Source: Longimicrobiales bacterium
Lineage (GTDB): Bacteria; Gemmatimonadota; Gemmatimonadetes; Longimicrobiales; Gaopeijiaceae
Reading direction: 5' to 3'
NCBI GenBank assembly: GCA_965238005.1
Contig: OZ250165.1
Coordinates: 1,280,001 to 1,344,000, forward strand
Length of the DNA: 64,000 nt
This document shows positions 1 to 64,000 of the stretch, in pieces; the first letter of the stretch is position 1; every line of letters begins with the position of its first letter. Under the pieces are notes generated by a model. That model was given only the letters and a program-made list of their open reading frames with translations, made no database searches and was not told the DNA's origin. The position numbers and the translations under genes were made by a program.

Positions 1-949
1 TGTGGTTGATGAGCTCCCACGTGGAGCCTCCGTCGTCCGACCGCCAGAGCTCACCGCTCTCCGTCTCGCGCCCGTGCCAGGGTACCCCGTCACCGGTCTC
101 GATCAGGGCGTAGACGCGATCCGGGTCGGCCGGCGCCAGGCAGATATCGGTCTTCCCCACCGGCAACGTCGGCAGCCCGTTCCCCTCCAGCTTCGTCCAG
201 GAATCGCCTCCGTCCTTGGACATGTAGATCCCGCTGCCCTCACCGCCGCTCTCACGTCCCCATGTGTGGACTTCTAGCGTCCACATCCCGGCGAAGAGCT
301 TGCGAGGGTTGTGTGGGTCCATCTCGATGCTCGAGGCACCTGTGTTCTCGTCTACGAACAGCACGTGCTCCCAGGTCTTCCCACCGTCCTCCGTGCGGAA
401 GACCCCGCGCGTCTGCTGGGGGCCATGTGCGTGTCCCAGGGCTCCCACGTACACGATGTCCGGATTGGTGGGATGGATGACGATCCGCGAGGTGCGCGTC
501 GGTCCGCCTTCGCCGAGCCCCATGTGCTGCCACGTGTCTCCTCCGTCCGTGGACTTGTAGACGCCCGTGCCGAGGGAGACGTTCGAGCGGATGTGCGGCT
601 CGCCGGTTCCCGCCCAGACGATCTGCGGGTCCGACGGCGCCACTGCGAGAGCCCCCACGGCGTGGTCCGACTGACCGTCGAAGATGGGCTCCCAGTACTC
701 GCCACCGTCCACGGACTTCCAGATTCCGCCGGATGCGCTGCCCACGTAGTAGGTCAGCCGGTCGCCAGGCACGCCCGCGACCGAAGCGATCCGATTCCCT
801 ACGGGCCCGATGTGCCGGTACCGGAGGCTCTCGTACAGATCGGGCGAGACGCCTTGTGTGAGGCCCTCCGCGGCCGTGCCCGCGAGCACGGTGAGAACCG
901 AGAGGAGCAGGGGGAAAAGGCGGCGAAGTCCGGGCGTGCGCGTGAACAT
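1..949 (-). CDS. Secreted BNR/Asp-box repeat (VPS10/sortilin-like) glycosyl hydrolase; 3' end runs off the window
   Basis: Not in the ORF track; translated by hand from ATG 949 (SD GGAG upstream): MFTRTPGLRRLFPLLLSVLTVLAG...LRYRHIGPVGNRIASVAGVPGD...GGIWKSVDGGEYW...GVYKSTDGGDTW...VFRTEDGGKTW. Repeated S/T-x-D-G-G-x-x-W Asp boxes. Confidence 0.9.
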   Translation of the reverse strand, partial: MFTRTPGLRRLFPLLLSVLTVLAGTAAEGLTQGVSPDLYESLRYRHIGPVGNRIASVAGVPGDRLTYYVGSASGGIWKSVDGGEYWEPIFDGQSDHAVGALAVAPSDPQIVWAGTGEPHIRSNVSLGTGVYKSTDGGDTWQHMGLGEGGPTRTSRIVIHPTNPDIVYVGALGHAHGPQQTRGVFRTEDGGKTWEHVLFVDENTGASSIEMDPHNPRKLFAGMWTLEVHTWGRESGGEGSGIYMSKDGGDSWTKLEGNGLPTLPVGKTDICLAPADPDRVYALIETGDGVPWHGRETESGELWRSDDGGSTWELINH

Positions 950-1057
950 CGAAAGTCTCCTGAACTTGAGAGGGTAGGCCCTCACAAATAGCCCGCTGCG
1001 GCGCCGTACGGCAAGCGGGTGAACCTGCCGACTTCGTGGGCGTCGGAGCACCGGCGC

Positions 1058-1633
1058 TCAGGACACCAGCTTCACCTCGGTCAGCGCGAAGGAGAGTGCT
1101 TGGACCGAGCGCTCCGTGACCATTCCGGCGGCCTTCCGGCAGTACTCGTCGTCGTCGGTCTCCAAGGCGCTCCTGAGGATGCGCACCGTTGCGGCCGAGG
1201 CCTCGGCGAGAGCCTGGGAGCTTTCCACGGACACGTCTTCGATGCGGGTGAGGACCTCACGTACGCCCTTTTCCCACTGCATCGCGAGCACCTCGGCCTC
1301 TGCCCGCGAGCGTGTGGACTCCACGAGCACGCGCCAGAGGGCGTCCTGATAGCGGCGCCCGAGCTCCGGTGTGTCGACGGGGACGCCTTCGCCCACACGT
1401 GCGACCAGAGCGAAGTAGTGGGCCACGAGCGATCTGACGCGCAGGATCTCGGCCGCCTGGATCCGCTGTACCGCTGTGAGCGCGAACGCGGGATCCGCGT
1501 GCGCCATGGGGAAGCCACCTGTGAACGCGGCGGCGATCGTATGGTGCAGGAAGCGGTTTAGCTCGACCTTCTTCTTGAACAGGGCCATCCACACCTCTTG
1601 TGGGATGTCCGTGGGGCGCTTCCACCGTGTCAA
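1058..1633 (-). CDS. Hypothetical, probably all-alpha protein
   Basis: 191-aa ORF with protein-like composition filling the gap between two minus-strand genes; TTG start uncertain; no motif recognised. Confidence 0.6.
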   Translation of the reverse strand: MTRWKRPTDIPQEVWMALFKKKVELNRFLHHTIAAAFTGGFPMAHADPAFALTAVQRIQAAEILRVRSLVAHYFALVARVGEGVPVDTPELGRRYQDALWRVLVESTRSRAEAEVLAMQWEKGVREVLTRIEDVSVESSQALAEASAATVRILRSALETDDDEYCRKAAGMVTERSVQALSFALTEVKLVS

Positions 1634-1747
1634 TATTTGGCAGGTCCCGCCTTCGGTGCAATGGCCGGCACATTCGAGTTCATGGGCGATGGCCCCGGAG
1701 GACCGGCCCTCCGAGGCGGGATGGCCGAGAAGGACGACATCGCCCTC

Positions 1748-3880
1748 CTACAGCAGCCCAGCACCGCGAGCCCACTGGTATTTCGCGCCGAGGATCGCGA
1801 CGGGGAGCTCCGTGGTGTACGGACAGGCGACGATGCCTCGCTCGTAGAGGTACTCGGAGGCTTCCTCGACTTCCACGTCACCCACCAGCGAGGCCACGAT
1901 GGGTTTGTCAATGCCTTTGTCTCTGGCTTCCTGAACCACGCGGGCACAGAGCTCGGCGAAGACCATAGGCGGCGTAATGATGGTATGCCAATAGCCCAGG
2001 ACGAGTGCGTGGACGCGATCGTCTTCGAGTCCGAGACGAATGGTGTTCTCGTAAGTGATCGGCGGCTCTCCGCCCGTGATATCCACCGGGTTTCCCCAAG
2101 CACCGAACGGAGGAATGAACTCCTTGAAGGCCTCGTCCAGATCCTGCGGAAGCTTCATCAAGGAAAGCCCGTTATCCACGATCGCGTCGGACAGGAGTAC
2201 ACCGGAACCGCCCGCGCCTGTGATGATCACGATGTCCTCGCCTTTCGGTGTGGGAAGGACCGGAAGGCCGCGCGCAAACTGCAGCAGGTCGTTGAGGCTG
2301 TAGGCGCGAATCACACCGCTGGCTCGCAGCACGTCATCGTAGATCTTGTCGTTACCCGCCAATGCGCCTGTGTGCGAAGCCGCAGCCTTCGCGCCGAGCT
2401 GAGTGCGGCCCGCCTTCAGCATGACGACGGGCTTTTTCTTGGAGACGCGTTTCGCGACCTCGGCGAAGCTTTGGCCGTCCTTGAGATCCTCCGCATGCAT
2501 CGCGATGACGTCGGTATTGTCATCCTGCTCGAAGTAGGTGAGCAGATCATCTTCGTCGAGATCCGACTTGTTGCCCAGTCCGACGATGGCCGAGACGCCC
2601 ATTTTCGTCGATCGGCTGAAGCCGATGATGGACATGCCGACACCACCGCTCTGTGAAGACAACGCGGTTCTGCCCTTGACGTCATACGGGGTGCAGAAGG
2701 TGGCGCAGAGATTCGCGGGCGTGTAATAGAACCCATAGATGTTGGGTCCCATGATGCGCACGTTATGCTTGCGTGCTGTGGCAAGGAGCTCATCCTGGAG
2801 CTCCGTCTCCCCTACCTCGGCAAAGCCCGAAGGGATCATGATCGCACCGGGAATGCCCTTCTGACCCACCTCTTCCATCGCACCCACGCAAAATTTCGCG
2901 GGGACCGCGAAGACGGCGACGTCAACGACACCCGGGACGTCTTTGACGCTCTTATAGACCTTCTTGCCGAGTATCTCGTCGGCCTTCGGGTTGATCGGGT
3001 AGAGCTCCCCTTCATAACCGCCATTGATGATGTTCTTCATCACCGAGTTCCCGATCTTGCCTTCACCATCGGACGCACCGATCACCGCGACCGCTTTCGG
3101 GTTCATGATGCGACTCATGGCCGAGACGATCTCTTCCTGACTCGGGCGATACATTTCCTTGGGCGGCGAAAAATCGACGGCAATCAGCGCATCGACCGCC
3201 GTCGCGCCATTGGCATCCGCCAGGATCGGGTTGAGGTCGATCTCCTGGATCTCCGGAAAATCGCTGATCAGCTCGGAGACATTGACGATGATGCTCGCCA
3301 GGGCATCTCGGTTGACGGCTTTCGAGCCCCTGACGCCGCTCAGCACCTCAGCCGCCTGGATGCTGTCCAGCATAGACTGCGCGTCGTCACTCGTGGCGGG
3401 AGCCAAGCGGAAGGTGATGTCTTTCAACACTTCCACCAGGATGCCGCCGAGCCCGAACGCCACGAGTTTTCCGAAGCTCGGGTCCGTGACCGCGCCCACG
3501 ATCACTTCCAGACGATCGCCGGTCACCATCTCCTGGATCTGAACGCCCGCGATGTTGGCGTCGCCTTTGTACGCCTTGGCATTACCAACGATGCTCTCGT
3601 AGCCGGCCGCGGCAGCTTCGGAGTCCGCCACGCCGATCAGTACGCCCCCGGCTTCCGTCTTATGCAGGATGTCCGGCGAGACGATCTTCATGACCACGGG
3701 GTAGCCGATGTTCTCGGCCATTGCAGAAGCCTCCGCGCCAGACTGGGCAAGCCCTTCACTAGGCACGGGAATGTCGTAGGTGTCGCACACCGTCCTGCAT
3801 TCCGGAGCGGTTAGAGAGGTGCGCCCCTCGGATTTCACCTGGTCCAATACCGCGCGGACACCTTCGCGCCGGCTACCCAT
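1748..3880 (-). CDS. Acetate--CoA ligase (ADP-forming) family acyl-CoA synthetase, fused ATP-grasp + CoA-binding domains
   Basis: N-terminal ATP-grasp (VVMKIVSPDILHKTEAGGV, EIDLNP), CoA-binding region (AVIGAS...IMGPN), phospho-His motif AASHTGAL, SQSGG, NPVDITGG. Confidence 0.92.
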   Translation of the reverse strand: MGSRREGVRAVLDQVKSEGRTSLTAPECRTVCDTYDIPVPSEGLAQSGAEASAMAENIGYPVVMKIVSPDILHKTEAGGVLIGVADSEAAAAGYESIVGNAKAYKGDANIAGVQIQEMVTGDRLEVIVGAVTDPSFGKLVAFGLGGILVEVLKDITFRLAPATSDDAQSMLDSIQAAEVLSGVRGSKAVNRDALASIIVNVSELISDFPEIQEIDLNPILADANGATAVDALIAVDFSPPKEMYRPSQEEIVSAMSRIMNPKAVAVIGASDGEGKIGNSVMKNIINGGYEGELYPINPKADEILGKKVYKSVKDVPGVVDVAVFAVPAKFCVGAMEEVGQKGIPGAIMIPSGFAEVGETELQDELLATARKHNVRIMGPNIYGFYYTPANLCATFCTPYDVKGRTALSSQSGGVGMSIIGFSRSTKMGVSAIVGLGNKSDLDEDDLLTYFEQDDNTDVIAMHAEDLKDGQSFAEVAKRVSKKKPVVMLKAGRTQLGAKAAASHTGALAGNDKIYDDVLRASGVIRAYSLNDLLQFARGLPVLPTPKGEDIVIITGAGGSGVLLSDAIVDNGLSLMKLPQDLDEAFKEFIPPFGAWGNPVDITGGEPPITYENTIRLGLEDDRVHALVLGYWHTIITPPMVFAELCARVVQEARDKGIDKPIVASLVGDVEVEEASEYLYERGIVACPYTTELPVAILGAKYQWARGAGLL

Positions 3881-3991
3881 GTTCGATCTTCTTCTTGTTC
3901 GCGGCCCAGCGGCCGCCCCTGCAACCCATTCGCTTCATTGGAGCGCAACACCCTTTCGCGGCCCGGCGGCCGCTCCCTCGATCGCGACGTT

Positions 3992-5230
3992 TCATCTTGT
4001 AAAAGCGCCCGCTTCCTTCAACCCATCGATCTCGCTGCCCTCGTAGCCCAGCACCTCCCTGAGAATTTCATCGGTATGCTCGCCCAGCAGCGGCGAACGC
4101 TCGATCTCCACTGGGGAGTCGGAGAGCTTGATCGGGCAGCCCAGGTTGTACCACTTGCCGCGCTCCGGGTGATCGAGTTCCACATACATCTCGCGCTGCC
4201 TTACGTGCTCGTCGTTGGCCAGGTCCATGGTGCTCAAGACCGGGCCGCAGGGTACGTTGATCTCGTTGAAGATCTCCATGAGCTCGCGCTTGGTATGGTT
4301 GCTTGCGAACTCGGTCAGCAAGGCCCACATCGCACCCTGGTTCTGGCGGCGCGCATCGATCTTTTCGAAACGCGGATCCTTGACGAGTTCTTCACCCCCG
4401 ATCAGCTCCGCCAGCGTGTCCCAGACGCGCTCCTGGACGACGACGTAGAGATAATCGTTTGAGCCACCGGGCTTGCACCGGATCGCGTTGCCGAGCTGGC
4501 CGCCGCCAGAATCGTTACCGGCTCGAGGCGTAGAGTCCTCGAACTCCTGAATGGAATACTCCGACAGGGGCCCGCGCTGGACGCGTTGGTGATCCCGCCA
4601 CTTCACGCGCGCTAGATTCATCACACAGTCCATCATCGCGCACTCCACGTACTGGCCACGCCCCGTGCGCTCCCGCTGTATGAGTGCGGCGAGGATGCCG
4701 GCCATCAGGTGTACGCCCGTCCCCGAGTCGCCAATCTGCGCACCCGTCACGGCAGGGGGACCATCGAACATTCCCGAGGTGCTCATGGAACCACCCATGG
4801 CCTGCGCGATATTCTCATAGGCCTTGAACGCTGCGTACGGTCCTTCGGTGCCGAACCCCTTGATGGAGGCCATGACGATTCGGGGATTGATCTCGTGGAC
4901 CTTCTTCCACCCGAAACCGAGCCGATCCAATACGCCCGGCCCAAAGTTCTCCATGAGCACGTCGCAGGTCTCCACGAGCTTCGCAAAGACCTCTTTGCCC
5001 TTGTCGTTCTTCAGGTTCACGGTGATCGAGCGCTTGTTGCAGTTCAGCATCGTGAAGTAGAGGCTGTCGGCGTCCGGGATGTCCCGCAGCTGCTTGCGCG
5101 TGGCGTCTCCCATCGGGGATTCGAGCTTGATGACGTCCGCACCCAGGAAGCCCATCAGCTGGCTCGAGGTCGGACCCGCCTGCACGTGGGTCATGTCCAG
5201 GATGCGAACGTCAGAGAGTGCCTTATCCAT
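3992..5230 (-). CDS. frc: Formyl-CoA:oxalate CoA-transferase (CaiB/BaiF family III)
   Basis: True start MDKALSDVRILDMTHVQAGP at 5230 (the track ORF is over-extended). DSLYFTMLNCNKRS, catalytic Asp in GDSGTG, glycine loop SGGGQ. Confidence 0.9.
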   Translation of the reverse strand: MDKALSDVRILDMTHVQAGPTSSQLMGFLGADVIKLESPMGDATRKQLRDIPDADSLYFTMLNCNKRSITVNLKNDKGKEVFAKLVETCDVLMENFGPGVLDRLGFGWKKVHEINPRIVMASIKGFGTEGPYAAFKAYENIAQAMGGSMSTSGMFDGPPAVTGAQIGDSGTGVHLMAGILAALIQRERTGRGQYVECAMMDCVMNLARVKWRDHQRVQRGPLSEYSIQEFEDSTPRAGNDSGGGQLGNAIRCKPGGSNDYLYVVVQERVWDTLAELIGGEELVKDPRFEKIDARRQNQGAMWALLTEFASNHTKRELMEIFNEINVPCGPVLSTMDLANDEHVRQREMYVELDHPERGKWYNLGCPIKLSDSPVEIERSPLLGEHTDEILREVLGYEGSEIDGLKEAGAFTR

Positions 5231-5247
5231 GGTCGGTTGTGCTCCGA

Positions 5248-6999
5248 TCACTTGTACATGGTTTGACGTTTGGTTCCGGGTGACCATTCGCCAGGGTCCA
5301 CCCAGATATTGATGACCGCGGACTTGCCGGATGTTTTCACGGCTTCCCGCGCGCGTTGCATCGAAGGTTGGATCTCCGCTGGGTCTCGCACCTCCTCGCC
5401 GTATCCGCCGAGCATCTCGGCGAACTTGGAGAAAGGCACGTCGCCCAGAAGATTGCCGACGTTGCCACGCTCCTCGCCATACTTGGACAGCTGCCCGTAG
5501 CGAATCTGATTCATGGCGGAGTTGTTGCCGATGACCGCGATGTACGGAGCGCTGAATCGATTGGCCGTCTCCATGTCGAAAGCAGTCATGCCGAAAGAGC
5601 CGTCGCCGTAGTAGCAGAGGACCTCTTTGGTGGGATGCACCAGTTTCGAGGCCAGCGCGAAGCCGGTGCCGACACCCAGGCCGCCCAGCGCGCCCGGGTC
5701 CATCCAGTTGCCTGGCGCTCGGGGCTGAACCGCCTGGGCACTGATGGTGACCACATCGCCGCCGTCGCCAATATAGATGGTGTCCTCGGTGAGGAACTCG
5801 TTCAGCTCCCACGCGACGCGATACGGATGGATGGGGTGTGCGTCCGACAAAAAGAGCGGCATCAGCTTTTCCGTCTTCTTCTGCTCGATGGCTCGCAAGT
5901 GCTCGAGCCAGTTCGCCCGCCCTTTGGCCCCGTTGTCCACGAGACCGGTGGTGGCGTCATGCACGGCCCTCAGGATCGCGCCGGGATCACCCACGAGTCC
6001 GAGCGACACGTCGCGGTTCTTTGCCACAGTCCTGTAGTCCATGTCGATGTGCACCACCGTGGCGTCAGCACGCAATCGTCGGCCGTAGCCCATCCGGAAA
6101 TCGAATGGCGTACCGACGATGACGATGACGTCAGCCTCCTTGAAGGCATCGCTGCGGGTGCGGTGGAAATAGTGGGGATCGCCCGGCGGGAGGATTCCGC
6201 GCGAAGCGCCGTTCATGTAGCCCGGGATATTCAGACCTCTCAGGAGTGCAATGGCCTCTTCGTGGCCGCGGCAGGTCCACACTTGGGTGCCCAGTAGGAT
6301 GGCCGGTCGTTCGGACTTGACCAGGATCTCCGCCAGCTTCTCGATATCGGCGGGATCACCGATGGACTTCGTGGAGGCCCGATAGTGGCCGGCCTTCGGC
6401 ATGATGGCTTTCTCGAGGGGTACCTCGCCGTCCAACACGTCACGGGGGATCTCGAGATAGCTCGGTCCGGGCGCGCCGGCAAAGCACTCCCTGGCTGCCA
6501 TGGACACCATGTCCGCGATTCGTTCCGTGGACCCCACGCTTGCGGAGAACTTGGTAATCGGCGCGGCGATGTCCACGTGGGGTAGATCCTGGAGCGACCC
6601 CATCTTGTGCTGGGTAAGGGCACCCTGACCGCCAATGTGCAGTACTGGACTCTCGGATCGAAACGCCGTTGCAATGCCTGTGAGCGCATTCGTAAAGCCG
6701 GGTCCCGCCGTCGTGATCACGCACCCCAACCGGCCGGTCTGGCGCGCGTAGCCGTCCGCGGCATGGGCCGCCACCTGCTCGTGGCGCACATCGATGATGC
6801 GAATGTCGTTGTCGATACAGCCGTCGTACGTGTCGATGATGTGCCCGCCGCAGAGGGTGAAGATCGTATCGATCCCCTCGTTCTTGAGTGCCGCGGCCAC
6901 CAGATGACCACCCGAGATGACGTTCGCGTCCTGGCTCTTTCTCGCCAGAGTGTCTTCCGCCGTCGTAGTTTTCGCTTTTTCTGTGGAGACGCTTGCCAT
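5248..6999 (-). CDS. ThDP-dependent enzyme, oxalyl-CoA decarboxylase / 2-hydroxyacyl-CoA lyase-like
   Basis: RHEQ catalytic Glu, TAGPG, ThDP-binding motif GDGSFGMT...GNNS; directly upstream of frc. Exact substrate is inferred from context. Confidence 0.85.
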   Translation of the reverse strand: MASVSTEKAKTTTAEDTLARKSQDANVISGGHLVAAALKNEGIDTIFTLCGGHIIDTYDGCIDNDIRIIDVRHEQVAAHAADGYARQTGRLGCVITTAGPGFTNALTGIATAFRSESPVLHIGGQGALTQHKMGSLQDLPHVDIAAPITKFSASVGSTERIADMVSMAARECFAGAPGPSYLEIPRDVLDGEVPLEKAIMPKAGHYRASTKSIGDPADIEKLAEILVKSERPAILLGTQVWTCRGHEEAIALLRGLNIPGYMNGASRGILPPGDPHYFHRTRSDAFKEADVIVIVGTPFDFRMGYGRRLRADATVVHIDMDYRTVAKNRDVSLGLVGDPGAILRAVHDATTGLVDNGAKGRANWLEHLRAIEQKKTEKLMPLFLSDAHPIHPYRVAWELNEFLTEDTIYIGDGGDVVTISAQAVQPRAPGNWMDPGALGGLGVGTGFALASKLVHPTKEVLCYYGDGSFGMTAFDMETANRFSAPYIAVIGNNSAMNQIRYGQLSKYGEERGNVGNLLGDVPFSKFAEMLGGYGEEVRDPAEIQPSMQRAREAVKTSGKSAVINIWVDPGEWSPGTKRQTMYK

Positions 7000-7031
7000 G
7001 AGATGCTCCCGGTAGACTTTGCTCAGGTCAG

Positions 7032-7172
7032 CTAAGCCAAGTAGTCGACGTAATTGTTGATGTGCTCCGCCAGTCCGAAGCAGTGTTCACGCACGAGCCG
7101 CTCCGCCAGCTCGGTGTCCCGATTCTCGATGGTTTCGATGATGTGCATGTGATCGATGATGGAGCGGCTCAC
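7032..7172 (-). pseudogene. C-terminal remnant of a GntR/FCD-family regulator
   Basis: Hand translation VSRSIIDHMHIIETIENRDTELAERLVREHCFGLAEHINNYVDYLA* matches the FCD-domain end (H..II..I..RD..LAE.L.R.H). An in-frame TAG lies just upstream and there is no HTH domain. Confidence 0.8.
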
Positions 7173-7265
7173 GCTCCATGCTAGCTAGTTTCCGAGGTGC
7201 AGCAAGAGCTTAACTCCTGGTCCGACGCGATCCTTTTCGGAGCATCGTGAGCGCGTGAACGCGGG

Positions 7266-7388
7266 AGTGCCGTCCAGGAGAAGGGGCGTCTCGTCGAACT
7301 TCCAACGCCGACCATCGACATGGTCCTGGCCCTCGTCCGGCAAAGAGCGCAGGTAGGGATTTCCTTGACAGACCAGTCCTCTCCCTAG
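7266..7388 (+). pseudogene. C-terminal remnant of a PanE/ApbA-family reductase (oxalyl-CoA reductase-like)
   Basis: Hand translation SAVQEKGRLVELPTPTIDMVLALVRQRAQV... resembles the last helices of ketopantoate reductases (PTP motif); the rest of the gene is absent. Confidence 0.65.
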
Positions 7389-7609
7389 GATTCCGTCCCG
7401 TCCCCCCAGAAACACGAGCGGCGCCCGCTGGGAAAGACCCTCGTGAAGGTGCTGCTAGGGCTGGTCGTAGTGATCTTCGTGGGGGGCCACGTGGCTGCTG
7501 AGGGGGGAACGGCCGTTCGATGGCTTGGCCACCCACAACTGGCCCGAAGAGCAAGGAGAGTCTCATCGGGTCCCGGTCGGAGGCCGGTGCAATAGGAGGG
7601 GTGGGATGC

Positions 7610-7711
7610 CTTCGCACGGTGCCTGCTTACGCTACGCCGCGTCGTCCCGCCTTGATCCCACGGCGCCCCGACCCTCTTGGTGGCTCGCGAACTTCGGCAA
7701 TGGAACACTAG
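7610..7711 (-). mobile_element. Truncated MITE copy (same family as 15934-16119)
   Basis: Reverse complement ctagtgttccattgccgaagttcgcgagccaccaagagggtcggggcgccgtgggatcaaggcgggacgacgcggcgtagcg... is nearly identical to the first ~100 bp of the full copy. Its CTAG contains the stop codon of the adjacent gene. Confidence 0.85.
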
Positions 7712-9041
7712 TTGACGCGGCTCCGCACGACGAAGAGGCCCTCGTCCCGGCTCGTGAAGACGATCACACCGCTCTCGAAGAACGGGTAGTTGCTCCAGGA
7801 GCCAAAAAAGCCCGGCTCGTCGGTCGTGGGCACGGTGTCGAAGAAGCCGACCTCCCTGGGATTGACAGGATCGGACACATCCAGGATCCGGAGTCCGCTC
7901 ACGTAGTTGGATTGGTACATGAGATGACCGCGGATGTAGAGGTTGTGGTCCGTGGAGGTCGTCACGCCGACGTGCTCCTTGACCAGGACCGGATCGTCCA
8001 GGTCCTCGATGTCAAACACCAGCGTGCGCGTGCGGGCCACGATGCCCGCCAGCTCGTCGCCCTCGTCGTCGATGAAGAAGTAGCGGTGGTCCTCGGAGAT
8101 CCAGCCTTGATGCACGTAGCCCACGTTCGGATAGACCGCCCTGGAGATCGCCAGGGGATTCTCCTTGTCCGTCACGTCTGCGATGCTGAGCGCCGTCTCA
8201 TTGGACCCCAGGCAGATCTCCCGGCCCTGGTAGTCCTCGTCGGGACCGGCGTACATGATGCACTGAGCGTCATGTGTGTACCCCGTCCCCTCGAGGCCCG
8301 TGGAGGGATCGGCGAAGCACCCTGCGAACGTCGGGTTGGCGGGGTCGTGGATGTCGATCATGTGGAGCCCACCGCCGCACGTCTCGCCTCCGGCCCGGTT
8401 GCCCACGGTGTACGCGAACCCCGACTCCTCGTTGATGACGATGTTGTGGGCGCTGGCGATGCCGCCGTAGACCGTCGTTTCTTGAAAGGTCACCGGTGGT
8501 CCCTGGATGTCCCGGAGCCGGCGAAGGTCGAATACCTGGACGCCGTGGTCCCCGGCCCCGTCGGCCACGATGAAGGCGTGATCGGCGTAGACTTTGACAT
8601 CGCGCCAGAGGCTGACGGGAGCCAGACCCGTTCTGGGGAGCTGGCCCAGGTACACCGGCCTCTCTGGATCCTCGAGGCTGATGAAGGCCATGCCGTCGGT
8701 GCGGCCCACGAGGGCGTACTCGATGCCGGTCAGGGGATCGGTCCAGCCCCACATGTCGTTCACCGTGATGTCCGGCACGCTGTCGGCCGGGACCGTTCCG
8801 GGCACGCGCCCCCGCCCAGGTCCTCCAGTGTGAGGAACGACACCAAATCCACATCGGAGCATCTGAACCCCGCGGCGAACCCGCCTTCGCATTGGACGGG
8901 TGATCCCAGGATGGGATCCGTGAGGTTGGGATCACCCGGGCCGGTCGGGTCCTTGTCGCACGCGGACAGGACTGCGATGCCTACGACGCAGGAGGCATGC
9001 AGTAGAGCCCGAGCGGCATCTATGAACTTCAGTCGAGTCAA
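7708..9041 (-). CDS. Choice-of-anchor B / LVIVD-repeat beta-propeller lipoprotein, with a 1-bp frameshift near 8810
   Basis: TTG 9041 after GGAGG; lipobox LSAC; CEGGFAAGFRCSDVDLVSFL; then a frame change in a G-run to NDMWGWTDP...SAHNIVINEESG...YTHDAQC...YVHQGW...DHNLY...GSWSNYPFFESG. Confidence 0.88.
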
Positions 9042-9232
9042 ATCTCCTCCGACACCTTGAATTCGGCCGGTGATGATCGAACCATCGCTGGGCGGTGCGG
9101 GTTCCCGCCAACACAATCGATGTACGCTGTCGTAGCCCGGAGGTGTCACACGGATCCTTGTCGAGCCGGGCGCAGGCCCCGGTGGGCTGACCCTCCCGGA
9201 AACGGCCGGTCGGCAGCCCCTCGCGAGACGGC

Positions 9233-9967
9233 TCAGGGCGTCTTTCCGAACGCCTCCTCCACGAACCGCCTGAGGATCGCCTCCGTCTCCGGTGTCTCGG
9301 GAGTGGCCGCCGCGAACTGCTCCATCGTCGCGTACCCCGCGAGCGGGAGGTACTCGGGGTAGTATCCGATCCGCTTGAGGAGCCCATCCCGGTCGAGCTC
9401 GGGGTGGAACTGGGTGCAGTAGATGGGCTTCCCCTCGAATCGGAATGCCTCGTTGGGGACCTGATCGCTCGAGGCCAGCAGGACGGCGCCCCTGGGAAGC
9501 TCGGTGACGATGTCCTCGTGGCCGATCTGTGCCTGAAAGCGTGGACCCAACGGTCCGAATACCGGATCGCGGCTTCCTTCGGACGTCAGCTCCAGGGTCA
9601 CGGTGCCCACCTCGGCCCGGTTGTGATCGGTAACGACCTCGCCTCCCAGCGCCCGGGCCATGGCCTGGAATCCCCAGCACGAGGCGAAGGTGGGCCTCGA
9701 GGTCTCGTACAGCTCCCGCATCGTCTCCAGAGCCGCGGGGAGCCACGGCCCTCCCTTCGCCACCGAGTAGTCTCCGCTTCCGCCCAGGAGAACCACGTCG
9801 ACCTCGTCCAGCGCCTCCCTCGACGGAACGCCGCTGAGCAGATCGAAGACGCGGATCCGCTCCGTGGGGCACCGGAGCGATCGGGAGAAGGACTGGACTT
9901 CGTGATCCCGCATGGGGTCGTCGTCATTCCGGACCTGGAGGAGCAGGAAGCGACGGTCTTGGGACAT
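9233..9967 (-). CDS. Type 1 glutamine amidotransferase (GMP synthase-like GATase)
   Basis: Start MSQDRRFLLLQ at 9967; GGSG, nucleophile SCWGFQ, QFHPE. Confidence 0.9.
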   Translation of the reverse strand: MSQDRRFLLLQVRNDDDPMRDHEVQSFSRSLRCPTERIRVFDLLSGVPSREALDEVDVVLLGGSGDYSVAKGGPWLPAALETMRELYETSRPTFASCWGFQAMARALGGEVVTDHNRAEVGTVTLELTSEGSRDPVFGPLGPRFQAQIGHEDIVTELPRGAVLLASSDQVPNEAFRFEGKPIYCTQFHPELDRDGLLKRIGYYPEYLPLAGYATMEQFAAATPETPETEAILRRFVEEAFGKTP

Positions 9968-9990
9968 GCGGTTCCTTGCTCGGCGGCGAC

Positions 9991-11490
9991 TCAAGCCCCG
10001 AAGAGGGGCACCCAGATCCGCCAGAAGATCAGGACGATGCTCATTCCCGTGAAGACCGCGAGGCTCAGCCACCCGAACCAGCGATCGAAGCGGTTGGGAT
10101 AGAAGACCTCGTCGTGCTTGGGGATGATCGTCATGCAGTAGTAGAGATTCAGGTAGAAGATGACCGGAGCCACGAAGAAGGCCAGGGCCGACGCCACGAG
10201 CACCATGAAGACGGGCCGAGGAACGCCGGCGATCAGGATTACCGAGGCCACCAAGGAATACAGCATCGTGATCCTGTAGATGTTGTACTCCGAGTACCAC
10301 TTCGTCCTGTACTCGTCCGTGACATGATGCTCGTGTCCGATTCCGCTCAAGCGGGCCGTGGACCGGAAGAGGTTCCGGCAGCAAGCGCCCACGATTCGGG
10401 GCCAGCCGTCGAAGTAGTTGAACGCGGTGGAGAAGGTGGCGGCGAGGGCGCCGAAGATGAACACGATCATCATCCAGGGCCCGACGCTCTCGGTGAAGAT
10501 GGTGGCGATCTCACCCATGACGCCTCGTCCCTCCACCGCGCTGGGGTACATCCAGACTGCGGCCAGGAGCAAGAAGATGGTCGCGATCAGGAAAGATATG
10601 ACATGCCCGAAGCGGAAGTCCCAGAGCCCGATCTTGAACCAGCGCCGGCAGTACTCGCGCACGTGGGGGGACATCTTCGCTGCGTCGACGGCGAGGGCCT
10701 CCTTCGAGGACGCAAAGGGGTCGAAGCGGGGCACCAGTCCTGCCTCCTCGAGGTCGGGCCTCACCTTCGCCAGCCCGGCCTTCTTCGCCTTCCCCCACTC
10801 CGAAGCCTGCAGCGAGACGTCGATGCCGGTGGGTAGGAGTCCCAGGAAGGCGGCGATTACCAGCCACGACCCCTCGGGCGTCTCCACGATGAAAAAGTGT
10901 CCCATCTCGGACAGAGGTGCGGGCGACACGAAATAGACGGCCAAAGACGAGATCAGGAGGATGCCGGCGAGGATCTTTGTCAGAACCTCGATGACTTTGT
11001 ACTCACCTCGGAGTATGACCACCACCGAGATCAGCCCCAACCCCAGCGCGTACGCCTCCAGGGGGATGGGAAGCCCCAGGGCCACGGTGAAGACGTAGTA
11101 GGTCACGGCCGCCGCAGCGATCAGACGGCCAGCCTGTCCGATGGCGCACTGGAGAAGCGTCGTGATCATGACGTACCACAGGGGCCACTTCTTCCAGGCG
11201 GTCGCATACGCCTCCAGTAGGCTCTTGCCGGTCGCGTTCGTGAACCGGAAAGCCATCTCGAAGCCGTAGTACTTGAAGACGTAGGACACGGGGATGCACC
11301 ACAGCAAGGCGTAGGCGAAGCGGCCTCCGGCCGTGGGCGCGGTCACCAGGTGGCTGGTCCCGATCCCCGTCATCATGAGGATCAACCCGGGCCCGAAGTG
11401 GGCGATGAGGGCCCGCGGCGTCATGGAGGGGAGTTTGAGGCTCTCCAACGACTCGAGTCGTTGCTCGGATGTGGGGCTTCCTTCAGCCAC
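9991..11490 (-). CDS. NRAMP/APC-superfamily transporter
   Basis: FGPGLILMMTGIGTSHL N-terminal signature, many hydrophobic helices, AATFST motif. Confidence 0.8.
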   Translation of the reverse strand: MAEGSPTSEQRLESLESLKLPSMTPRALIAHFGPGLILMMTGIGTSHLVTAPTAGGRFAYALLWCIPVSYVFKYYGFEMAFRFTNATGKSLLEAYATAWKKWPLWYVMITTLLQCAIGQAGRLIAAAAVTYYVFTVALGLPIPLEAYALGLGLISVVVILRGEYKVIEVLTKILAGILLISSLAVYFVSPAPLSEMGHFFIVETPEGSWLVIAAFLGLLPTGIDVSLQASEWGKAKKAGLAKVRPDLEEAGLVPRFDPFASSKEALAVDAAKMSPHVREYCRRWFKIGLWDFRFGHVISFLIATIFLLLAAVWMYPSAVEGRGVMGEIATIFTESVGPWMMIVFIFGALAATFSTAFNYFDGWPRIVGACCRNLFRSTARLSGIGHEHHVTDEYRTKWYSEYNIYRITMLYSLVASVILIAGVPRPVFMVLVASALAFFVAPVIFYLNLYYCMTIIPKHDEVFYPNRFDRWFGWLSLAVFTGMSIVLIFWRIWVPLFGA

Positions 11491-11694
11491 GCCGATCCTT
11501 CGTCAGGGAAAAGGATCGAGCAACGTACACGGTGGAGCCCGCCTCGACCAACCACTCGCGGGGGTAGGTCCGACTCGACCAACCCCTCGAGGGGGTGTGG
11601 CGTTGGCACCCGTCGGCGGGGGGGTGTGGCCAAAGACGCCCTTCCGACGGCGGCCACCGACGCGTTCCCGACGGCCTCCTCCTCCTCCTCGGGG

Positions 11695-11934
11695 TCAGTC
11701 CGTTCGCAGCACCGTCATGGGATCCACCCGGGAGCCTTCCCGGGCCGGGAGGTAACAGGCCGCCAGCCCCACTGCCGCGAGGATCGCTACGACCCCGACG
11801 TAGGTCGACGGCTCGCTTGCGGTAACGCCGTACAGCAAGCTCCCCAGCAGTTGCGAGGTTCCGAGGGCACCGATCAAGCCGAGCACGAGCCCGGCCGTCA
11901 CCAGGGTCATCCCCTCCGTCCACAGCTTTCGCAT
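11695..11934 (-). pseudogene. C-terminal remnant of an FtsX/ADOP-type ABC permease
   Basis: EGMTLVTAGLVLGL...SLLYGV...ACYLPAREGSRVDPMTVLRTD* is the typical MacB/ADOP C-terminus; only 79 aa remain. Confidence 0.85.
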
Positions 11935-12139
11935 GCTGAATTCGTCTCATCCGGCTATGGACAGGTTTGGCGGGTGCGCGAGCGCGATAGTCCGAGAGCA
12001 CTCCCGAATCCGGACCTCTGTAGGGTCTGCTGGCCCTGTAACGCCTCTCGATCGATCGACCCCACTTCTTTGACTTCGGGACCCCTTCTCGGGGCCTCCT
12101 GAGGCTCCTGAGACCTCGAAATATCGCCCTTATATTTCA

Positions 12140-12164
12140 CTGTAAGTCAGTACTGCTCTTACAG
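12140..12164. promoter_or_regulatory. Imperfect palindrome (candidate operator) upstream of the HNH gene
   Basis: CTGTAAG-t-CAGTACTG-ct-CTTACAG in an AT-rich patch 14 bp before the ATG. Confidence 0.45.
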
Positions 12165-12178
12165 ATGAGGGGGTTTCG

Positions 12179-13819
12179 ATGGGTCCCGCAACGCTCGCAG
12201 TCACCGAGGTCTCACACGCTGCTGCCCAAGCCGACGAATGGGCGCCGGAAGCGTCCAACCCGACTGAGGCCGGAGCCAAGGCCTCAGTCGCTGGGGCAGT
12301 CGACGACGAGCTGGACGCTCTCCAAGACCTCGGCGACGAGATCGCCACCCTCGCGGCACACATCCATGCCGCCGAGCACCACTTCCTCACCCTGATCGCC
12401 GAGTTCGACCGACTCGGCGGTTGGGAGCCGGGCGGCCACCGCTCCTGCGCCCACTGGCTCGCCTTCCGCACCGGCATCGACCTCGGTGCCGCCCGCGAGA
12501 GGGTGCGAGCCGCTCGAGCCCTCAACGACCTTCCCCAGATCAGCGCGTCCATGGAACAAGGCGAGCTGCCGTTCGCAAAGGTGCGGGCGCTCACGCGCGT
12601 CGCAACGCACGAGAGCGAGGGCGATCTGCTCGAGCTAGCACACTCGAGCACGGCGGCCCAACTGGAGAGGATTGTGATGGCGTGGCGTCGGCTGAGCCGA
12701 TTCGACGAAAACGAGCTCGAGAGGATGCGGCATCGCTCGCGGTGTTTCTCTGTCTTCCCGGACGAGGACGGCATGTACGTGGTGCGCGGAAGGTTGGACG
12801 CCGAGGTGGGGGCAATGCTCATGCGGGCGATCGATGCGGCGAGCGATGCTCTGTTCCGTAAGGATACCTCGAAGGACACCTCGGAGGAAACCTCGGGGGA
12901 GATCGAGCCGAAGCAGCGGCGTGCGGACGCGGTGGGGCTCATGGCCGAGCGTGCCCTGGCGGTGGGGTTCGGCCGAACGGGCGTGGAAGCCACGCACGGA
13001 GAGGACCGTGCGGTGGGCGAGGACGGCGTGGACCGGGCCGACGACGAGGACACCGCACCCCTGAGTGGCAGCCGGGCCGAGCGCTATCAGGTGGTCCTCC
13101 ACGTAGAGGCGGCCACGCTGGAGAGCGAGCGAGAGCCGGGGCGCTCGGAGCTGGAGGACGGGACACGCGTTTCCGCGGAAACGTCCCGGAGGCTCTCGTG
13201 TGATGCGAGCGTGGTCCAACTCAGCGAGGCCCCGGACGGCTCCGTGCTCGACGTGGGACGAAAGACGCGGACGATTCCGCTGGCGCTCAGGCGTGCGCTG
13301 GAGTCCCGGGACCGGGGGTGCCGCTTCCCGGGCTGTGGGCTCCGCTTCACCGACGCCCATCACGTGAGGCACTGGGCCGACGGTGGTGAGACGAACCTGG
13401 AGAATCTGGTCCTGCTATGCCGTTTCCATCACCGATTGGTGCACGAGGAGGGGTACACGGTGCACTTCCCCCAGGGCGGACGGCCGAATTCCCCGGACCG
13501 GCGGCCGAACTTCCTAGAGGGGCAGCCGGACTCCCTAGAGGGGCGGCCGGACTCCCTAGACCGGCGGCTCTACTTCCTCGACCCGAGAATGAGGCTGCTG
13601 CCCGACGCGCCACCACCACCACCACCCCTCCCGCCGGAGCCCGTCGAGGCACTCGTGCGGCAGAACCGGCTCCGGGGCGTGGAGCCCGACTTCCTCACCA
13701 GCGCGGCCCGCTACAAGCGCGAGGACGATATCCCCTCGGTCGTATTCATGCAGGCGTTCGAGGCTTTGGACGCTGCGGCCCCGACTCAGAGCGACACGGT
13801 TCTCGCCAACTTGGAGTAG
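12179..13819 (+). CDS. DUF222 domain + HNH endonuclease (13E12-like)
   Basis: IAEFDRLGGW...SCAHWL, RRADA, RRLSCDA, LDVGRKTR, RDRGCRFPGC...DAHHVRHWADGGETNLENLVLLCRFHHRLVH. Confidence 0.92.
   Translation: MGPATLAVTEVSHAAAQADEWAPEASNPTEAGAKASVAGAVDDELDALQDLGDEIATLAAHIHAAEHHFLTLIAEFDRLGGWEPGGHRSCAHWLAFRTGIDLGAARERVRAARALNDLPQISASMEQGELPFAKVRALTRVATHESEGDLLELAHSSTAAQLERIVMAWRRLSRFDENELERMRHRSRCFSVFPDEDGMYVVRGRLDAEVGAMLMRAIDAASDALFRKDTSKDTSEETSGEIEPKQRRADAVGLMAERALAVGFGRTGVEATHGEDRAVGEDGVDRADDEDTAPLSGSRAERYQVVLHVEAATLESEREPGRSELEDGTRVSAETSRRLSCDASVVQLSEAPDGSVLDVGRKTRTIPLALRRALESRDRGCRFPGCGLRFTDAHHVRHWADGGETNLENLVLLCRFHHRLVHEEGYTVHFPQGGRPNSPDRRPNFLEGQPDSLEGRPDSLDRRLYFLDPRMRLLPDAPPPPPPLPPEPVEALVRQNRLRGVEPDFLTSAARYKREDDIPSVVFMQAFEALDAAAPTQSDTVLANLE
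13481..13564 (+). repeat. In-frame 21-bp tandem repeat x4 in the HNH gene
   Basis: cggccgaattccccggaccgg / cggccgaacttcctagagggg / cagccggactccctagagggg / cggccggactccctagaccgg, encoding RPNSPDR-RPNFLEG-QPDSLEG-RPDSLDR. Confidence 0.85.
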
Positions 13820-13958
13820 CGTCGAGGACTTCTGGAGACTCAACCCGCCGCAGGGAGGGTTGCGGATCTTCAGGAGGCCTTTCGGTAGGATCGTTGATCG
13901 GCGCCTGAGCGACGAATTCGGACCGACGCCCTGATGCGGCCCAGTCGCGTGGCCGTCG

Positions 13959-15929
13959 TCAGATGACACGGACGTCCCCCCCGTCCACGGGAATCTGAGC
14001 TCCGGTGGTCTTCGCGAACAACGGCCCGGCCATGGCGCACGCCAGGGCCGCTACGTCCCGGGAGCTGACCTCGATCCCCAGAACGTTGCGCGTCTTGTAC
14101 TCATCGACACTGACGCCGTAGTGCACCGCCCGCTCCTCGAGCACATCAGGGGTCCACAGGGCGGTGTCGTACACCTTGTCGGGGTGCAGGACGTTGACTC
14201 GGATCCCTGCCCCCCCGAGCTCCAGGGCTGCTACCCTCGCCAACTGGGTGAGCCCCGCCTTCGCGACGGAGTAAGCGGCGGCACCCGGTCCGGGAGCCGG
14301 AACGTTTTTCGACGCGATCACGACCACCGCGGGGTCCGCGCCGAGGCGCAGGAAGGGTATACACGACTGCCATAACCGCTGATGGCTGGTCAGATTCACG
14401 GCCATGCTGTGGTCCCAGGTCTCGGCCCGGATTCCTTCGATGACCTCGCTCTTCGGGAAGACGCCGACGTTGTCGATGACGATGTCTAGCCCCCCGAACT
14501 GCCGTACCACGGCCCTCACGGCGTCCGCCAGCGCCCTGTCGTCCACGACGTCGCACTCGATTCCGAGCCCGATCTCGGAGTCCATCAGATCGACGATCTC
14601 GGGATTGACGTCGAGCGCGCCCACAACCGCCCCCAGGCGCTGAAGCTCGCGCGCACATGCCAACCCGATCCCGCTCGCCGCCCCGGTGACCAGGGCGATC
14701 TTGCCCGCCAGCAGAGGTGACGATCCGGATCGGGCGAGCTTGGCCTGCTCCAAGACCCAGTATTCGACCTCGAACACGTCCTTCTCCGGGAGGGCGGTCC
14801 ATCCGCCCAGAGCTTCGGCGACCTGGATCGCGCGAATCGTGTGGTCCTTGATGTCCGCCACGATGCGAGCCTCCTTGGGGCTACGTCCGAAGCAGATCGT
14901 GCCGCGACCCGGCCAGATGGCCCAGCGCGGGGCCGGGTCCAGGCAGGTCAGCCCCTCGGTCGCATTGCGCTCGAAGTACTCCCGGTAGCCCGTGGCGTAC
15001 TCCTCGACGTCCGCCGCCGGATCGTCCCCTACGACCAACGCAGTGCGCTTGGTGCGAATGACGTGATCCGGGGTCAGCGGGCCGCGCGTCGCCAGGTCGG
15101 CCACGCCCGGCAATTCCGAGAATCCGACGGACACAGGGTCCCCGTCCCAACGTGCGAGAACGGCCTCTCCCCGCGCGGCTCCGACCGACCGCCGAATCCG
15201 GGCCAACGCCTCCAGGTCCTCCGGCAGAGGCTCCGGAGACGTCTTCAGCGGACTGGTCCGAGCAGCCACATACTCCTCGGCCCGACTGACGAGCTCGATC
15301 ATCCTCTCGTACGAGCCCTTCGCGTCGTCTGCGAACGTGCATGCGCCATGATTCATCAGGATCATGCCGTCGCATTCCGACCAATCCCTGTCCCGAGTCA
15401 TCGTGTAGATCCTCCGGGCCAAGGCGAAGCCGGGCATGACGTACGGAAGCACCCACACCCGCTCGCCATAGAGGTCGCGAATGGCCTCTTCTCCGTTCGG
15501 CGTGTTGGTGACGGATACGACCGCGTCGGCATGCGTGTGATCGACGTACTCGAAAGGGATGAGCGCGTGCAGAATGGCCTCGACGGACGGGGAGGGCGCA
15601 CCTGGGTCGAGCATCGCGGCCCGCTGGGCGCGGACCATGTCCGCGTCGTCGAGCTGCTCGAGCTCCGCCATGCTCAGGAGTGCATCCAGGCGCACCGGCG
15701 CGAACCCAGGGGCTTCGATGGTCTCCAGGTCCCATCCGCTGCCCTTCACGTAGAGCACCCGATGAATATTTCCGAAGAGATCGGTTGCGGTCGTCTTGAC
15801 TGATGTGTTGCCGCCACCATGCAAAACGAGGTCAGGCTCACGACCGAGAAGGCGAGACGTGTAGACGCGAAGCTCCAGCGGGTCATCCCTGTGGGTGGCG
15901 GCCTCACGATCGCTCCACAAGCTCTTCAT
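13959..15929 (-). CDS. Bifunctional class II aldolase / short-chain dehydrogenase (rhamnulose-1-P aldolase/SDR-like)
   Basis: HGGGNTSVK, VDHTHAD, NHG aldolase motifs; SDR motifs TGAASGIG and YSVAK. Confidence 0.9.
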   Translation of the reverse strand: MKSLWSDREAATHRDDPLELRVYTSRLLGREPDLVLHGGGNTSVKTTATDLFGNIHRVLYVKGSGWDLETIEAPGFAPVRLDALLSMAELEQLDDADMVRAQRAAMLDPGAPSPSVEAILHALIPFEYVDHTHADAVVSVTNTPNGEEAIRDLYGERVWVLPYVMPGFALARRIYTMTRDRDWSECDGMILMNHGACTFADDAKGSYERMIELVSRAEEYVAARTSPLKTSPEPLPEDLEALARIRRSVGAARGEAVLARWDGDPVSVGFSELPGVADLATRGPLTPDHVIRTKRTALVVGDDPAADVEEYATGYREYFERNATEGLTCLDPAPRWAIWPGRGTICFGRSPKEARIVADIKDHTIRAIQVAEALGGWTALPEKDVFEVEYWVLEQAKLARSGSSPLLAGKIALVTGAASGIGLACARELQRLGAVVGALDVNPEIVDLMDSEIGLGIECDVVDDRALADAVRAVVRQFGGLDIVIDNVGVFPKSEVIEGIRAETWDHSMAVNLTSHQRLWQSCIPFLRLGADPAVVVIASKNVPAPGPGAAAYSVAKAGLTQLARVAALELGGAGIRVNVLHPDKVYDTALWTPDVLEERAVHYGVSVDEYKTRNVLGIEVSSRDVAALACAMAGPLFAKTTGAQIPVDGGDVRVI

Positions 15930-15933
15930 TTAT

Positions 15934-16119
15934 CTAGTGTTCCGTTTCCGAAGATCGCGAGCCACCAAGAGGGCCGGGGCGCCGTGGGATCAAGGCGGGA
16001 CGACGCGGCGTAGCGCAAGCGGGCACCGCGCGAAGCGTGGTCGCAAGGAGTCCCAACGCCGAGCCCACGGATGCACCGTGCCCTCGACTGGCCGAGACAC
16101 TTTGGTAACGGGACACTAG
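15934..16119 (+). mobile_element. Complete 186-bp MITE with ~20-bp terminal inverted repeats and CTAG ends
   Basis: Left end ctagtgttccgtttccgaag; reverse complement of right end ctagtgtcccgttaccaaag. No coding capacity; homologous copies elsewhere in the window. Confidence 0.88.
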
Positions 16120-16520
16120 CCTTCCCCGTGGAACGTCGTGAAGCCCTGCTCTTCGAAGCGCTCGTCGAAGGCGAAGGCCGTGTGGACGGAGAGTCGCCTC
16201 ATGATGTGGAAGCTCACGCAGTCCACCAGGCTCAGATCCCGACGGTTCGCCGTGAGCAGAGCCTCGGCGGCCCGTGCGTGGTCTTCCTCGTCTACCCAGT
16301 GGACGTCAAGGACGGGGGCCACATCCTGGGCGACGGCCCGGACCGCCTGGACACCCAGCCGGTTCTGCACCAGGGCGAGGGTCTCCACCAGGACGTAGTT
16401 GCTGACCAGGAGGTGATGCTCGGCCAGGAGCTCCGTCCACGTCTCCCGGGCCCGGGCATGCCATCGGTCGTCGCGATCCAAGACTGCATAGAGCCCCGAC
16501 GTGTCGACGAAGACGGTCAC
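16116..16520 (-). CDS. vapC: PIN-domain toxin VapC
   Basis: VFVDTSGLYA, VLVET, SLVDCVSF, FAFDERF acidic PIN motifs; overlaps the antitoxin stop (GTGA). Confidence 0.92.
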   Translation of the reverse strand: MTVFVDTSGLYAVLDRDDRWHARARETWTELLAEHHLLVSNYVLVETLALVQNRLGVQAVRAVAQDVAPVLDVHWVDEEDHARAAEALLTANRRDLSLVDCVSFHIMRRLSVHTAFAFDERFEEQGFTTFHGEG

Positions 16521-16786
16521 TCCCCGAAGGCTTCCGTGAGGTGGCGGTCATGCTCGGACGCCACGTCGACGCAACCCGACGCGAACTGTCCGGCCACGGC
16601 CATGGCGCGCTGTCTCCTCTTCTCCGGAGACGGCTCCGTGGGATCGGCCATCCATCCGTCCACGGCCCTGCGCACGAGCTCGGAGACCGAGACGTCCTCC
16701 TGGGAGGCCCGTGACCTCAGGGCCGAGAGCTGATCTTCGGTGAATTGGACCTGAGTGCGTACCATCTTCGATCGTGATAACATCAT
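16517..16786 (-). CDS. Ribbon-helix-helix (CopG) antitoxin
   Basis: MVRTQVQFTEDQ...VSVSELVRRAVD...DVASEHDRHL. Start is 16786 (leaderless) or 16765. Confidence 0.88.
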   Translation of the reverse strand: MMLSRSKMVRTQVQFTEDQLSALRSRASQEDVSVSELVRRAVDGWMADPTEPSPEKRRQRAMAVAGQFASGCVDVASEHDRHLTEAFGE

Positions 16787-16811
16787 GATGGTAATTATAC
16801 CATCATGATGT
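16780..16811 (-). promoter_or_regulatory. vapBC operator (perfect 14-bp inverted repeat) overlapping an extended -10 promoter
   Basis: acatcatgatggta-atta-taccatcatgatgt, containing two CATCATGATG palindromes. The minus strand reads TG-G-TATAAT, then 7 nt, then ATG at 16786. Confidence 0.85.
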
Positions 16812-16953
16812 CCAATCTAGGAAGTCCTGAGGACCCGCGACGCTTACGGCTCTCCCGGAGATGCGCGCCGAGTGGGGGGCCGCTGTGTTGCGGGAAGGAT
16901 CGCGGGTGGGCCGAGGTGATGCCACTGGTCAACTCCGGCGAAGGGCACTCCCG

Positions 16954-17691
16954 TCAGCGGATCTCCGGTCCTCCCATCCGGTTGTCGGGCACGAAGCGGT
17001 CGCGGGCCGGCATCACGACGGCCGGGAGCGTCTCGGCGTCCATGACGGCATCCTCCGGGATGATCTCATTGAGGTAGAGGACGTAGGCGGCCGCGCCGTA
17101 CACCTCGTTCGCCGTGAGCGAGCCGGGTTCGTCCAAGGGCATGGTGCGGTTCACATAGTCGAACAGGGTCGTGGCGTAGGGCCAGTAGTTGCCCACTGTC
17201 TTCCGGTACTGTCCGCGGACGGCACCGAACGGAAAGCCCTCCCGTGGCTCCCGCCCTACCAGGCGGTCGTTGGGCCCCTCCGTACCAGTGGGGCCGTGGC
17301 ACACGGCACACTTGGCCGCGTAGACCCGAGCACCCTCGGCCACCGAGGCGCTTCCCGGGGGCAGTCCTGCACCGTCCGGCCTGACGTCGATGTCCAGCGC
17401 CGCGATCTCGGCTTCGGTGGCGTCCCGGCCGATCGTGAAGGTCGTGGGCCAGTGCTCGGGTGCGGCGGTGGGTTCGGGCGGGGCGCCGAACCCAGGAGGG
17501 GCTTGGGGCCCGACCGTGGCTTGCCCGCTCTCAATGGCCGCCCCCGATTCGCACGCCAGGGGCAGGAGGGCCAAAGCGAACATGATCGCGGCCGTCACGG
17601 CCATGGGCTGCCCGGTCTCGGGGTGCCTCCGATGCGCACCCAAGGCGTGCCTCCGCGCCGTGCTTTTGGTGTGCTTCGGCGGCGCGCTCAC
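16954..17691 (-). CDS. Monoheme cytochrome c, SoxD/SorB-like
   Basis: IGRDATEAEIAALDIDVRPDGAGLPPG, CAVCH, TVGNYWPYATTLFDYVNRTMP. Start is GTG 17691 overlapping the soxC stop, or ATG 17604 (lipobox LAC). Confidence 0.9.
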   Translation of the reverse strand: MSAPPKHTKSTARRHALGAHRRHPETGQPMAVTAAIMFALALLPLACESGAAIESGQATVGPQAPPGFGAPPEPTAAPEHWPTTFTIGRDATEAEIAALDIDVRPDGAGLPPGSASVAEGARVYAAKCAVCHGPTGTEGPNDRLVGREPREGFPFGAVRGQYRKTVGNYWPYATTLFDYVNRTMPLDEPGSLTANEVYGAAAYVLYLNEIIPEDAVMDAETLPAVVMPARDRFVPDNRMGGPEIR

Positions 17692-18953
17692 GGCCCATCC
17701 CCCGTCCCGAAGAAGACCCGCCCGTCCGACTCCACCTTCCAGGGTCTGATGCTGTTGTAGTGGTACGCACTGCCCTCTCCCCTCACGGCCATGAGCGTCT
17801 GGAGATCGGGCTGTGTGTACCCCGTCTCGTCCACGGCGCGGCTCATGAGAACGGTCTCTCGGCCGTCCCAGTTCCACAGGTGCCGGAAGCGCGTGGTGCA
17901 CTTCGAGAGGATGGGGTCCTGGAGCTCAGCCGGCTGCCAGGTGCGACCTCCGTCGGTGCTCACGTCCACCCGCGTGATGCGGCCCCGGCCGCTCCAGGCC
18001 AGCCCCGAGATCTCCCACCAGCCACGCTCCGGCAGCACGTACGGGAAAGTCGGGAAGGTGATGGTCGACTTCGCGTCCATCACGAGGCTGAACTGGCGTG
18101 CCGTTCCGTCGGCGAGCGGGTCGGTGTACTTGGAGGTCTCGTCCCGCGTCATGAAGGGCCCGTCCGACACTTCGATGCGGCGGATCCACTTCACCTGTGC
18201 GTTACCCTCCCATCCCGGCAGGAGGAGCCGAGCCGGATAGCCCTGTTCGGGACGGAGTGCCTCGCCGTTCTGGCCGTAGGCGATCATGGCGTCGTCCCAG
18301 GCCTTCTCCACAGGCACGCTTCGGGCCATGACGGCCGCGTCCCCGCCTTCGGCCAGCAGCCAGGTCGCTCCAGGCTGCACCCTCACCTCCCGAAGGAGCG
18401 TGGCCAGGGCCACCCCCGTCCATTCGCTCGTGCTGAGCAGCCCGTCGATCTGCTGCGGGGAGGCCTCGGGGCGGGGACTTCGGTTGTACGCCGCCCCACC
18501 GTTCCCGGAGCACTCGACGAAGCAGAGGCGTGACGCGGCGGGAAAGCGCTTCAGGTCTCGCAGCGTGAACGTCATCGGCCGCTCCACCATGCCGTGGATC
18601 AGGAGTGAGTAGCGTTCCGGATCGATGGTGGGAATGCCGCCGTGGTGCCGCTCGAAGTGGAGGTCGGCGGGCGTGACGATCCCGCGGAGCTCGTGGAGCG
18701 GAGTACGAGACGACGACGACGGACCGGGTCGCGACACCTGGCGCCGGGGCTGCTCGCTCGGGGCCCTCCGGCCCAGCTCGCTGGTGTTGGCTCCCAGCAC
18801 TCTGGTACGATCCTGCGGCGCCTCCTGCGGTGCCTCCTGCGGCGCGGGCGCGGCATCACCCAAGGTGATGGCGTCGGCCTGCGTCTTGAGGAGTCCCCCT
18901 GCGATGAGTCCCCCGGTCGCTCCCAGCATCGCTCGGCGTGACAGGCTGGCCAT
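17688..18953 (-). CDS. soxC: Sulfite dehydrogenase molybdopterin subunit (SoxC/SorA-like), Tat-exported
   Basis: Tat signal MASLSRRAML; LHFERHHGG, Mo-ligand ECSGN, LRPEQGYPARL, GWEGNAQVKW, SGLAWSG. Confidence 0.88.
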   Translation of the reverse strand: MASLSRRAMLGATGGLIAGGLLKTQADAITLGDAAPAPQEAPQEAPQDRTRVLGANTSELGRRAPSEQPRRQVSRPGPSSSSRTPLHELRGIVTPADLHFERHHGGIPTIDPERYSLLIHGMVERPMTFTLRDLKRFPAASRLCFVECSGNGGAAYNRSPRPEASPQQIDGLLSTSEWTGVALATLLREVRVQPGATWLLAEGGDAAVMARSVPVEKAWDDAMIAYGQNGEALRPEQGYPARLLLPGWEGNAQVKWIRRIEVSDGPFMTRDETSKYTDPLADGTARQFSLVMDAKSTITFPTFPYVLPERGWWEISGLAWSGRGRITRVDVSTDGGRTWQPAELQDPILSKCTTRFRHLWNWDGRETVLMSRAVDETGYTQPDLQTLMAVRGEGSAYHYNSIRPWKVESDGRVFFGTGDGP

Positions 18954-19104
18954 GGCGCCTCCCGGATCTGTGGGTCTTCGCGACAGGTCCCCTCGCGGAG
19001 TATCCCCGGGGAGTCCAGGGATCGCCCCTCCCGCCACGTTTGCAGACAGCAACCTCCGTTCCGCCCGACGCCTCCCGCAAGTCCCCCCACGGGAGCCCGT
19101 CGCG

Positions 19105-19133
19105 TTGACAGCCCAGACGGACTCGTCTAGCGT
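19105..19133 (+). promoter_or_regulatory. Sigma70-type promoter for a probably leaderless uORF
   Basis: TTGACA-N17-TAGCGT, then 7 nt, then ATG 19141; no SD sequence. Confidence 0.75.
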
Positions 19134-19140
19134 CATGGTC

Positions 19141-19473
19141 ATGATCCGGTTGCGGGAATGCTTGGCCAAACGATTGGGGACCGAGCTGGCGATTTGGATG
19201 CTGGCCGTAGGGGTCGCCATACCCCTCCTCGATCGCGATCTCTTGGGCTCCGAGATCGCCATCGAGGCGGAGCACCAGGCGGCATGTAGCCTCCCCACAC
19301 ACGATCACAGCATCTGCGTCCAGTACGGGAAGCAGCTATGGGCCAGTAAGCCCGCAGATGTCGAGAGGGCCCTGCCGCCCCCCGTGGTCGAAGCTGCGGC
19401 ACCCACTCAGGATGCAGCACCGCGCTCACGCCTCGCCCGTCCCACCAACCCCCGAGCTCCACCCACCCTCTAG
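19141..19473 (+). CDS. DUF2946-like metal-sensing uORF with a C-terminal RAPP arrest motif
   Basis: 110 aa: hydrophobic N-terminal segment, His/Cys cluster EHQAACSLPTHDHSIC, Pro/Ala linker, ends PRAPPTL*. Buried inside the over-extended track ORF 18625..19473. Confidence 0.78.
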   Translation: MIRLRECLAKRLGTELAIWMLAVGVAIPLLDRDLLGSEIAIEAEHQAACSLPTHDHSICVQYGKQLWASKPADVERALPPPVVEAAAPTQDAAPRSRLARPTNPRAPPTL

Positions 19474-19597
19474 ATCCTCTCTGCAGCACGCAGGGAGATC
19501 GTGAGCGCGGTGCATCCGCACTCTCGCGGAAACTCGCGCCCCGTCGCTCGTCGCCCCTTCCCAGGCAGTCGGAAATGGGCGTCTCAGGGGAAGGACC

Positions 19598-20932
19598 ATG
19601 AAGCAGAAACCGACCAGAGGCTTGAGCCTCTTCATCCTAGCCGGCGCTCTCGCGGCGTGGCCCGTAATGGCGTGGGGTCAGGATATTCCAAGAACGCAGG
19701 CCGACTCGCTACGGGCGCAGATCGCCCAGCTCCGGGCGCAGCTCGACAGCATCGGACTGCTCCTCGAGCGGGGTGAGGCGGAACCGGCCGAAGAGGAGGA
19801 CGCCCTCGCCCGGCTCCGCGCTGCCGCCCGGGCCGCAGCGGGTGGCGCGCAGGCCGACGCGCCTGCGGAGCCGGAGGGCGACCAGGAGTTCGTGGGCCGG
19901 TCGCGCTCTCTCCAGGCACTGAACCCGGAGATCAGCGTTACGGGTGACATCTACGTTTCTGTCCAAAGCGAAGACCCGGACGCCGACAACTTCGTCCCGA
20001 GGGAGTTCGAGTTCTCCTTCGTCTCGGCCCTCGATCCGTTCACCCGGGCGAAGATCTTCGTCTCGGCGGAGGAGGAGGGGGCGGGCGTCGAGGTCTTCCC
20101 GGGCGCCGAGGAAGAGGAGGAGGAGCACGGCACCGCCCTGGTCGTCGAAGAAGGCTATATGGAGTGGGTGGGGATCGCCGGCGGGCTGGGGATCAAGGTA
20201 GGACGCTTCTTCCAGCAGTTCGGCCAGCTCAACCGCTGGCACGGCCATGCCCTCCAATTCCAGAGCCGGTCGCTCCCCCACCTGGCCTTCATCGGGGAGG
20301 AAGCACTGGCCCAGGACGGCGTATCGCTCCACTGGTTGCTTCCCAATAGCGGAGGCGGTGCGTATGAAACGACGTTTGAGGTCACGAGGAGCCGCAACGA
20401 CATCCTGTTCGGTGAATCCCACGGTCTGAGCTACCTGGGTCATTTCAACGCCTTCTGGCAGCTGTCGTCGTCCACCGATCTGGACCTGGGCTTCAGCGCC
20501 GTTTTCGGCGATCACGTCGAGGAAGACGGCCAGTTCACGAATCGACTCTTCGGTGCAGAGGCGTCGTTCAATTGGATTCCGCCGGATCGCTCCCTGTACC
20601 GCGGCTTCACTCTTCGGGGGGGCGTCATGCTCTCCGATCCGGGAGCCGTGGCCGGTCTGCCGGCGCCCGAGTCGGCCCTGGGCCTTTGGTCCCTCGCGGA
20701 GCTCAAGCTCTCGAGACAGTGGATTGCCTCCGGCCGGTACGAGTGGGTAGAGAACCCCGAGGATCCGAGTCAGACGGCGTGGCTCGCGTCGCCCGCGCTC
20801 ACGTATTGGCAGAGCGAGTTCGTCCGCCTGAGGGCCGAGTACGACATACTGGGAAACCCGGGGGAGACCACGGGGCAGTTCACGCTGCGGATCACCTTCG
20901 CCATGGGCCCGCACAGGCACGAGACGTACTGA
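19598..20932 (+). CDS. Outer-membrane beta-barrel associated with Zn/Mn uptake
   Basis: Signal peptide, coiled coil, LNPEISV...ALDPF...FGQLNRWHGH, alternating beta strands, His-containing C-terminus MGPHRHETY; first gene of a metal ABC operon. Confidence 0.78.
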   Translation: MKQKPTRGLSLFILAGALAAWPVMAWGQDIPRTQADSLRAQIAQLRAQLDSIGLLLERGEAEPAEEEDALARLRAAARAAAGGAQADAPAEPEGDQEFVGRSRSLQALNPEISVTGDIYVSVQSEDPDADNFVPREFEFSFVSALDPFTRAKIFVSAEEEGAGVEVFPGAEEEEEEHGTALVVEEGYMEWVGIAGGLGIKVGRFFQQFGQLNRWHGHALQFQSRSLPHLAFIGEEALAQDGVSLHWLLPNSGGGAYETTFEVTRSRNDILFGESHGLSYLGHFNAFWQLSSSTDLDLGFSAVFGDHVEEDGQFTNRLFGAEASFNWIPPDRSLYRGFTLRGGVMLSDPGAVAGLPAPESALGLWSLAELKLSRQWIASGRYEWVENPEDPSQTAWLASPALTYWQSEFVRLRAEYDILGNPGETTGQFTLRITFAMGPHRHETY

Positions 20933-20944
20933 GGGGATAGTGGG

Positions 20945-22009
20945 ATGATGAGAATACTTGCTGCAGTGATGATGACGGGCTGGACGCTGGGGCTCGGCGG
21001 TGGTGGATCTACCGTCGCCTCGCCAGACGGGCGCGAGCCTGTACGGGTGGTGACGACGCTTCCGGTCTACGCGGATCTCGTGCGGAAGATCGGAGGCGCG
21101 GAGGTGGAGGTGAGCTCCATCGCGTCACCCAACGAGGACTCACACTTCGTCCGACCCAAGCCCAGCTTCGCCGTCCAGATCCGTCGCGCCGACATGTTCG
21201 TCACGACCGGCTTGGACCTGGAGCTCTGGGTACCGACCCTTCTCGATCGGGCGGGGAACAGGGACGTCTCGGAAGGAGGCCGCGGTTATGTGACGGCCTA
21301 CACGGGTATCGAGCTCCTGGACATCCCGGCATCGGCCGATCGGAGCGGGGGAGATGTTCACATCTTTGGTAACCCCCACCTGGTCACCGATCCCCTCAGG
21401 GCGGTGCAGGTGGCCCGGAACATCACGGTGGGACTAACAAGGGTCGCGCCCGACCGGTCTCGAGTCTGGGACGAAGGCCTCGCGCGCTTGACCGACGAGA
21501 TCCACAGGAGGCTTTTCGGGGAGCGTCTCGTCGAGCTCCTCGAGGGGGATCTCCTGCAGCAGTTGGCCCTCCAGGGGACGCTACACTCGTTCCTCGAAGG
21601 TGAGGAGTTCGAGGGCAGGCCACTCATCGAAGAGCTCGGGGGCTGGCTCGGAGTGGCGGAGTCGTTCCGCGGCCGCGATATCATATGCTATCACAAGAAC
21701 TGGGCGTACCTCGAGGACCGCTTCGGGGTGCGCTGTGCCGATTTCGTCGAGACCAAGCCGGGCATCCCGCCCACCCCACGCCATGTGGCCGAGCTCCTGG
21801 AGGAGATGTCGAGCCAAGGCCTCGACGTGATCCTGGCGGCCTCCTACTTCGACCAGAGGAAGGTCGAGTCGGTGGCCCGACGTGGCCACGCCACGGCGGT
21901 CGTGGTCCCCATGAATCCGGGGGGCAAGGAAGGCGTGGATGACTACTTCTCCCTCGTGGACGACTGGGTCAACGGGCTGGCCGGGGCTGTTGCCCGACCG
22001 GCCGGCTGA
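20945..22009 (+). CDS. Metal ABC transporter substrate-binding protein (ZnuA/TroA family)
   Basis: VVTT, EDSHFVRPKPS, GLDLELW, GDVHIFGNPH, YHKNWAY, KPGIPPTPRH. Confidence 0.92.
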   Translation: MMRILAAVMMTGWTLGLGGGGSTVASPDGREPVRVVTTLPVYADLVRKIGGAEVEVSSIASPNEDSHFVRPKPSFAVQIRRADMFVTTGLDLELWVPTLLDRAGNRDVSEGGRGYVTAYTGIELLDIPASADRSGGDVHIFGNPHLVTDPLRAVQVARNITVGLTRVAPDRSRVWDEGLARLTDEIHRRLFGERLVELLEGDLLQQLALQGTLHSFLEGEEFEGRPLIEELGGWLGVAESFRGRDIICYHKNWAYLEDRFGVRCADFVETKPGIPPTPRHVAELLEEMSSQGLDVILAASYFDQRKVESVARRGHATAVVVPMNPGGKEGVDDYFSLVDDWVNGLAGAVARPAG

Positions 22010-22063
22010 CCACGGCGCCCCGACCCTCTTTGTGGCTCGCGAACTTTGGAGACGGAACACTAG
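22010..22063 (-). mobile_element. Truncated MITE copy filling the whole SBP-permease intergenic space
   Basis: ccacggcgccccgaccctctttgtggctcgcgaactttggagacggaacactag matches the MITE left end (reverse complement); it starts right after the TGA and ends right before the ATG. Confidence 0.85.
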
Positions 22064-22885
22064 ATGCTCGACTTGATGCTCGCGCCCATCGCGGCAGGCC
22101 TTGTCATCCTCGCGCTTCACACGTATCTGGGCCTGCACGTCATCGCTCGGGGCGTGATCTTCGTGGACCTGGCGTTCGCGCAGATCGCCGCCTTGGGCAC
22201 CACCGTGGGCCTGCTGATTGGGGTGGAGCACGGGACGCCCCTGTCGCTGGCCTTCTCACTCGGTTTCACGCTTCTGGGGGCCCTGATCTTCTCGTTCAGC
22301 CGCCTCAAGGAGACGGTGGTGCCCCAGGAGGCCATCATCGGAATCACCTTCGTAGTGGCCTCCGCGGCGGTCATCCTCATCACCGGCTTCACTGCCGAGG
22401 GGGCGGAGCACGTGACGGAGACGATGACGGGCACCCTCATCTGGGTGACCTGGCCGCAGATCCTGCGCATGGCTGCGGTCTACGCCGCCCTAGGCGTCTT
22501 CTATTACGTGTTCCGAGGCCGTTTTGTCGCTTCGTCTCTGCGTGACGACACCGTCAGCCGGGCACGGCTCTGGGACTTCCTCTTCTACGTGCCCTTCGGG
22601 ATCGTCATCTCGTTCTCCGTCGCCATCGCCGGCGTGCTCATGGTGTTCTGCGCCCTTGTGATCCCCGCCGTCGTGGCCTTCCTGTTCACGAGCCGATTCC
22701 TCGCGGCGCTCGCCCTGGCGTGGGCCGTGGGAACGGTCGCGTTAGTGGCCGGGGTGGTGGCGTCTTTCGTGTTGGACGTCGCGACGGGGCCGCTTCTGGT
22801 GTGCGTGTTCGGGCTGACGCTGGTCATCGCACTGTTGGTTCGGTGGGGGACGGGTATCCGGCCCGGGGTCGTGCTAAAGGCCTGA
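22064..22885 (+). CDS. Metal ABC transporter permease (ABC-3/ZnuB family)
   Basis: HTYLGLHVIARGVIFVDLAFAQIAALG, QEAIIG, multiple TM helices. Confidence 0.9.
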   Translation: MLDLMLAPIAAGLVILALHTYLGLHVIARGVIFVDLAFAQIAALGTTVGLLIGVEHGTPLSLAFSLGFTLLGALIFSFSRLKETVVPQEAIIGITFVVASAAVILITGFTAEGAEHVTETMTGTLIWVTWPQILRMAAVYAALGVFYYVFRGRFVASSLRDDTVSRARLWDFLFYVPFGIVISFSVAIAGVLMVFCALVIPAVVAFLFTSRFLAALALAWAVGTVALVAGVVASFVLDVATGPLLVCVFGLTLVIALLVRWGTGIRPGVVLKA

Positions 22886-23008
22886 GACGTCGTGGTGCAC
22901 GCGCGAGATCCGCGATGCCCAGCGTTCCTTGGTCGGCAGCTGTGACCTTGAGGTAGATTCGCTGTATCCCTTGTCAGCGCATCGTCGAATGTGAGCATGG
23001 AGGTCGCT

Positions 23009-23594
23009 TTGAACCGTCTCTTGTGCGCTATTGGTGTCGTCGCTTCCCGCCGCGCTGAGCTGTGGCGGAGGCAGCGATCCGGTGGGACCCATCCAGTCGG
23101 GTCCCATGGAGATCACGATCAACGGCATCAGCCCGTCGAACATCACTGCCGGAATAATCGACAGGGATGTGAGCATCAACACTGCTGGCGCCAACCTGTG
23201 GTCGAGCTATGTGCGGCTCACCACCGACCTGTGTGGCCGGGAGCCCGTGGGTTTCGCGATCAGCGCACTGGCTCTCACACTCGACTTCGAGGGGAGCGTG
23301 AACGTCTCTGTATTGGATGACGTCATCGACGGCACGGTGACGGTCTACTTCGCCAGCACCCAGGGAAATGACGCCTCCGCGGTGAAGGTCGACCTCGGCA
23401 GGGGAGTGGTATCCGGCGTCGGTCCGGTGGGGCTGGAGGAGGTGAGCACCCGGGAGACGCTGGCGGCCGTACACACTCGGATGTTGGGGAGCGACTTTCA
23501 TGTGGGCATCCGAGCCGAGACCTCGCGGACGGACAGCGACGACTTCTCCATGGCGGTGGAGGTGTCGTTCCTCGCCCGCGCGCTTTGTGAGTAG
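23009..23594 (+). CDS. Hypothetical lipoprotein, probable frameshift in the signal peptide
   Basis: GGAGG then TTG 23009 (MNRLLCAIG...) is out of frame with the lipobox ALSC-GGGSDP of the 23031 ORF; one indel near 23025-23047 would join them. Confidence 0.6.
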
Positions 23595-23627
23595 GCGTTC
23601 CCCCGTGCGGCTACACCTCGAGGTTCC

Positions 23628-24161
23628 TCAGAACGACCAGTTCACGATAGGGAGGAACTGAAGACTCTCCTTCCCGCTGATGATGTTGATGAGGCCGATC
23701 TGGATCCCGTACATGTTCTCGGCCCAGTTCACGATCCCGAGCTGGAAGCCCGAGATGTCCCGGGCCCGATTGAAGATCCCGAACTGGAACGCTTCGCCGA
23801 AATCGATCTCGTTATAGAGACCGAAGCCCTGGACGCCGAAGAACTCAGCTTGATTGATGTTCACCAGAAGGTTGTCCTGCCACCCCAGGAAGGCGCCTTC
23901 GACGACGCCGTACTGGAGCCCCTTGGACAGGCCGCCCGTGTTGTGATTCACCACGCCGATGTCGAGGCCCCGGACGTCGACGTTCTTGTTGTAGAGACCT
24001 AGCCGCAGGATTCGGATGGCCGAGTCCTCTCCCCGCAGCTGGAGGGGTGGGAAGAGCGAGAGCTCGAAGTTCTCGACGGACTCCTGAGCTGCGACCTGAA
24101 TAGGGGAGACCGCGACTGCAATGAGAAATCCGACCACTAGGACGAACGGAGACGCTCTCAC
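23628..24161 (-). CDS. Secreted LA_2272-like G-x-Q-x-G-x-x-N repeat protein
   Basis: GTG 24161 after GGGAGGG; signal peptide; repeats GLQYGVV, AFQFGIFN, GFQLGIVN, GIQIGLIN; ends FLPIVNWSF. Confidence 0.75.
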   Translation of the reverse strand: MRASPFVLVVGFLIAVAVSPIQVAAQESVENFELSLFPPLQLRGEDSAIRILRLGLYNKNVDVRGLDIGVVNHNTGGLSKGLQYGVVEGAFLGWQDNLLVNINQAEFFGVQGFGLYNEIDFGEAFQFGIFNRARDISGFQLGIVNWAENMYGIQIGLINIISGKESLQFLPIVNWSF

Positions 24162-24232
24162 TGGTCCCTCCCTACCTTGATGTCTGATGGTCTTGTTCGT
24201 GGTTTCCAAGGCGAAACACGCCCAGGGTACGC

Positions 24233-24298
24233 TCACTCTACCCGGAGCGCCACTATTGGGTCGATGCGGGCGGCCCGCACTGCGGGGATAGCGGCCAA
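24233..24298 (-). pseudogene. Second FtsX/ADOP permease C-terminal remnant
   Basis: Hand translation LAAIPAVRAARIDPIVALRVE*. Confidence 0.7.
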
Positions 24299-24355
24299 GG
24301 CGGGCCGGCGTCAGATGGAGCGGAGGGCGTGCCGTAGGTCGCGTCCCATGTTCGA

Positions 24356-26596
24356 TTAGCTCTTGAGGATCCGGGTCGCCTGCTCGAGGGCTTCGGAGAC
24401 CCTATTCAGCATGTCTGCCACCAGGCCGATGTGCTCGGTGGCCTCGTCCCAGTCCCTCAGCTCGATGGCCTCGCGAATCCCCGGTAGCGTCTTCACCCCG
24501 TAGCCGGTGTGGAAGCCGGGTGCGTAGATCTGATGCCGATACCATGGACGTCGCGGCAGGCCCTCGTCGTTGGTCATGAGCCGCTCCGTGGTCTTTAGCA
24601 CGCGATTCAGGGCCTGGGCCTCGGCTGCCGTGGCGCCCGTCTCCATCACGCGCCGCATCTCCACATCCAGCGCCTTCGCGCTCGTCTCGAGGCGCCGCAC
24701 GGCGTTTTGCAGGGGCGCGAAACTCAGATACGGCACGTCGTCCTCGGCCTCCGGCGGCACGTAGGTCTGGGTGGGGTCGGCGGCCAGGCCGTAGGCGTTC
24801 ATGGCCACCAGCCGGTTTTTCCGATCCGTCGAGGCCCGGGTGTCCTCCAGGAGCTCCATGACCTCGCCGGCGTACAGCGCCACGTTGTCAGCGAAGTTCT
24901 CGAAGCGCATGGGCAGCACGTCGGCGTTGGCGAGGCGCAGGGCCAAGCGTCCGGTGGTCTTCGAGAGCGTCACCCCGTAGTGGAAGCCCGGATCTCCGAA
25001 GCGTGTGTAGTGCTCGAAGGAATCGAACTGTGAGTGATACGACCCTCCGCCGTTCTCTCCGCCGTAGCTCACGTTCAGTGAGGCGATGCCCAGGTGCTGG
25101 AGGAAGGGCGTGTAGTCCGAGCCCGAGCCCAGGGGGCTGATGCGGAGGTCGGGACGCGTGGTGGCCTCGGCGTCTCCGGACACGGCTCGCTGGGCCTGGA
25201 CCCGCTCCCAGACCGACACGCCGGTCTGGGGATCCTCCACTTCGCGGGCCACCTCGTTCACCAGCCGTTCGAGGGTGTGGGAGCCTCCCACGCGCAGGAA
25301 GCCGCGACCGTTCCCGTCCGTGTTGATGTACGCGACGGCCTTCTCCCGGAGCTCGTCGGCATGGTGCTCCGCCCATTCGGTGGATCCCAAGAGGCCAGGC
25401 TCCTCGGCGTCCCACGAGGCGTAGACGATGGTCCGCTTGGGCCGCCGGCCGCTCTGGGCCAGGACCCCGATGGCCCGGGCCTCCTCCAGGAGCGCCACAT
25501 GGCCGCTGATGGGATCTCCGGCTCCCATGGCCCAGCCGTCCCGGTGGTTCCCCCGGATGATCCACTCGTCTGGGTACTCCGAGCCCTCCATGCGGGCGAT
25601 GACGTCGTACGCGGGCTCGAGGTTCCAGTCGAACTCGAGGTGGACCCGCACGGTGACAGGCCCGGGCCCGATGTGATAGGTGAGGGGCAGTGCACCGCGC
25701 CAGGCGGCAGGCGCCACGGGGCCGCCCATGGCCTTCAGGAGTGGCAGCGCGTCGCCCCAAGAGATGGGGAGAACCGGGATCTTCATGATGGCCGGCGCCT
25801 CTTCGACCGTGTAGCGCTCGGCGTCCTCGGTGGCGCCCACGAAGGGCGTGAGTGGATCGCCTGGGTAGAGAGGCATGTCCGTAACCGAACCCCTCTGCAC
25901 GCCCCACTTCATCCGGTAGGGACCTTCGGGATAGACGTCCCCCTGGAAGTACCCGTCGTCCCTGGGATCGGAGTAGAGGATCGTGGCGACGGCGCCCTTC
26001 TCGTGGGCGAGCTTCGGCTTGATCCCCCTCCACGATCCGCCGTAGCGCGCGATGATGATCTTGCCCCGGACGTCGATCCCCCGGCGCTCGAGCTCCTCGT
26101 AGTCGCCTGGGATACCGTAGTTCACGTAGACCAGCTCGGCCGTGACGTCTCCGTCGGCGCTGTAGGCGTTGTACGAGGGGAGACGCCCGTCCACACCGGA
26201 GCTGGCATCCTCCGGAATCACCGGCTCCTCAAGCCGGGCCCGATACCGCTCCGGAGCCACCATCTCCACCTCCCGGATGCGCGGCTTCGGGAACAGCACG
26301 CGGTACTCCACGATCTCGGCCTCGTATCCCCACTCCCGGAAGAGATCACGCACGAACTCGGCGTTCTCCTTGTTGTGCGGCGCACCCACGAAGAATGGCT
26401 CGGCGGTGATGCGCTCCATCCACTCCCGCAGGTTGTCGCGGTTCATCTGTTCGTCCAGGCGCGCCTCGAGCTGGCGCTGAGTCGCGGCGGACTCGGCCGA
26501 GAACCCCAGCATGGAGGACTCTTGGCCGTCGAGGGTCGACGCCAGGAAGAAGAGCGGGCTGAGGACGGCCATAAGGGCTCTGACTCGGTACGGCAT
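24356..26596 (-). CDS. M28 glutamate carboxypeptidase II-like peptidase (PA domain + TfR dimerisation domain)
   Basis: YVNYG, GNHRDGW, GAGDP, SWDAEEPGLLGSTEW, LGSGSDY, YHS, RPWYRH. Confidence 0.92.
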   Translation of the reverse strand: MPYRVRALMAVLSPLFFLASTLDGQESSMLGFSAESAATQRQLEARLDEQMNRDNLREWMERITAEPFFVGAPHNKENAEFVRDLFREWGYEAEIVEYRVLFPKPRIREVEMVAPERYRARLEEPVIPEDASSGVDGRLPSYNAYSADGDVTAELVYVNYGIPGDYEELERRGIDVRGKIIIARYGGSWRGIKPKLAHEKGAVATILYSDPRDDGYFQGDVYPEGPYRMKWGVQRGSVTDMPLYPGDPLTPFVGATEDAERYTVEEAPAIMKIPVLPISWGDALPLLKAMGGPVAPAAWRGALPLTYHIGPGPVTVRVHLEFDWNLEPAYDVIARMEGSEYPDEWIIRGNHRDGWAMGAGDPISGHVALLEEARAIGVLAQSGRRPKRTIVYASWDAEEPGLLGSTEWAEHHADELREKAVAYINTDGNGRGFLRVGGSHTLERLVNEVAREVEDPQTGVSVWERVQAQRAVSGDAEATTRPDLRISPLGSGSDYTPFLQHLGIASLNVSYGGENGGGSYHSQFDSFEHYTRFGDPGFHYGVTLSKTTGRLALRLANADVLPMRFENFADNVALYAGEVMELLEDTRASTDRKNRLVAMNAYGLAADPTQTYVPPEAEDDVPYLSFAPLQNAVRRLETSAKALDVEMRRVMETGATAAEAQALNRVLKTTERLMTNDEGLPRRPWYRHQIYAPGFHTGYGVKTLPGIREAIELRDWDEATEHIGLVADMLNRVSEALEQATRILKS

Positions 26597-26833
26597 CGGT
26601 CTGTCTCCGGGAGGTCAAGCGCTGGTGTCGGAATGCTCTGTTGCGATCCTCGAGTCAGGGTCGAGGAGCGAACGCCTAGAGTACGACGGGGAGGGAAACG
26701 AGGAAACCGGAGGAGGCGGGAAGAACTGGCGGGAGGGTGTCGGCCCGACTCACGTTGTCGGGCCTGTAGCTTCACCGTCAAGGCTAGAGCGGCTCGGGGG
26801 GGGACGGCCCAACGAAAAGAAGCGGAGGATGGA

Positions 26834-27833
26834 ATGCGGGTCCCATTCGGAGTCACGCTCCTCGTTCTCGTCCATGCCGCCGCGTCGGGCTCGCGGGAGA
26901 TCGCGGGCCAGGCCTTCGAGTTCGCCTTTTTGGGTGACAACCCCTACGGGTCGGCGAGCGTCGCCAGATTCGAGTCCCTCATTGAGGACGTAAACGGGCG
27001 AGACGGCATCCAGTGGGTCATCCACGTGGGAGACGTAAAGGCAGGCGCAGACTCCTGTTCGGACGAGTTCCTCCAGGGTCGATTCGACCTCTATCAGCTG
27101 TTCGACGCGCCCTTCGTCCTCACCCCGGGCGACAACGATTGGTTCGACTGTGGACAGGAAAGCGCGGGCGCGTACGACGTATACGAGCGCCTCGATTATT
27201 TTCGGCAGCTCTTCTTCCCGATTCCGGGGCAGACGACGGGGGGGCGCCCGATGGCGGTGCGCACCCAGGCCTCGGAGCCGCGCTTCGGAGAGTTCGTCGA
27301 GAACGTGATGTGGACCCGAGAGGACGTGGTGTTCTCCACGCTTCACCTGGTCCGGACCACCCCGCCGCCCCCCGATCCCGCGGTGGCCGAGCGCAGGATG
27401 GATGCCGCTCTACAGTGGATTCACCAGACGTTCGAGCTCGCGCATGAGCTGGGCAGCCCGGCCGTCTTCATGGCGATGCAGGCCGATCCCTGGATGGCCT
27501 GGGGGGCTTCCCCTCGTGCTCGGCGTCGTATGCCCGCAATGCCTGCTGCCCTCGGCCGGATTGGACCGGCTCTATCCGGTCCTGGTGGAGGAGTCCCTGG
27601 CGTTTGGCCGGCCTGTGGTCCTGGCGGTTGGGGATACCCACGTCTTCCGGGTCGACAAGCCTCTCTACGACTCGAAGACCGAGCAGTCCGTCGAGAACTT
27701 CACCCGTGTCGAAACGTTCGGTAACCCGTTGGTCCACTGGGTGCGGGTGGTCGTCGATCCCGGCGAGCCCCGAGTGTTCACGTTCCACCAGCAGATCGTC
27801 ACGGCCAACACGGGCGGACCGCCCGGACCCTGA
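26834..27833 (+). CDS. Secreted calcineurin-like metallophosphoesterase, 1-bp frameshift at G6 run 27501-27506
   Basis: FLGDNPY, IHVGDVK, TPGDNDW; after removing one G the frame continues WGLPLVLG...LAVGDTHVFRVDKP...FTRVETFG. Confidence 0.82.
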
Positions 27834-27921
27834 GCGGCATGCCCGCGTCGGAACCGGATGCTCCCGGGTCCGGCCCCCAGTGAGAGGCGCGCGCAGGGCC
27901 TCACTTCGGGTTCAACGTCAA

Positions 27922-28005
27922 CGAGGACACGGCCACCTTGAAGAAGTCGGGGTAGACGAGCATGGCCGCTGTCGACATGAAACCCCCACCCGAATGGCCG
28001 TAGAT
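27922..28005 (-). pseudogene. 84-bp remnant of an S9 (DPP-IV-like) peptidase spanning the catalytic serine
   Basis: Hand translation IYGHSGGGFMSTAAMLVYPDFFKVAVSS; no flanking homology. Confidence 0.8.
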
Positions 28006-28009
28006 GCAT

Positions 28010-28037
28010 GGTGATGTCAATACTTATTATGTCATTT
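28010..28037 (+). other. dif-like (XerC/XerD) site candidate
   Basis: GGTGATGTCAA-TACTTA-TTATGTCATTT; 17/28 identical to E. coli dif with the 11-6-11 layout, in an AT-rich patch. Confidence 0.35.
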
Positions 28038-28248
28038 ACATGTCTATAAAGTAGACAAGCCTCGTTGCCGCCAACCGTTCTTCTCTCTGGCACTTACAGC
28101 GAGCTGGCGGTTGCGATGAGGCCGAACGAAGTCGTCATCCTACGACGGACGCCGGTCCTGCAAGAGGAGCCGTGCCTGGAGACCGCTTGACGCGAGTCAC
28201 CCCTGTCCGGGAGGTTGCTCGTCTACCACAACATCAACGGAGCTTGCC

Positions 28249-29307
28249 GTGATGCGTCGTATGCCTCTCCTCGTTTGCCTGTCACTCTTGCTGCCATCTG
28301 CCGGACCATTGGCCGCCCAGCTCCGCCTGACCCGGACGGAACAGGAGAGTGGGACCAGCGTGCTCCTTCAGGCCGTCAGCCCCGTCAGCGATCAGATCGT
28401 ATGGGCCAGCGGTCATGGCGGGACCTTCGCCCGGACCACGGATGGGGGAAGGAGCTGGACGGCTCGTGTCATGCCCGGTGAGGAGACCCTCCAGTTCAGG
28501 GATGTGGACGCCTTCAGCGCCGAGACGGCGTATCTGATGAGCGCGGGAAGCGGAACGGTGTCGCGCATCTACCGTACCGACGACGGTGGAGAGACCTGGG
28601 ATCTCCAGTTCCGGAACGAGCATCCGGACGGCTACCTCGACTGCATGGCGTTCTGGGACGTGGACCATGGGATCGCGTTCGGCGACGAGGGCGAGGGGCA
28701 GCTCTTCATCCTCCGAACAGACGATGGCGGTGCCTCCTGGAATCGAGTGCCCTCGAGTGCGCTCCCTCCCGCTCAGGAAGGAGAGGGTGGATTCGCAGCG
28801 AGCGGAAGCTGCGTCGCCACTGGGCCGGGCGGACGAGCTTGGATCGCCACGGGGAACGGCGAGCGCGCCAGGGTGCTATTGACCCGAGACGGTGGTGGGA
28901 CCTGGACGGACTCCAGGGTGCCCGTTCTGGGAGGGGCGGCGGCCGGGCTGACCACCATCGGTTTCCTGGACGACGAGACGGGAGTAGCGTTGGGGGGCCT
29001 GATCGGGCAGGACAGGGTGATTGTCGACAACGTGGCGCTCACGGTGGACGGGGGCCTGACGTGGACGCGGGGAGGCAGGCCTCGCATGGCCGGTCCCATC
29101 TACGGCTCCTCCTGGGTGCCGGGAGCCTCGCGGCCCACGATCTTTGTCGTGGGCCCCAGCGGAGCCGACTTCTCGGCGGATGGTGGTCGGACCTGGCGAG
29201 CGGCGGATGCGCGCACCTACTTTGCCGTCGCCTTCGTGTCTCCGGTGCGAGGGTGGGCGGTTGGTCCGCAGGGCCGGATCACTCGATTCGGATTCCGGGG
29301 CGGCTGA
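28249..29307 (+). CDS. Secreted Ycf48/BNR-repeat beta-propeller protein
   Basis: Signal peptide; repeated RTxDGGxS/TW; LQFRDV, EGGFAASGSC. Confidence 0.85.
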   Translation: MMRRMPLLVCLSLLLPSAGPLAAQLRLTRTEQESGTSVLLQAVSPVSDQIVWASGHGGTFARTTDGGRSWTARVMPGEETLQFRDVDAFSAETAYLMSAGSGTVSRIYRTDDGGETWDLQFRNEHPDGYLDCMAFWDVDHGIAFGDEGEGQLFILRTDDGGASWNRVPSSALPPAQEGEGGFAASGSCVATGPGGRAWIATGNGERARVLLTRDGGGTWTDSRVPVLGGAAAGLTTIGFLDDETGVALGGLIGQDRVIVDNVALTVDGGLTWTRGGRPRMAGPIYGSSWVPGASRPTIFVVGPSGADFSADGGRTWRAADARTYFAVAFVSPVRGWAVGPQGRITRFGFRGG

Positions 29308-29448
29308 TCGGCGGACGCCCGTGTGCCGTTCCACGCGGTCCCGTGTTGCTCGGCTCGGGAACTTCCGTACCGGGTGACGGGATATGGAGGGACCAGCGAA
29401 AGACGGGTCCGCGCTATTTGGGCGGTCCCGGCTTAACCGGAGGGACCC

Positions 29449-30414
29449 GTGCTGATCAAGAAGCCTGCCGACATTCCGTCGTCCGAGATCACGGCGGAGA
29501 GCGTCTACCTGAATCGCCGCGAGTTCATCGCCGGGCTCGCCTTGGCGGGGGCCGTGGGCGGCTCGATCATGGGTGCTCCTCGGCGGGCGGCGGCGCAGCC
29601 TCCCGGAGGTCAGCCGGGTCACCCGCAGAAGGATTGGAGCAAGGTCCGATCCGAGCTCGATGAGAAGCTGAATCCCTACGAACACGTCACCACCTACAAC
29701 AACTTCTACGAGTTCGGGACCGGGAAGAGCGATCCCGCAAAGAACGCGCACACGCTCCGGCCCCGCCCCTGGACCATCGAGGTGGAGGGCCTCTGTGCCA
29801 ACCCGGGGACGTATGGGCTCGAGGACTTCATCAAGCCCGGCAAGATGGAGGACCGGGTCTATCGGCTTCGCTGCGTCGAGGCGTGGTCCATAGTGGTCCC
29901 GTGGCACGGCTTCTCGCTCAAGGACGTCATCGATCGGGCCGAGCCTCTTGGAAGCGCGGGCTACGTCGAGTTCACGACGCTCTACGACCTCGAGCAGATG
30001 CCCATGCAGCGCTCCTCCGTCCTGGAGTGGCCGTACGTGGAGGCGCTCCGTCTCGACGAAGCCAGCCATCCTCTGACCATGCTGGTGACCGGCGTGTACG
30101 GCCGCGAGCTGCCCAACCAGAACGGGGCGCCGCTCCGTCTCGTCATTCCATGGAAATACGGCTTCAAGGGCATCAAATCGATCGTGAAGATGCGCTTCAC
30201 CGAGACCCAACCGCTGAACACGTGGCAGCAAGCGACGCCGCGGGAGTACGGGTTCTACGCCAACGTGAACCCCGCGGTGGACCACCCTCGCTGGAGCCAG
30301 GCACGGGAGCGCCGGCTTGGCGAGTTCCGCAAGCGCCGGACCCTCATGTTCAACGGCTACGGGGAGCAGGTCGCCAGCCTCTACTCCGGGATTGATCTGC
30401 GGGTGAACTTCTGA
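29449..30414 (+). CDS. msrP: Protein-methionine-sulfoxide reductase catalytic subunit
   Basis: SEITAESVYLNRREF Tat signal, TTYNNFYEFG, RLRCVEAWS, QNGAPLRLVIPWKYGFKGIKSIV, HPRWSQA. Confidence 0.96.
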   Translation: MLIKKPADIPSSEITAESVYLNRREFIAGLALAGAVGGSIMGAPRRAAAQPPGGQPGHPQKDWSKVRSELDEKLNPYEHVTTYNNFYEFGTGKSDPAKNAHTLRPRPWTIEVEGLCANPGTYGLEDFIKPGKMEDRVYRLRCVEAWSIVVPWHGFSLKDVIDRAEPLGSAGYVEFTTLYDLEQMPMQRSSVLEWPYVEALRLDEASHPLTMLVTGVYGRELPNQNGAPLRLVIPWKYGFKGIKSIVKMRFTETQPLNTWQQATPREYGFYANVNPAVDHPRWSQARERRLGEFRKRRTLMFNGYGEQVASLYSGIDLRVNF

Positions 30415-30459
30415 TCAGGTCCTGATCAAGCGAAGCGTAGCTCGAACCCACGAAACCGG

Positions 30460-31110
30460 TTGAACAAGAAGCGCCAGATCCTTCTCCTCAAGGTGATGGT
30501 GTGGCTGATTGGCCTCACCCCCGCCACCTGGCTGATGTGGCGCGCCCTCACGGACCGTCTAGGTGCCAACCCCATCGAGGAGATCCTCCACAATCTGGGT
30601 CGTGCGGCGCTGATCCTCCTCCTCACCACCCTGTCCGTGACGCCGATACGGCGCGTCACCGGGTGGAACAGCATCATCCACGTGCGGCGTATCCTGGGGC
30701 TCTTCGGCTTCTTCTACCTGACCTCGCATTTCCTGGCGTACGCCATCCTGGATCAGACCCTGGACTGGGAGTTCATTCTGGAGGACCTCACGGAGCGGCG
30801 GTACATCATCGTGGGGTTCACGGCGTGGGTGCTGCTCATCCCTTTGGCCGTGACGTCGACCAAGGGATGGATCCGGAGGCTCGGGAAGCGGTGGCAGAAG
30901 CTCCATCGCCTCGTCTACGTCTCCACCTCCCTCGGCGTGCTACACTTCTACTTGCAGGTGAAGGCCGATACGTACTGGCCCCTGGTGGCGACCACCGTCC
31001 TCGTGGTGCTCATGCTGTTCCGGGTCAGATTCCGGAGAGGGGGGCGCCGGCCTTCGAAGCCGCGCCCGACCCGGGTGGCCGAGCCGGCCACTTCGGCGGC
31101 AGACCTTTAG
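30460..31110 (+). CDS. msrQ: Protein-methionine-sulfoxide reductase heme-binding membrane subunit
   Basis: LGANPIE, RRILGL, LAVTS, WQKLHRLVY; follows msrP. Confidence 0.95.
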   Translation: MNKKRQILLLKVMVWLIGLTPATWLMWRALTDRLGANPIEEILHNLGRAALILLLTTLSVTPIRRVTGWNSIIHVRRILGLFGFFYLTSHFLAYAILDQTLDWEFILEDLTERRYIIVGFTAWVLLIPLAVTSTKGWIRRLGKRWQKLHRLVYVSTSLGVLHFYLQVKADTYWPLVATTVLVVLMLFRVRFRRGGRRPSKPRPTRVAEPATSAADL

Positions 31111-31138
31111 CTTCTTCCACAGACCTCTAGGACACCCG

Positions 31139-32653
31139 ATGCCCCTCGAGCGATACCGAGCCATCATACCGGACTGGGATCGCTTTCAGGCCACCATCCT
31201 CTCTCGCGACCCCACGACCATCCGGGTCCGCACGGGCCGCATCTCCCTTGCGGACCTCACCGACCGGCTCCGGGAGCAGGGCTTCGTCCTCGAGCCCGTC
31301 GAGGGCCTTCGGGACTTCATGCGCGTGGTGGACGGCCCCCACAGCGTGGCCGACACCATCGAGAACTGGCTCGGGCTGTTCTACATCCAGCAGGCCTCCA
31401 CGGGTGTCGCCGCTCCACTCCTAGGCCCCCGTCCCGGAGAGAGGGTCCTCGACATGTGCGCTGCACCGGGCGGCAAGACGACGCACGCCGCAGACCTCAT
31501 GGAGGATCGAGGCTGCATCGTGGCCGTGGACCGGAACGAAGACCGGATCCGCGCCCTGTTGGGCAACCTCTATCGAACCGCGCATCCCAACGTGTTGGTG
31601 GTGTCGGGCGACGTTATGGCGCTCCCGGACGGGGCCCTCTTCGACCGCGTGCTCGTAGATGCGCCTTGCTCCGCCGAGGGGACCCTTCGCCGTAAAGGCG
31701 GGACCCTGCGCCGGCAGCGGAGGAAGTTCCGGGAGGGGGTCCCGCGGAGGCAGGAGGGGCTCCTGCGAAGGGCCATCGCGTTGACGCGCCCCGGCGGGGT
31801 CGTGCTCTATTCTACGTGCACCTTCGCACCGGAGGAGAACGAGGCCGTGGTCCACCGCGTGCTCGAAGATGCTCCGGTCGTCCTCGAGTCCATCGAGATC
31901 GACGCGCCCCACGCACCCGGACTGACCTGCTTCGAGGGGCAGCGGTACGACGCCAGCCTGGAGGGGGCCTGCCGCATATATCCCCACCACCTGGACTCGG
32001 GCGGGCTCTTCCTGGCCCGGCTTCGCCGTCTCGATGGCGATGGCGATGGCAGTGGCGATGTCGATGACGATATCGACGCGGGGGGGGCGGCCGGACCAGC
32101 ACTTCCGGTGAGTGCCGCCGAGGAGCTTCCGGGCTGGAGCCCGGTCCCGGTGGCGTTCCCCGATGGGAGGACCGATCCCGAGGCGGCGGCCCGCGCCATA
32201 GAAGAGGGGCTCGACAGGCTCAGGTCCTTCTTCGGCGTGGGGGAAGGTGCGATGAAGGATCTCCAATGGATGGCCAGGGGGGATGACCTGTGGGTGCACC
32301 GCTGTAGGAGTTGGCCCCTGGACGTATGGGGCGAGTCCGACCGGTGGCGCGTCGTGTCCGTCGGCCTCCGAGCCATGGTGCCGGACTACAGGGACAGACC
32401 CAGGCCGACGAACGACCTTCTACGACTCCTCGAAGGGGCCGTGGCACAAAAGCTCGTCTCCCTTTCGCGGGACGAGTGGAAGACGCTCCTCGGTGACGAG
32501 GAAGTCGAGGTGACCGGTGTCGAGCCGGGCTTCGTGCCCCTGGGGCTCGATGGCCACGTGGCGGGGCGGGGGCTGGTTCGGGGAGGGCGCGTTCGTCACG
32601 AGATACCGAAGGTCCAGGCCCGTTGGCTCGCCAAGATCCTGGAGGGTGGCTGA
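31139..32653 (+). CDS. RsmB/NOP (RsmF-like) RNA m5C methyltransferase
   Basis: FYIQQAS, VLDMCAAPGGKT, VDAPCSAEG, YSTCTFAPEENE. Confidence 0.92.
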   Translation: MPLERYRAIIPDWDRFQATILSRDPTTIRVRTGRISLADLTDRLREQGFVLEPVEGLRDFMRVVDGPHSVADTIENWLGLFYIQQASTGVAAPLLGPRPGERVLDMCAAPGGKTTHAADLMEDRGCIVAVDRNEDRIRALLGNLYRTAHPNVLVVSGDVMALPDGALFDRVLVDAPCSAEGTLRRKGGTLRRQRRKFREGVPRRQEGLLRRAIALTRPGGVVLYSTCTFAPEENEAVVHRVLEDAPVVLESIEIDAPHAPGLTCFEGQRYDASLEGACRIYPHHLDSGGLFLARLRRLDGDGDGSGDVDDDIDAGGAAGPALPVSAAEELPGWSPVPVAFPDGRTDPEAAARAIEEGLDRLRSFFGVGEGAMKDLQWMARGDDLWVHRCRSWPLDVWGESDRWRVVSVGLRAMVPDYRDRPRPTNDLLRLLEGAVAQKLVSLSRDEWKTLLGDEEVEVTGVEPGFVPLGLDGHVAGRGLVRGGRVRHEIPKVQARWLAKILEGG

Positions 32654-32676
32654 CCGGACGGCCGGCCGGGCCGTCC

Positions 32677-33066
32677 TCAGGGTCTGGGCGCCAGGAGGTG
32701 CTGAGCGACGAAGCGGGCGTCGGAGGGAGCGAGCTGTAGATCCTGTAGGGCGCTCGGGTCGAACCAGCCGATCTCGGGGTGCTCGAGGGCGGTGGGATCA
32801 CCATCGACCTCCACCTCGACGAACCGGATCAGGAACGGCGCTTCGGGATCGGAGCTCTCGAAGAGGACGCTGCCGACCGAGACGGTTCTGAGCTCGAGCT
32901 CTTCGGCCAGCTCTCGCTCCAGGGCCTGGAAGTCCGTCTCGCCGTCGTGGAGTTTTCCGCCGGGGAACTCCCAGAGGCCTCCGTGACGCTTGTGCTCGGG
33001 GCGTCGACCCAGAAGAACTCGTCCACCCCTCCGGATGACCGCCGCCACGACCGGGATTTCGTCCAT
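32677..33066 (-). CDS. NUDIX hydrolase, MutT/NudG-like
   Basis: WEFPGGK...GET...ALERELAEEL Nudix box. Confidence 0.9.
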   Translation of the reverse strand: MDEIPVVAAVIRRGGRVLLGRRPEHKRHGGLWEFPGGKLHDGETDFQALERELAEELELRTVSVGSVLFESSDPEAPFLIRFVEVEVDGDPTALEHPEIGWFDPSALQDLQLAPSDARFVAQHLLAPRP

Positions 33067-33233
33067 GGCGCACGGTAACTCCGGGGGCTCCGCCCAGCGA
33101 ATCCACGCCGCCGGGAACCTGAGTTGATCCCGGTGGTCCCCCGGACCCCGCGCGACCCCTTCGCCCAGGCGACGTGACAGGGCGTGGATGCGCGACCATA
33201 CTTCCTCAGGTCACGAGAAACGGGTCGGACGGC

Positions 33234-34343
33234 ATGGAGTACGGATCGGATCAGGCCGGCGTAGCCGGCGTGGTGGACACCTCCCACTGGCACCGCCTTG
33301 ATGATGGTCGGGTCCAGTGCGACATCTGCCCGCGGGCGTGCAAGCTCAGGCCCGGTCAGAGGGGCCTCTGCTTCGTTCGGGCGAACCATGACGGCGCCGT
33401 CGTCCTGACCACATACGGTCGCTCCAGCGGCTACTGCATCGATCCCGTCGAGAAGAAGCCGCTCAATCACTTCCTCCCGGGAACGCCGATCCTCTCCTTC
33501 GGGACCGCCGGCTGCAACCTCGCCTGCAAGTTCTGCCAGAACTGGGACATCAGTAAGTCGAGGCAGATGGACACGCTCATGGATAGGGCCTCTCCGGAGC
33601 TCATCGCCCGCGCGGCGGAGTCCCTCGGGTGCGGGGCTGTGGCATTCACCTATAACGATCCGGTCATCTTCCACGAGTATGCCATCGACGTCGCGCTGGC
33701 GTGCCGAGAGCGAGGCGTGAAGAGCGTGGCTGTGACGGCGGGCTATGTCTGCCCCGAGCCACGGGCCGAGTTCTACGCACACATGGACGCCGCCAACGTT
33801 GACCTCAAGGCCTTCACGGAGCGCTTCTATCACAAGGTCTGCGCGGCGCACTTGGAGCCGGTCCTGGAGACGTTGCTCTACCTCAGGTACGAGACCGACG
33901 TGTGGTTCGAGCTGACCACGCTCCTCATCCCCGGAGAGAACGACTCCGATGAGGAGATTGATGCCATGACCGGCTGGGTGGTGGAGCGATTGGGACCCGA
34001 CGTGCCCATGCATTTCACGGCGTTTCATCCCGACTGGAAGATGATGGATCGTCCACCGACGCCACCTTCGACCCTTCGGCGGGCACGCGGCATCGCATTG
34101 AGGAACGGCGTTCGCTACGCCTACGTCGGCAACGTGAGTGACCGGGACGGTAGCAGCACATACTGCCATGCCTGCGGGCAACGGCTCATCGAACGGGATC
34201 GGTACAGCATTCTCGGCTGGGACGTGACGGCGGGCGGGGCGTGCGGGCGATGTGGGACCCGGATCCCAGGAGTGTTCGAGGCCGGGCCGGGTCACTGGGG
34301 GACCCGCAGGAAGCTGGTCCGCCTCCAAGGCTTCGAGGCCTGA
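33234..34343 (+). CDS. amrS: AmmeMemoRadiSam system radical SAM enzyme
   Basis: CDICPRAC, DPVEKKPLNHF, GCNLACKFCQNWDISK, AFTYNDP, HFTAFHPD; start ATG 33234. Confidence 0.93.
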   Translation: MEYGSDQAGVAGVVDTSHWHRLDDGRVQCDICPRACKLRPGQRGLCFVRANHDGAVVLTTYGRSSGYCIDPVEKKPLNHFLPGTPILSFGTAGCNLACKFCQNWDISKSRQMDTLMDRASPELIARAAESLGCGAVAFTYNDPVIFHEYAIDVALACRERGVKSVAVTAGYVCPEPRAEFYAHMDAANVDLKAFTERFYHKVCAAHLEPVLETLLYLRYETDVWFELTTLLIPGENDSDEEIDAMTGWVVERLGPDVPMHFTAFHPDWKMMDRPPTPPSTLRRARGIALRNGVRYAYVGNVSDRDGSSTYCHACGQRLIERDRYSILGWDVTAGGACGRCGTRIPGVFEAGPGHWGTRRKLVRLQGFEA

Positions 34344-34348
34344 TCTCC

Positions 34349-35155
34349 TCAGGCCGCGAAGGCCCAGGCACCGTAGCCGACGACCCGGTGCCGGCTGCCC
34401 ACCGTGTCGCCCGAGTTCCGCAGATCCAGCGTCCGAGCCCGGAGCCCTCTTTCCCGGGCGACCTGGAGGAGTCCGATGATGGGCACGCGGCCGCAGGCAT
34501 GGTGATAGCCGATCGCGGCCGGGTCCAGCGCCTCGATGGCCTGGGCCGTGGCCTTGTCCAGCTCGCAGGCGACCGGGTAGCGCTGGTAATGGCTGAGGTC
34601 GGAGCTGATTACGACAAGCGTCTCGGGCCCGCCCCAGAGAGCGTCGAGGACCTCCGCAACACGCTCGGGCTCCGGGTCGCCGACGACCATGGGGACGATG
34701 GTGAAGTCGTCGAGCACGACCTGCAGAAACGGGAGGTGCACCTCCAGGCTGTGCTCCCCGTCGTGGGCCTTCGGGAGCATGAATACCGGGCGAAGCCCAT
34801 GAGCGACGCGGACGCCCTCCTCGTCCAGGGGCACGTCGCCGAGAGGGGTGGCGAGAGCCGAGCCTCCGGGAAGGGCGAGCCCGTGAATGGGAAGGGCGTG
34901 GCAGGGTCCCAATAGCACGACCCGCTCGACGGTGGTCCGAGCTCGTGCTACCTCCGCATAAGCGGCGGCTGCGGTGGGGCCGGAGTAGACATAGCCCGCG
35001 TGTGGTGCGATGATGGCTTTCGGTGGTGGCGCGTCGCCGTCTTGGTCCACCGGGGAAACGGACTCCAGAAGCTCCTCCACCGTGCGGCGCAGCTCGGTTG
35101 GGTCGTCCGGGTAAAAGTGCCCGGCGGCGGCCGGCTGTCGAACGTCAGGTTTCAT
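34349..35155 (-). CDS. amrB: AmmeMemoRadiSam system protein B (MEMO1 family)
   Basis: RQPAAAGHFYP, APHAGYVYSG, EHSLEVHLPFLQ, SSDLSHY, ACG, NSGD...VVGY. Confidence 0.93.
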   Translation of the reverse strand: MKPDVRQPAAAGHFYPDDPTELRRTVEELLESVSPVDQDGDAPPPKAIIAPHAGYVYSGPTAAAAYAEVARARTTVERVVLLGPCHALPIHGLALPGGSALATPLGDVPLDEEGVRVAHGLRPVFMLPKAHDGEHSLEVHLPFLQVVLDDFTIVPMVVGDPEPERVAEVLDALWGGPETLVVISSDLSHYQRYPVACELDKATAQAIEALDPAAIGYHHACGRVPIIGLLQVARERGLRARTLDLRNSGDTVGSRHRVVGYGAWAFAA

Positions 35156-35172
35156 CTCAGGGCCTCAGCATC

Positions 35173-36117
35173 ATGCTTCCTGCGTACCTCTGGCTCAGCC
35201 GCTCCGAGCTCAAGGAGCGCTCCCTCCAGGCGGTGGCGTCTCTGGCCGACTGCCGTGCTTGCCCTCGTGATTGTCGCGTCGATCGGCTGCACGGGAAGTG
35301 GTCGGCCTGTAAGACCGGACGCTACGCGGTCGTGGGCAGCGCCTTCCCCCACTTTGGAGAGGAGGACTGCCTCAGGGGTTGGAACGGCTCCGGAACGATC
35401 TTCTTCTCCCACTGCAACCTCCGCTGCGTCTTCTGCCAGAACTTCGACATCAGCCAGGGTGTGCGCCCCGGCCCCGCCCAGCCCGGACTGCCACCCGAGG
35501 AGCTGGCCTCCCTAATGTTGGGCCTCCAGAGCCACGGCTGCCACAACATCAACTTCGTCACCCCCGAGCACGTGGTTCCTCAAGTCCTCGAGGCGGTCTG
35601 CCTGGCGGTGGACGGCGGGCTTGTCCTTCCCATCGTCTACAACACCTCTGCGTACGATTCTCTCGAGAGCCTCACCTGGATGGATGGCGTGGTAGACATC
35701 TACATGCCCGACTTCAAGCTCTGGAGCCCCGAGCAGAGCCGGGAGTACCTGAAGGCGGAGGATTATCCGGAGGCCGCCAGGGCCGCCATTCGGGAGATGC
35801 ACAAGCAGGTGGGTGACCTGGTCATCGATGGCGACGGACTGGCCGAGCGAGGACTGCTGATCCGACACCTCGTCATGCCGGGGTGCCTGGACGAGACGCG
35901 CAACATCCTGGAGTGGATCGTCGAGGAGCTCGGGCCCGATACGTACGTGAACCTCATGGATCAGTACTATCCGGCCGGCAAGGTGTCAGGGGACCGCTAC
36001 GCCCAGCTCGATCGCCGCTTGCACCCCGACGAATTCCTCGAGGCGCTGGAGATCGCTGCCGAGGTCGGCCTCCGGCGCCTGGACGAGCGGAGGGCCGTGG
36101 CGTTCCAGGATCCTTGA
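35173..36117 (+). CDS. PflX-like radical SAM protein
   Basis: Start MLPAYL at 35173; CRACPRDC, HFGEE, GSGTIFFSHCNLRCVFCQN, HNINFVTP, RHLVMPG. Confidence 0.9.
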   Translation: MLPAYLWLSRSELKERSLQAVASLADCRACPRDCRVDRLHGKWSACKTGRYAVVGSAFPHFGEEDCLRGWNGSGTIFFSHCNLRCVFCQNFDISQGVRPGPAQPGLPPEELASLMLGLQSHGCHNINFVTPEHVVPQVLEAVCLAVDGGLVLPIVYNTSAYDSLESLTWMDGVVDIYMPDFKLWSPEQSREYLKAEDYPEAARAAIREMHKQVGDLVIDGDGLAERGLLIRHLVMPGCLDETRNILEWIVEELGPDTYVNLMDQYYPAGKVSGDRYAQLDRRLHPDEFLEALEIAAEVGLRRLDERRAVAFQDP

Positions 36118-36142
36118 CCCCCTGAAGGGCGCGGCGTAGAGT
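36114..36142 (+). promoter_or_regulatory. Sigma70-like promoter
   Basis: TTGACC-N17-TAGAGT. Confidence 0.5.
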
Positions 36143-36235
36143 CAACTCCCCCGCAAGCAGCCTCCCCCGCGTCGCCCCCCCCGAGGGTCCTGCGGCACTG
36201 GCAGACGAGCAGCGCCGGAAGGAGGCGTGAGACCC

Positions 36236-36346
36236 GTGCACTACCGAAGAGTCACTTTCCGAGGCTGGAGTTGCATCTGGTTCCTTTGGCTCTCGGGCTG
36301 CGCCAGCGTCCCGAAAGAAAGCGTAGCCGTCGGCGGCGCCCCTTGA
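36236..36346 (+). pseudogene. Truncated lipoprotein (signal peptide plus a few residues) or a very small lipoprotein
   Basis: GGAGG SD; MHYRRVTFRGWSCIWFLWLSGC-ASVPKESVAVGGAP*; lipobox LSGC. Confidence 0.5.
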
Positions 36347-36396
36347 CCTCTTCGGCCCGTCGTCAGAAAGTTACGGAGAACCGAGAGGCGACCCCG

Positions 36397-37125
36397 ATGA
36401 AGCCTTATCTCGCGGGCGTGCTGGCGCTGGCCGTATGCACCGCGAACCCATCGAATGCAGCGGGACAGAATCCAGATGATCCCGCGGATGCCCTCTTCCG
36501 CCAGCAGAGGGCGGAGATGGTGTCGGTCATTCGGAGCGACGGCATCGTGGACACGGAGACGCTTCGCGCCATCGGCGCCGTCCCTCGTCACGAGTTCGTT
36601 CCAGCCGAGTACCGGCCGCACGCCTACGAGAACCGTCCCCTTCCCATCGGTCACGGGCAGACGATCTCCCAGCCGTACATCGTGGCGCTCATGACGGAGA
36701 TCCTCCAGCTCTCGCCGGGTATGAAGGTCCTCGAGGTAGGAACGGGATCCGGCTACCAAACGGCCGTCTTGGCCGAGGTCGGGTGCGACGTCTACACCAT
36801 GGAGATCTTCGAGGCCCTTGCGACGCAAGCGACGGAGCGCCTTCAGCGCCTCGGTTTCGGCGACGTCACCACCCGGCATGCCGACGGGCGCTACGGATGG
36901 AGCAGACATGCTCCCTACGACGCCGTCATCGTAACGGCGGCGGGCGGCTCCATTCCGCCGGCTCTGATCGAGCAGCTCAAGGTGGGTGGCCGCATGATCA
37001 TCCCGGTGGGGAGCCTCTACGGCGTGCAGCACCTGATCCTGGTGGAGAAGGTGACCCACGACGAGGTCCGCACGCGAAACGTGCTCCCGGTGAGATTCGT
37101 ACCGATACTCAAAGGCCTCCGCTGA
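36397..37125 (+). CDS. pcm: Protein-L-isoaspartate O-methyltransferase with an N-terminal signal-like peptide
   Basis: VPRHEFV, AYENRPLPIGHGQTISQPYIVA, VLEVGTGSGYQ, VRFVP; start MKPYLAGVLALAVC. Confidence 0.93.
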   Translation: MKPYLAGVLALAVCTANPSNAAGQNPDDPADALFRQQRAEMVSVIRSDGIVDTETLRAIGAVPRHEFVPAEYRPHAYENRPLPIGHGQTISQPYIVALMTEILQLSPGMKVLEVGTGSGYQTAVLAEVGCDVYTMEIFEALATQATERLQRLGFGDVTTRHADGRYGWSRHAPYDAVIVTAAGGSIPPALIEQLKVGGRMIIPVGSLYGVQHLILVEKVTHDEVRTRNVLPVRFVPILKGLR

Positions 37126-37128
37126 CCC

Positions 37129-39528
37129 GTGACCCGGCATCGGAGGTCGGTCGCTGTCGCGCTGCTCTCCGCTGCTGTCCTGGCGTACGAAGTGCTGCTG
37201 GTGCGGGTCTTCGCCATCGAGCAGTTCCACCACTTCGCCTACATGGCGGTGGGCGTCGCCATGCTGGGGTTCGGGGCCGCCGGTACGCTCGTCGCAATGG
37301 CGGGGCGCCTCCCTCTCCACAGCGCCAGCCGTTGGCTGGCCTTCTCCGCGGCGGCGGCGGCGGCGCTGATCGCAAGTCCTGCGCTGACCCACACCGTGTC
37401 CCTGGATCCGACGCAGATCGCATGGGGCCTCGGCCAGTTGCTAAGGCTCGGGCTGGTATACCTCCTCCTTGCGCTCCCCTTCGGCTTGGCGGCGGTAACG
37501 ATCCTGCTCGCGATCACGCTGGAGTCGGAGCGGCCAGGCCTCATCTACGGCGCGAGCTTCCTTGGCTCCGGGGCCGGTGCTCTCTTGGCCACGGCTGCGC
37601 TGGTCTGGTTTCTTCCGGAGCGGGCTCTGGCGGTACCTGCTGTGCTCGGGGCGATGGCCGCGGTGGTGGTCCCGCGGGTCGATTCCCGTGTGCCCGCGGG
37701 AGTGGGATGGATCGCCGTGGCAGCCTCGCTGGCCGTGCTGGTGCACCCTCTCTGGCGGCTGGATGTCACGCCCTACAAGGCACTACCTCAGGTCGAGGCC
37801 TTCCCGGATGCCCGCCGCGTCGCCGAGTACGCATCCCCCATCGGCTGGGTCGTGGCCGTGGAAGCACCCGCGTTTCGCAGTGCCCCCGGTCTCTCCCTCG
37901 GGTACCGTGGATCGCTCCCCCCGCAGACCGGGATCTTCGTGGACGGACAACTTGTCGGAGCTCTGGCAGACTGGGCAGACGACGGCGTGGACACCGGCGT
38001 TCTCGATTGGCTGCCGTCCGCTCTGCCGTACGCCTTGGGAGGACGTGAGCGCGTGCTCGTGTTGGGGGCTGGGGGAGGGACCGAGCTCTGGAATGCGGCT
38101 GTACACGGGGCTCGCGAAGTCTCGGCGGTCGAGCTCCATCCCGACGTGGCCCGACTGGCGGCGACCTCCGAGCGCATTCTCGACGCCGAAATCGAATGGG
38201 TGATCGGTGACGCCCGGGCCTTCGTGGCGCGGACGCGGGAGCGGTTCGACCTCGTCACTCTCGGCGCGGGTGGCGGATTCGGGACAACCGCCGCCGGCGT
38301 TCACGCGCTCAACGAGGACTTCCTTCACACCGTTGACGCCTATGTCGCCTATCTCGATCTACTGGGCCCCGGGGGAGTCCTGGCGGTCACCAGGTGGCTG
38401 AGCATCCCACCGCGGGAGTCGATTCGGGTCATCCTGACTGCCGCGGAGGCGTTGCGTCGTACGGCGCCCCAGGCCGTGGCGAACGGACTGGTAGTGATGC
38501 GGAGTTGGGCGACGGCGACCGTGCTGGTGAAGCGGTCTGGCTTCACCTCTACCGATGTCGCTGCCCTCGAGGAATGGACCGGGAGGAGAGCATTCGACAT
38601 CGACTGGCGCCCCGATCTCACCACTCCGGCGACCACATATCACCTGATCGACGACCCCCTGCTCTTCGAGGCTGCGGCTACGGCTACAGTCGGTCGCGAC
38701 GAGGCGACCGAGTGGGCGGCGACCTACCCATTCAACGTCGAGCCCGTCGACGACGCACGCCCGTATCCGCACCAGTTTCTCCGTGCCGGCTCCATCGGCG
38801 TGTTCCTGCGCGGCGACCGAAGCGACTGGCTCCCGTTCGCCGAGTGGGGATACATCGCCTTGCTGGCGACGCTCCTCCAAAGCGTGGTGCTCGCGGCCGG
38901 TGCCATCCTGGTGCCGGCGGCGCTGGGCGTGGGCTCGGTCGGTTCGGGCCGGTTGGTGCCGATCCTGGGGTATTTCGCGGCCATCGGCCTGGCCTATCTG
39001 GCGGCCGAGATCGCCGCCATCCAGCAGCTCAGCCTTCTCCTCGGACATCCGGTGTACGCCGTGACGGCCGTTCTGGTCGCGTTCCTCACCAGCTCTGGCT
39101 TGGGGAGCATCTGGTCGGACCGGATCGCGGTCCATCGCGGATGGATGCTGCTCCTGGGAATAGCGGCGCTGTTGTTGGTCTACTCGGGAGCACTGCTCCA
39201 CCTCGTGCATCTCCTCCAACCGCTGCCGCTGGCGGCGCGGGCGGGCTTCGGGGTGTTCGCCGTGGCGCCGTTGGGATTCCTCATGGGGGCGCCCTTTCCG
39301 GTGGGGCTGCGAGCTCTCGCCGGGGGCGACGTGCCCTGCACGGCGTGGGCGTGGGCCGCCAACGGCTTCGCCTCGGTAGTGGCCGCTCCGCTGGCCGCCC
39401 TCATCGCCGTCGAGGCAGGATCTCCGGTAGTGCTGCTGGTGGGCGGGATCTCGTACGGGATGGCTGCGGCCGTCCTCTTCCGTGGGGGGAGCATTGCCGT
39501 GGAGCCTCAGCCGATGACGGCGCGGTAG
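37129..39528 (+). CDS. Membrane-embedded spermidine-synthase-like SAM-dependent transferase
   Basis: N- and C-terminal TM bundles around VLVLGAGGG...AVELHP...GDARAF; C-terminal WAWAANGFASV. Confidence 0.82.
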   Translation: MTRHRRSVAVALLSAAVLAYEVLLVRVFAIEQFHHFAYMAVGVAMLGFGAAGTLVAMAGRLPLHSASRWLAFSAAAAAALIASPALTHTVSLDPTQIAWGLGQLLRLGLVYLLLALPFGLAAVTILLAITLESERPGLIYGASFLGSGAGALLATAALVWFLPERALAVPAVLGAMAAVVVPRVDSRVPAGVGWIAVAASLAVLVHPLWRLDVTPYKALPQVEAFPDARRVAEYASPIGWVVAVEAPAFRSAPGLSLGYRGSLPPQTGIFVDGQLVGALADWADDGVDTGVLDWLPSALPYALGGRERVLVLGAGGGTELWNAAVHGAREVSAVELHPDVARLAATSERILDAEIEWVIGDARAFVARTRERFDLVTLGAGGGFGTTAAGVHALNEDFLHTVDAYVAYLDLLGPGGVLAVTRWLSIPPRESIRVILTAAEALRRTAPQAVANGLVVMRSWATATVLVKRSGFTSTDVAALEEWTGRRAFDIDWRPDLTTPATTYHLIDDPLLFEAAATATVGRDEATEWAATYPFNVEPVDDARPYPHQFLRAGSIGVFLRGDRSDWLPFAEWGYIALLATLLQSVVLAAGAILVPAALGVGSVGSGRLVPILGYFAAIGLAYLAAEIAAIQQLSLLLGHPVYAVTAVLVAFLTSSGLGSIWSDRIAVHRGWMLLLGIAALLLVYSGALLHLVHLLQPLPLAARAGFGVFAVAPLGFLMGAPFPVGLRALAGGDVPCTAWAWAANGFASVVAAPLAALIAVEAGSPVVLLVGGISYGMAAAVLFRGGSIAVEPQPMTAR

Positions 39529-39713
39529 AGCCGGTTGAGGCCAGGCCCATGATCCGCTTCACGTCGTTCTCCGAGTAGCCTCGGAACTCGAGGCCGTCCC
39601 AGACCACTGTCATCCGTGGGGCGCGGAGAAGCGCGTACCCCCGCCACCTCAGCGGTCAGGGGGGTGGCGAGAGCGGAGGCGGCCGCAGTCCTGAGGAAGG
39701 CTCTACGGTGCAT
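39507..39713 (-). pseudogene. Internally deleted Tat-exported membrane dipeptidase (M19)-like gene
   Basis: Tat signal MHRRAFLRTAAASALA joined, with frame changes, to a C-terminus RMTVVWDGLEFRGYSENDVKRIMG...RLYRAVIG*; the catalytic core is missing. Confidence 0.65.
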
Positions 39714-39722
39714 ACTGATCTC

Positions 39723-40460
39723 TCAAGGCGTGTCTGCCGAGAACCTGCCTTCCCGGACGAAATGGATGGTCTGATCCGCCACGTCACGGCGGTTCATGAT
39801 GAACGTATGGGTGGCCCCGATGACGAGGAACGCTGCAGCCCCCTCGAGGCGGGCTCGATCCACCGCCACCTTGCCGTCGTCAGGACCGGGGATGAGCCAC
39901 GAGCCGATGGGGTTCATGCTCCGATTCCCGGTGATGATCCCCAGCTCGAAGTTGGCCGGACCGAGCTGCTGTGCGATCCCTGTGCTGTCCGTTCCGAGGC
40001 GTGATCCGGTCGGCCCCAGGATCCTGCTGAGGGCGGGTGACTCGGCGACGAGATCGGCGACGAAGTCGGCGATCTCGCTCCCCTGGTTGGGAGGGGCGAG
40101 CATCACGACCCGTCCGACGTGATCCGGCGAGTACTCCGCGAGATAGAGTCGCACGAGAATGCCTCCCATGGAGTGGGTCACGAAGTGGACGCGTTCCATC
40201 CCCTGGGCACAGCACTCCTCCAACTGGCCCCTGAGGCTGGCGACCAGGCTCTCGATGGGCTCCTCGGTGGACGGGTAGCCGAAGTTCAGCACCCGGAATC
40301 CGGCGGCCTCGAGTCGCTCGACGAGGATCGCCATCGACGCGGGCGTCCGGCGGAGCCCGTGAACGACGATGACGGTCTCGGCGTCGGCGTCGGGCGGCGG
40401 TGACCAGCACCCGGCGACGAGCGCAGCGACAGCCGCGGCGGCGAGCAGAAATGGGTGCAT
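39723..40460 (-). CDS. Alpha/beta hydrolase (lipase/esterase) lipoprotein
   Basis: Lipobox VAGC; VHGL, HFVTHSMGG, PPNQGS, DDGKV, HTFIM. Confidence 0.88.
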   Translation of the reverse strand: MHPFLLAAAAVAALVAGCWSPPPDADAETVIVVHGLRRTPASMAILVERLEAAGFRVLNFGYPSTEEPIESLVASLRGQLEECCAQGMERVHFVTHSMGGILVRLYLAEYSPDHVGRVVMLAPPNQGSEIADFVADLVAESPALSRILGPTGSRLGTDSTGIAQQLGPANFELGIITGNRSMNPIGSWLIPGPDDGKVAVDRARLEGAAAFLVIGATHTFIMNRRDVADQTIHFVREGRFSADTP

Positions 40461-40661
40461 CGTTGTCGGCAAGGCTCCTCCACCTCTTTGGTGCTTCCAC
40501 TACTAACGGTACGAGCATCCGCCCGCGTCGCACAGAGGCCGTGGCCCCCTTGGGGGCCCACCATTGCAGAAATGTCCGAGGCGGTGGTATGTCCCATCGG
40601 GGCGGACGCTCCTCGTACAGGAGCGATCGTTCGCTGGTTCCCCAGTCGGCAAGGAACGACC

Positions 40662-41894
40662 ATGACGACCCGCAGATCCTTTCTCCAAGGTGCGGCGGTG
40701 CTCCCACTCGGGACACTGCTCCCTCTCGAAGACGCAGGCTCACCTCTCCGGTCCATCACCAGGCAGGCTGACACCAGGCGGGCGGACCGAGACTACTTCG
40801 AGGAGCTTGGGCTCGGCTCGTTCATCAATGCGGCGGCCCCGTACTCCTCGCTATCGGGCTCGCCCATGTGGCCCGAGGTCATCGAAGCGATGGACTACGC
40901 GATGGCCAGGCGCGCCCGGATGAAGGATCTGCACGACGCCGTCGGCCAACGGATCGCCGAGATGGCGGGAAGCGACGCAGCAATGGTCACGGCCGGTGCG
41001 ACCTCCGCCATAACCCTCGGGACGGCGGCATGCCTGACCGGCACGAACGAAGATTTCATCCATCGCCTTCCCGACACGACGGGCATGAAGGACGAGGTGA
41101 TCATCCAGAAGGGCCACCGCTACAGCTACGAGCACGCCGTCCGGAACTGCGGCGTGCGACTGGTGGAGGTGGAGACGATGGGCGACGTGGAGTGGGCCAT
41201 CGGTGCGGGCACGGCCATGCTGATTTTCAACTACAGCCAGGTGGACCGCGGACTCGTCGGGGCCGAAGAGTGGGTAGAGATCGGCCGGACGCGTGGGATA
41301 CCGACCTTCTGCGACGGAGCCACCATGCTCCCACCCATCGAGAATATGTACGAGCTGGTGAGCTTCGGATTCGACCTGCTGTGCTTCTCCGGCGGGAAGG
41401 GGCTGCGGGGCCCCTACAGCGCGGGACTCCTCATGGGTCGTCCGGACCTCATTGCGGCGGCTCGCCTGAACTCGGCGCCCAACGATGACACCATCGGCCG
41501 GGGCATGAAGGTCGCCAAGGAGGAGCTCCTCGGGGCCATGGTGGCGCTCGAGGCCACCGTCGCCTTCGACTACGAGAGTGACATCAGGAAGAGGAGGGAG
41601 TGGGTCGACGCCATCTCCGGAGAGGTGGACAAGGTCCCCGGCGTGGAGACCCTGGTGCACTACCCCAAGGGCGACAATCACCAGCCCCAGCTGCGCATCA
41701 CGTGGGATGAATCTAGGATCCGGCTCACACCCGCCGAGGCGAAGCAGCGGCTCAGGGATGGGGATCCGGTCGTGGAGGTCCACTCCCTGGGCCTGACCGA
41801 CGGGCATCTGGAGCTCACGGCATGGGTCCTCGAGGCCGACGAGGTCGAGATCGTGGGCCGCCGCGTCCGTGAGGTTCTCGAGGCGGCGTCATGA
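40662..41894 (+). CDS. Tat-exported SelA/DgaE-like PLP-dependent enzyme
   Basis: MTTRRSFLQG Tat signal; FINAA, PLP lysine in FSGGKGLRGP, IGRGMKVAKEE. Confidence 0.85.
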   Translation: MTTRRSFLQGAAVLPLGTLLPLEDAGSPLRSITRQADTRRADRDYFEELGLGSFINAAAPYSSLSGSPMWPEVIEAMDYAMARRARMKDLHDAVGQRIAEMAGSDAAMVTAGATSAITLGTAACLTGTNEDFIHRLPDTTGMKDEVIIQKGHRYSYEHAVRNCGVRLVEVETMGDVEWAIGAGTAMLIFNYSQVDRGLVGAEEWVEIGRTRGIPTFCDGATMLPPIENMYELVSFGFDLLCFSGGKGLRGPYSAGLLMGRPDLIAAARLNSAPNDDTIGRGMKVAKEELLGAMVALEATVAFDYESDIRKRREWVDAISGEVDKVPGVETLVHYPKGDNHQPQLRITWDESRIRLTPAEAKQRLRDGDPVVEVHSLGLTDGHLELTAWVLEADEVEIVGRRVREVLEAAS

Positions 41895-43669
41895 GGGAGC
41901 CACTCGCTTGGAGATGTCGACCGACGAAGAACCGTATTCCGCGTCTCGCCCTCCTGCTCATGGTTCTTGCCATGACCGCTTGCGCTTCCGGTGAAGCTGG
42001 TCAGCCCGGCGATGCCGGATCCCTGGAAACCGAGACCCGCGTGGAGTTTCCTGCCACCAACCGCCCCGACGTCCGGGGCACGCACGGCGCCGTGAGCTCG
42101 GATCACTCGCTCGCGACGGCCGTCGGCTACACGGTGCTCCAAAACGGTGGCAACGCTGTCGACGCGGTGGTGGCCATGGCCGGGGTTCTGGCGGTCGTAC
42201 GGCCCCACATGAACGGGGTGGGCGGAGATGCCTTCGGCATCTTCTACGACGGCGAGACCGGCGATGTGGTGGGGATGAACGGCAGCGGCAGGGCGGGCGC
42301 CTTGGCCACGCCCGCATTCTTCAAGGAGGCCGGACACGAGGACATTCCCGGGTCTGGACCGCTCTCGGTGAGCGTTCCCGGGGCGGTGGCGGCCTGGGAC
42401 GACGCGCTGGCCCGCTTCGGCACGATGTCCCTCGGCGAGGTCCTGGCGCCGGCCATCGCCTACGCGAGAGACGGCTTCCCGGTCTCCAGCCGGCTGGCCA
42501 GCGACATCGAGGGCGCGTCACAGGGCCTCAACGACGCGGCGCGAGGCATCTACCTGCCTGGGGGCGAGCCCCCACGCGTGGGCTCGCTCTTCAAGAACCC
42601 GGCGCTGGCCGCCACCCTCGAGCGGATCGCCACCGGCGGAAAGGACGCGTTCTACAAGGGGGCGCCGGCCGAGGCCATCTCCCGGTTCCTGGAGAAGGAG
42701 GGTGGCTACCTGCGGGCGGGCGACTTCGCCGCTCACAGCACCACCTGGACGGAGCCTCTGGAAGGGTCATACGTGGACCACCGCATCCTGGTCTTGCCCC
42801 CCAACACGCAGGGGCTCGCGCAGCTCCAGCTGATGGAGATGGCCAAGGCCCACGATCTGGGCAGGATGGGCCACAACTCGGCGGACTACCTCCACACCTT
42901 GATCGAGCTCAAGAAGCTCGCCTTCGCGGACCGCGATCGCTGGGTGGCCGATCCCGAGCACGCCGACTTGCCCATCGATGCGCTTCTCGACACGGACTAC
43001 CTGCGTGAGCGCGCCGGCCTCGTCGGACCCGCGGCCGCGGACGAGGTCGCTCCCGGCATCCAGGGTGCGGTGGCCGCGGACCCCTCCCGGGGGGGGGACC
43101 ACGACGACGCGGGCGACACCGTCTACCTCACGGCGGTGGACCAGTGGGGCAACGGGGTGAGCTGGATCCAGAGCCTCTTCGGATCCTTCGGGTCCGGGCT
43201 CCTGGAGCCGGAGACGGGGGTGGTGCTCCAAAACCGCGGCGCGCTCTTCACCATGAACCCCGCCCACCCCAACCTCGTCGGTCCGGGCAAGCGCCCCTAC
43301 CACACGCTCACGCCCTTGATGGCGCTCAACGCCGACGGCAGCCTGGCTTTCACCCTCGGCACGCCAGGTGGCGACAGCCAAACCCAGTCGCTGATCCAGA
43401 TCGTGAACAACCTCTTCCTATTCGGGATGACGCCTCAGGAGAGCATCGAAGCGCCCCGCTTCCGGAGCTACGACGACCTCAGTGTGGCCTTCGAGGATCG
43501 ATTCCCGGGAGCGGTCCTCGCGGAGCTGGCGGCGCGCGGCCACGAGCCGCGGGTGACGCACGGCTGGACGGCCACCTTCGGTGGGGCTCAGATGATCCGT
43601 ATCGAGCCGTCCGGGACGCTTACGGCGGCGGCGGACCCCCGACGGGAGGCGTACGCCATGGCGTACTGA
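41891..43669 (+). CDS. ggt: Gamma-glutamyltransferase (lipoprotein)
   Basis: GGNAVDA, GVGGDAF, SVPG, autocleavage DTVYLTAVD, LQNRG, PGKRPYHTL, GTPGG, DPRRE. Confidence 0.93.
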   Translation: MREPLAWRCRPTKNRIPRLALLLMVLAMTACASGEAGQPGDAGSLETETRVEFPATNRPDVRGTHGAVSSDHSLATAVGYTVLQNGGNAVDAVVAMAGVLAVVRPHMNGVGGDAFGIFYDGETGDVVGMNGSGRAGALATPAFFKEAGHEDIPGSGPLSVSVPGAVAAWDDALARFGTMSLGEVLAPAIAYARDGFPVSSRLASDIEGASQGLNDAARGIYLPGGEPPRVGSLFKNPALAATLERIATGGKDAFYKGAPAEAISRFLEKEGGYLRAGDFAAHSTTWTEPLEGSYVDHRILVLPPNTQGLAQLQLMEMAKAHDLGRMGHNSADYLHTLIELKKLAFADRDRWVADPEHADLPIDALLDTDYLRERAGLVGPAAADEVAPGIQGAVAADPSRGGDHDDAGDTVYLTAVDQWGNGVSWIQSLFGSFGSGLLEPETGVVLQNRGALFTMNPAHPNLVGPGKRPYHTLTPLMALNADGSLAFTLGTPGGDSQTQSLIQIVNNLFLFGMTPQESIEAPRFRSYDDLSVAFEDRFPGAVLAELAARGHEPRVTHGWTATFGGAQMIRIEPSGTLTAAADPRREAYAMAY

Positions 43670-43849
43670 GGCGGCCGGTTGTGGGTGGCGAAAACCCCAT
43701 CCAAGTGGCGCGAGGGACTACGGGTGACTCAAGAGCGGCACGCCGATGGGTCAAAGGGTTGTCGAGAGCCGATGCCTACGCCTTTCGTGGCACAAAGTTC
43801 TCGCCACCGCGCTGGGCGACAAACCAGTCATGGACAAGAACGACACGCA

Positions 43850-45013
43850 TTATATTTGCTCGCGAGCAACCAAGGCAGCGTACACATCGAAGGTTTTACT
43901 GCCCATCGCCTCGACGCTACGGCGTCGGGCACGCCTACGACCAAATTCCCTTAGACGTTCCTGCGTCATGGGGTCTCCCAGGATATCCCGAATCGCTTTC
44001 CCGAGCTGAGGCAGGTCGCCGATGGGCACGAGAACATCTTGTTCCTCACTCCATTCACCCAAGAGTTCCCGGGCTCCCACCGTGTCAGTGGCAACGCATG
44101 GCCTTCCCACAGCCATGGCTTCGAGGAGTGCGAGCGGTTCACCTTCCCAGCGGGAGCTGAGCACAAAAAGGTCACTGGCTGTGAGTACGGTGGGGATGTC
44201 CGTCCTCTCTCCGAGAAAGAACGCGCACACGCCAAGGGTATCCGCCAGGCTTTCGAGCCGTCCTCGCTCGGGTCCGTCGCCGGCGATCACGATGCCCACT
44301 CCAGCAGAACCGGCAGCGCGAATTGCCACGTCAACACTCTTTTGCTTAACCAACCTAGCGACCGTGCAGACGAGCGGTTCTCGCTCGGGCAAGCCGAGGG
44401 CGTGACGGGCACGGAGCTTGTCTCCAGGTGCAAAGCGCCTCGTATCGATTCCATTCGGGATGTAGGTCGTGCGATCAACGGGAACGAATCTGGACACGAT
44501 GTCTCGTACGTCTGCGCGAGAAACACCGATCACCGCATCGGCATTGGAGCAGGCTGCCCGCTCTGCACTCGTGAGCAGGCGCTTTCGCAGCGGTCCGACG
44601 TCCTGACGATATGCCAAACCATGCACCGTATAGACGATCCTTGGAAAACTCCCCGCCAGGCGTCGAGCGAGAGCAGCAAAGAACCCAGCCCTGGTGCCGT
44701 GCAGATGCAGCAGATCCGGTTCAACGTCTCGCACCAGGCGAGCAATACGCCTTGGAGCGAGAACATCCCAGCGCGAGCGGAGCAAGTCGATCGAGCGCAC
44801 ATCCATCGTCTCGCGCTCCAACATGTGAGCCAGAGGGCCATCCGAGCCGACCGCGACAACCTGCTCCAATCGATCACGTAGCTGTCGCACCAAGCCCTGT
44901 AGATGCGAGGCTCCCCCACTCAGGGCACCCGTGGCCATCACATGCAGCACTCGGATTCGGGGGGATTCGCACCCCTCCGCTCGGTTGCCAACCAACTCCT
45001 CGGACCCCGTCAA
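43850..45013 (-). CDS. Glycosyltransferase family 4
   Basis: GGASHL, IPNGID, VARLVKQK, GDGP, SSRWEGEPLALLEAMA. Confidence 0.9.
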   Translation of the reverse strand: MTGSEELVGNRAEGCESPRIRVLHVMATGALSGGASHLQGLVRQLRDRLEQVVAVGSDGPLAHMLERETMDVRSIDLLRSRWDVLAPRRIARLVRDVEPDLLHLHGTRAGFFAALARRLAGSFPRIVYTVHGLAYRQDVGPLRKRLLTSAERAACSNADAVIGVSRADVRDIVSRFVPVDRTTYIPNGIDTRRFAPGDKLRARHALGLPEREPLVCTVARLVKQKSVDVAIRAAGSAGVGIVIAGDGPERGRLESLADTLGVCAFFLGERTDIPTVLTASDLFVLSSRWEGEPLALLEAMAVGRPCVATDTVGARELLGEWSEEQDVLVPIGDLPQLGKAIRDILGDPMTQERLREFGRRRARRRSVEAMGSKTFDVYAALVAREQI

Positions 45014-45834
45014 GGATGAAGCCCTCGCAACCTTAAATAGAGTCGCACGAGGAAGAGCCCCCCTGGTCCTCGATGCTTCTGCCAGTATAGCAGTTGGCTA
45101 TGTCGGTAGGCCCTCCGTGCAGACTCTGGTGACGTAGCAGCACTCTGTCCCCGCTCATGAACCACGGTGACCGTGGGGTCGTAGTATATGCGCCCGCTTC
45201 CCTCTATTAGGCGCATGCAAAAGTCTATGTCTTCGAAGTAAAGAAAATAGTCTTCATCAAAACCTGAAATCGCCTCGAATTCCGACCTCCAAACCAACAT
45301 TGCCGCTCCGCTCACCCACGCAACGGGCCTGGGTGTGCGATAAAGCCGATCGATTAGCCGTGCCGTGATTGTCCCTTTGGGGTCGAGCCTCTTCTGTACC
45401 CACTTTCTCAGCAATTCCGTTGTCAACGTCGGTTTGAGTCCAAAAGAGAGCTGAAAGAATCCTCGGCTATCGACTTGCCTGAAACCGATCGCCTTTGCAT
45501 CCTCCCGATCCTCCAGGGCCGCTTCCATCAGATCAAGCGCGCCAGCACTTAGTTCCGTGTCAGGATTTAGCAGCAGGATCTTCTCACCCTTCGTCACACT
45601 CGCTCCCGCGTTTACTGCCGCGGCGAAGCCACGATTCTGGTCGAACCGAACGAGGTTGAAGCCCGGAAACTCCTCTTGAACAAGACGAGCTGAGTCATCA
45701 CTTGAGGCGTTGTCCACAACAACCACCTCTGCGGACCGCGGAATAGAACGCAAACACCGACGCAGTAGTGCCGCCACGTTGTAGCTCACAACAATGACGG
45801 AAACAGGCCTGGCGGCCGCCCCATGGGGTATCAA
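45010..45834 (-). CDS. Glycosyltransferase family 2 (WbbL-like)
   Basis: VVDNASSD, NRGFAAAVN, LLLNPD, WVSGAAML, GFDEDYFLYFEDIDFC; visibly AT-richer DNA. Confidence 0.9.
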   Translation of the reverse strand: MIPHGAAARPVSVIVVSYNVAALLRRCLRSIPRSAEVVVVDNASSDDSARLVQEEFPGFNLVRFDQNRGFAAAVNAGASVTKGEKILLLNPDTELSAGALDLMEAALEDREDAKAIGFRQVDSRGFFQLSFGLKPTLTTELLRKWVQKRLDPKGTITARLIDRLYRTPRPVAWVSGAAMLVWRSEFEAISGFDEDYFLYFEDIDFCMRLIEGSGRIYYDPTVTVVHERGQSAATSPESARRAYRHSQLLYWQKHRGPGGLFLVRLYLRLRGLHP

Positions 45835-45984
45835 ACCTTGGATGGCAAGTCCTGAACGTTCCCGTGCGCCTTCTGTGAGTTCAGTTCAGCAACGAGAACT
45901 CCGTGAGAACATCGTGCATGACGTTGGTCGAATCGCACCGAGCTCGCAACCCTGCTTCGCATAGAACCTACAAGCGGGGTCGTT

Positions 45985-46092
45985 GATGTTCTGGCGTGTG
46001 TGTCTCCTGCCCATTCTGACCTCCTCGCTGAAAGCTGCGACCAAAGCCGGATCCTAACATCAACTTTGGTCTCGTTTCACGGGGTCACGTCA
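45985..46092 (-). mobile_element. IS3-family left-end remnant
   Basis: Minus strand TGACGTGACCCCGTGAAACGAGACCA (TG-start IS3-type IR), then AGGAGG and ATG 46014 encoding MGRRHT..., a degenerate form of the IS3 orfA start (RHTPEQI); the rest is lost. Confidence 0.6.
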
Positions 46093-46117
46093 CCTGCGGA
46101 GGCTCGTCGGATAGGCG

Positions 46118-48337
46118 CTACCGGGCCCCGGCGGCGCGGGCGCGGATTATGTCGATGGCCGCCTGCTCGGTACTGGTGAAGCGCACCGCGTTCTCGCGGG
46201 CCCGCTCGAGCACCTCCTTCGCCTGCTGGTGCTGGTTCAGCTGGCTGAGGTGCCCGGCCAGCCGCACGTAGCCGGCGCTCTGGTCCGGCGCGAGGTCGAC
46301 CACTTCGCGGAAGAGCTGGAGCGCCTCGGGGGGCTTTTTCAGCATGATCTTCACCCAGGCGAGCTCGGTGAGCAGCTGCTGTCGCTCAGGCGAAAGGTGG
46401 CGGCTCTGCTCGAGCAGGGCCTCAACCTCATGCAGCTGAAGGCCGCCGGACCCGAGCACCTGAACCACCCGCGTCCACTCGGACACCTGGATCACGGTGC
46501 GCACATCGAGCGGGTGCAGGGCGAGGTTCTTCTGGAACTCGTTGAACGCCTGCCGGGCAAGCGGGGCGACCGGATCGGTCCAGCCGATTTCCGCATAGTG
46601 CTCAACGGCCTTCGCGACCTGCTCGAGCAGGAGCCCGCGGGCTCCGTCGTTGTGGGGCGAGCCGAGCGCGAGCGACCGCTCGAACCGGGGACCCGCCTCC
46701 TGACTCACGTTGCCGATCGACCGGATCCACTCGGCGGTCTCGTCGCGGCTTCCCGCCGCGATCTCGCCGGCCCGCAGCTTCACCATCGCCTCCTTCGGGT
46801 CCATGCCCGAGCGCCGCGCCCACAGGGCGAGCTGCTCAACCCGGTGGCTCGCGTTGGCGACCACGGCGTACGTCTTGAGCGCCCGCATGTTCGCGAGCGC
46901 GGGAAGGACGTTCAGCCAGACCACGAGCGCCGCCACTACTCCGAAGACGCCTAGCGCGTGACCGGATCGAACGCGCGCGAGCCCCAAGTAGGGCGCGTCC
47001 TCTTCCGGGCTTAGCCACCGGTTGAGCATCGCCAGGAAGAAGAAGAAGTAGAGGTACGACGTCGCGTTCTCGAACCCGAACGTGACGTGGGCGAGGTGCC
47101 CCAGCATGAACGCGACCGCAGTCGCCGCGAAGGGACGGGAGACCGCGCCGCGCCGATACGCGCTGAGGCTGAGATAGACCGCCAGCGCGAACAGCCCGAG
47201 GTAGAGCACCAGGCCCACGGTCCCCTGCACCGCGAGGGTGTTCATGATCACGTTGTGCGCGTTGTCGAACCAGGTCTCCTGGACGCCGTACTTGAGGAAG
47301 TCCGGCCGGTAGTAGCGGTTGAACGCGTGGTAGTAGTTGTTCGGCCCCCAGCCGAGCACCGGGTGCTCTCGCCACGCCTCGGTGGCTATGCCCCAGGCCA
47401 TGACGCGGGTGTGCACGGTGAAGCTCGCGAGGGTGAGCCCCGAGAAGCGCCGGAGCCCGGGTGTCTTCTCGACGATCTCCGAGTCGCGAAAGACCGCCGC
47501 GAGGCTCCCGGCCAGGATCCCGATCAGCAGAGCGACCCAGAGCGCGACCCGCATGAGGCGCCTCTCGCGGAGCGTGATCGCGTACCAGAGGAGCAAGACG
47601 AACAGGCCGACCGTGAGCCCTATGAACGTGCCGCGCGTCTCGCTTAGAACGATGCCGACCGCGCCGAGCAAGGCCATCCCGAACGCGAGCGCCTTCGCCC
47701 ATGGTGTACGCTCCTTGAAGCCGAGCCACAGGCCGGAGAACACCACGTAGAGCCCGAAGCCGCCCAGGTAGCTCGCGTGGCCCAGCGTCGAGGACACGCG
47801 CTCGTCACCACGGTTCAGCAGGATCTGTGGGTCGAGCTTCTGGGCAATCGCGAGCACGCAGACGATCGTCCCGCAAAACAGTAACGCCTTCGTGAGTCGC
47901 GTCCAGGCGAGCTCGGTGCGGACGATCTGCGTCGCCGCAAGGTAGAAGAGCCCGTAACACAGGAGCGTCGCCATCCCGAGCATCCGCTCGTGGGTATCCC
48001 AGAGCGATCGGTGGACGTCGACGCCGAAGAGGGTGGACAGGCAGAAGCTCAGGAGGAAGAGCCCCACGGCGATGCTGAGCGGCGTCCGCCGTGGCCGGTA
48101 GCGCTCGGGGTGCACGATCCAGAGTGTCGCGTAGACCCCGCCCAGGGCGAGCGCGACCGTGCGGAAGAAGAGGATCTTCGGAACGACGAACGGGAAGATG
48201 AAAAGCTTCGGCAGCACAATCAGGGGCGTGACGAGCGCTAGCGCGATCAGCGCCACGGCCGTCCCCTCCAACCGACGCACACTCACGGCGAGCGGTCTCT
48301 TCGAGGTGGCGTCCTTCTTCTTCGGGGCTCGAGCCAC
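46118..48337 (-). CDS. O-antigen ligase/Wzy_C-family membrane protein with a C-terminal TPR-like region
   Basis: GTG 48337 after GAGAGG; STLGHASY, SETRG, HPVLGWGPNNY, FDNAHN; helical repeat C-terminus. Confidence 0.88.
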   Translation of the reverse strand: MARAPKKKDATSKRPLAVSVRRLEGTAVALIALALVTPLIVLPKLFIFPFVVPKILFFRTVALALGGVYATLWIVHPERYRPRRTPLSIAVGLFLLSFCLSTLFGVDVHRSLWDTHERMLGMATLLCYGLFYLAATQIVRTELAWTRLTKALLFCGTIVCVLAIAQKLDPQILLNRGDERVSSTLGHASYLGGFGLYVVFSGLWLGFKERTPWAKALAFGMALLGAVGIVLSETRGTFIGLTVGLFVLLLWYAITLRERRLMRVALWVALLIGILAGSLAAVFRDSEIVEKTPGLRRFSGLTLASFTVHTRVMAWGIATEAWREHPVLGWGPNNYYHAFNRYYRPDFLKYGVQETWFDNAHNVIMNTLAVQGTVGLVLYLGLFALAVYLSLSAYRRGAVSRPFAATAVAFMLGHLAHVTFGFENATSYLYFFFFLAMLNRWLSPEEDAPYLGLARVRSGHALGVFGVVAALVVWLNVLPALANMRALKTYAVVANASHRVEQLALWARRSGMDPKEAMVKLRAGEIAAGSRDETAEWIRSIGNVSQEAGPRFERSLALGSPHNDGARGLLLEQVAKAVEHYAEIGWTDPVAPLARQAFNEFQKNLALHPLDVRTVIQVSEWTRVVQVLGSGGLQLHEVEALLEQSRHLSPERQQLLTELAWVKIMLKKPPEALQLFREVVDLAPDQSAGYVRLAGHLSQLNQHQQAKEVLERARENAVRFTSTEQAAIDIIRARAAGAR

Positions 48338-48347
48338 GAGGTGCCTC

Positions 48348-48477
48348 TCAGGTTCCGTAGTAGGCGCGGTACCAGCCGACGAACCGCTGGAGGCCGACCT
48401 CGAGCGGCGTGGATGGGCTGAAGCCGGAGTCGCGCCGCGCCGGTGTCTCCGAACGTGGCGGGCACATCGCCCGGGGG
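48348..48477 (-). pseudogene. C-terminal remnant of an NAD-dependent nucleotide-sugar epimerase (WcaG/GAE-like)
   Basis: PGDVPATFGD, frameshift, then RDSGFSPSTPLEVGLQRFVGWYRAYYGT*. Confidence 0.8.
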
Positions 48478-48901
48478 TTTGCGCGCACCCGCCAGAAAAG
48501 GTCTGCTGCCAAGGTAGGATAGGACTCTTGGCGCGCCAAGCGGACATGTCAGAGGTGGTGCTGGCCGATTTCTCGACGTCATGCGATCGGCGCGGGCGGT
48601 GGGGGGTCGCAATGAGTATCCGGGGAATGTTCGCTACTTCGCGGTAGGTGGGTCCCCAGTTTTGCCACGTTGATGCATCCGAGCATAGAGAAGAAACAGA
48701 GAGCCCCTGCCCCGCCAGACCCTTCGGGCGTCCACGCCGGAATCCACCCGTGTCTTGAGAGATTTGCGCGAGGACCGACTGTAGTCCCACTTTGACGTGT
48801 CGGACAGCCCCCCTTCCCCGAGGCCACCATTGGAGCGAACCGGACCGGCGAGCCCGCTTGAAGCGCCACGTAACATGCGGCGCCAGGCGAGGTAACCGGC
48901 G

Positions 48902-51900
48902 ATGAAGTTGAGGTTCGCCCAACTCGGAGCTACCGCGCTCATTCTTCTCCTGTCGTGCACGACGGGGGACTCGCCGTCTGGGTTCGAGGGAGCGGGCATT
49001 ACGCGGCTATCTCTGTCGGTAGCGTATCCCACCGAGGTCTCTCCTGCCTCCTCGGCCGACATCAGCCGGATCCGCGTGACGGTTCGACGTGCCTCAGACC
49101 GGACGGTCCTTGACGTGATCGTGACGGAGGTGGAGCCGACGGCGAGCGAGTGGACGCTCGACCTGGAGCTCACGGTTCTGGACGGGGACCCGACGGTGAT
49201 CCTTTTGATCGAGTTGATCTCGGTGGAGAACGGGGTGGAGACCGTCGAGTGGTCGGGCGAGACGGGGCCGATCGGGCTGGCGCCGGGGCAGACGAGCGTG
49301 ATCCAGAACGTGGAAGTCGTGCAGGGCCCGCCGGGGAACCTAGCGGTGACATCAGTGACGATCGGACACCCTGGGGCGCTGGTGGAGGGGATGACGGTCC
49401 AGCTTCAGGCGGCGGTCGAGACGGACCAGCCGGGAGCGCAGACGCGCCTTCTGTGGGAGAGTTCGGACGCGACGAGGGCACGGGTGAGCGCGGACGGGTT
49501 CCTGGAAACCCTCTTGCCGGGGACGGTCCAGATCCGAGCGATGGCAGGCGCCGTAGCGGACGAGATCGAGGTGACAATCGACGCGAGGCCGGTGGGCCTG
49601 CGGTTCGTGGTGGAGCCCACGGATGTAGAGGTGGGTCAGCCCTTCGATTTGGCACCGAGCGTGGAAGCCATCGACACACGTGGGGACCGCGTGACGAACT
49701 TCACTGGTCTGGTGAGCATCGAGCTTCTGGACGCGGCGGCAGCCGGAGGGGGCGCGAGCGTGGGATCGGGCCAAGAGGGAGCGCCCGGCCCCGGGGCGAC
49801 GACTCAGGCCGAGGGGTGTCCGGAGGCACGGCCATGGTTGAACGGCACGACGGAGACAAATGCCGTGAACGGGCTGGCGGAATTCCCAGATGTCACGGTC
49901 GACGCACAATGCGAGTTTCAGATGGTTGCCCGGTCGAGTGGGCTCACTCAGGCGGTCAGCCTCCCGATCACGGCCTCGCCTCAAGAATTCGATCTCTCGG
50001 TCGGCAAGACGGTCCAGAAGGTGTCCGCCGTTGGGGTTTTGAGCATCGATGAGGGTGGCCCCACGGTGACCGTCGATGAGGGTGACGTCGTGCAGTTCAC
50101 AGTCACCGTAACAGACGAGCGGCCCGGCATCATATCGACCTTAGGTGCAGAGATAGACCCCGAAGCTGTAACTGGTGCTACCGTCGTGGATTTCCTGCCA
50201 CCTGGGCTGGTTTACGGTGATCACGAAATTACTACCGGCTCCACAACGTCGTCTACAGCGCCTTTAGCGGGCGCCTATTCTCACTTCGGGGGTGAAGCTG
50301 ACCCCTCGTACAATCCGGAGACTGGAGAGTGGGACGTCGGGGAGTTGCGGGGAACCGTGAGTCTCATCATTTGGGCGACAGTGGGCCCCGGTACCCAGGG
50401 CCAGGTGTTGGTCAACGAGGCGAATTTGACCCGGCAGGGTGACACGAATCCGGACAACAACGCCAGCAGCGCCACGGTGACCGTCAGGGCGAAGATGGCG
50501 GATCTGGGGCTAGGCAAGAGCGTGAGCGAGACGAGCCCGCTGGAAGGCCAAGAAGTGGCCTACACGATCACGGTCACGAACGGCGGTCCGCACCAGGCCG
50601 ATGACATCGTCATCGAAGGGCTAGTGCCGGACGGTCTCTCGATCACGGGAGGAATCGACCTGAATGCCGTCGGACGATTCGACCCCGACACGCGCCTCTG
50701 GCGTATCCCGACGCTCGCCCCGGGCGCGACGACCAGACTCAACGTGGAGGCAACGCCGGGCATGGGGTCAGCGGGCCAGGTGCTGACGAACACGGTGCGG
50801 GTCGCCTCGGTCGGGACGACCGACCCGAATGCTAGTAATGACGAGGCGAGCATATCGATCGACGTCCAGCCGGCGCCGACCCTGCCACCCATAGGAGAAC
50901 CGCTTGGCCCGTCGTACACGACGGTAGGGAATACCGATCTGGTGGCGGGAAGCTTCAGTCTCCCCACGACGCCCCACGTCGCGGATCCGGACAACCTGTT
51001 GTTCAACACCACATTCACCATGGTCACGACAACCGGCACGTTGCCGACGGCCAACGGCGGGACCGTCACCATCGAGGCGGACGGGGACTTCAGGTTCATG
51101 CCGGCTCCCGGTGACATAGATCCGGACGAGTTCTCCTACATGGTGAACACGGGCCAGACCGTGACGACCACCATCGCAATGCAGGACATGGTCTGGTACG
51201 TCGACAACTCTGCGGCCTTCGGCGGCAGTGGAACCTCCGCTCTCCCCTTCACTCAGCTCTCCGAGGCAGAGGCGGCATCCGGGGTGGGCGACCACATCTT
51301 CGTATTCGAAGGGAACGGATTCACGACGGGGATGGGCGACGGGATCACTCTGAAAGACGACCAAAAGATTGTGGGCGAGGGGCAGGGCCTCACGATCGCC
51401 CCGTTCCCCGCCCTCGTACCGGTCGGCAATGACCCTCAGCTCAGCAACATCTCTGGACCTGGCATCACTCTGGCCGACAACAACCTGGTTAGAGGGTTGA
51501 CCTTGGTCGGATCCCAGGGGCCTGCGATCCTGGGCAGTGGGATCATCGGGGGAACGATCGACAATGTTCTCATCGACGCACCGAGCGGCCCTGGCATCCT
51601 TTCTAAGCTCCACCACGGGTTTCTTCACCATCAGCGGTGTGACCACGGACGATACCTCGGGTGCCGGTCTCGAGATCGCGTCCGGAAGCCCCAGTGCGAC
51701 CGTGTTTGGGCTTACGGTCAACAACTCCTTGGGAGAAGGCATATTGCTGAATTCTACCACCTCAACCACCATCATTTTCAATTCGGTGGACATCACGAAC
51801 GCGGGCGGAACAGGCATGTTGTTTGACGAGGTCGGTGGAACCGTGACGATAAACTCCACGTCGGTCAGCGGGAGCTTTTTCGACAACCTGCTTCAGGTGA

Positions 51901-52751
51901 CCACCACCACAACGCCGCCGGTGTTCCTCGACATCGCGGGCTCGTCCTTCGACGGGTCGACCACTGGGAATGGGCTCAACCTGGTGAATCTCGGGGGCGA
52001 CGTGACCCTGACGTTCGACGGGGGGAGCGTGTCCAGCAACAATGCGGCCGCCGGCATTTTCATCGATGCGACCGGGGGGACCACCGACGCGACGATCCTG
52101 AACGGAACCCAGTTTACGGGAGGGTTCACGGGCTTCCGCGCGCGTCACTTGGCAACCACTAGTAGCACCGTCGTCGCCGACATCGACGGCGCGACGTTCG
52201 ATTTCCAGAACGGCTCGGCGATCGAGTTCGAAGGGATATCAACTTCCCTCGACGCGCAGTTCTTTATAACGGTACGCAACACTACCATCAATGGCCCGAG
52301 CGACAATGGCATCAGCATGACACACCAAGAGGATGAGCGGATAAAAATGCTCGCCGCGAACAACGCGATAACCGGAGTGGGGCAGGTCGCAATCCAGTTG
52401 CTATGCGGCACGCAATCGGGGGACCAGCCCGGTTGCGACACGACACTCCTGAACAACACGATCATCGGATCCGCCTTTTTTCCAGGCATCCTGTTGGACA
52501 ACCAATTCGGCTCCACAGTGTGCTACGATATACGTTCGAACGTGGTCACCCCGACCCGCGGAATTGAACTGAATCAGTCCGGCACCGGATTGGTCCGTAT
52601 CGAGCGTCAGGACGGCGTTGTGGGTTCGGAAGGCACGGCGTCGGTCATCGAGGCGCTCATTAAAGGGGAAAACCCGTCGGCAGCGACCGTGACCGTGAAC
52701 AACAGTTCGTTCTTCCTCTGGGGGTCCCCCGGAGCCTGCCCGGAGCCGTAG
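48902..52751 (+). CDS. Large surface lipoprotein (Ig-like, two DUF11-like domains, parallel beta-helix); 1-bp frameshift near 51600
   Basis: Lipobox LLSC; WESSD...ARVSADG Ig motif; DLSVGKTV/DLGLGKSV...YTITVTNGGP...DPNASND DUF11 motifs; WYVDN...G..GT...PF beta-helix start. ORFs 48902 and 51537 join if one base in ggcatcctttcta is removed. Confidence 0.85.
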
Positions 52752-53708
52752 TCAGGATCCGAGGAGAAAAGCGGCGTGCCGGGCCAAGCCTTGTGCTCCC
52801 AGCGACCGGTTGCGCAGGACACGGAGCTTCCTCGGCAAGAATGGCAGGCCCGGAATCTCTGAGTACGCCCGGAGGAGTCGTTGGTCCTCGGTCGAGAGCA
52901 GAGGGCCGTACTGGAGGAGGAACGCCTCGGCCTGTCTGGCAGTGGTCTGAATGCAGCGGCGGATCTCCTCGCCTCGACTTCTGGTGCGGAACGCCATTCC
53001 GGCCATCCGCAACAGACTCCACGGGCCGCCGCGATCCCTCCCGGTACTATTCGACTCATGGCGGCGATACAGCACGGTGGGTTCATGCAACGCAATAGCA
53101 CGTCCGAACGCCGAGGCGACCAGGGCGATCCACGTGTCTTGGTAGACGGCTCCTTCGGGGATCGGGCGAGCGAGGTCGAGGAGCGGGCGGTTGATCAGCA
53201 TCGTCGGACCCGTCACGACATTATGAGCGAGGAGTCGGCACAAGGAGACCGGCTCAGGACTGATCCGAAGGTGGCGCCAGAGTGAGTCCCGGATGGTCTG
53301 GAGCCGCTCGTCCACGACTACTAAGTCCGTGTGAACGAGGACCGGCCCTGGATGTGACTCGGCGCGGAGCATGGCAGCCAACGACAGCTCCATCTTCTCG
53401 GGCATCCAGACGTCGTCGGCGTCTGAGAAAAAGACGTATCGGGACTCACCCGAAAGCTGCTCCAGGAGCCACCCGAAACCGGGTCCCGCGCCGAGGCGCT
53501 GTCCGTCGGGCGGGAATACGTGGATTCGGTCATCCTCGCCGGCTATTTGCTCCACGACCTTCAGGCTGTCGTCCGAAGAACCGTCGTCTCTGATCCAGAG
53601 GCGCCAGTCCTGGTGCGTTTGGCTCTGAATGCTCCGGATCTGCTCGGCGATGAACCGCGCTCCGTTGTGGACGCAGAGAACGATATCCACCGCCACCGCG
53701 CGAGTCAT
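52752..53708 (-). CDS. Glycosyltransferase family 2 (RgpB-like rhamnosyltransferase)
   Basis: HNGARFIAEQIRSI, RDDGSSD, FSDADDVW, VTGPTM, YRRHESN. Confidence 0.9.
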   Translation of the reverse strand: MTRAVAVDIVLCVHNGARFIAEQIRSIQSQTHQDWRLWIRDDGSSDDSLKVVEQIAGEDDRIHVFPPDGQRLGAGPGFGWLLEQLSGESRYVFFSDADDVWMPEKMELSLAAMLRAESHPGPVLVHTDLVVVDERLQTIRDSLWRHLRISPEPVSLCRLLAHNVVTGPTMLINRPLLDLARPIPEGAVYQDTWIALVASAFGRAIALHEPTVLYRRHESNSTGRDRGGPWSLLRMAGMAFRTRSRGEEIRRCIQTTARQAEAFLLQYGPLLSTEDQRLLRAYSEIPGLPFLPRKLRVLRNRSLGAQGLARHAAFLLGS

Positions 53709-55045
53709 GCGCTCATCTCCGGCCCAGACCTCATCTCCGACCCAGGCCCAGCCGAGCCGAAGGATCCGCCCTTCCTCTTGAAGAGGGCCACCAGACAGCC
53801 CGCCACGAAGAGCTCAGCCATCATGACGGAGATGGCCATGCCCATGGCTCCGTAACGGGGCACGAGGAACACCGCCAGGATAATGTTGAGCATGCCCGCC
53901 GCCAACACAAACAGGTAGAAGGGCCTCTCCAACCCCACAGGGAGGGCCCATTGAATTCCGAGCAACGTGCCCACGGCGATGGTTGGAGGAAGGATGGCGA
54001 GGATCCTGAGCACCGGAATGGCAGCCTCATATCCCGGACCCAAGATCACCCTGACGAGAAGGGGCGCCCCGACGGCCGCCGCGGTTCCCATCAAGATCCC
54101 CAATCCCCCGAGGCCCACCATACCCGCCGTCAAGAGCCGACCGGCACGCCTAGTGTCCGTGACGGCCAGGTGGCTCATGCGCGGAAACAGCGTCTGGGAG
54201 AGGGGGTGCAGAAGGTTGATGGCAGCCCGGATGATTCTCTCCGCTCCTCCGAAAAACGCGACGACTTGGGGGGTGGTGAGCAGCCCCAGTACCAAGGCGT
54301 TAGCCTGCTGATAAAGGCCCGAGGAGGCCCGAAAAACGAACACCCCTGCGGAATCTTTCAGAGTCTGAACGGCGTGAGCGAGTCCGGGTCGCCGGAGCGG
54401 GATCTCCCTGTACATCCAGGTGGTAAGCCAAATCAGGGCTACGGTCGCCGCAATCGCCTGAAGGGCCAGAACCCGCCATCCGTGCTCTGGAGTCCTCACC
54501 CAAATGAACACCCCGAGCGCAGCCAGGATCTTTGCACCGGCATCCAATGCCGAGGGGGCCCGCATACGTTCCAGGCCCAGGAAATACCAGATCGGGCTTA
54601 GCCCGCGGGCCACGGCAAAGGCGCCGGCCCAGAGTAGGAGGGCAGGTTCTCGCTGAAACGTCGGAGCGGCCATGTACACGGCGATAAGGCCAACCGGTAC
54701 GCAGGGGAGGATCAAGAGCTTGGCCCCCTGCACGCCGGCCACGACCTCGGAGAGTCGTGACTGATCTGCGCCGACTCGAGCCACGGCCCGCGTACCTGAC
54801 AGATCGAAGCCATACTCCGTGACGAGGGCCAACCATGCTCCAAACGATTGGGCGAATAACACGAGCCCCCAACCTGTCGGCCTAAGAACCCGGGCCAGAT
54901 ACGGGATCGTCAGAAGGGGAACGATCAGTCCGGCGACATGAGCGGCGTAGAGGGCCGTAGCGTTCGCAGCCATGCCGCTCCCCCTGACTTCCGCGAGCAG
55001 GTTCCCGTACCGGTGGTCTGGAGGTCTCTCGTTCGGTTCTTCCAT
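53705..55045 (-). CDS. Oligosaccharide flippase (Wzx, MOP superfamily)
   Basis: PLLTIPYLARVL...TEYGFDLSGTR, WYFLGLERM, many TM helices; start may be 54973. Confidence 0.88.
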   Translation of the reverse strand: MEEPNERPPDHRYGNLLAEVRGSGMAANATALYAAHVAGLIVPLLTIPYLARVLRPTGWGLVLFAQSFGAWLALVTEYGFDLSGTRAVARVGADQSRLSEVVAGVQGAKLLILPCVPVGLIAVYMAAPTFQREPALLLWAGAFAVARGLSPIWYFLGLERMRAPSALDAGAKILAALGVFIWVRTPEHGWRVLALQAIAATVALIWLTTWMYREIPLRRPGLAHAVQTLKDSAGVFVFRASSGLYQQANALVLGLLTTPQVVAFFGGAERIIRAAINLLHPLSQTLFPRMSHLAVTDTRRAGRLLTAGMVGLGGLGILMGTAAAVGAPLLVRVILGPGYEAAIPVLRILAILPPTIAVGTLLGIQWALPVGLERPFYLFVLAAGMLNIILAVFLVPRYGAMGMAISVMMAELFVAGCLVALFKRKGGSFGSAGPGSEMRSGPEMSA

Positions 55046-55254
55046 GTGGGCATGAAGCTATGCGGCGCACCGGGGATGGCACAGGCGGGTTACTCCAACA
55101 GAAGCGGATGTCCCGGCCGTCCTCTTCAGTCGTCTGGGCTCATAAGCCGCAGCGTGGAGGCAACGGCTCGGAGGAAGATGCCCAGGGCGCCATGTCCAGT
55201 AGGAACTGAGAGGCCCGCCCACCAGGCCGCCGATTCTTCCGAGTTCAGCTTCGG

Positions 55255-55470
55255 AGAGATACGTATCTCTATATCGTGAGTATACGTACGAACGTTGCAT
55301 GTCCAAGAAGGTCCGGTAAGTGCTCACCGACCTCCTTCACGTGGTCAAAGTCGTCCCCGTAGACGAGGACCGCGTTCGGCATCCTCTGGTACTGAACGGG
55401 ACGGATTTCGACGATGCTGTTCAGGCAGCCTGCGCAGAGAAGGCCGAGGCCGACTATCTCGTGACCGAGA
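55255..55470 (+). pseudogene. Decayed toxin-antitoxin module: operator palindrome, antitoxin stub and PIN-domain fragment
   Basis: Perfect 16-bp palindrome AGAGATACGTATCTCT (55255-55270); ATG 55299 MSKKVR*; then VLTDLL...DFDDAVQAACAEKAEADYLVT (PIN C-terminal half). Confidence 0.7.
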
Positions 55471-55641
55471 CAAGGAGGCGCACTGTGGGCCGGTGCCCGG
55501 CCAACGAGATGGGCGTATCGGGGCCCTCGGGTTGCCGCCAACATCTGGCATGGCCCCGAGCGGGTTACTACGTTGCGCATCCGCCTCAATGAACCATCAC
55601 CCGTCGACTTCGTTGGACTGCCCCAGCGGGAGGAACCGCTC

Positions 55642-56991
55642 ATGTCACACCCCCGGACCAGCATCCTAGGCGCTGTTGCCGTCGTGGTTGCTCTAGCCAC
55701 CCTCGCCCCAAGGCCTTCCGAGGCTCAGTGGACCCCCATGAAGCGGGGGAGCGACAACATCGAAGTGCTGGGACACCTGCCCTTGGGCCCCGCCCTCAAC
55801 GTCGCGGACATGGACGTGGAGCAGGAGCTCTCCCGGCCCTATGCGTACGTGGGCCGTATGGTCTATGGGGGCGTGGGCGAGAAGGGCATGGACGTCATCA
55901 GCATCGAGGACCCGGGGCATCCTGAGCTCCTCTACGAGTGGCGCATCGACGAGCCGGATCTGCACCTCGGCCGGGGCGGGATGGACGTCAAGCACTTCAA
56001 GGTGAACGGCCGCTACTACGTGATCCAGTCGGTCCAGTTCGGCCAGGGTGGTCCGGATTCGGACATGGGCGGCGTCGTCCTCGACGTCACCGGCCTGCCC
56101 GACGTGTCCACGGTTCGCGAGGTCGCCAGGATCCGAGAGCCTCTCATGCCGGGTGGCTTCCACAACATCTTCGTCTACAAGCACTCCGACGGCCGCGTGC
56201 TGCTGTTCGCCACCGTGTCAGGCCCCTTTGCCCAAGTGTACGACCTCGGCAAGGTCGTTCAGGGCGCTTCCGCCGAGGAGGCCCTTGCCGGCCGTGTGCC
56301 CAATCCCAGCGCTGGTGAGGGCCGGGGCAACCGGGGCTACCACGACTTCTACGTGGGCTACCATCCCGACACTGACCAGGATCGCTTCTATGGTGGCGGC
56401 GGTGGCGGCTACTACATCTACAACGTCACCGACCTCGAGGAGCCTGAGCTACTGATCACCCTCACGGGCGTCAGTGGGGTTCGGGGCGGGCACACGTTCA
56501 CGCCGGGACCCAATGGCAGGTACGTGGTGGCCGAGACGGAGTACCAGTTCGCACCGCTCCGGATCTTCGACCTGCAGCCCGCCCTGGATGGGGAGACCAC
56601 CAACCTCCGCCGACCCATCTCGGGCTGGACGGCCGACTACAGGAACCTGACCCACAACCACGAGATTCGGTGGCCGCTGGTGTTCGTGTCCGGTTACCTG
56701 GACGGACTGCAGATCTTCAGCCTACAGGATCCCCACAATCCGGTGACCGTGGGCTACTACGACACGTACATCGGCCCTCGCGCGACCGAGACCAACCCCG
56801 TGTTCAACGGTGCGTTCGGAGTCGATGTCCGGAACGCCGACGGCCTGATCATGATCAGCGACATGAGCACCGGGTTCTGGACGTTCCGCATGGACGGCTT
56901 CCAGGGCTGGAACGGGAAGCAGTGGGGTGTGCCCGATATCTCCAGCGCCCAGAAGTGGGACGAGCCCGTACGGCGCCCCATCAGCGAGTAG
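55642..56991 (+). CDS. Secreted LVIVD-repeat beta-propeller, paralogue 1
   Basis: ATG 55642 after GGGAGG; signal peptide; repeats MDVISIEDP, VVLDVTGLP, YIYNVTDL, RIFDLQP, LQIFSLQDP; His motifs FHNIF, YHDFY, GHTFT, HNHE. Confidence 0.88.
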   Translation: MSHPRTSILGAVAVVVALATLAPRPSEAQWTPMKRGSDNIEVLGHLPLGPALNVADMDVEQELSRPYAYVGRMVYGGVGEKGMDVISIEDPGHPELLYEWRIDEPDLHLGRGGMDVKHFKVNGRYYVIQSVQFGQGGPDSDMGGVVLDVTGLPDVSTVREVARIREPLMPGGFHNIFVYKHSDGRVLLFATVSGPFAQVYDLGKVVQGASAEEALAGRVPNPSAGEGRGNRGYHDFYVGYHPDTDQDRFYGGGGGGYYIYNVTDLEEPELLITLTGVSGVRGGHTFTPGPNGRYVVAETEYQFAPLRIFDLQPALDGETTNLRRPISGWTADYRNLTHNHEIRWPLVFVSGYLDGLQIFSLQDPHNPVTVGYYDTYIGPRATETNPVFNGAFGVDVRNADGLIMISDMSTGFWTFRMDGFQGWNGKQWGVPDISSAQKWDEPVRRPISE

Positions 56992-57034
56992 AGCGAGTCG
57001 ACGGACTTTTCAGCGTAAGGACTTTTCGGGCCGA

Positions 57035-57156
57035 GCGCGGTGGCCGCGTTGCTATTCCTCGTCGTCGCGCCTGACCCACGCCTAACGGCGCGGGTACCTT
57101 GGATCCGGCGCCTCGGCACTCTCGGTGGCTCGCGAACTCCTGAGACACCACACCAG
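57035..57156 (-). mobile_element. Diverged MITE-family copy
   Basis: Minus strand ctggtgtggtgtctcaggagttcgcgagccaccgagagtgccgaggcgcc...aggcgcgacgacgaggaatagc...gccaccgcgc shares the core of the 15934 element. Confidence 0.6.
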
Positions 57157-57365
57157 TAGCGGGAGGGGAGGAGTGCCCCGTAGCTTGTCGGGCACTTCGA
57201 CCGACGCGTGCCGGCCCGAACGGCGCTTCATCTACACTGAGAGAGTTCTCCATGTCACGTCCACAGACCAGCATCTCGGGGGGGAGCGCGGCCCTAGGTT
57301 GTCTCGTCCGTTTTATCTTTGTTGCGCCCCCGCCAGGCACGTCATCTCCATCGGGAGGACCGCTC

Positions 57366-58712
57366 ATGTGGTACCGTCCTTCAACCCTCGTCGGCGCGGC
57401 CTCGACCGTCTTCGCTCTGCTCGTCTTTTCCGGGGCTCCGGCGTCCGCGCAGTGGACGGCCCTGAACCGGGGCAGCGACAACGTCGAGGTACTGGGGCAT
57501 CTTCCTCTGGGTCCGCACCTCAACGTCTCGGACATGGACGTGGAGCAGGAGCTCTCCCGACCCTACGCCTATGTTTCCCGCATGGTTTGGGGAGACGGCG
57601 GCGAAAAGGGCATGGACATCGTCAGCATCGAGGACCCTGAGCATCCTGAGCTCATCTATGAGTGGCGCATCGAGGAGCAGGACCTGCACGTAGGGACCGG
57701 TGGGATGGACGTGAAGCACTTCAAGGTGAACGGCCGCTATTACGTGGTGCAGTCCGTGCAATTCGGGCAGGGCGGCCCCGATTCGGACATGGGCGCGGTC
57801 GTGCTGGACGTGACGGGCCTTCCCGATCCCTCGACGGTGCGGGAGGTGGCGAGGATCCGGGAGCCACTCCTTCCTGGTGGGTTCCACAACATCTTCGTCT
57901 ACAAACACTCCGACGGTAGGGTCTTGCTGTTCACCACGGTTTCGGGACCCTACTCCCACGTGTACGACCTCGGTCTAGTGGTGGAGGGCGAGAGCGCCGA
58001 GAACGCCCTAGTGGGCCGCGTGCCCGGTCCCGAGCGCCAAGGCGGCGGGTCGGCCTATCACGACATCTACGTGGGCTACCATCCCGACACCGACCAGGAC
58101 CGTTTCTACGGGGGTGGAACGGGCGGCTACTACATCTACGACGTCACGGACATCGAGAACCCAAAATTGGAGATCACCTTGACGGGGATCCGAGGGGTAG
58201 GCCGCGGGCATACGTTCACGCCGAGTCCCGACGGGCGCTACGTCGTGGCCGAGGTCGAGTACCAGTTCGCGCCGCTCAGGATCTTCGACTTGCAGCCGGC
58301 CCTGGACGGCAGGGTGACGAATATCAACCAGCCCATCGCGGGCTGGACGGCCGACTACGAGAACCTGGTGCACAATCACGAAGTCCGCTGGCCCTTCGTC
58401 TTCGCAGCGTCCTACCTGGACGGGCTCTCGATCTTCAACCTGCAGGATCCGTCGAATCCGGTGACCGTGGGTTACTACGACACCTACATCGGTCCCCGGG
58501 GGACCAGGAGCGCCATCGTCGGAGGTGCTTTCGGGGTGGACATCCGCAACGCCGACGGCCTGATCGTCGTGAGCGACATGAGCACCGGCCTCTGGACCTT
58601 CCGCATGGATGGCTTCCAGGGGTGGAACGGGGAGCAGTGGGGCATGCCCGACATCTCCAGCGCCCAGAAGTGGGACGAGCCGCGGCGGAGGCCTATCAGC
58701 GAGCAGCACTAG
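57366..58712 (+). CDS. Secreted LVIVD-repeat beta-propeller, paralogue 2
   Basis: ATG 57366 after GGGAGG; long blocks identical to paralogue 1. Confidence 0.88.
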   Translation: MWYRPSTLVGAASTVFALLVFSGAPASAQWTALNRGSDNVEVLGHLPLGPHLNVSDMDVEQELSRPYAYVSRMVWGDGGEKGMDIVSIEDPEHPELIYEWRIEEQDLHVGTGGMDVKHFKVNGRYYVVQSVQFGQGGPDSDMGAVVLDVTGLPDPSTVREVARIREPLLPGGFHNIFVYKHSDGRVLLFTTVSGPYSHVYDLGLVVEGESAENALVGRVPGPERQGGGSAYHDIYVGYHPDTDQDRFYGGGTGGYYIYDVTDIENPKLEITLTGIRGVGRGHTFTPSPDGRYVVAEVEYQFAPLRIFDLQPALDGRVTNINQPIAGWTADYENLVHNHEVRWPFVFAASYLDGLSIFNLQDPSNPVTVGYYDTYIGPRGTRSAIVGGAFGVDIRNADGLIVVSDMSTGLWTFRMDGFQGWNGEQWGMPDISSAQKWDEPRRRPISEQH

Positions 58713-58746
58713 ACCATCACATCATCTTCAGCGGGAGGGACCGCTC

Positions 58747-60093
58747 ATGTCGCACACTCGGCCAACCCTCATCTCCGTGGCGTTCGTGATCGCGGTAATG
58801 ATCGCCCTGGTCGTGGCACCCGTTTCGGCACAGTGGACTCCCATGAAGCGGGGCAGCGACAACATCGAGGTCGTGGGCCACCTGCCGCTGGGGCCGCCCT
58901 TGAGCGTCTCGGACATGGACGTGGAGCAGGAGCTGTCCCGTCCGTACGCCTACGTGTCACGGATGCGCTACGGCGTCGCCGGCCCCAAGGGCATGGACAT
59001 CATCAGCATCGAGGACCCGGCCAACCCCCAGATCATCTACGAGTGGCGGATCGAAGAGCAGGATCTGCACCTCGGGACGGGCGGGATGGACGCCAAGCAC
59101 TTCAAGCTGGGCGATCGCTACTACGTGGTGCAGTCGACCCAGTTCGGCCAGGGTGGACCCAACTCCGACATGGGCGCCGTGGTGCTCGACGTCACAGGAC
59201 TACCCGATCCGTCGACGGTTCGGGAGGTGGCGCGGATCCGGGAGCCGCTCCGCCCCGGCGGCTTCCACAACATCTTCATCTACAAGCACTCCGATGGCCG
59301 TGTGCTTCTGTTCGCCACCGTTTCCGGGCCTGTCGCCAACATCTATGACCTCGCGCTCGTGGTGGATGGTGCGGACGCCGAGACCGCGCTCGTGGGGGAG
59401 GTCCCCGTGCCAGAGCAGCCCGAGGGCAGCTTCACGATGGGCTATCACGACTTCTACGTCGCATACCACCCCGACACCGACCAGGACCGCTTCTACGGGG
59501 GTGGTGGGGGCGGCTACTACATCTACGACGTGAGCGACCCGGCGAATCCCGAGCTTGCCATCTCCCTGACTGGAATCCGCGGCGTGTCCTGGGGACACAC
59601 CTTCACCCCGAGCCCTGACGGGCGCTACGTCGTCGCCGAGGCCGAGTACCGCTTCGCCCCGCTGCGGATCTTCGACCTGCAGCCAGCCCTGGATGGCCGG
59701 GTGAGCAACATCAACCGGCCCATCTCGGGTTGGACGGCGGACTACGACAACCTGGTCCACAACCACGAGGTCCGCTGGCCATGGCTGTTCGTGACGGGCT
59801 ACCTGGACGGGCTCCAGGTGGTGAACCTGCAGGATCCGTCGAACCCCGTGACGGTGGGGTACTATGACACCTACCTGGGCGTCCGGGACCCGGCCCGGTG
59901 CCAGGAGTGCAACGGCTCCTTCGGAATCGACGTCCGGAACGCCGACGGCCTCATCGTAATGAGCGACATGAGCACCGGCTTCTGGACCTTCCGGATGGAC
60001 GGCTTCCAGGGCTGGAACGGCGAGCAGTGGATGCCCGATATCTCGAGCGCCCAGAAGTGGGACGAGCCGGTGCGGAGGCCCATCAGCCAGTAG
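58747..60093 (+). CDS. Secreted LVIVD-repeat beta-propeller, paralogue 3 (unique CQEC loop)
   Basis: ATG 58747 after GGGAGG; same His motifs; the last variable loop is GVRDPARCQECNGSF. Confidence 0.88.
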   Translation: MSHTRPTLISVAFVIAVMIALVVAPVSAQWTPMKRGSDNIEVVGHLPLGPPLSVSDMDVEQELSRPYAYVSRMRYGVAGPKGMDIISIEDPANPQIIYEWRIEEQDLHLGTGGMDAKHFKLGDRYYVVQSTQFGQGGPNSDMGAVVLDVTGLPDPSTVREVARIREPLRPGGFHNIFIYKHSDGRVLLFATVSGPVANIYDLALVVDGADAETALVGEVPVPEQPEGSFTMGYHDFYVAYHPDTDQDRFYGGGGGGYYIYDVSDPANPELAISLTGIRGVSWGHTFTPSPDGRYVVAEAEYRFAPLRIFDLQPALDGRVSNINRPISGWTADYDNLVHNHEVRWPWLFVTGYLDGLQVVNLQDPSNPVTVGYYDTYLGVRDPARCQECNGSFGIDVRNADGLIVMSDMSTGFWTFRMDGFQGWNGEQWMPDISSAQKWDEPVRRPISQ

Positions 60094-60266
60094 CTCTCCC
60101 TACCTCGGTGAGCAGGTCCCCGGGGGTCCATCGGCGTCAACAAACAGCACGCGCGAGCCGTCTACATATGCTTACTGGCGACGTTCACCGCGCCTTGTAC
60201 ATTATGGTGCACGTCAGTGACAGCACTCACTGAAGGCAGCGCTTCACTCAAGTGGGAGAATGACCC

Positions 60267-61616
60267 ATGCAGCGCCCTCGGACTAGCAGTCTCGTTACGG
60301 TTGCTATCCTCACGACTCTCGCGATCACCCTGCCCGCCCAGGCGTCGGCGCAGTCGACCCCCCTGAAGCGGGGTAGTGACAATATTCATGTGCTGGGGCA
60401 TCTCCCCCTGGGGCCCGCCCTGAACGTGTCGGACATGGACGTGGAGCAGGAGCTGTCCCGTCCGTACGCGTACGTCGGCCGGATGCGGTACGGTGATGCC
60501 GGTCCGCGAGGGCTCGACATCATCAGCATCGAGGACCCCTCGCACCCGGAGATCCTCTACGAGTGGCGTATCGAGGACCAGGAGCTCCACTTGGGCACGG
60601 GTGCCATGGACGTGAAGCACTTCAAGGTCGACGGACGCTACTACGTGGTGCAGTCGCTACAATTCGGCCAGGGTGGCCCGGACTCGGATCTGGGAGCGGT
60701 CGTCCTGGACGTCAACGGACTACCCGACCCGTCCACGGTTCGTGAGGTCGCGCGGATCCGGGAGCCCCTGCTTCCCGGCGGCTTCCACAACATATTCATC
60801 TACAAGCACTCCGACGGCAGGGTGCTACTCTTCGCCACCGTCAGCGGGCCGTATGCAAACGTGTACGACCTGGGCAAGGTCGTTCGGGGAGCCTCGGCCG
60901 AGGAGGCCCTGGCCGGTCGGGTGCCCAACCCGCAGTCGGCCGAGACAGGCGGCAACCGGGGGTACCACGATTTCTACGTCGGCTACCATCCCGACACCGA
61001 TGAGGACCGCTTCTACGGTGGCGGCGGAGGCGGCTACTACATCCTCGACATCACGGATCTGTCGGATCCGCAGGTGCGCATCACGCTCACGGGCGTCAGC
61101 GGTGTGCGCGGTGGCCATACCTTCACTCCGAGCCCCGACGGCCGGTACGTGGTCGCGGAGACCGAATACGAATTCGCCCCCCTCAGATTCTTCGACCTGA
61201 AGCCGGCGCTGGACGGCGAAACGACCAACATCAGGCGGCCCATCTCCGGATGGACATCCAACTACAAGAACCTGGTCCACAACCACGAGGTCCGGTGGCC
61301 CTGGCTGTTCGTGTCCGGATATCTGGACGGCCTTCAGGTCGTGAACCTGCAGGATCCGACGAATCCCGTTTCAGTGGGGTACTACGACACCTATATCGGG
61401 CCGCGCAGCACCACCCGCACGCCCGTGTTCAACGGCGCCTTCGGTATAGACGTCAGAAACGCGGACGGGCTAATTTTGATCAGCGATATGAGCACGGGGT
61501 TCTGGACCTTCCGGATGGATGGGTTCCAGGGCTGGAACGGTGAGCAGTGGGGGATGCCCGACATCTCCAGTGCTCAGAAGTGGGATGCGCCCGTGCGTCG
61601 TCCTATCAGCGAGTAG
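60267..61616 (+). CDS. Secreted LVIVD-repeat beta-propeller, paralogue 4
   Basis: Signal peptide ending ASA-Q; same His motifs; its variable loops most resemble paralogue 1. Confidence 0.88.
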   Translation: MQRPRTSSLVTVAILTTLAITLPAQASAQSTPLKRGSDNIHVLGHLPLGPALNVSDMDVEQELSRPYAYVGRMRYGDAGPRGLDIISIEDPSHPEILYEWRIEDQELHLGTGAMDVKHFKVDGRYYVVQSLQFGQGGPDSDLGAVVLDVNGLPDPSTVREVARIREPLLPGGFHNIFIYKHSDGRVLLFATVSGPYANVYDLGKVVRGASAEEALAGRVPNPQSAETGGNRGYHDFYVGYHPDTDEDRFYGGGGGGYYILDITDLSDPQVRITLTGVSGVRGGHTFTPSPDGRYVVAETEYEFAPLRFFDLKPALDGETTNIRRPISGWTSNYKNLVHNHEVRWPWLFVSGYLDGLQVVNLQDPTNPVSVGYYDTYIGPRSTTRTPVFNGAFGIDVRNADGLILISDMSTGFWTFRMDGFQGWNGEQWGMPDISSAQKWDAPVRRPISE

Positions 61617-61619
61617 ATC

Positions 61620-62156
61620 ATGACCGTCTTTATTCCTCTCGCGGTGGCCATACTGGAGGCTGTCGGTCCGGTGACGCCCGGCATGTGTGTCGCCACCTTC
61701 AGCGATTCTCCGGTGTTCTACCAGGTGGAGCTGGTGACCACCAAGCGGGTCGCCGGCTCGGGGATGGCCACGGGCGTGGGCGAAGTCACGTTCACTCCTT
61801 CGCCCTTTGGCGTGAACCTGACCCAGAACGGTGACTACGTCCGCGATGTCGCGATCAGCGTAACCGCTTTGAAGGCACCATCCAAGGGCTCGTACGTGGC
61901 CTGGGTGACGACTCCCTCGTTGGACCGGACGAAGCGGCTCGGCGTCCTGGGTGCCGACGGTAGGGTCCACGGTCAGGTCGAGTACAACAAGTTCCTCCTG
62001 GTCATCTCTCTGGAAGACGACGACGGCTCGTCCTCCGAGCGCTGGAAGGGTCCGATCGTGCTCCGAGGCATGTCCAGGAGTGGGGCGATGCACACCTCCG
62101 CCGGGCATGGTCCCTTCGTGCAGGAGAATTGCATCGGGTACGGCTTCAACGGGTAG
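61620..62156 (+). CDS. Small probably exported protein with an RskA-C-like beta-sandwich pattern and a His/Met C-terminal tail
   Basis: 3 bp after the paralogue-4 stop; YVAW...LG...VISLE...GPIVLRG resembles the anti-sigma-K C-terminal domain; tail MHTSAGHGPF. Confidence 0.7.
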   Translation: MTVFIPLAVAILEAVGPVTPGMCVATFSDSPVFYQVELVTTKRVAGSGMATGVGEVTFTPSPFGVNLTQNGDYVRDVAISVTALKAPSKGSYVAWVTTPSLDRTKRLGVLGADGRVHGQVEYNKFLLVISLEDDDGSSSERWKGPIVLRGMSRSGAMHTSAGHGPFVQENCIGYGFNG

Positions 62157-62179
62157 GCAGACGACTCGTTCACACCGGT

Positions 62180-62230
62180 CATCCCCGTCGGTCTCGGTCA
62201 TCCGTGGGCCGACGGGGATGTTTCGCTTTC
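62180..62230 (+). terminator. Intrinsic terminator/attenuator-like hairpin
   Basis: 12-bp perfect stem CATCCCCGTCGG / CCGACGGGGATG followed by TTTCGCTTT. Confidence 0.55.
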
Positions 62231-62240
62231 AACTGAAGTG

Positions 62241-64000
62241 ATGCGCATGCGCAAGACGGACAGCCGGCGGTCCACCGGATGGGGGAGAGCATATCGGATT
62301 TCGGGGGCACTGGTCCTCGGCCTCGCTCTCCTCGCAGGTCAGGTGCGGGGCCAGGAGATGGACCACGCCGCCCACGCCATGGATATGGGCGACAGCCTGG
62401 TGTGGACGATGCCGCCGCACCCCGCGTGGATGAATCCAGCCATGATGGCCCCGTTCATGGGGATCCTACCGAACGTCTCGCCGTTTCTGCCAGGTCCGGA
62501 CTTGGACATCGGCGTACTGCCGATGGCCCGTGCTCCCGAGGTGGTACAACTGGTCGACGGGGATACGCTGCGGCTCGACGCCGGGGTGCTGCATGGGATG
62601 ATCGGCAGCCGGATGGTCAAGGTGTACGGTTTCAACGGCCAGTTCCCGGGCCCGACGCTCAGAGTGCCCCAGGACGCGACCATCGTGGTGGAGTTCACGA
62701 ACAACATCGATTTCGCGACCACCCTGCGCTGGCATGGGGTGCGGGTCGAGAACCGATACGACGGGGTTCCGGGCCTGACCCAGAGGCCCGTCCGGGTGGG
62801 GAGCACCTACACCGCGCAGGTCCGTTTCCCGGATGCTGGAGTGTTCTGGTATCACCCGCATCAGCGTGGGCACATCGCGCAGGATCTGGGACTGTACGGC
62901 AGCATCATCGTCGACTCGCCGGATCCCGACTACTACGGCTCCGCCAACTCCGAGGAGTCGCTGATCATCGATGACGCCCTCATGACGGAGACGGGCTGGA
63001 CACCCTTCGGACTCGAGGCGCCGACTAACGCACTCATGGGGCGGTTCGGCAACGTCATTCTGGTCAACGGGCGACCCGGATTCCGGAAGACCGTCAAGAA
63101 AGGCGACGTCGTGCGGCTCTTCCTGACCAACGCGTCGAATACGAGGAACTACAACCTCAGGATCGAGGGCGGGGTCCCGATGAAGCTCTTGGCTGGGGGG
63201 CTCAGTCGGTTCGAACGCGAAGAGATGACGCCCACCGTGATAATCGCTCCCGGCCAGCGCTACGTCGTCGCCGCCAAGTTCGACGAGCCGGGCGAGTACG
63301 CGCTCACCAACCGGATCACCGCCGTCGATCACTGGATGGGAGAGTACTTCTACCAGGTCGATACGCTGGGTGTGTTCGTGGTGTCCGATGAAAGCACCGA
63401 TCAGGACTTCAGCGCGGCGTTCGAGACCCTGCGGTCCAACGACGAGGTAATCGCCGAGTTCGAGGCCGTGCGCGCCGAGGCGAACCGGCAAGTGGACGAG
63501 GAGCTCGTCCTGTCCCTCAACATCGGCGAGCTTCCCATCCCGGTCATCCTGATGATGGAGATAGACACGCTCTTTTACCCGCCGGTGGAGTTCAACGACG
63601 CCATGCCGATGATGAACTGGCTTTCCACCGGCATCAACTTGACGTGGCTCATGCACGAGCCCGACCCCGACGCGTCACGCCGCGACCTCGGGCCGGCGTT
63701 CGGGTGGCGGTTCAAGGAAGGGGACATCGTCAAGATCCGCATCTACAACACACACGAGTCCTGGCATCCCATGAGCCATCCGCTGCACCTCCACGGTCAA
63801 CGGTTCGCGGTGATCGAGCAGGACGGAGTGCAGACAACGAATCTCGTGTGGAGGGACACCGTCCTGATCCCGGTCGGCACCACCATGGATCTTCTGGTGG
63901 AGATGTCGAACCCCGGGACCTGGATGTTCAATTGCCAGATCCCGGAGCACGTGGGGTCCGGCATGTCCATGAACTTCACCGTGGAGCCGGCCCCCCCAGG
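62241..64000 (+). CDS. Three-domain multicopper oxidase homologue with intact type-1 Cu ligands but a degenerate trinuclear cluster; runs off the window
   Basis: Not in the ORF track (no stop). Hand-translated, open for 586 codons: signal peptide, Met/His-rich N-terminus, YGFNGQFPGPTL, motif I TTLRWHG, II WYHPH, III HPLHLHG, IV WMFNCQIPEHVGSGM. Confidence 0.92.
   Translation, partial: MRMRKTDSRRSTGWGRAYRISGALVLGLALLAGQVRGQEMDHAAHAMDMGDSLVWTMPPHPAWMNPAMMAPFMGILPNVSPFLPGPDLDIGVLPMARAPEVVQLVDGDTLRLDAGVLHGMIGSRMVKVYGFNGQFPGPTLRVPQDATIVVEFTNNIDFATTLRWHGVRVENRYDGVPGLTQRPVRVGSTYTAQVRFPDAGVFWYHPHQRGHIAQDLGLYGSIIVDSPDPDYYGSANSEESLIIDDALMTETGWTPFGLEAPTNALMGRFGNVILVNGRPGFRKTVKKGDVVRLFLTNASNTRNYNLRIEGGVPMKLLAGGLSRFEREEMTPTVIIAPGQRYVVAAKFDEPGEYALTNRITAVDHWMGEYFYQVDTLGVFVVSDESTDQDFSAAFETLRSNDEVIAEFEAVRAEANRQVDEELVLSLNIGELPIPVILMMEIDTLFYPPVEFNDAMPMMNWLSTGINLTWLMHEPDPDASRRDLGPAFGWRFKEGDIVKIRIYNTHESWHPMSHPLHLHGQRFAVIEQDGVQTTNLVWRDTVLIPVGTTMDLLVEMSNPGTWMFNCQIPEHVGSGMSMNFTVEPAPP

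Follow-up and report, generated by a model that had tools for sequence, protein, structure and literature searches.

Multicopper oxidases and their cupredoxin-fold relatives

The trinuclear copper cluster is the defining feature of multicopper oxidases, and its ligands have usually been probed by single mutants made in the laboratory. The cluster is built by six plus two His and is joined to the type-1 copper by a His-Cys-His path (PMC3738974; PMC2064922), electrons running from the type-1 copper to this interface site (PMC3738974). In Lentinus laccase, His64 is a T2 and His66 a T3b ligand (PMC2064922), while in CueO the substrate copper is bound by M355, D360, D439, and M441 (PMC6155172). The role of an Asp, D116 in CotA and D112 in CueO, is treated in PMC2944330.

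The same fold is found in SufI/FtsP, where the cluster ligands have been lost. Copper binding and the type-1 site have also disappeared from these proteins. NirK is an enzyme of the cupredoxin fold whose electrons enter at a type-1 site and whose chemistry is other than four-electron O2 reduction; in it, a His directly before the type-1 Cys links to the catalytic copper. In nitrite reductases, electrons likewise run from the type-1 to the interface site, and the redox partner of NirK is either a small blue-copper protein or a cytochrome. Ceruloplasmin has a full cluster at domains 1/6, and its domain-2 type-1 site, S-C-Q-N-L-N-H, which has an axial Leu and a Gln after the Cys, is not the cluster-linked one (PMC3738974). 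The clade examined here, hereafter R/N/Q, carries a symmetric triple change fixed by evolution, in which each copper of the trinuclear cluster has lost one ligand.

The R/N/Q protein and its ligand residues

The gene of interest closes the window, i.e., the whole stretch of 64,000 nucleotides that was analyzed, and follows four propeller genes and a small partner gene:

55573..56991 (+): first of the four tandem propeller genes
57252..58712 (+): second of the four tandem propeller genes
58609..60093 (+): third of the four tandem propeller genes
60267..61616 (+): His-rich LVIVD-like beta-propeller, fourth and last of the tandem paralogues
61620..62156 (+): small partner gene, 178 aa, with a conserved M-H-x-x-x-G-H-G motif and a Cys pair
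62241..64000 (+): R/N/Q-clade multicopper-oxidase-fold protein, three domains, 587 aa

From the ATG at 62241 the reading frame is open for 587 aa, with the stop at window position 64004, 4 nt beyond the window. The first ~37 aa resemble a signal peptide, and the product is acidic (pI 4.8). PF07732, PF00394, and PF07731 all score above the Pfam cut-off, corresponding to three cupredoxin domains. The top structural match of the AlphaFold model (mean pLDDT 90.7) is Thermus thermophilus laccase 2xu9 (Z 38.6, rmsd 2.7 Å over 413 residues); E. coli CueO (Z ~35) and SufI (Z 36.5) share the fold. A single RNA-library contig spans 63728-64000 with 4 differences, by which transcription is not shown.

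The residues relevant to copper binding are distributed as follows:

62727..62738 (+): motif I, R163-W-H165-G; R163 (CGC at 62727) takes the place of a type-2 copper His
62760..62762 (+): D174, acidic residue 3' of motif I, present in 51/52 R/N/Q rows
62853..62864 (+): motif II, H205-P-H207-Q208; two type-3 His kept
63330..63332 (+): H364, in a predicted beta-hairpin; His in 52/52 R/N/Q and 49/61 canonical rows
63603..63614 (+): Met-rich segment M455-P-M457-M458
63765..63794 (+): motif III region, H509-P-M511-S-H513-P-L-H516-L-H518
63930..63965 (+): motif IV, N564-C565-Q566-I-P568-E-H570-V-G572-S-G-M575, from the ORF translation

Five of the eight T2/T3 cluster His remain, and R163, N564 (AAT at 63930), and Q566 (CAG at 63936) occupy the other three positions; these substitutions, the type-1 site and motifs II and III had been read from the DNA in the original prediction, and residues and codons match the ORF. 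The type-2 copper has exchanged a His for Arg and both type-3 coppers have exchanged one for an amide, the His-Cys-His bridge having become Asn-Cys-Gln. H165 is a type-3 ligand still present (roles assigned via motif spacing relative to the Lentinus laccase ligands, PMC2064922), H516 is the type-2 His that is left, and H518 is a type-3 His. All type-1 ligand residues are in place, namely H513, C565, H570, and the axial M575 (at 63963), as they are in 47/47 members of a set not chosen by motif. By position, D174 would be the equivalent of CotA D116 and CueO D112. Q208, compared with the close canonical sisters, and P568 and G572 in the type-1 loop are clade-specific.

The Met/His residues of the putative substrate site, H364, M455, M458, H509, and M511, are found in 52/52 R/N/Q and 49-61/61 canonical rows (M455 in 60/61 and M458 in 55/61 of the latter). 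H364, placed in a hairpin by the secondary structure of the AlphaFold model, is a candidate substrate-copper ligand above the type-1 site, and the spacing of H509 and M511 presumably matches that of the CueO ligands D439 and M441.

With the laccase and CueO, the protein thus shares the type-1 His/Cys/His/Met set, motifs II and III, the Asp after motif I and Met/His residues that probably lie near the type-1 copper. Unlike them, it has three of eight cluster His replaced, no His-Cys-His bridge and a link to a cupredoxin, and it scores far below the CueO family cut-off (131 vs 525 bits). Unlike NirK, it has three domains rather than two, and N564 rather than His precedes C565; its TIGR02376 score is 49 bits against a cut-off of 296, while a true NirK above cut-off is encoded elsewhere in the same genome. 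Unlike SufI/FtsP, the clade has an invariant type-1 site and five invariant cluster His (FtsP score 67 vs 581 bits). Ceruloplasmin domain 2 likewise has Gln after the Cys, with an axial Leu where the R/N/Q protein has Met. A resemblance of the C-Q-I-P-x-H stretch to rusticyanin was looked for and not seen in the 60/127 rows listed.

Conservation and descent of the triple change

The direct parent family of the clade is formed by canonical sisters (HWHG...HCHIAEH), ~50% identical, which keep all twelve ligands and share with R/N/Q proteins the propeller and partner module, the Met/His cap and the N-terminus. No characterization of this sister family was found in the literature searched, nor was a description of the R/N/Q clade in the open literature, as judged from titles and abstract starts. 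The canonical family belongs to Gemmatimonadota/Rhodothermota and has matches at E<=1e-100 in 173/301 genomes of the order; the R/N/Q clade is present in at least three Gemmatimonadota families. With the same gene module, the canonical sister offers a natural control for the triple change.

All three full-length paralogues of the host genome (G000) carry the trio. The other two three-domain copies, at C1:3060984-3062762 and 3189152-3191332, are 55-59% identical, and no canonical three-domain enzyme is encoded in this genome; completion of the cluster by a canonical paralogue is thereby ruled out. Neither of the two refuting conditions in the original prediction that sequence can address came about. 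Two independent assemblies (L011 and L029, 97% identity) carry the identical CGC, AAT, and CAG. The original prediction had also proposed a search for homologues sharing RWHG and NCQ together with a selection test. N-C-Q occurs in 47/120 homologue clusters, the other 73/120 keeping His at all three positions, and in the set not chosen by motif N and Q are found in 47/47 and R in 46/47. Among the R/N/Q rows of the alignment, 43/52 of which were selected with a motif requiring N and Q, R163 is present in 51/52 and N564 and Q566 in 52/52, against His in 40/40 near sisters. The five cluster His, R/N/Q, and D174 are 98-100% conserved although only 19% of columns are invariant, whereas non-ligand His columns, e.g., H60, H118, H211, H472, and H505, reach 38-64%.

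The R/N/Q group is a single clade nested in the canonical family (support 100/99 with ten diagnostic columns removed), over whose length of 7.97 substitutions per site the trio has stayed fixed, while Arg163 is encoded by each of the six Arg codons. Among unsaturated pairs, the median dN/dS is 0.136 and 0.130 in the two bins whose dS does not exceed 0.8 (57 pairs); the overall median is 0.27 for R/N/Q against 0.26 for canonical sisters. Genomes carry up to three R/N/Q copies; 5/19 carrier genomes have no HCHxxxH...GM match and 8/19 have a canonical sister gene as well. The pattern is maintained under purifying selection. Since the paralogues share the trio, N-C-Q recurs in so many clusters, the group is one clade using six Arg codons and dN/dS is low, decay or error does not account for it, as the original prediction had held in favoring a change of function.

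Gene neighborhood and the associated cupredoxin

The partner and propeller genes flank 17/28 genome R/N/Q loci and 16/24 canonical loci. The partner protein has no Pfam match; some copies are fusions of its gene with the oxidase, and the gene is also present at canonical sister loci. That its M-H-x-x-x-G-H motif supplies the missing His is ruled out, since the motif is just as well conserved next to canonical enzymes and is missing from fused R/N/Q copies. The propeller has a seven-bladed fold with generic WD40-like structural matches tied at Z 28-30. Its nearest solved sequence relative is the binuclear Sphingobium phosphotriesterase, a weak link (E 7e-4 over 29 aa; Foldseek ranks 2-3, Z 28.0, 18% identity).

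Where 500 nt or more of downstream sequence was available, duplicates being kept in the count, a cupredoxin gene lies directly 3' of 8/59 R/N/Q loci and of 0/35 canonical loci, and the adjacent cases are scattered over several separate branches in the tree of the clade. By an E-value cut, for which 7-10 candidates were scored in each genome, the cupredoxin is found in 18/19 carrier genomes and 0/295 non-carriers, the carriers forming two separate RpoB lineages, so that the co-occurrence stands for only two independent host lineages. It is found in 5/301 genomes of the order, all within the 6/301 bearing the R/N/Q motif, and in 4/401 genomes of the phylum, all known carriers, from three families. 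Its His...Cys-x-x-His-x-x-Met set is invariant in 20 rows, with weak matches to plastocyanin-type proteins, and it has a basic R-R-R-N-R loop. At the level of sequence, a specific type-1 cupredoxin is co-inherited with the R/N/Q enzyme. An oxidase-cupredoxin fusion was sought in five longer homologues (1050-2995 aa), which do not have such a Pfam pattern.

In the host genome the cupredoxin gene is located at C1:971637-972356, ~370 kb from the R/N/Q gene of the window, and is followed, as in 5/14 fetched regions, by a module of a bd-like oxidase, two cytochromes c and an EB_dh-domain protein. The cytochrome c of this module is found in only 12/19 carrier genomes. The cupredoxin could instead serve the bd-like module itself or the copper nitrite reductase of the genome. 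A similar gene set surrounds Nitrospina NXR, where the bd-like protein is proposed to be alternative complex III-like (PMC3578206). Cupredoxins, cytochromes c, a bd-like oxidase, and a multicopper oxidase are also grouped in the NXR clusters of Nitrospina, Nitrospira, and anammox bacteria, the likeness being one of gene kinds only; nitrite oxidoreductase genes were not seen in the fetched G000 region. The shared propeller and partner module, the co-inherited cupredoxin and the loss of one ligand per copper were not part of the original prediction.

Possible functions of the R/N/Q enzyme

The reading preferred here, with a probability of about 0.38, is that of a secreted metal dehydrogenase uncoupled from O2, which would hand its electrons to the dedicated blue-copper cupredoxin. 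It is favored because, compared with the canonical sisters, the substrate side is unchanged while the acceptor side has changed, and because both kinds of enzyme share a gene slot and the cupredoxin is co-inherited with the R/N/Q enzyme. The substrate would still be the ancestral one, if judged by the CueO-like Met/His cap probably a reduced metal such as Cu(I); bound by H364, M455, M458, H509, and M511, it would feed the type-1 copper. The guanidinium of Arg163 would occupy the place of the type-2 copper, and four-electron O2 reduction would be lost, as the missing ligands suggest and the original prediction held. One or two metals may remain at the domain 1/3 interface under His2 plus amide-oxygen ligation, the sets being H165/H205/Q566 and H207/H518/N564, where they could act as a structural clamp or an electron reservoir. 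Electrons would leave to the cupredoxin and then, where present, to the c-type cytochrome and bd-like membrane module. Counting against this dehydrogenase, 51/59 R/N/Q loci have no adjoining cupredoxin, the one in the host genome is distant and could have another role, the co-occurrence covers only two host lineages, and 8/19 carrier genomes have a canonical sister gene too.

A fuller picture is offered tentatively and with some doubt: Arg in place of the type-2 copper, a type-3 pair held by His2 and an Asn/Gln oxygen, and the cupredoxin with the bd-like/cytochrome c module may together form a periplasmic respiratory branch, conserving electrons from metal oxidation or reducing a nitrogen oxide or peroxide. 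Such a His2 plus Asn/Gln site has no counterpart in the solved relatives found. Heme-copper oxidase motifs occur in the genome, and an anoxic lifestyle is therefore not shown.

It is unlikely, though worth weighing first among the alternatives, that the enzyme is a periplasmic reductase, in which the membrane cytochrome module would feed the cupredoxin and electrons would pass through the type-1 copper and Cys565 to copper bound by Gln566 and Asn564. The His2-amide dicopper site, with Arg163 as an anion anchor, might then reduce a small molecule by a route other than four-electron O2 chemistry, the candidates being nitrite, NO, N2O, and peroxide, or O2 if taken to H2O2. The type-1-to-interface direction would stay as usual, which favors this reductase over the dehydrogenase. 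The near-complete conservation of R, N, Q, the five His and D174, well above that of non-ligand His columns, agrees with it. The clade-specific P568, G572, and G488 could form a docking surface, the cupredoxin has a basic loop and the enzyme is acidic, and a TIGR04244 search of G000 gave no NosZ. On the other hand, the His that adjoins the type-1 Cys in copper nitrite reductases is missing, the TIGR02376 score is low, a separate nitrite reductase in the genome does pass the cut-off, and the Met/His cap and gene module, being those of the oxidase ancestors, suggest the same substrate.

Less likely still is a non-catalytic protein, i.e., a type-1-only carrier, a Cu(I) buffer or chaperone, or a scaffold for the propeller or partner; its interface would be empty, the polar residues there serving folding. 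Ceruloplasmin domain 2 is a precedent for a non-ligand Gln after Cys, SufI has the same fold, and structure alone can conserve buried His; but other degenerate relatives (e.g., P0217, P0227, P0233, P0235, and P0250 among 149 representatives) lose their ligands piecemeal and differently, while the R/N/Q trio has persisted throughout a long clade and through every Arg codon. The original prediction had considered a copper buffer from the Met/His-rich N-terminus, an idea weakened by the same N-terminus in canonical sisters, and a buffer has no obvious use for a dedicated cupredoxin. Of its two other suggestions, a plain type-1-only carrier is less likely than a remodeled five-His site, given the conservation of the five His and R/N/Q.

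Somewhat more improbable again, the protein may still be an O2-reducing oxidase, amide oxygens standing in for the type-3 His and H516 with solvent holding a labile type-2 copper. D174 and the five His are retained, and with canonical three-domain enzymes missing from G000 the R/N/Q copies may do the ordinary job. Fet3p His-to-Gln variants reportedly keep copper. In Fet3p, the type-1 site is still measurable when type-3 His ligands are mutated (PMC4323517). However, the cluster requires its full His complement and the His-Cys-His path (PMC3738974; PMC2064922), Arg would be unable to stand in for a type-2 His and would push the copper ion away, and unchanged chemistry is hard to square with three simultaneous substitutions on a single branch together with the gain of a carrier gene.

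A decaying pseudo-enzyme or sequencing artefact is very improbable: every substituted codon differs from a His codon at a single base, 2/28 genome loci (L010 and L012) have only the 3' part of a fused-type copy and the clade varies at more sites that sisters conserve, but the recurrence of N-C-Q, the clade support, the low dN/dS and the multiple copies per genome speak against it.

If still redox-active, the clade would show how an oxidase can become a reductase or a dehydrogenase, and a dicopper site of a new kind may come to light in it. As had been anticipated, its members are named automatically as ordinary enzymes ('multicopper oxidase family protein', 'FtsP/CotA-like multicopper oxidase', 'suppressor of ftsI'), and laccase and metal-oxidation potential is therefore over-assigned in such genomes.

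Motifs, fold and copper ligands

Translation from the ATG at 62241 gives an open frame in which, as the original prediction had it, three cluster histidines are replaced by R163, N564 and Q566 with motifs II and III intact; the complete type-1 (T1) copper site that it also claimed can be read in motifs III and IV as H513, C565, H570 and M575.

ATG 62241, stop 64004 just beyond the window, forward strand: R/N/Q enzyme, 587 aa
CGC at 62727, forward strand: motif I, R163-W-H165-G
Motif II: H205-P-H207
Motif III: H513-P-L-H516-L-H518
Motif IV: N564-C565-Q566-I-P-E-H570-V-G-S-G-M575

All three Cu-oxidase Pfam domains are above cut-off, and no NCBIfam equivalog cut-off is reached: the CueO profile gives 131 bits for a cut-off of 525, and the enzyme is neither a nitrite reductase (49 vs 296 bits) nor a member of SufI (FtsP profile, 67 vs 581 bits), where copper has been lost. 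The AlphaFold model, for which 97 sequences were used, reaches a mean pLDDT of 90.7, and its best structural matches are Thermus laccase and CueO (top Z 38.6, with an rmsd of 2.7 A over 413 residues). By sequence and structure comparison, the enzyme is alike to CueO/Thermus-type enzymes on the T1 side, whereas it differs from multicopper oxidases in both the cluster ligands and the His-Cys-His bridge. No description of the R/N/Q clade was found in the main texts of the open literature searched.

The trinuclear cluster requires six plus two His, with His-Cys-His as the electron path, according to PMC3738974. Ligand roles were assigned by motif spacing against the table for Lentinus laccase in PMC2064922, where type-2 (T2) copper is bound by His64/His397, T3a by His111/399/451 and T3b by His66/109/453. 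R163 thereby takes a T2 position with H516 as its partner, while N564 groups with H207/H518 and Q566 falls to the copper of H165/H205. Exactly one ligand is thus lost at each of the three coppers. Judged from sequence, the T2 histidine is replaced by a cation (Arg) predicted to be unable to bind copper and both T3 histidines by amides, which could themselves bind it.

A conserved clade

On its single contig of 4.84 Mb, the genome encodes three three-domain paralogues, all R/N/Q (3/3), and no HCH-type three-domain enzyme. Homologues sharing the motif changes, proposed as a check in the original prediction, were found: the best 120 of 4080 homologue clusters, the genome's own three copies included, comprise 46 R/N/Q, one H/N/Q and 73 with His at all three positions, and no other ligand mixture. 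The motif IV pattern, which leaves position 163 outside, was searched in a species-genome collection and in metagenomes, yielding 28 loci over 19 genomes, all titled Gemmatimonadota, and 25 metagenome loci. Position 163 is Arg in 43/43 unique full-length genes with all six Arg codons in use, and Asn564 and Gln566 are each encoded by both possible codons. The R/N/Q pattern occurs in 0/149 further 50%-identity representatives, 88 of which are fully canonical and a few of which show scattered, differing ligand losses.

With FastTree, 52 R/N/Q rows form a single branch among 113 rows (support 100), which persists without the three trait columns (summed branch length 7.97); once ten diagnostic columns are removed, IQ-TREE supports the clade at 100/99 in a subset of 46 of these rows. 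The check for purifying selection also came out in favour of the prediction, with median dN/dS of 0.136 and 0.130 in two bins with dS <=0.8 (Nei-Gojobori, 57 pairs). The overall medians, 0.27 for R/N/Q (589 usable of 903 pairs) vs 0.26 for canonical genes (228 of 276), are probably too high because deep pairs are saturated. Among 47 members not chosen by motif, H165, H207, H516, N564 and Q566 are conserved in 100% and R163, H205, H518 and D174 in 98%, compared with 19% of columns invariant and 38-64% for five non-ligand His columns. Further clade-specific residues include L162, Q208, A213, G338, G488, P568 and G572. On the other hand, the clade varies at a number of sites fixed in its canonical sisters, and 2/28 genome loci carry just the 3' part of an R/N/Q copy.

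These two loci, L010 6971-8155 and L012 6953-7630, hold a 5'-truncated form of the fused-type R/N/Q paralogue, with an intact copy elsewhere in both genomes. The clade member P0014 has His restored at 163 and Arg at 205, as if Arg had shifted within the site; this swap is known from a single contig and may be an error. Distant relatives (P0217, P0227, P0233, P0235, P0237, P0250) show other copper-ligand losses, some without the T1 Cys.

Putative substrate side and gene module

H364, M455, M458, H509 and M511 are found in 52/52 R/N/Q rows vs 49-61/61 canonical rows, and H509/M511 presumably match the CueO ligand spacing relative to the T1 His. In CueO, the substrate copper ligands are M355, D360, D439 and M441 (PMC6155172). 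The Met/His-rich N-terminus is common to R/N/Q enzymes and canonical sisters, and so are two neighbouring gene types.

Window 55573-61616: four tandem His-rich LVIVD-like propeller paralogues, seven-bladed (11 such genes genome-wide)
Window 61620-62156: partner, 178 aa, unnamed, secreted-looking, with an invariant H-x-x-x-G-H-G motif and a Cys pair

Both flank 17/28 genome R/N/Q loci and 16/24 canonical loci, the latter count resting on 1.5 kb flanks only. The partner adjoins or is fused to oxidases of both kinds, fusion being seen in one paralogue of this genome and many canonical relatives; atlas comparison leads from it to YoqH and RskA_C-like domains. The propeller has a predicted seven-bladed fold, is weakly linked to the binuclear phosphotriesterase of Sphingobium, and its invariant His/Asp/Glu motifs suggest a putative metal site. 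Just past the window, an FG-GAP and LVIVD (choice-of-anchor-B-like) protein gene (L001 4081-6510, reverse strand) converges on the oxidase gene. Near 51.5-51.8 kb, a big surface-protein-like gene (window 48902-52751) is apparently split across two frames, with one ORF at 48902-51826 and the other at 51537-52751.

Association with a cupredoxin

A protein with cupredoxin and carboxypeptidase-regulatory-like domains, His...Cys-x-x-His-x-x-Met and a basic loop is encoded directly downstream at 8/59 R/N/Q loci (duplicates included, and counting those whose sequence runs on for 500 nt or more past the gene) vs 0/35 canonical loci. These eight fall in several separate tree branches, which suggests that the adjacency is ancestral. 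Here the orthologue lies elsewhere, adjoining another propeller gene.

C1:971637-972356, ~370 kb from the R/N/Q enzyme: cupredoxin orthologue (E 5e-84 to profile)
C1:971637-979122 (L105 9637-17122): two cupredoxins, bd-like subunit, two cytochromes c, EB_dh cytochrome

The cupredoxin is encoded in 18/19 carrier genomes, with best E values no higher than 7.4e-43; the only one without a match is a 2.0 Mb bin. Among 301 order genomes, whose five carriers apart from the present genome overlap with the 19, it occurs in 5, all among the 6 with the R/N/Q motif. In 401 phylum genomes, searched for the cupredoxin only, it occurs in 4, all known carriers, spanning three families; G378 and G399 of this set have the same contig coordinates as G305 and G306. 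In an RpoB tree of 29 genomes, the 14 carriers fall into two lineages separated by non-carriers; kinship alone therefore does not explain the link, whose support amounts to two independent host lineages.

In this genome and 5/14 fetched regions, the cupredoxin gene is followed by genes for another cupredoxin, a protein like cytochrome bd subunit I, two c-type cytochromes and a cytochrome with an EB_dh domain. The first cytochrome of this run occurs in 12/19 carriers and 3/301 order genomes, all carriers. A similar gene set surrounds nitrite oxidoreductase, where the bd-like protein may act like an alternative complex III (PMC3578206).

Proposed function

Given its ligand set, the enzyme very probably no longer carries out four-electron O2 reduction, and the gene linkage makes redox exchange with the cupredoxin rather likely. 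A switch from oxidase to dehydrogenase acting on Cu(I) or another reduced metal is tentatively favoured (probability about 0.38) because the substrate-side cap and gene slot are unchanged, the acceptor side is changed and the carrier is new. As a dehydrogenase, the enzyme would oxidise a reduced metal, e.g., Cu(I), with the cupredoxin as its new carrier. Against this, the genome encodes heme-copper oxidase motifs and a true copper nitrite reductase, possibly an alternative user of the cupredoxin, and a canonical sister gene is also present in 8/19 carriers.

C1:4285600-4286502, reverse strand: copper nitrite reductase, above cut-off

A second and rather unlikely reading is a reductase whose dicopper site has His2-amide ligation; it is favoured by the usual electron flow from T1 to the interface and by how strictly Arg, Asn, Gln and Asp are kept. 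More doubtful is a non-catalytic T1 protein, for which the S-C-Q site of ceruloplasmin domain 2 is a precedent. A working oxidase would have to operate with odd ligands, and is somewhat less probable again. Decay, set beside a conserved clade under purifying selection, is scarcely credible.

Other copper and cytochrome genes

NosZ (TIGR04244) was not found in the genome. It has one more bd-like module, less closely related, which adjoins a heme-copper oxidase at C1 ~599.7-604.8 kb. Two other genes with products resembling copper proteins were noted.

C1:4609457-4610545, reverse strand: two-domain multicopper protein, adjoining a ZIP-like metal transporter gene (named by eye)
C1:3062800-3064125, reverse strand: convergent on paralogue B, with a long N-terminal domain ahead of a C-terminal plastocyanin-like domain (C-I-P-H-E-G-A-A-M)
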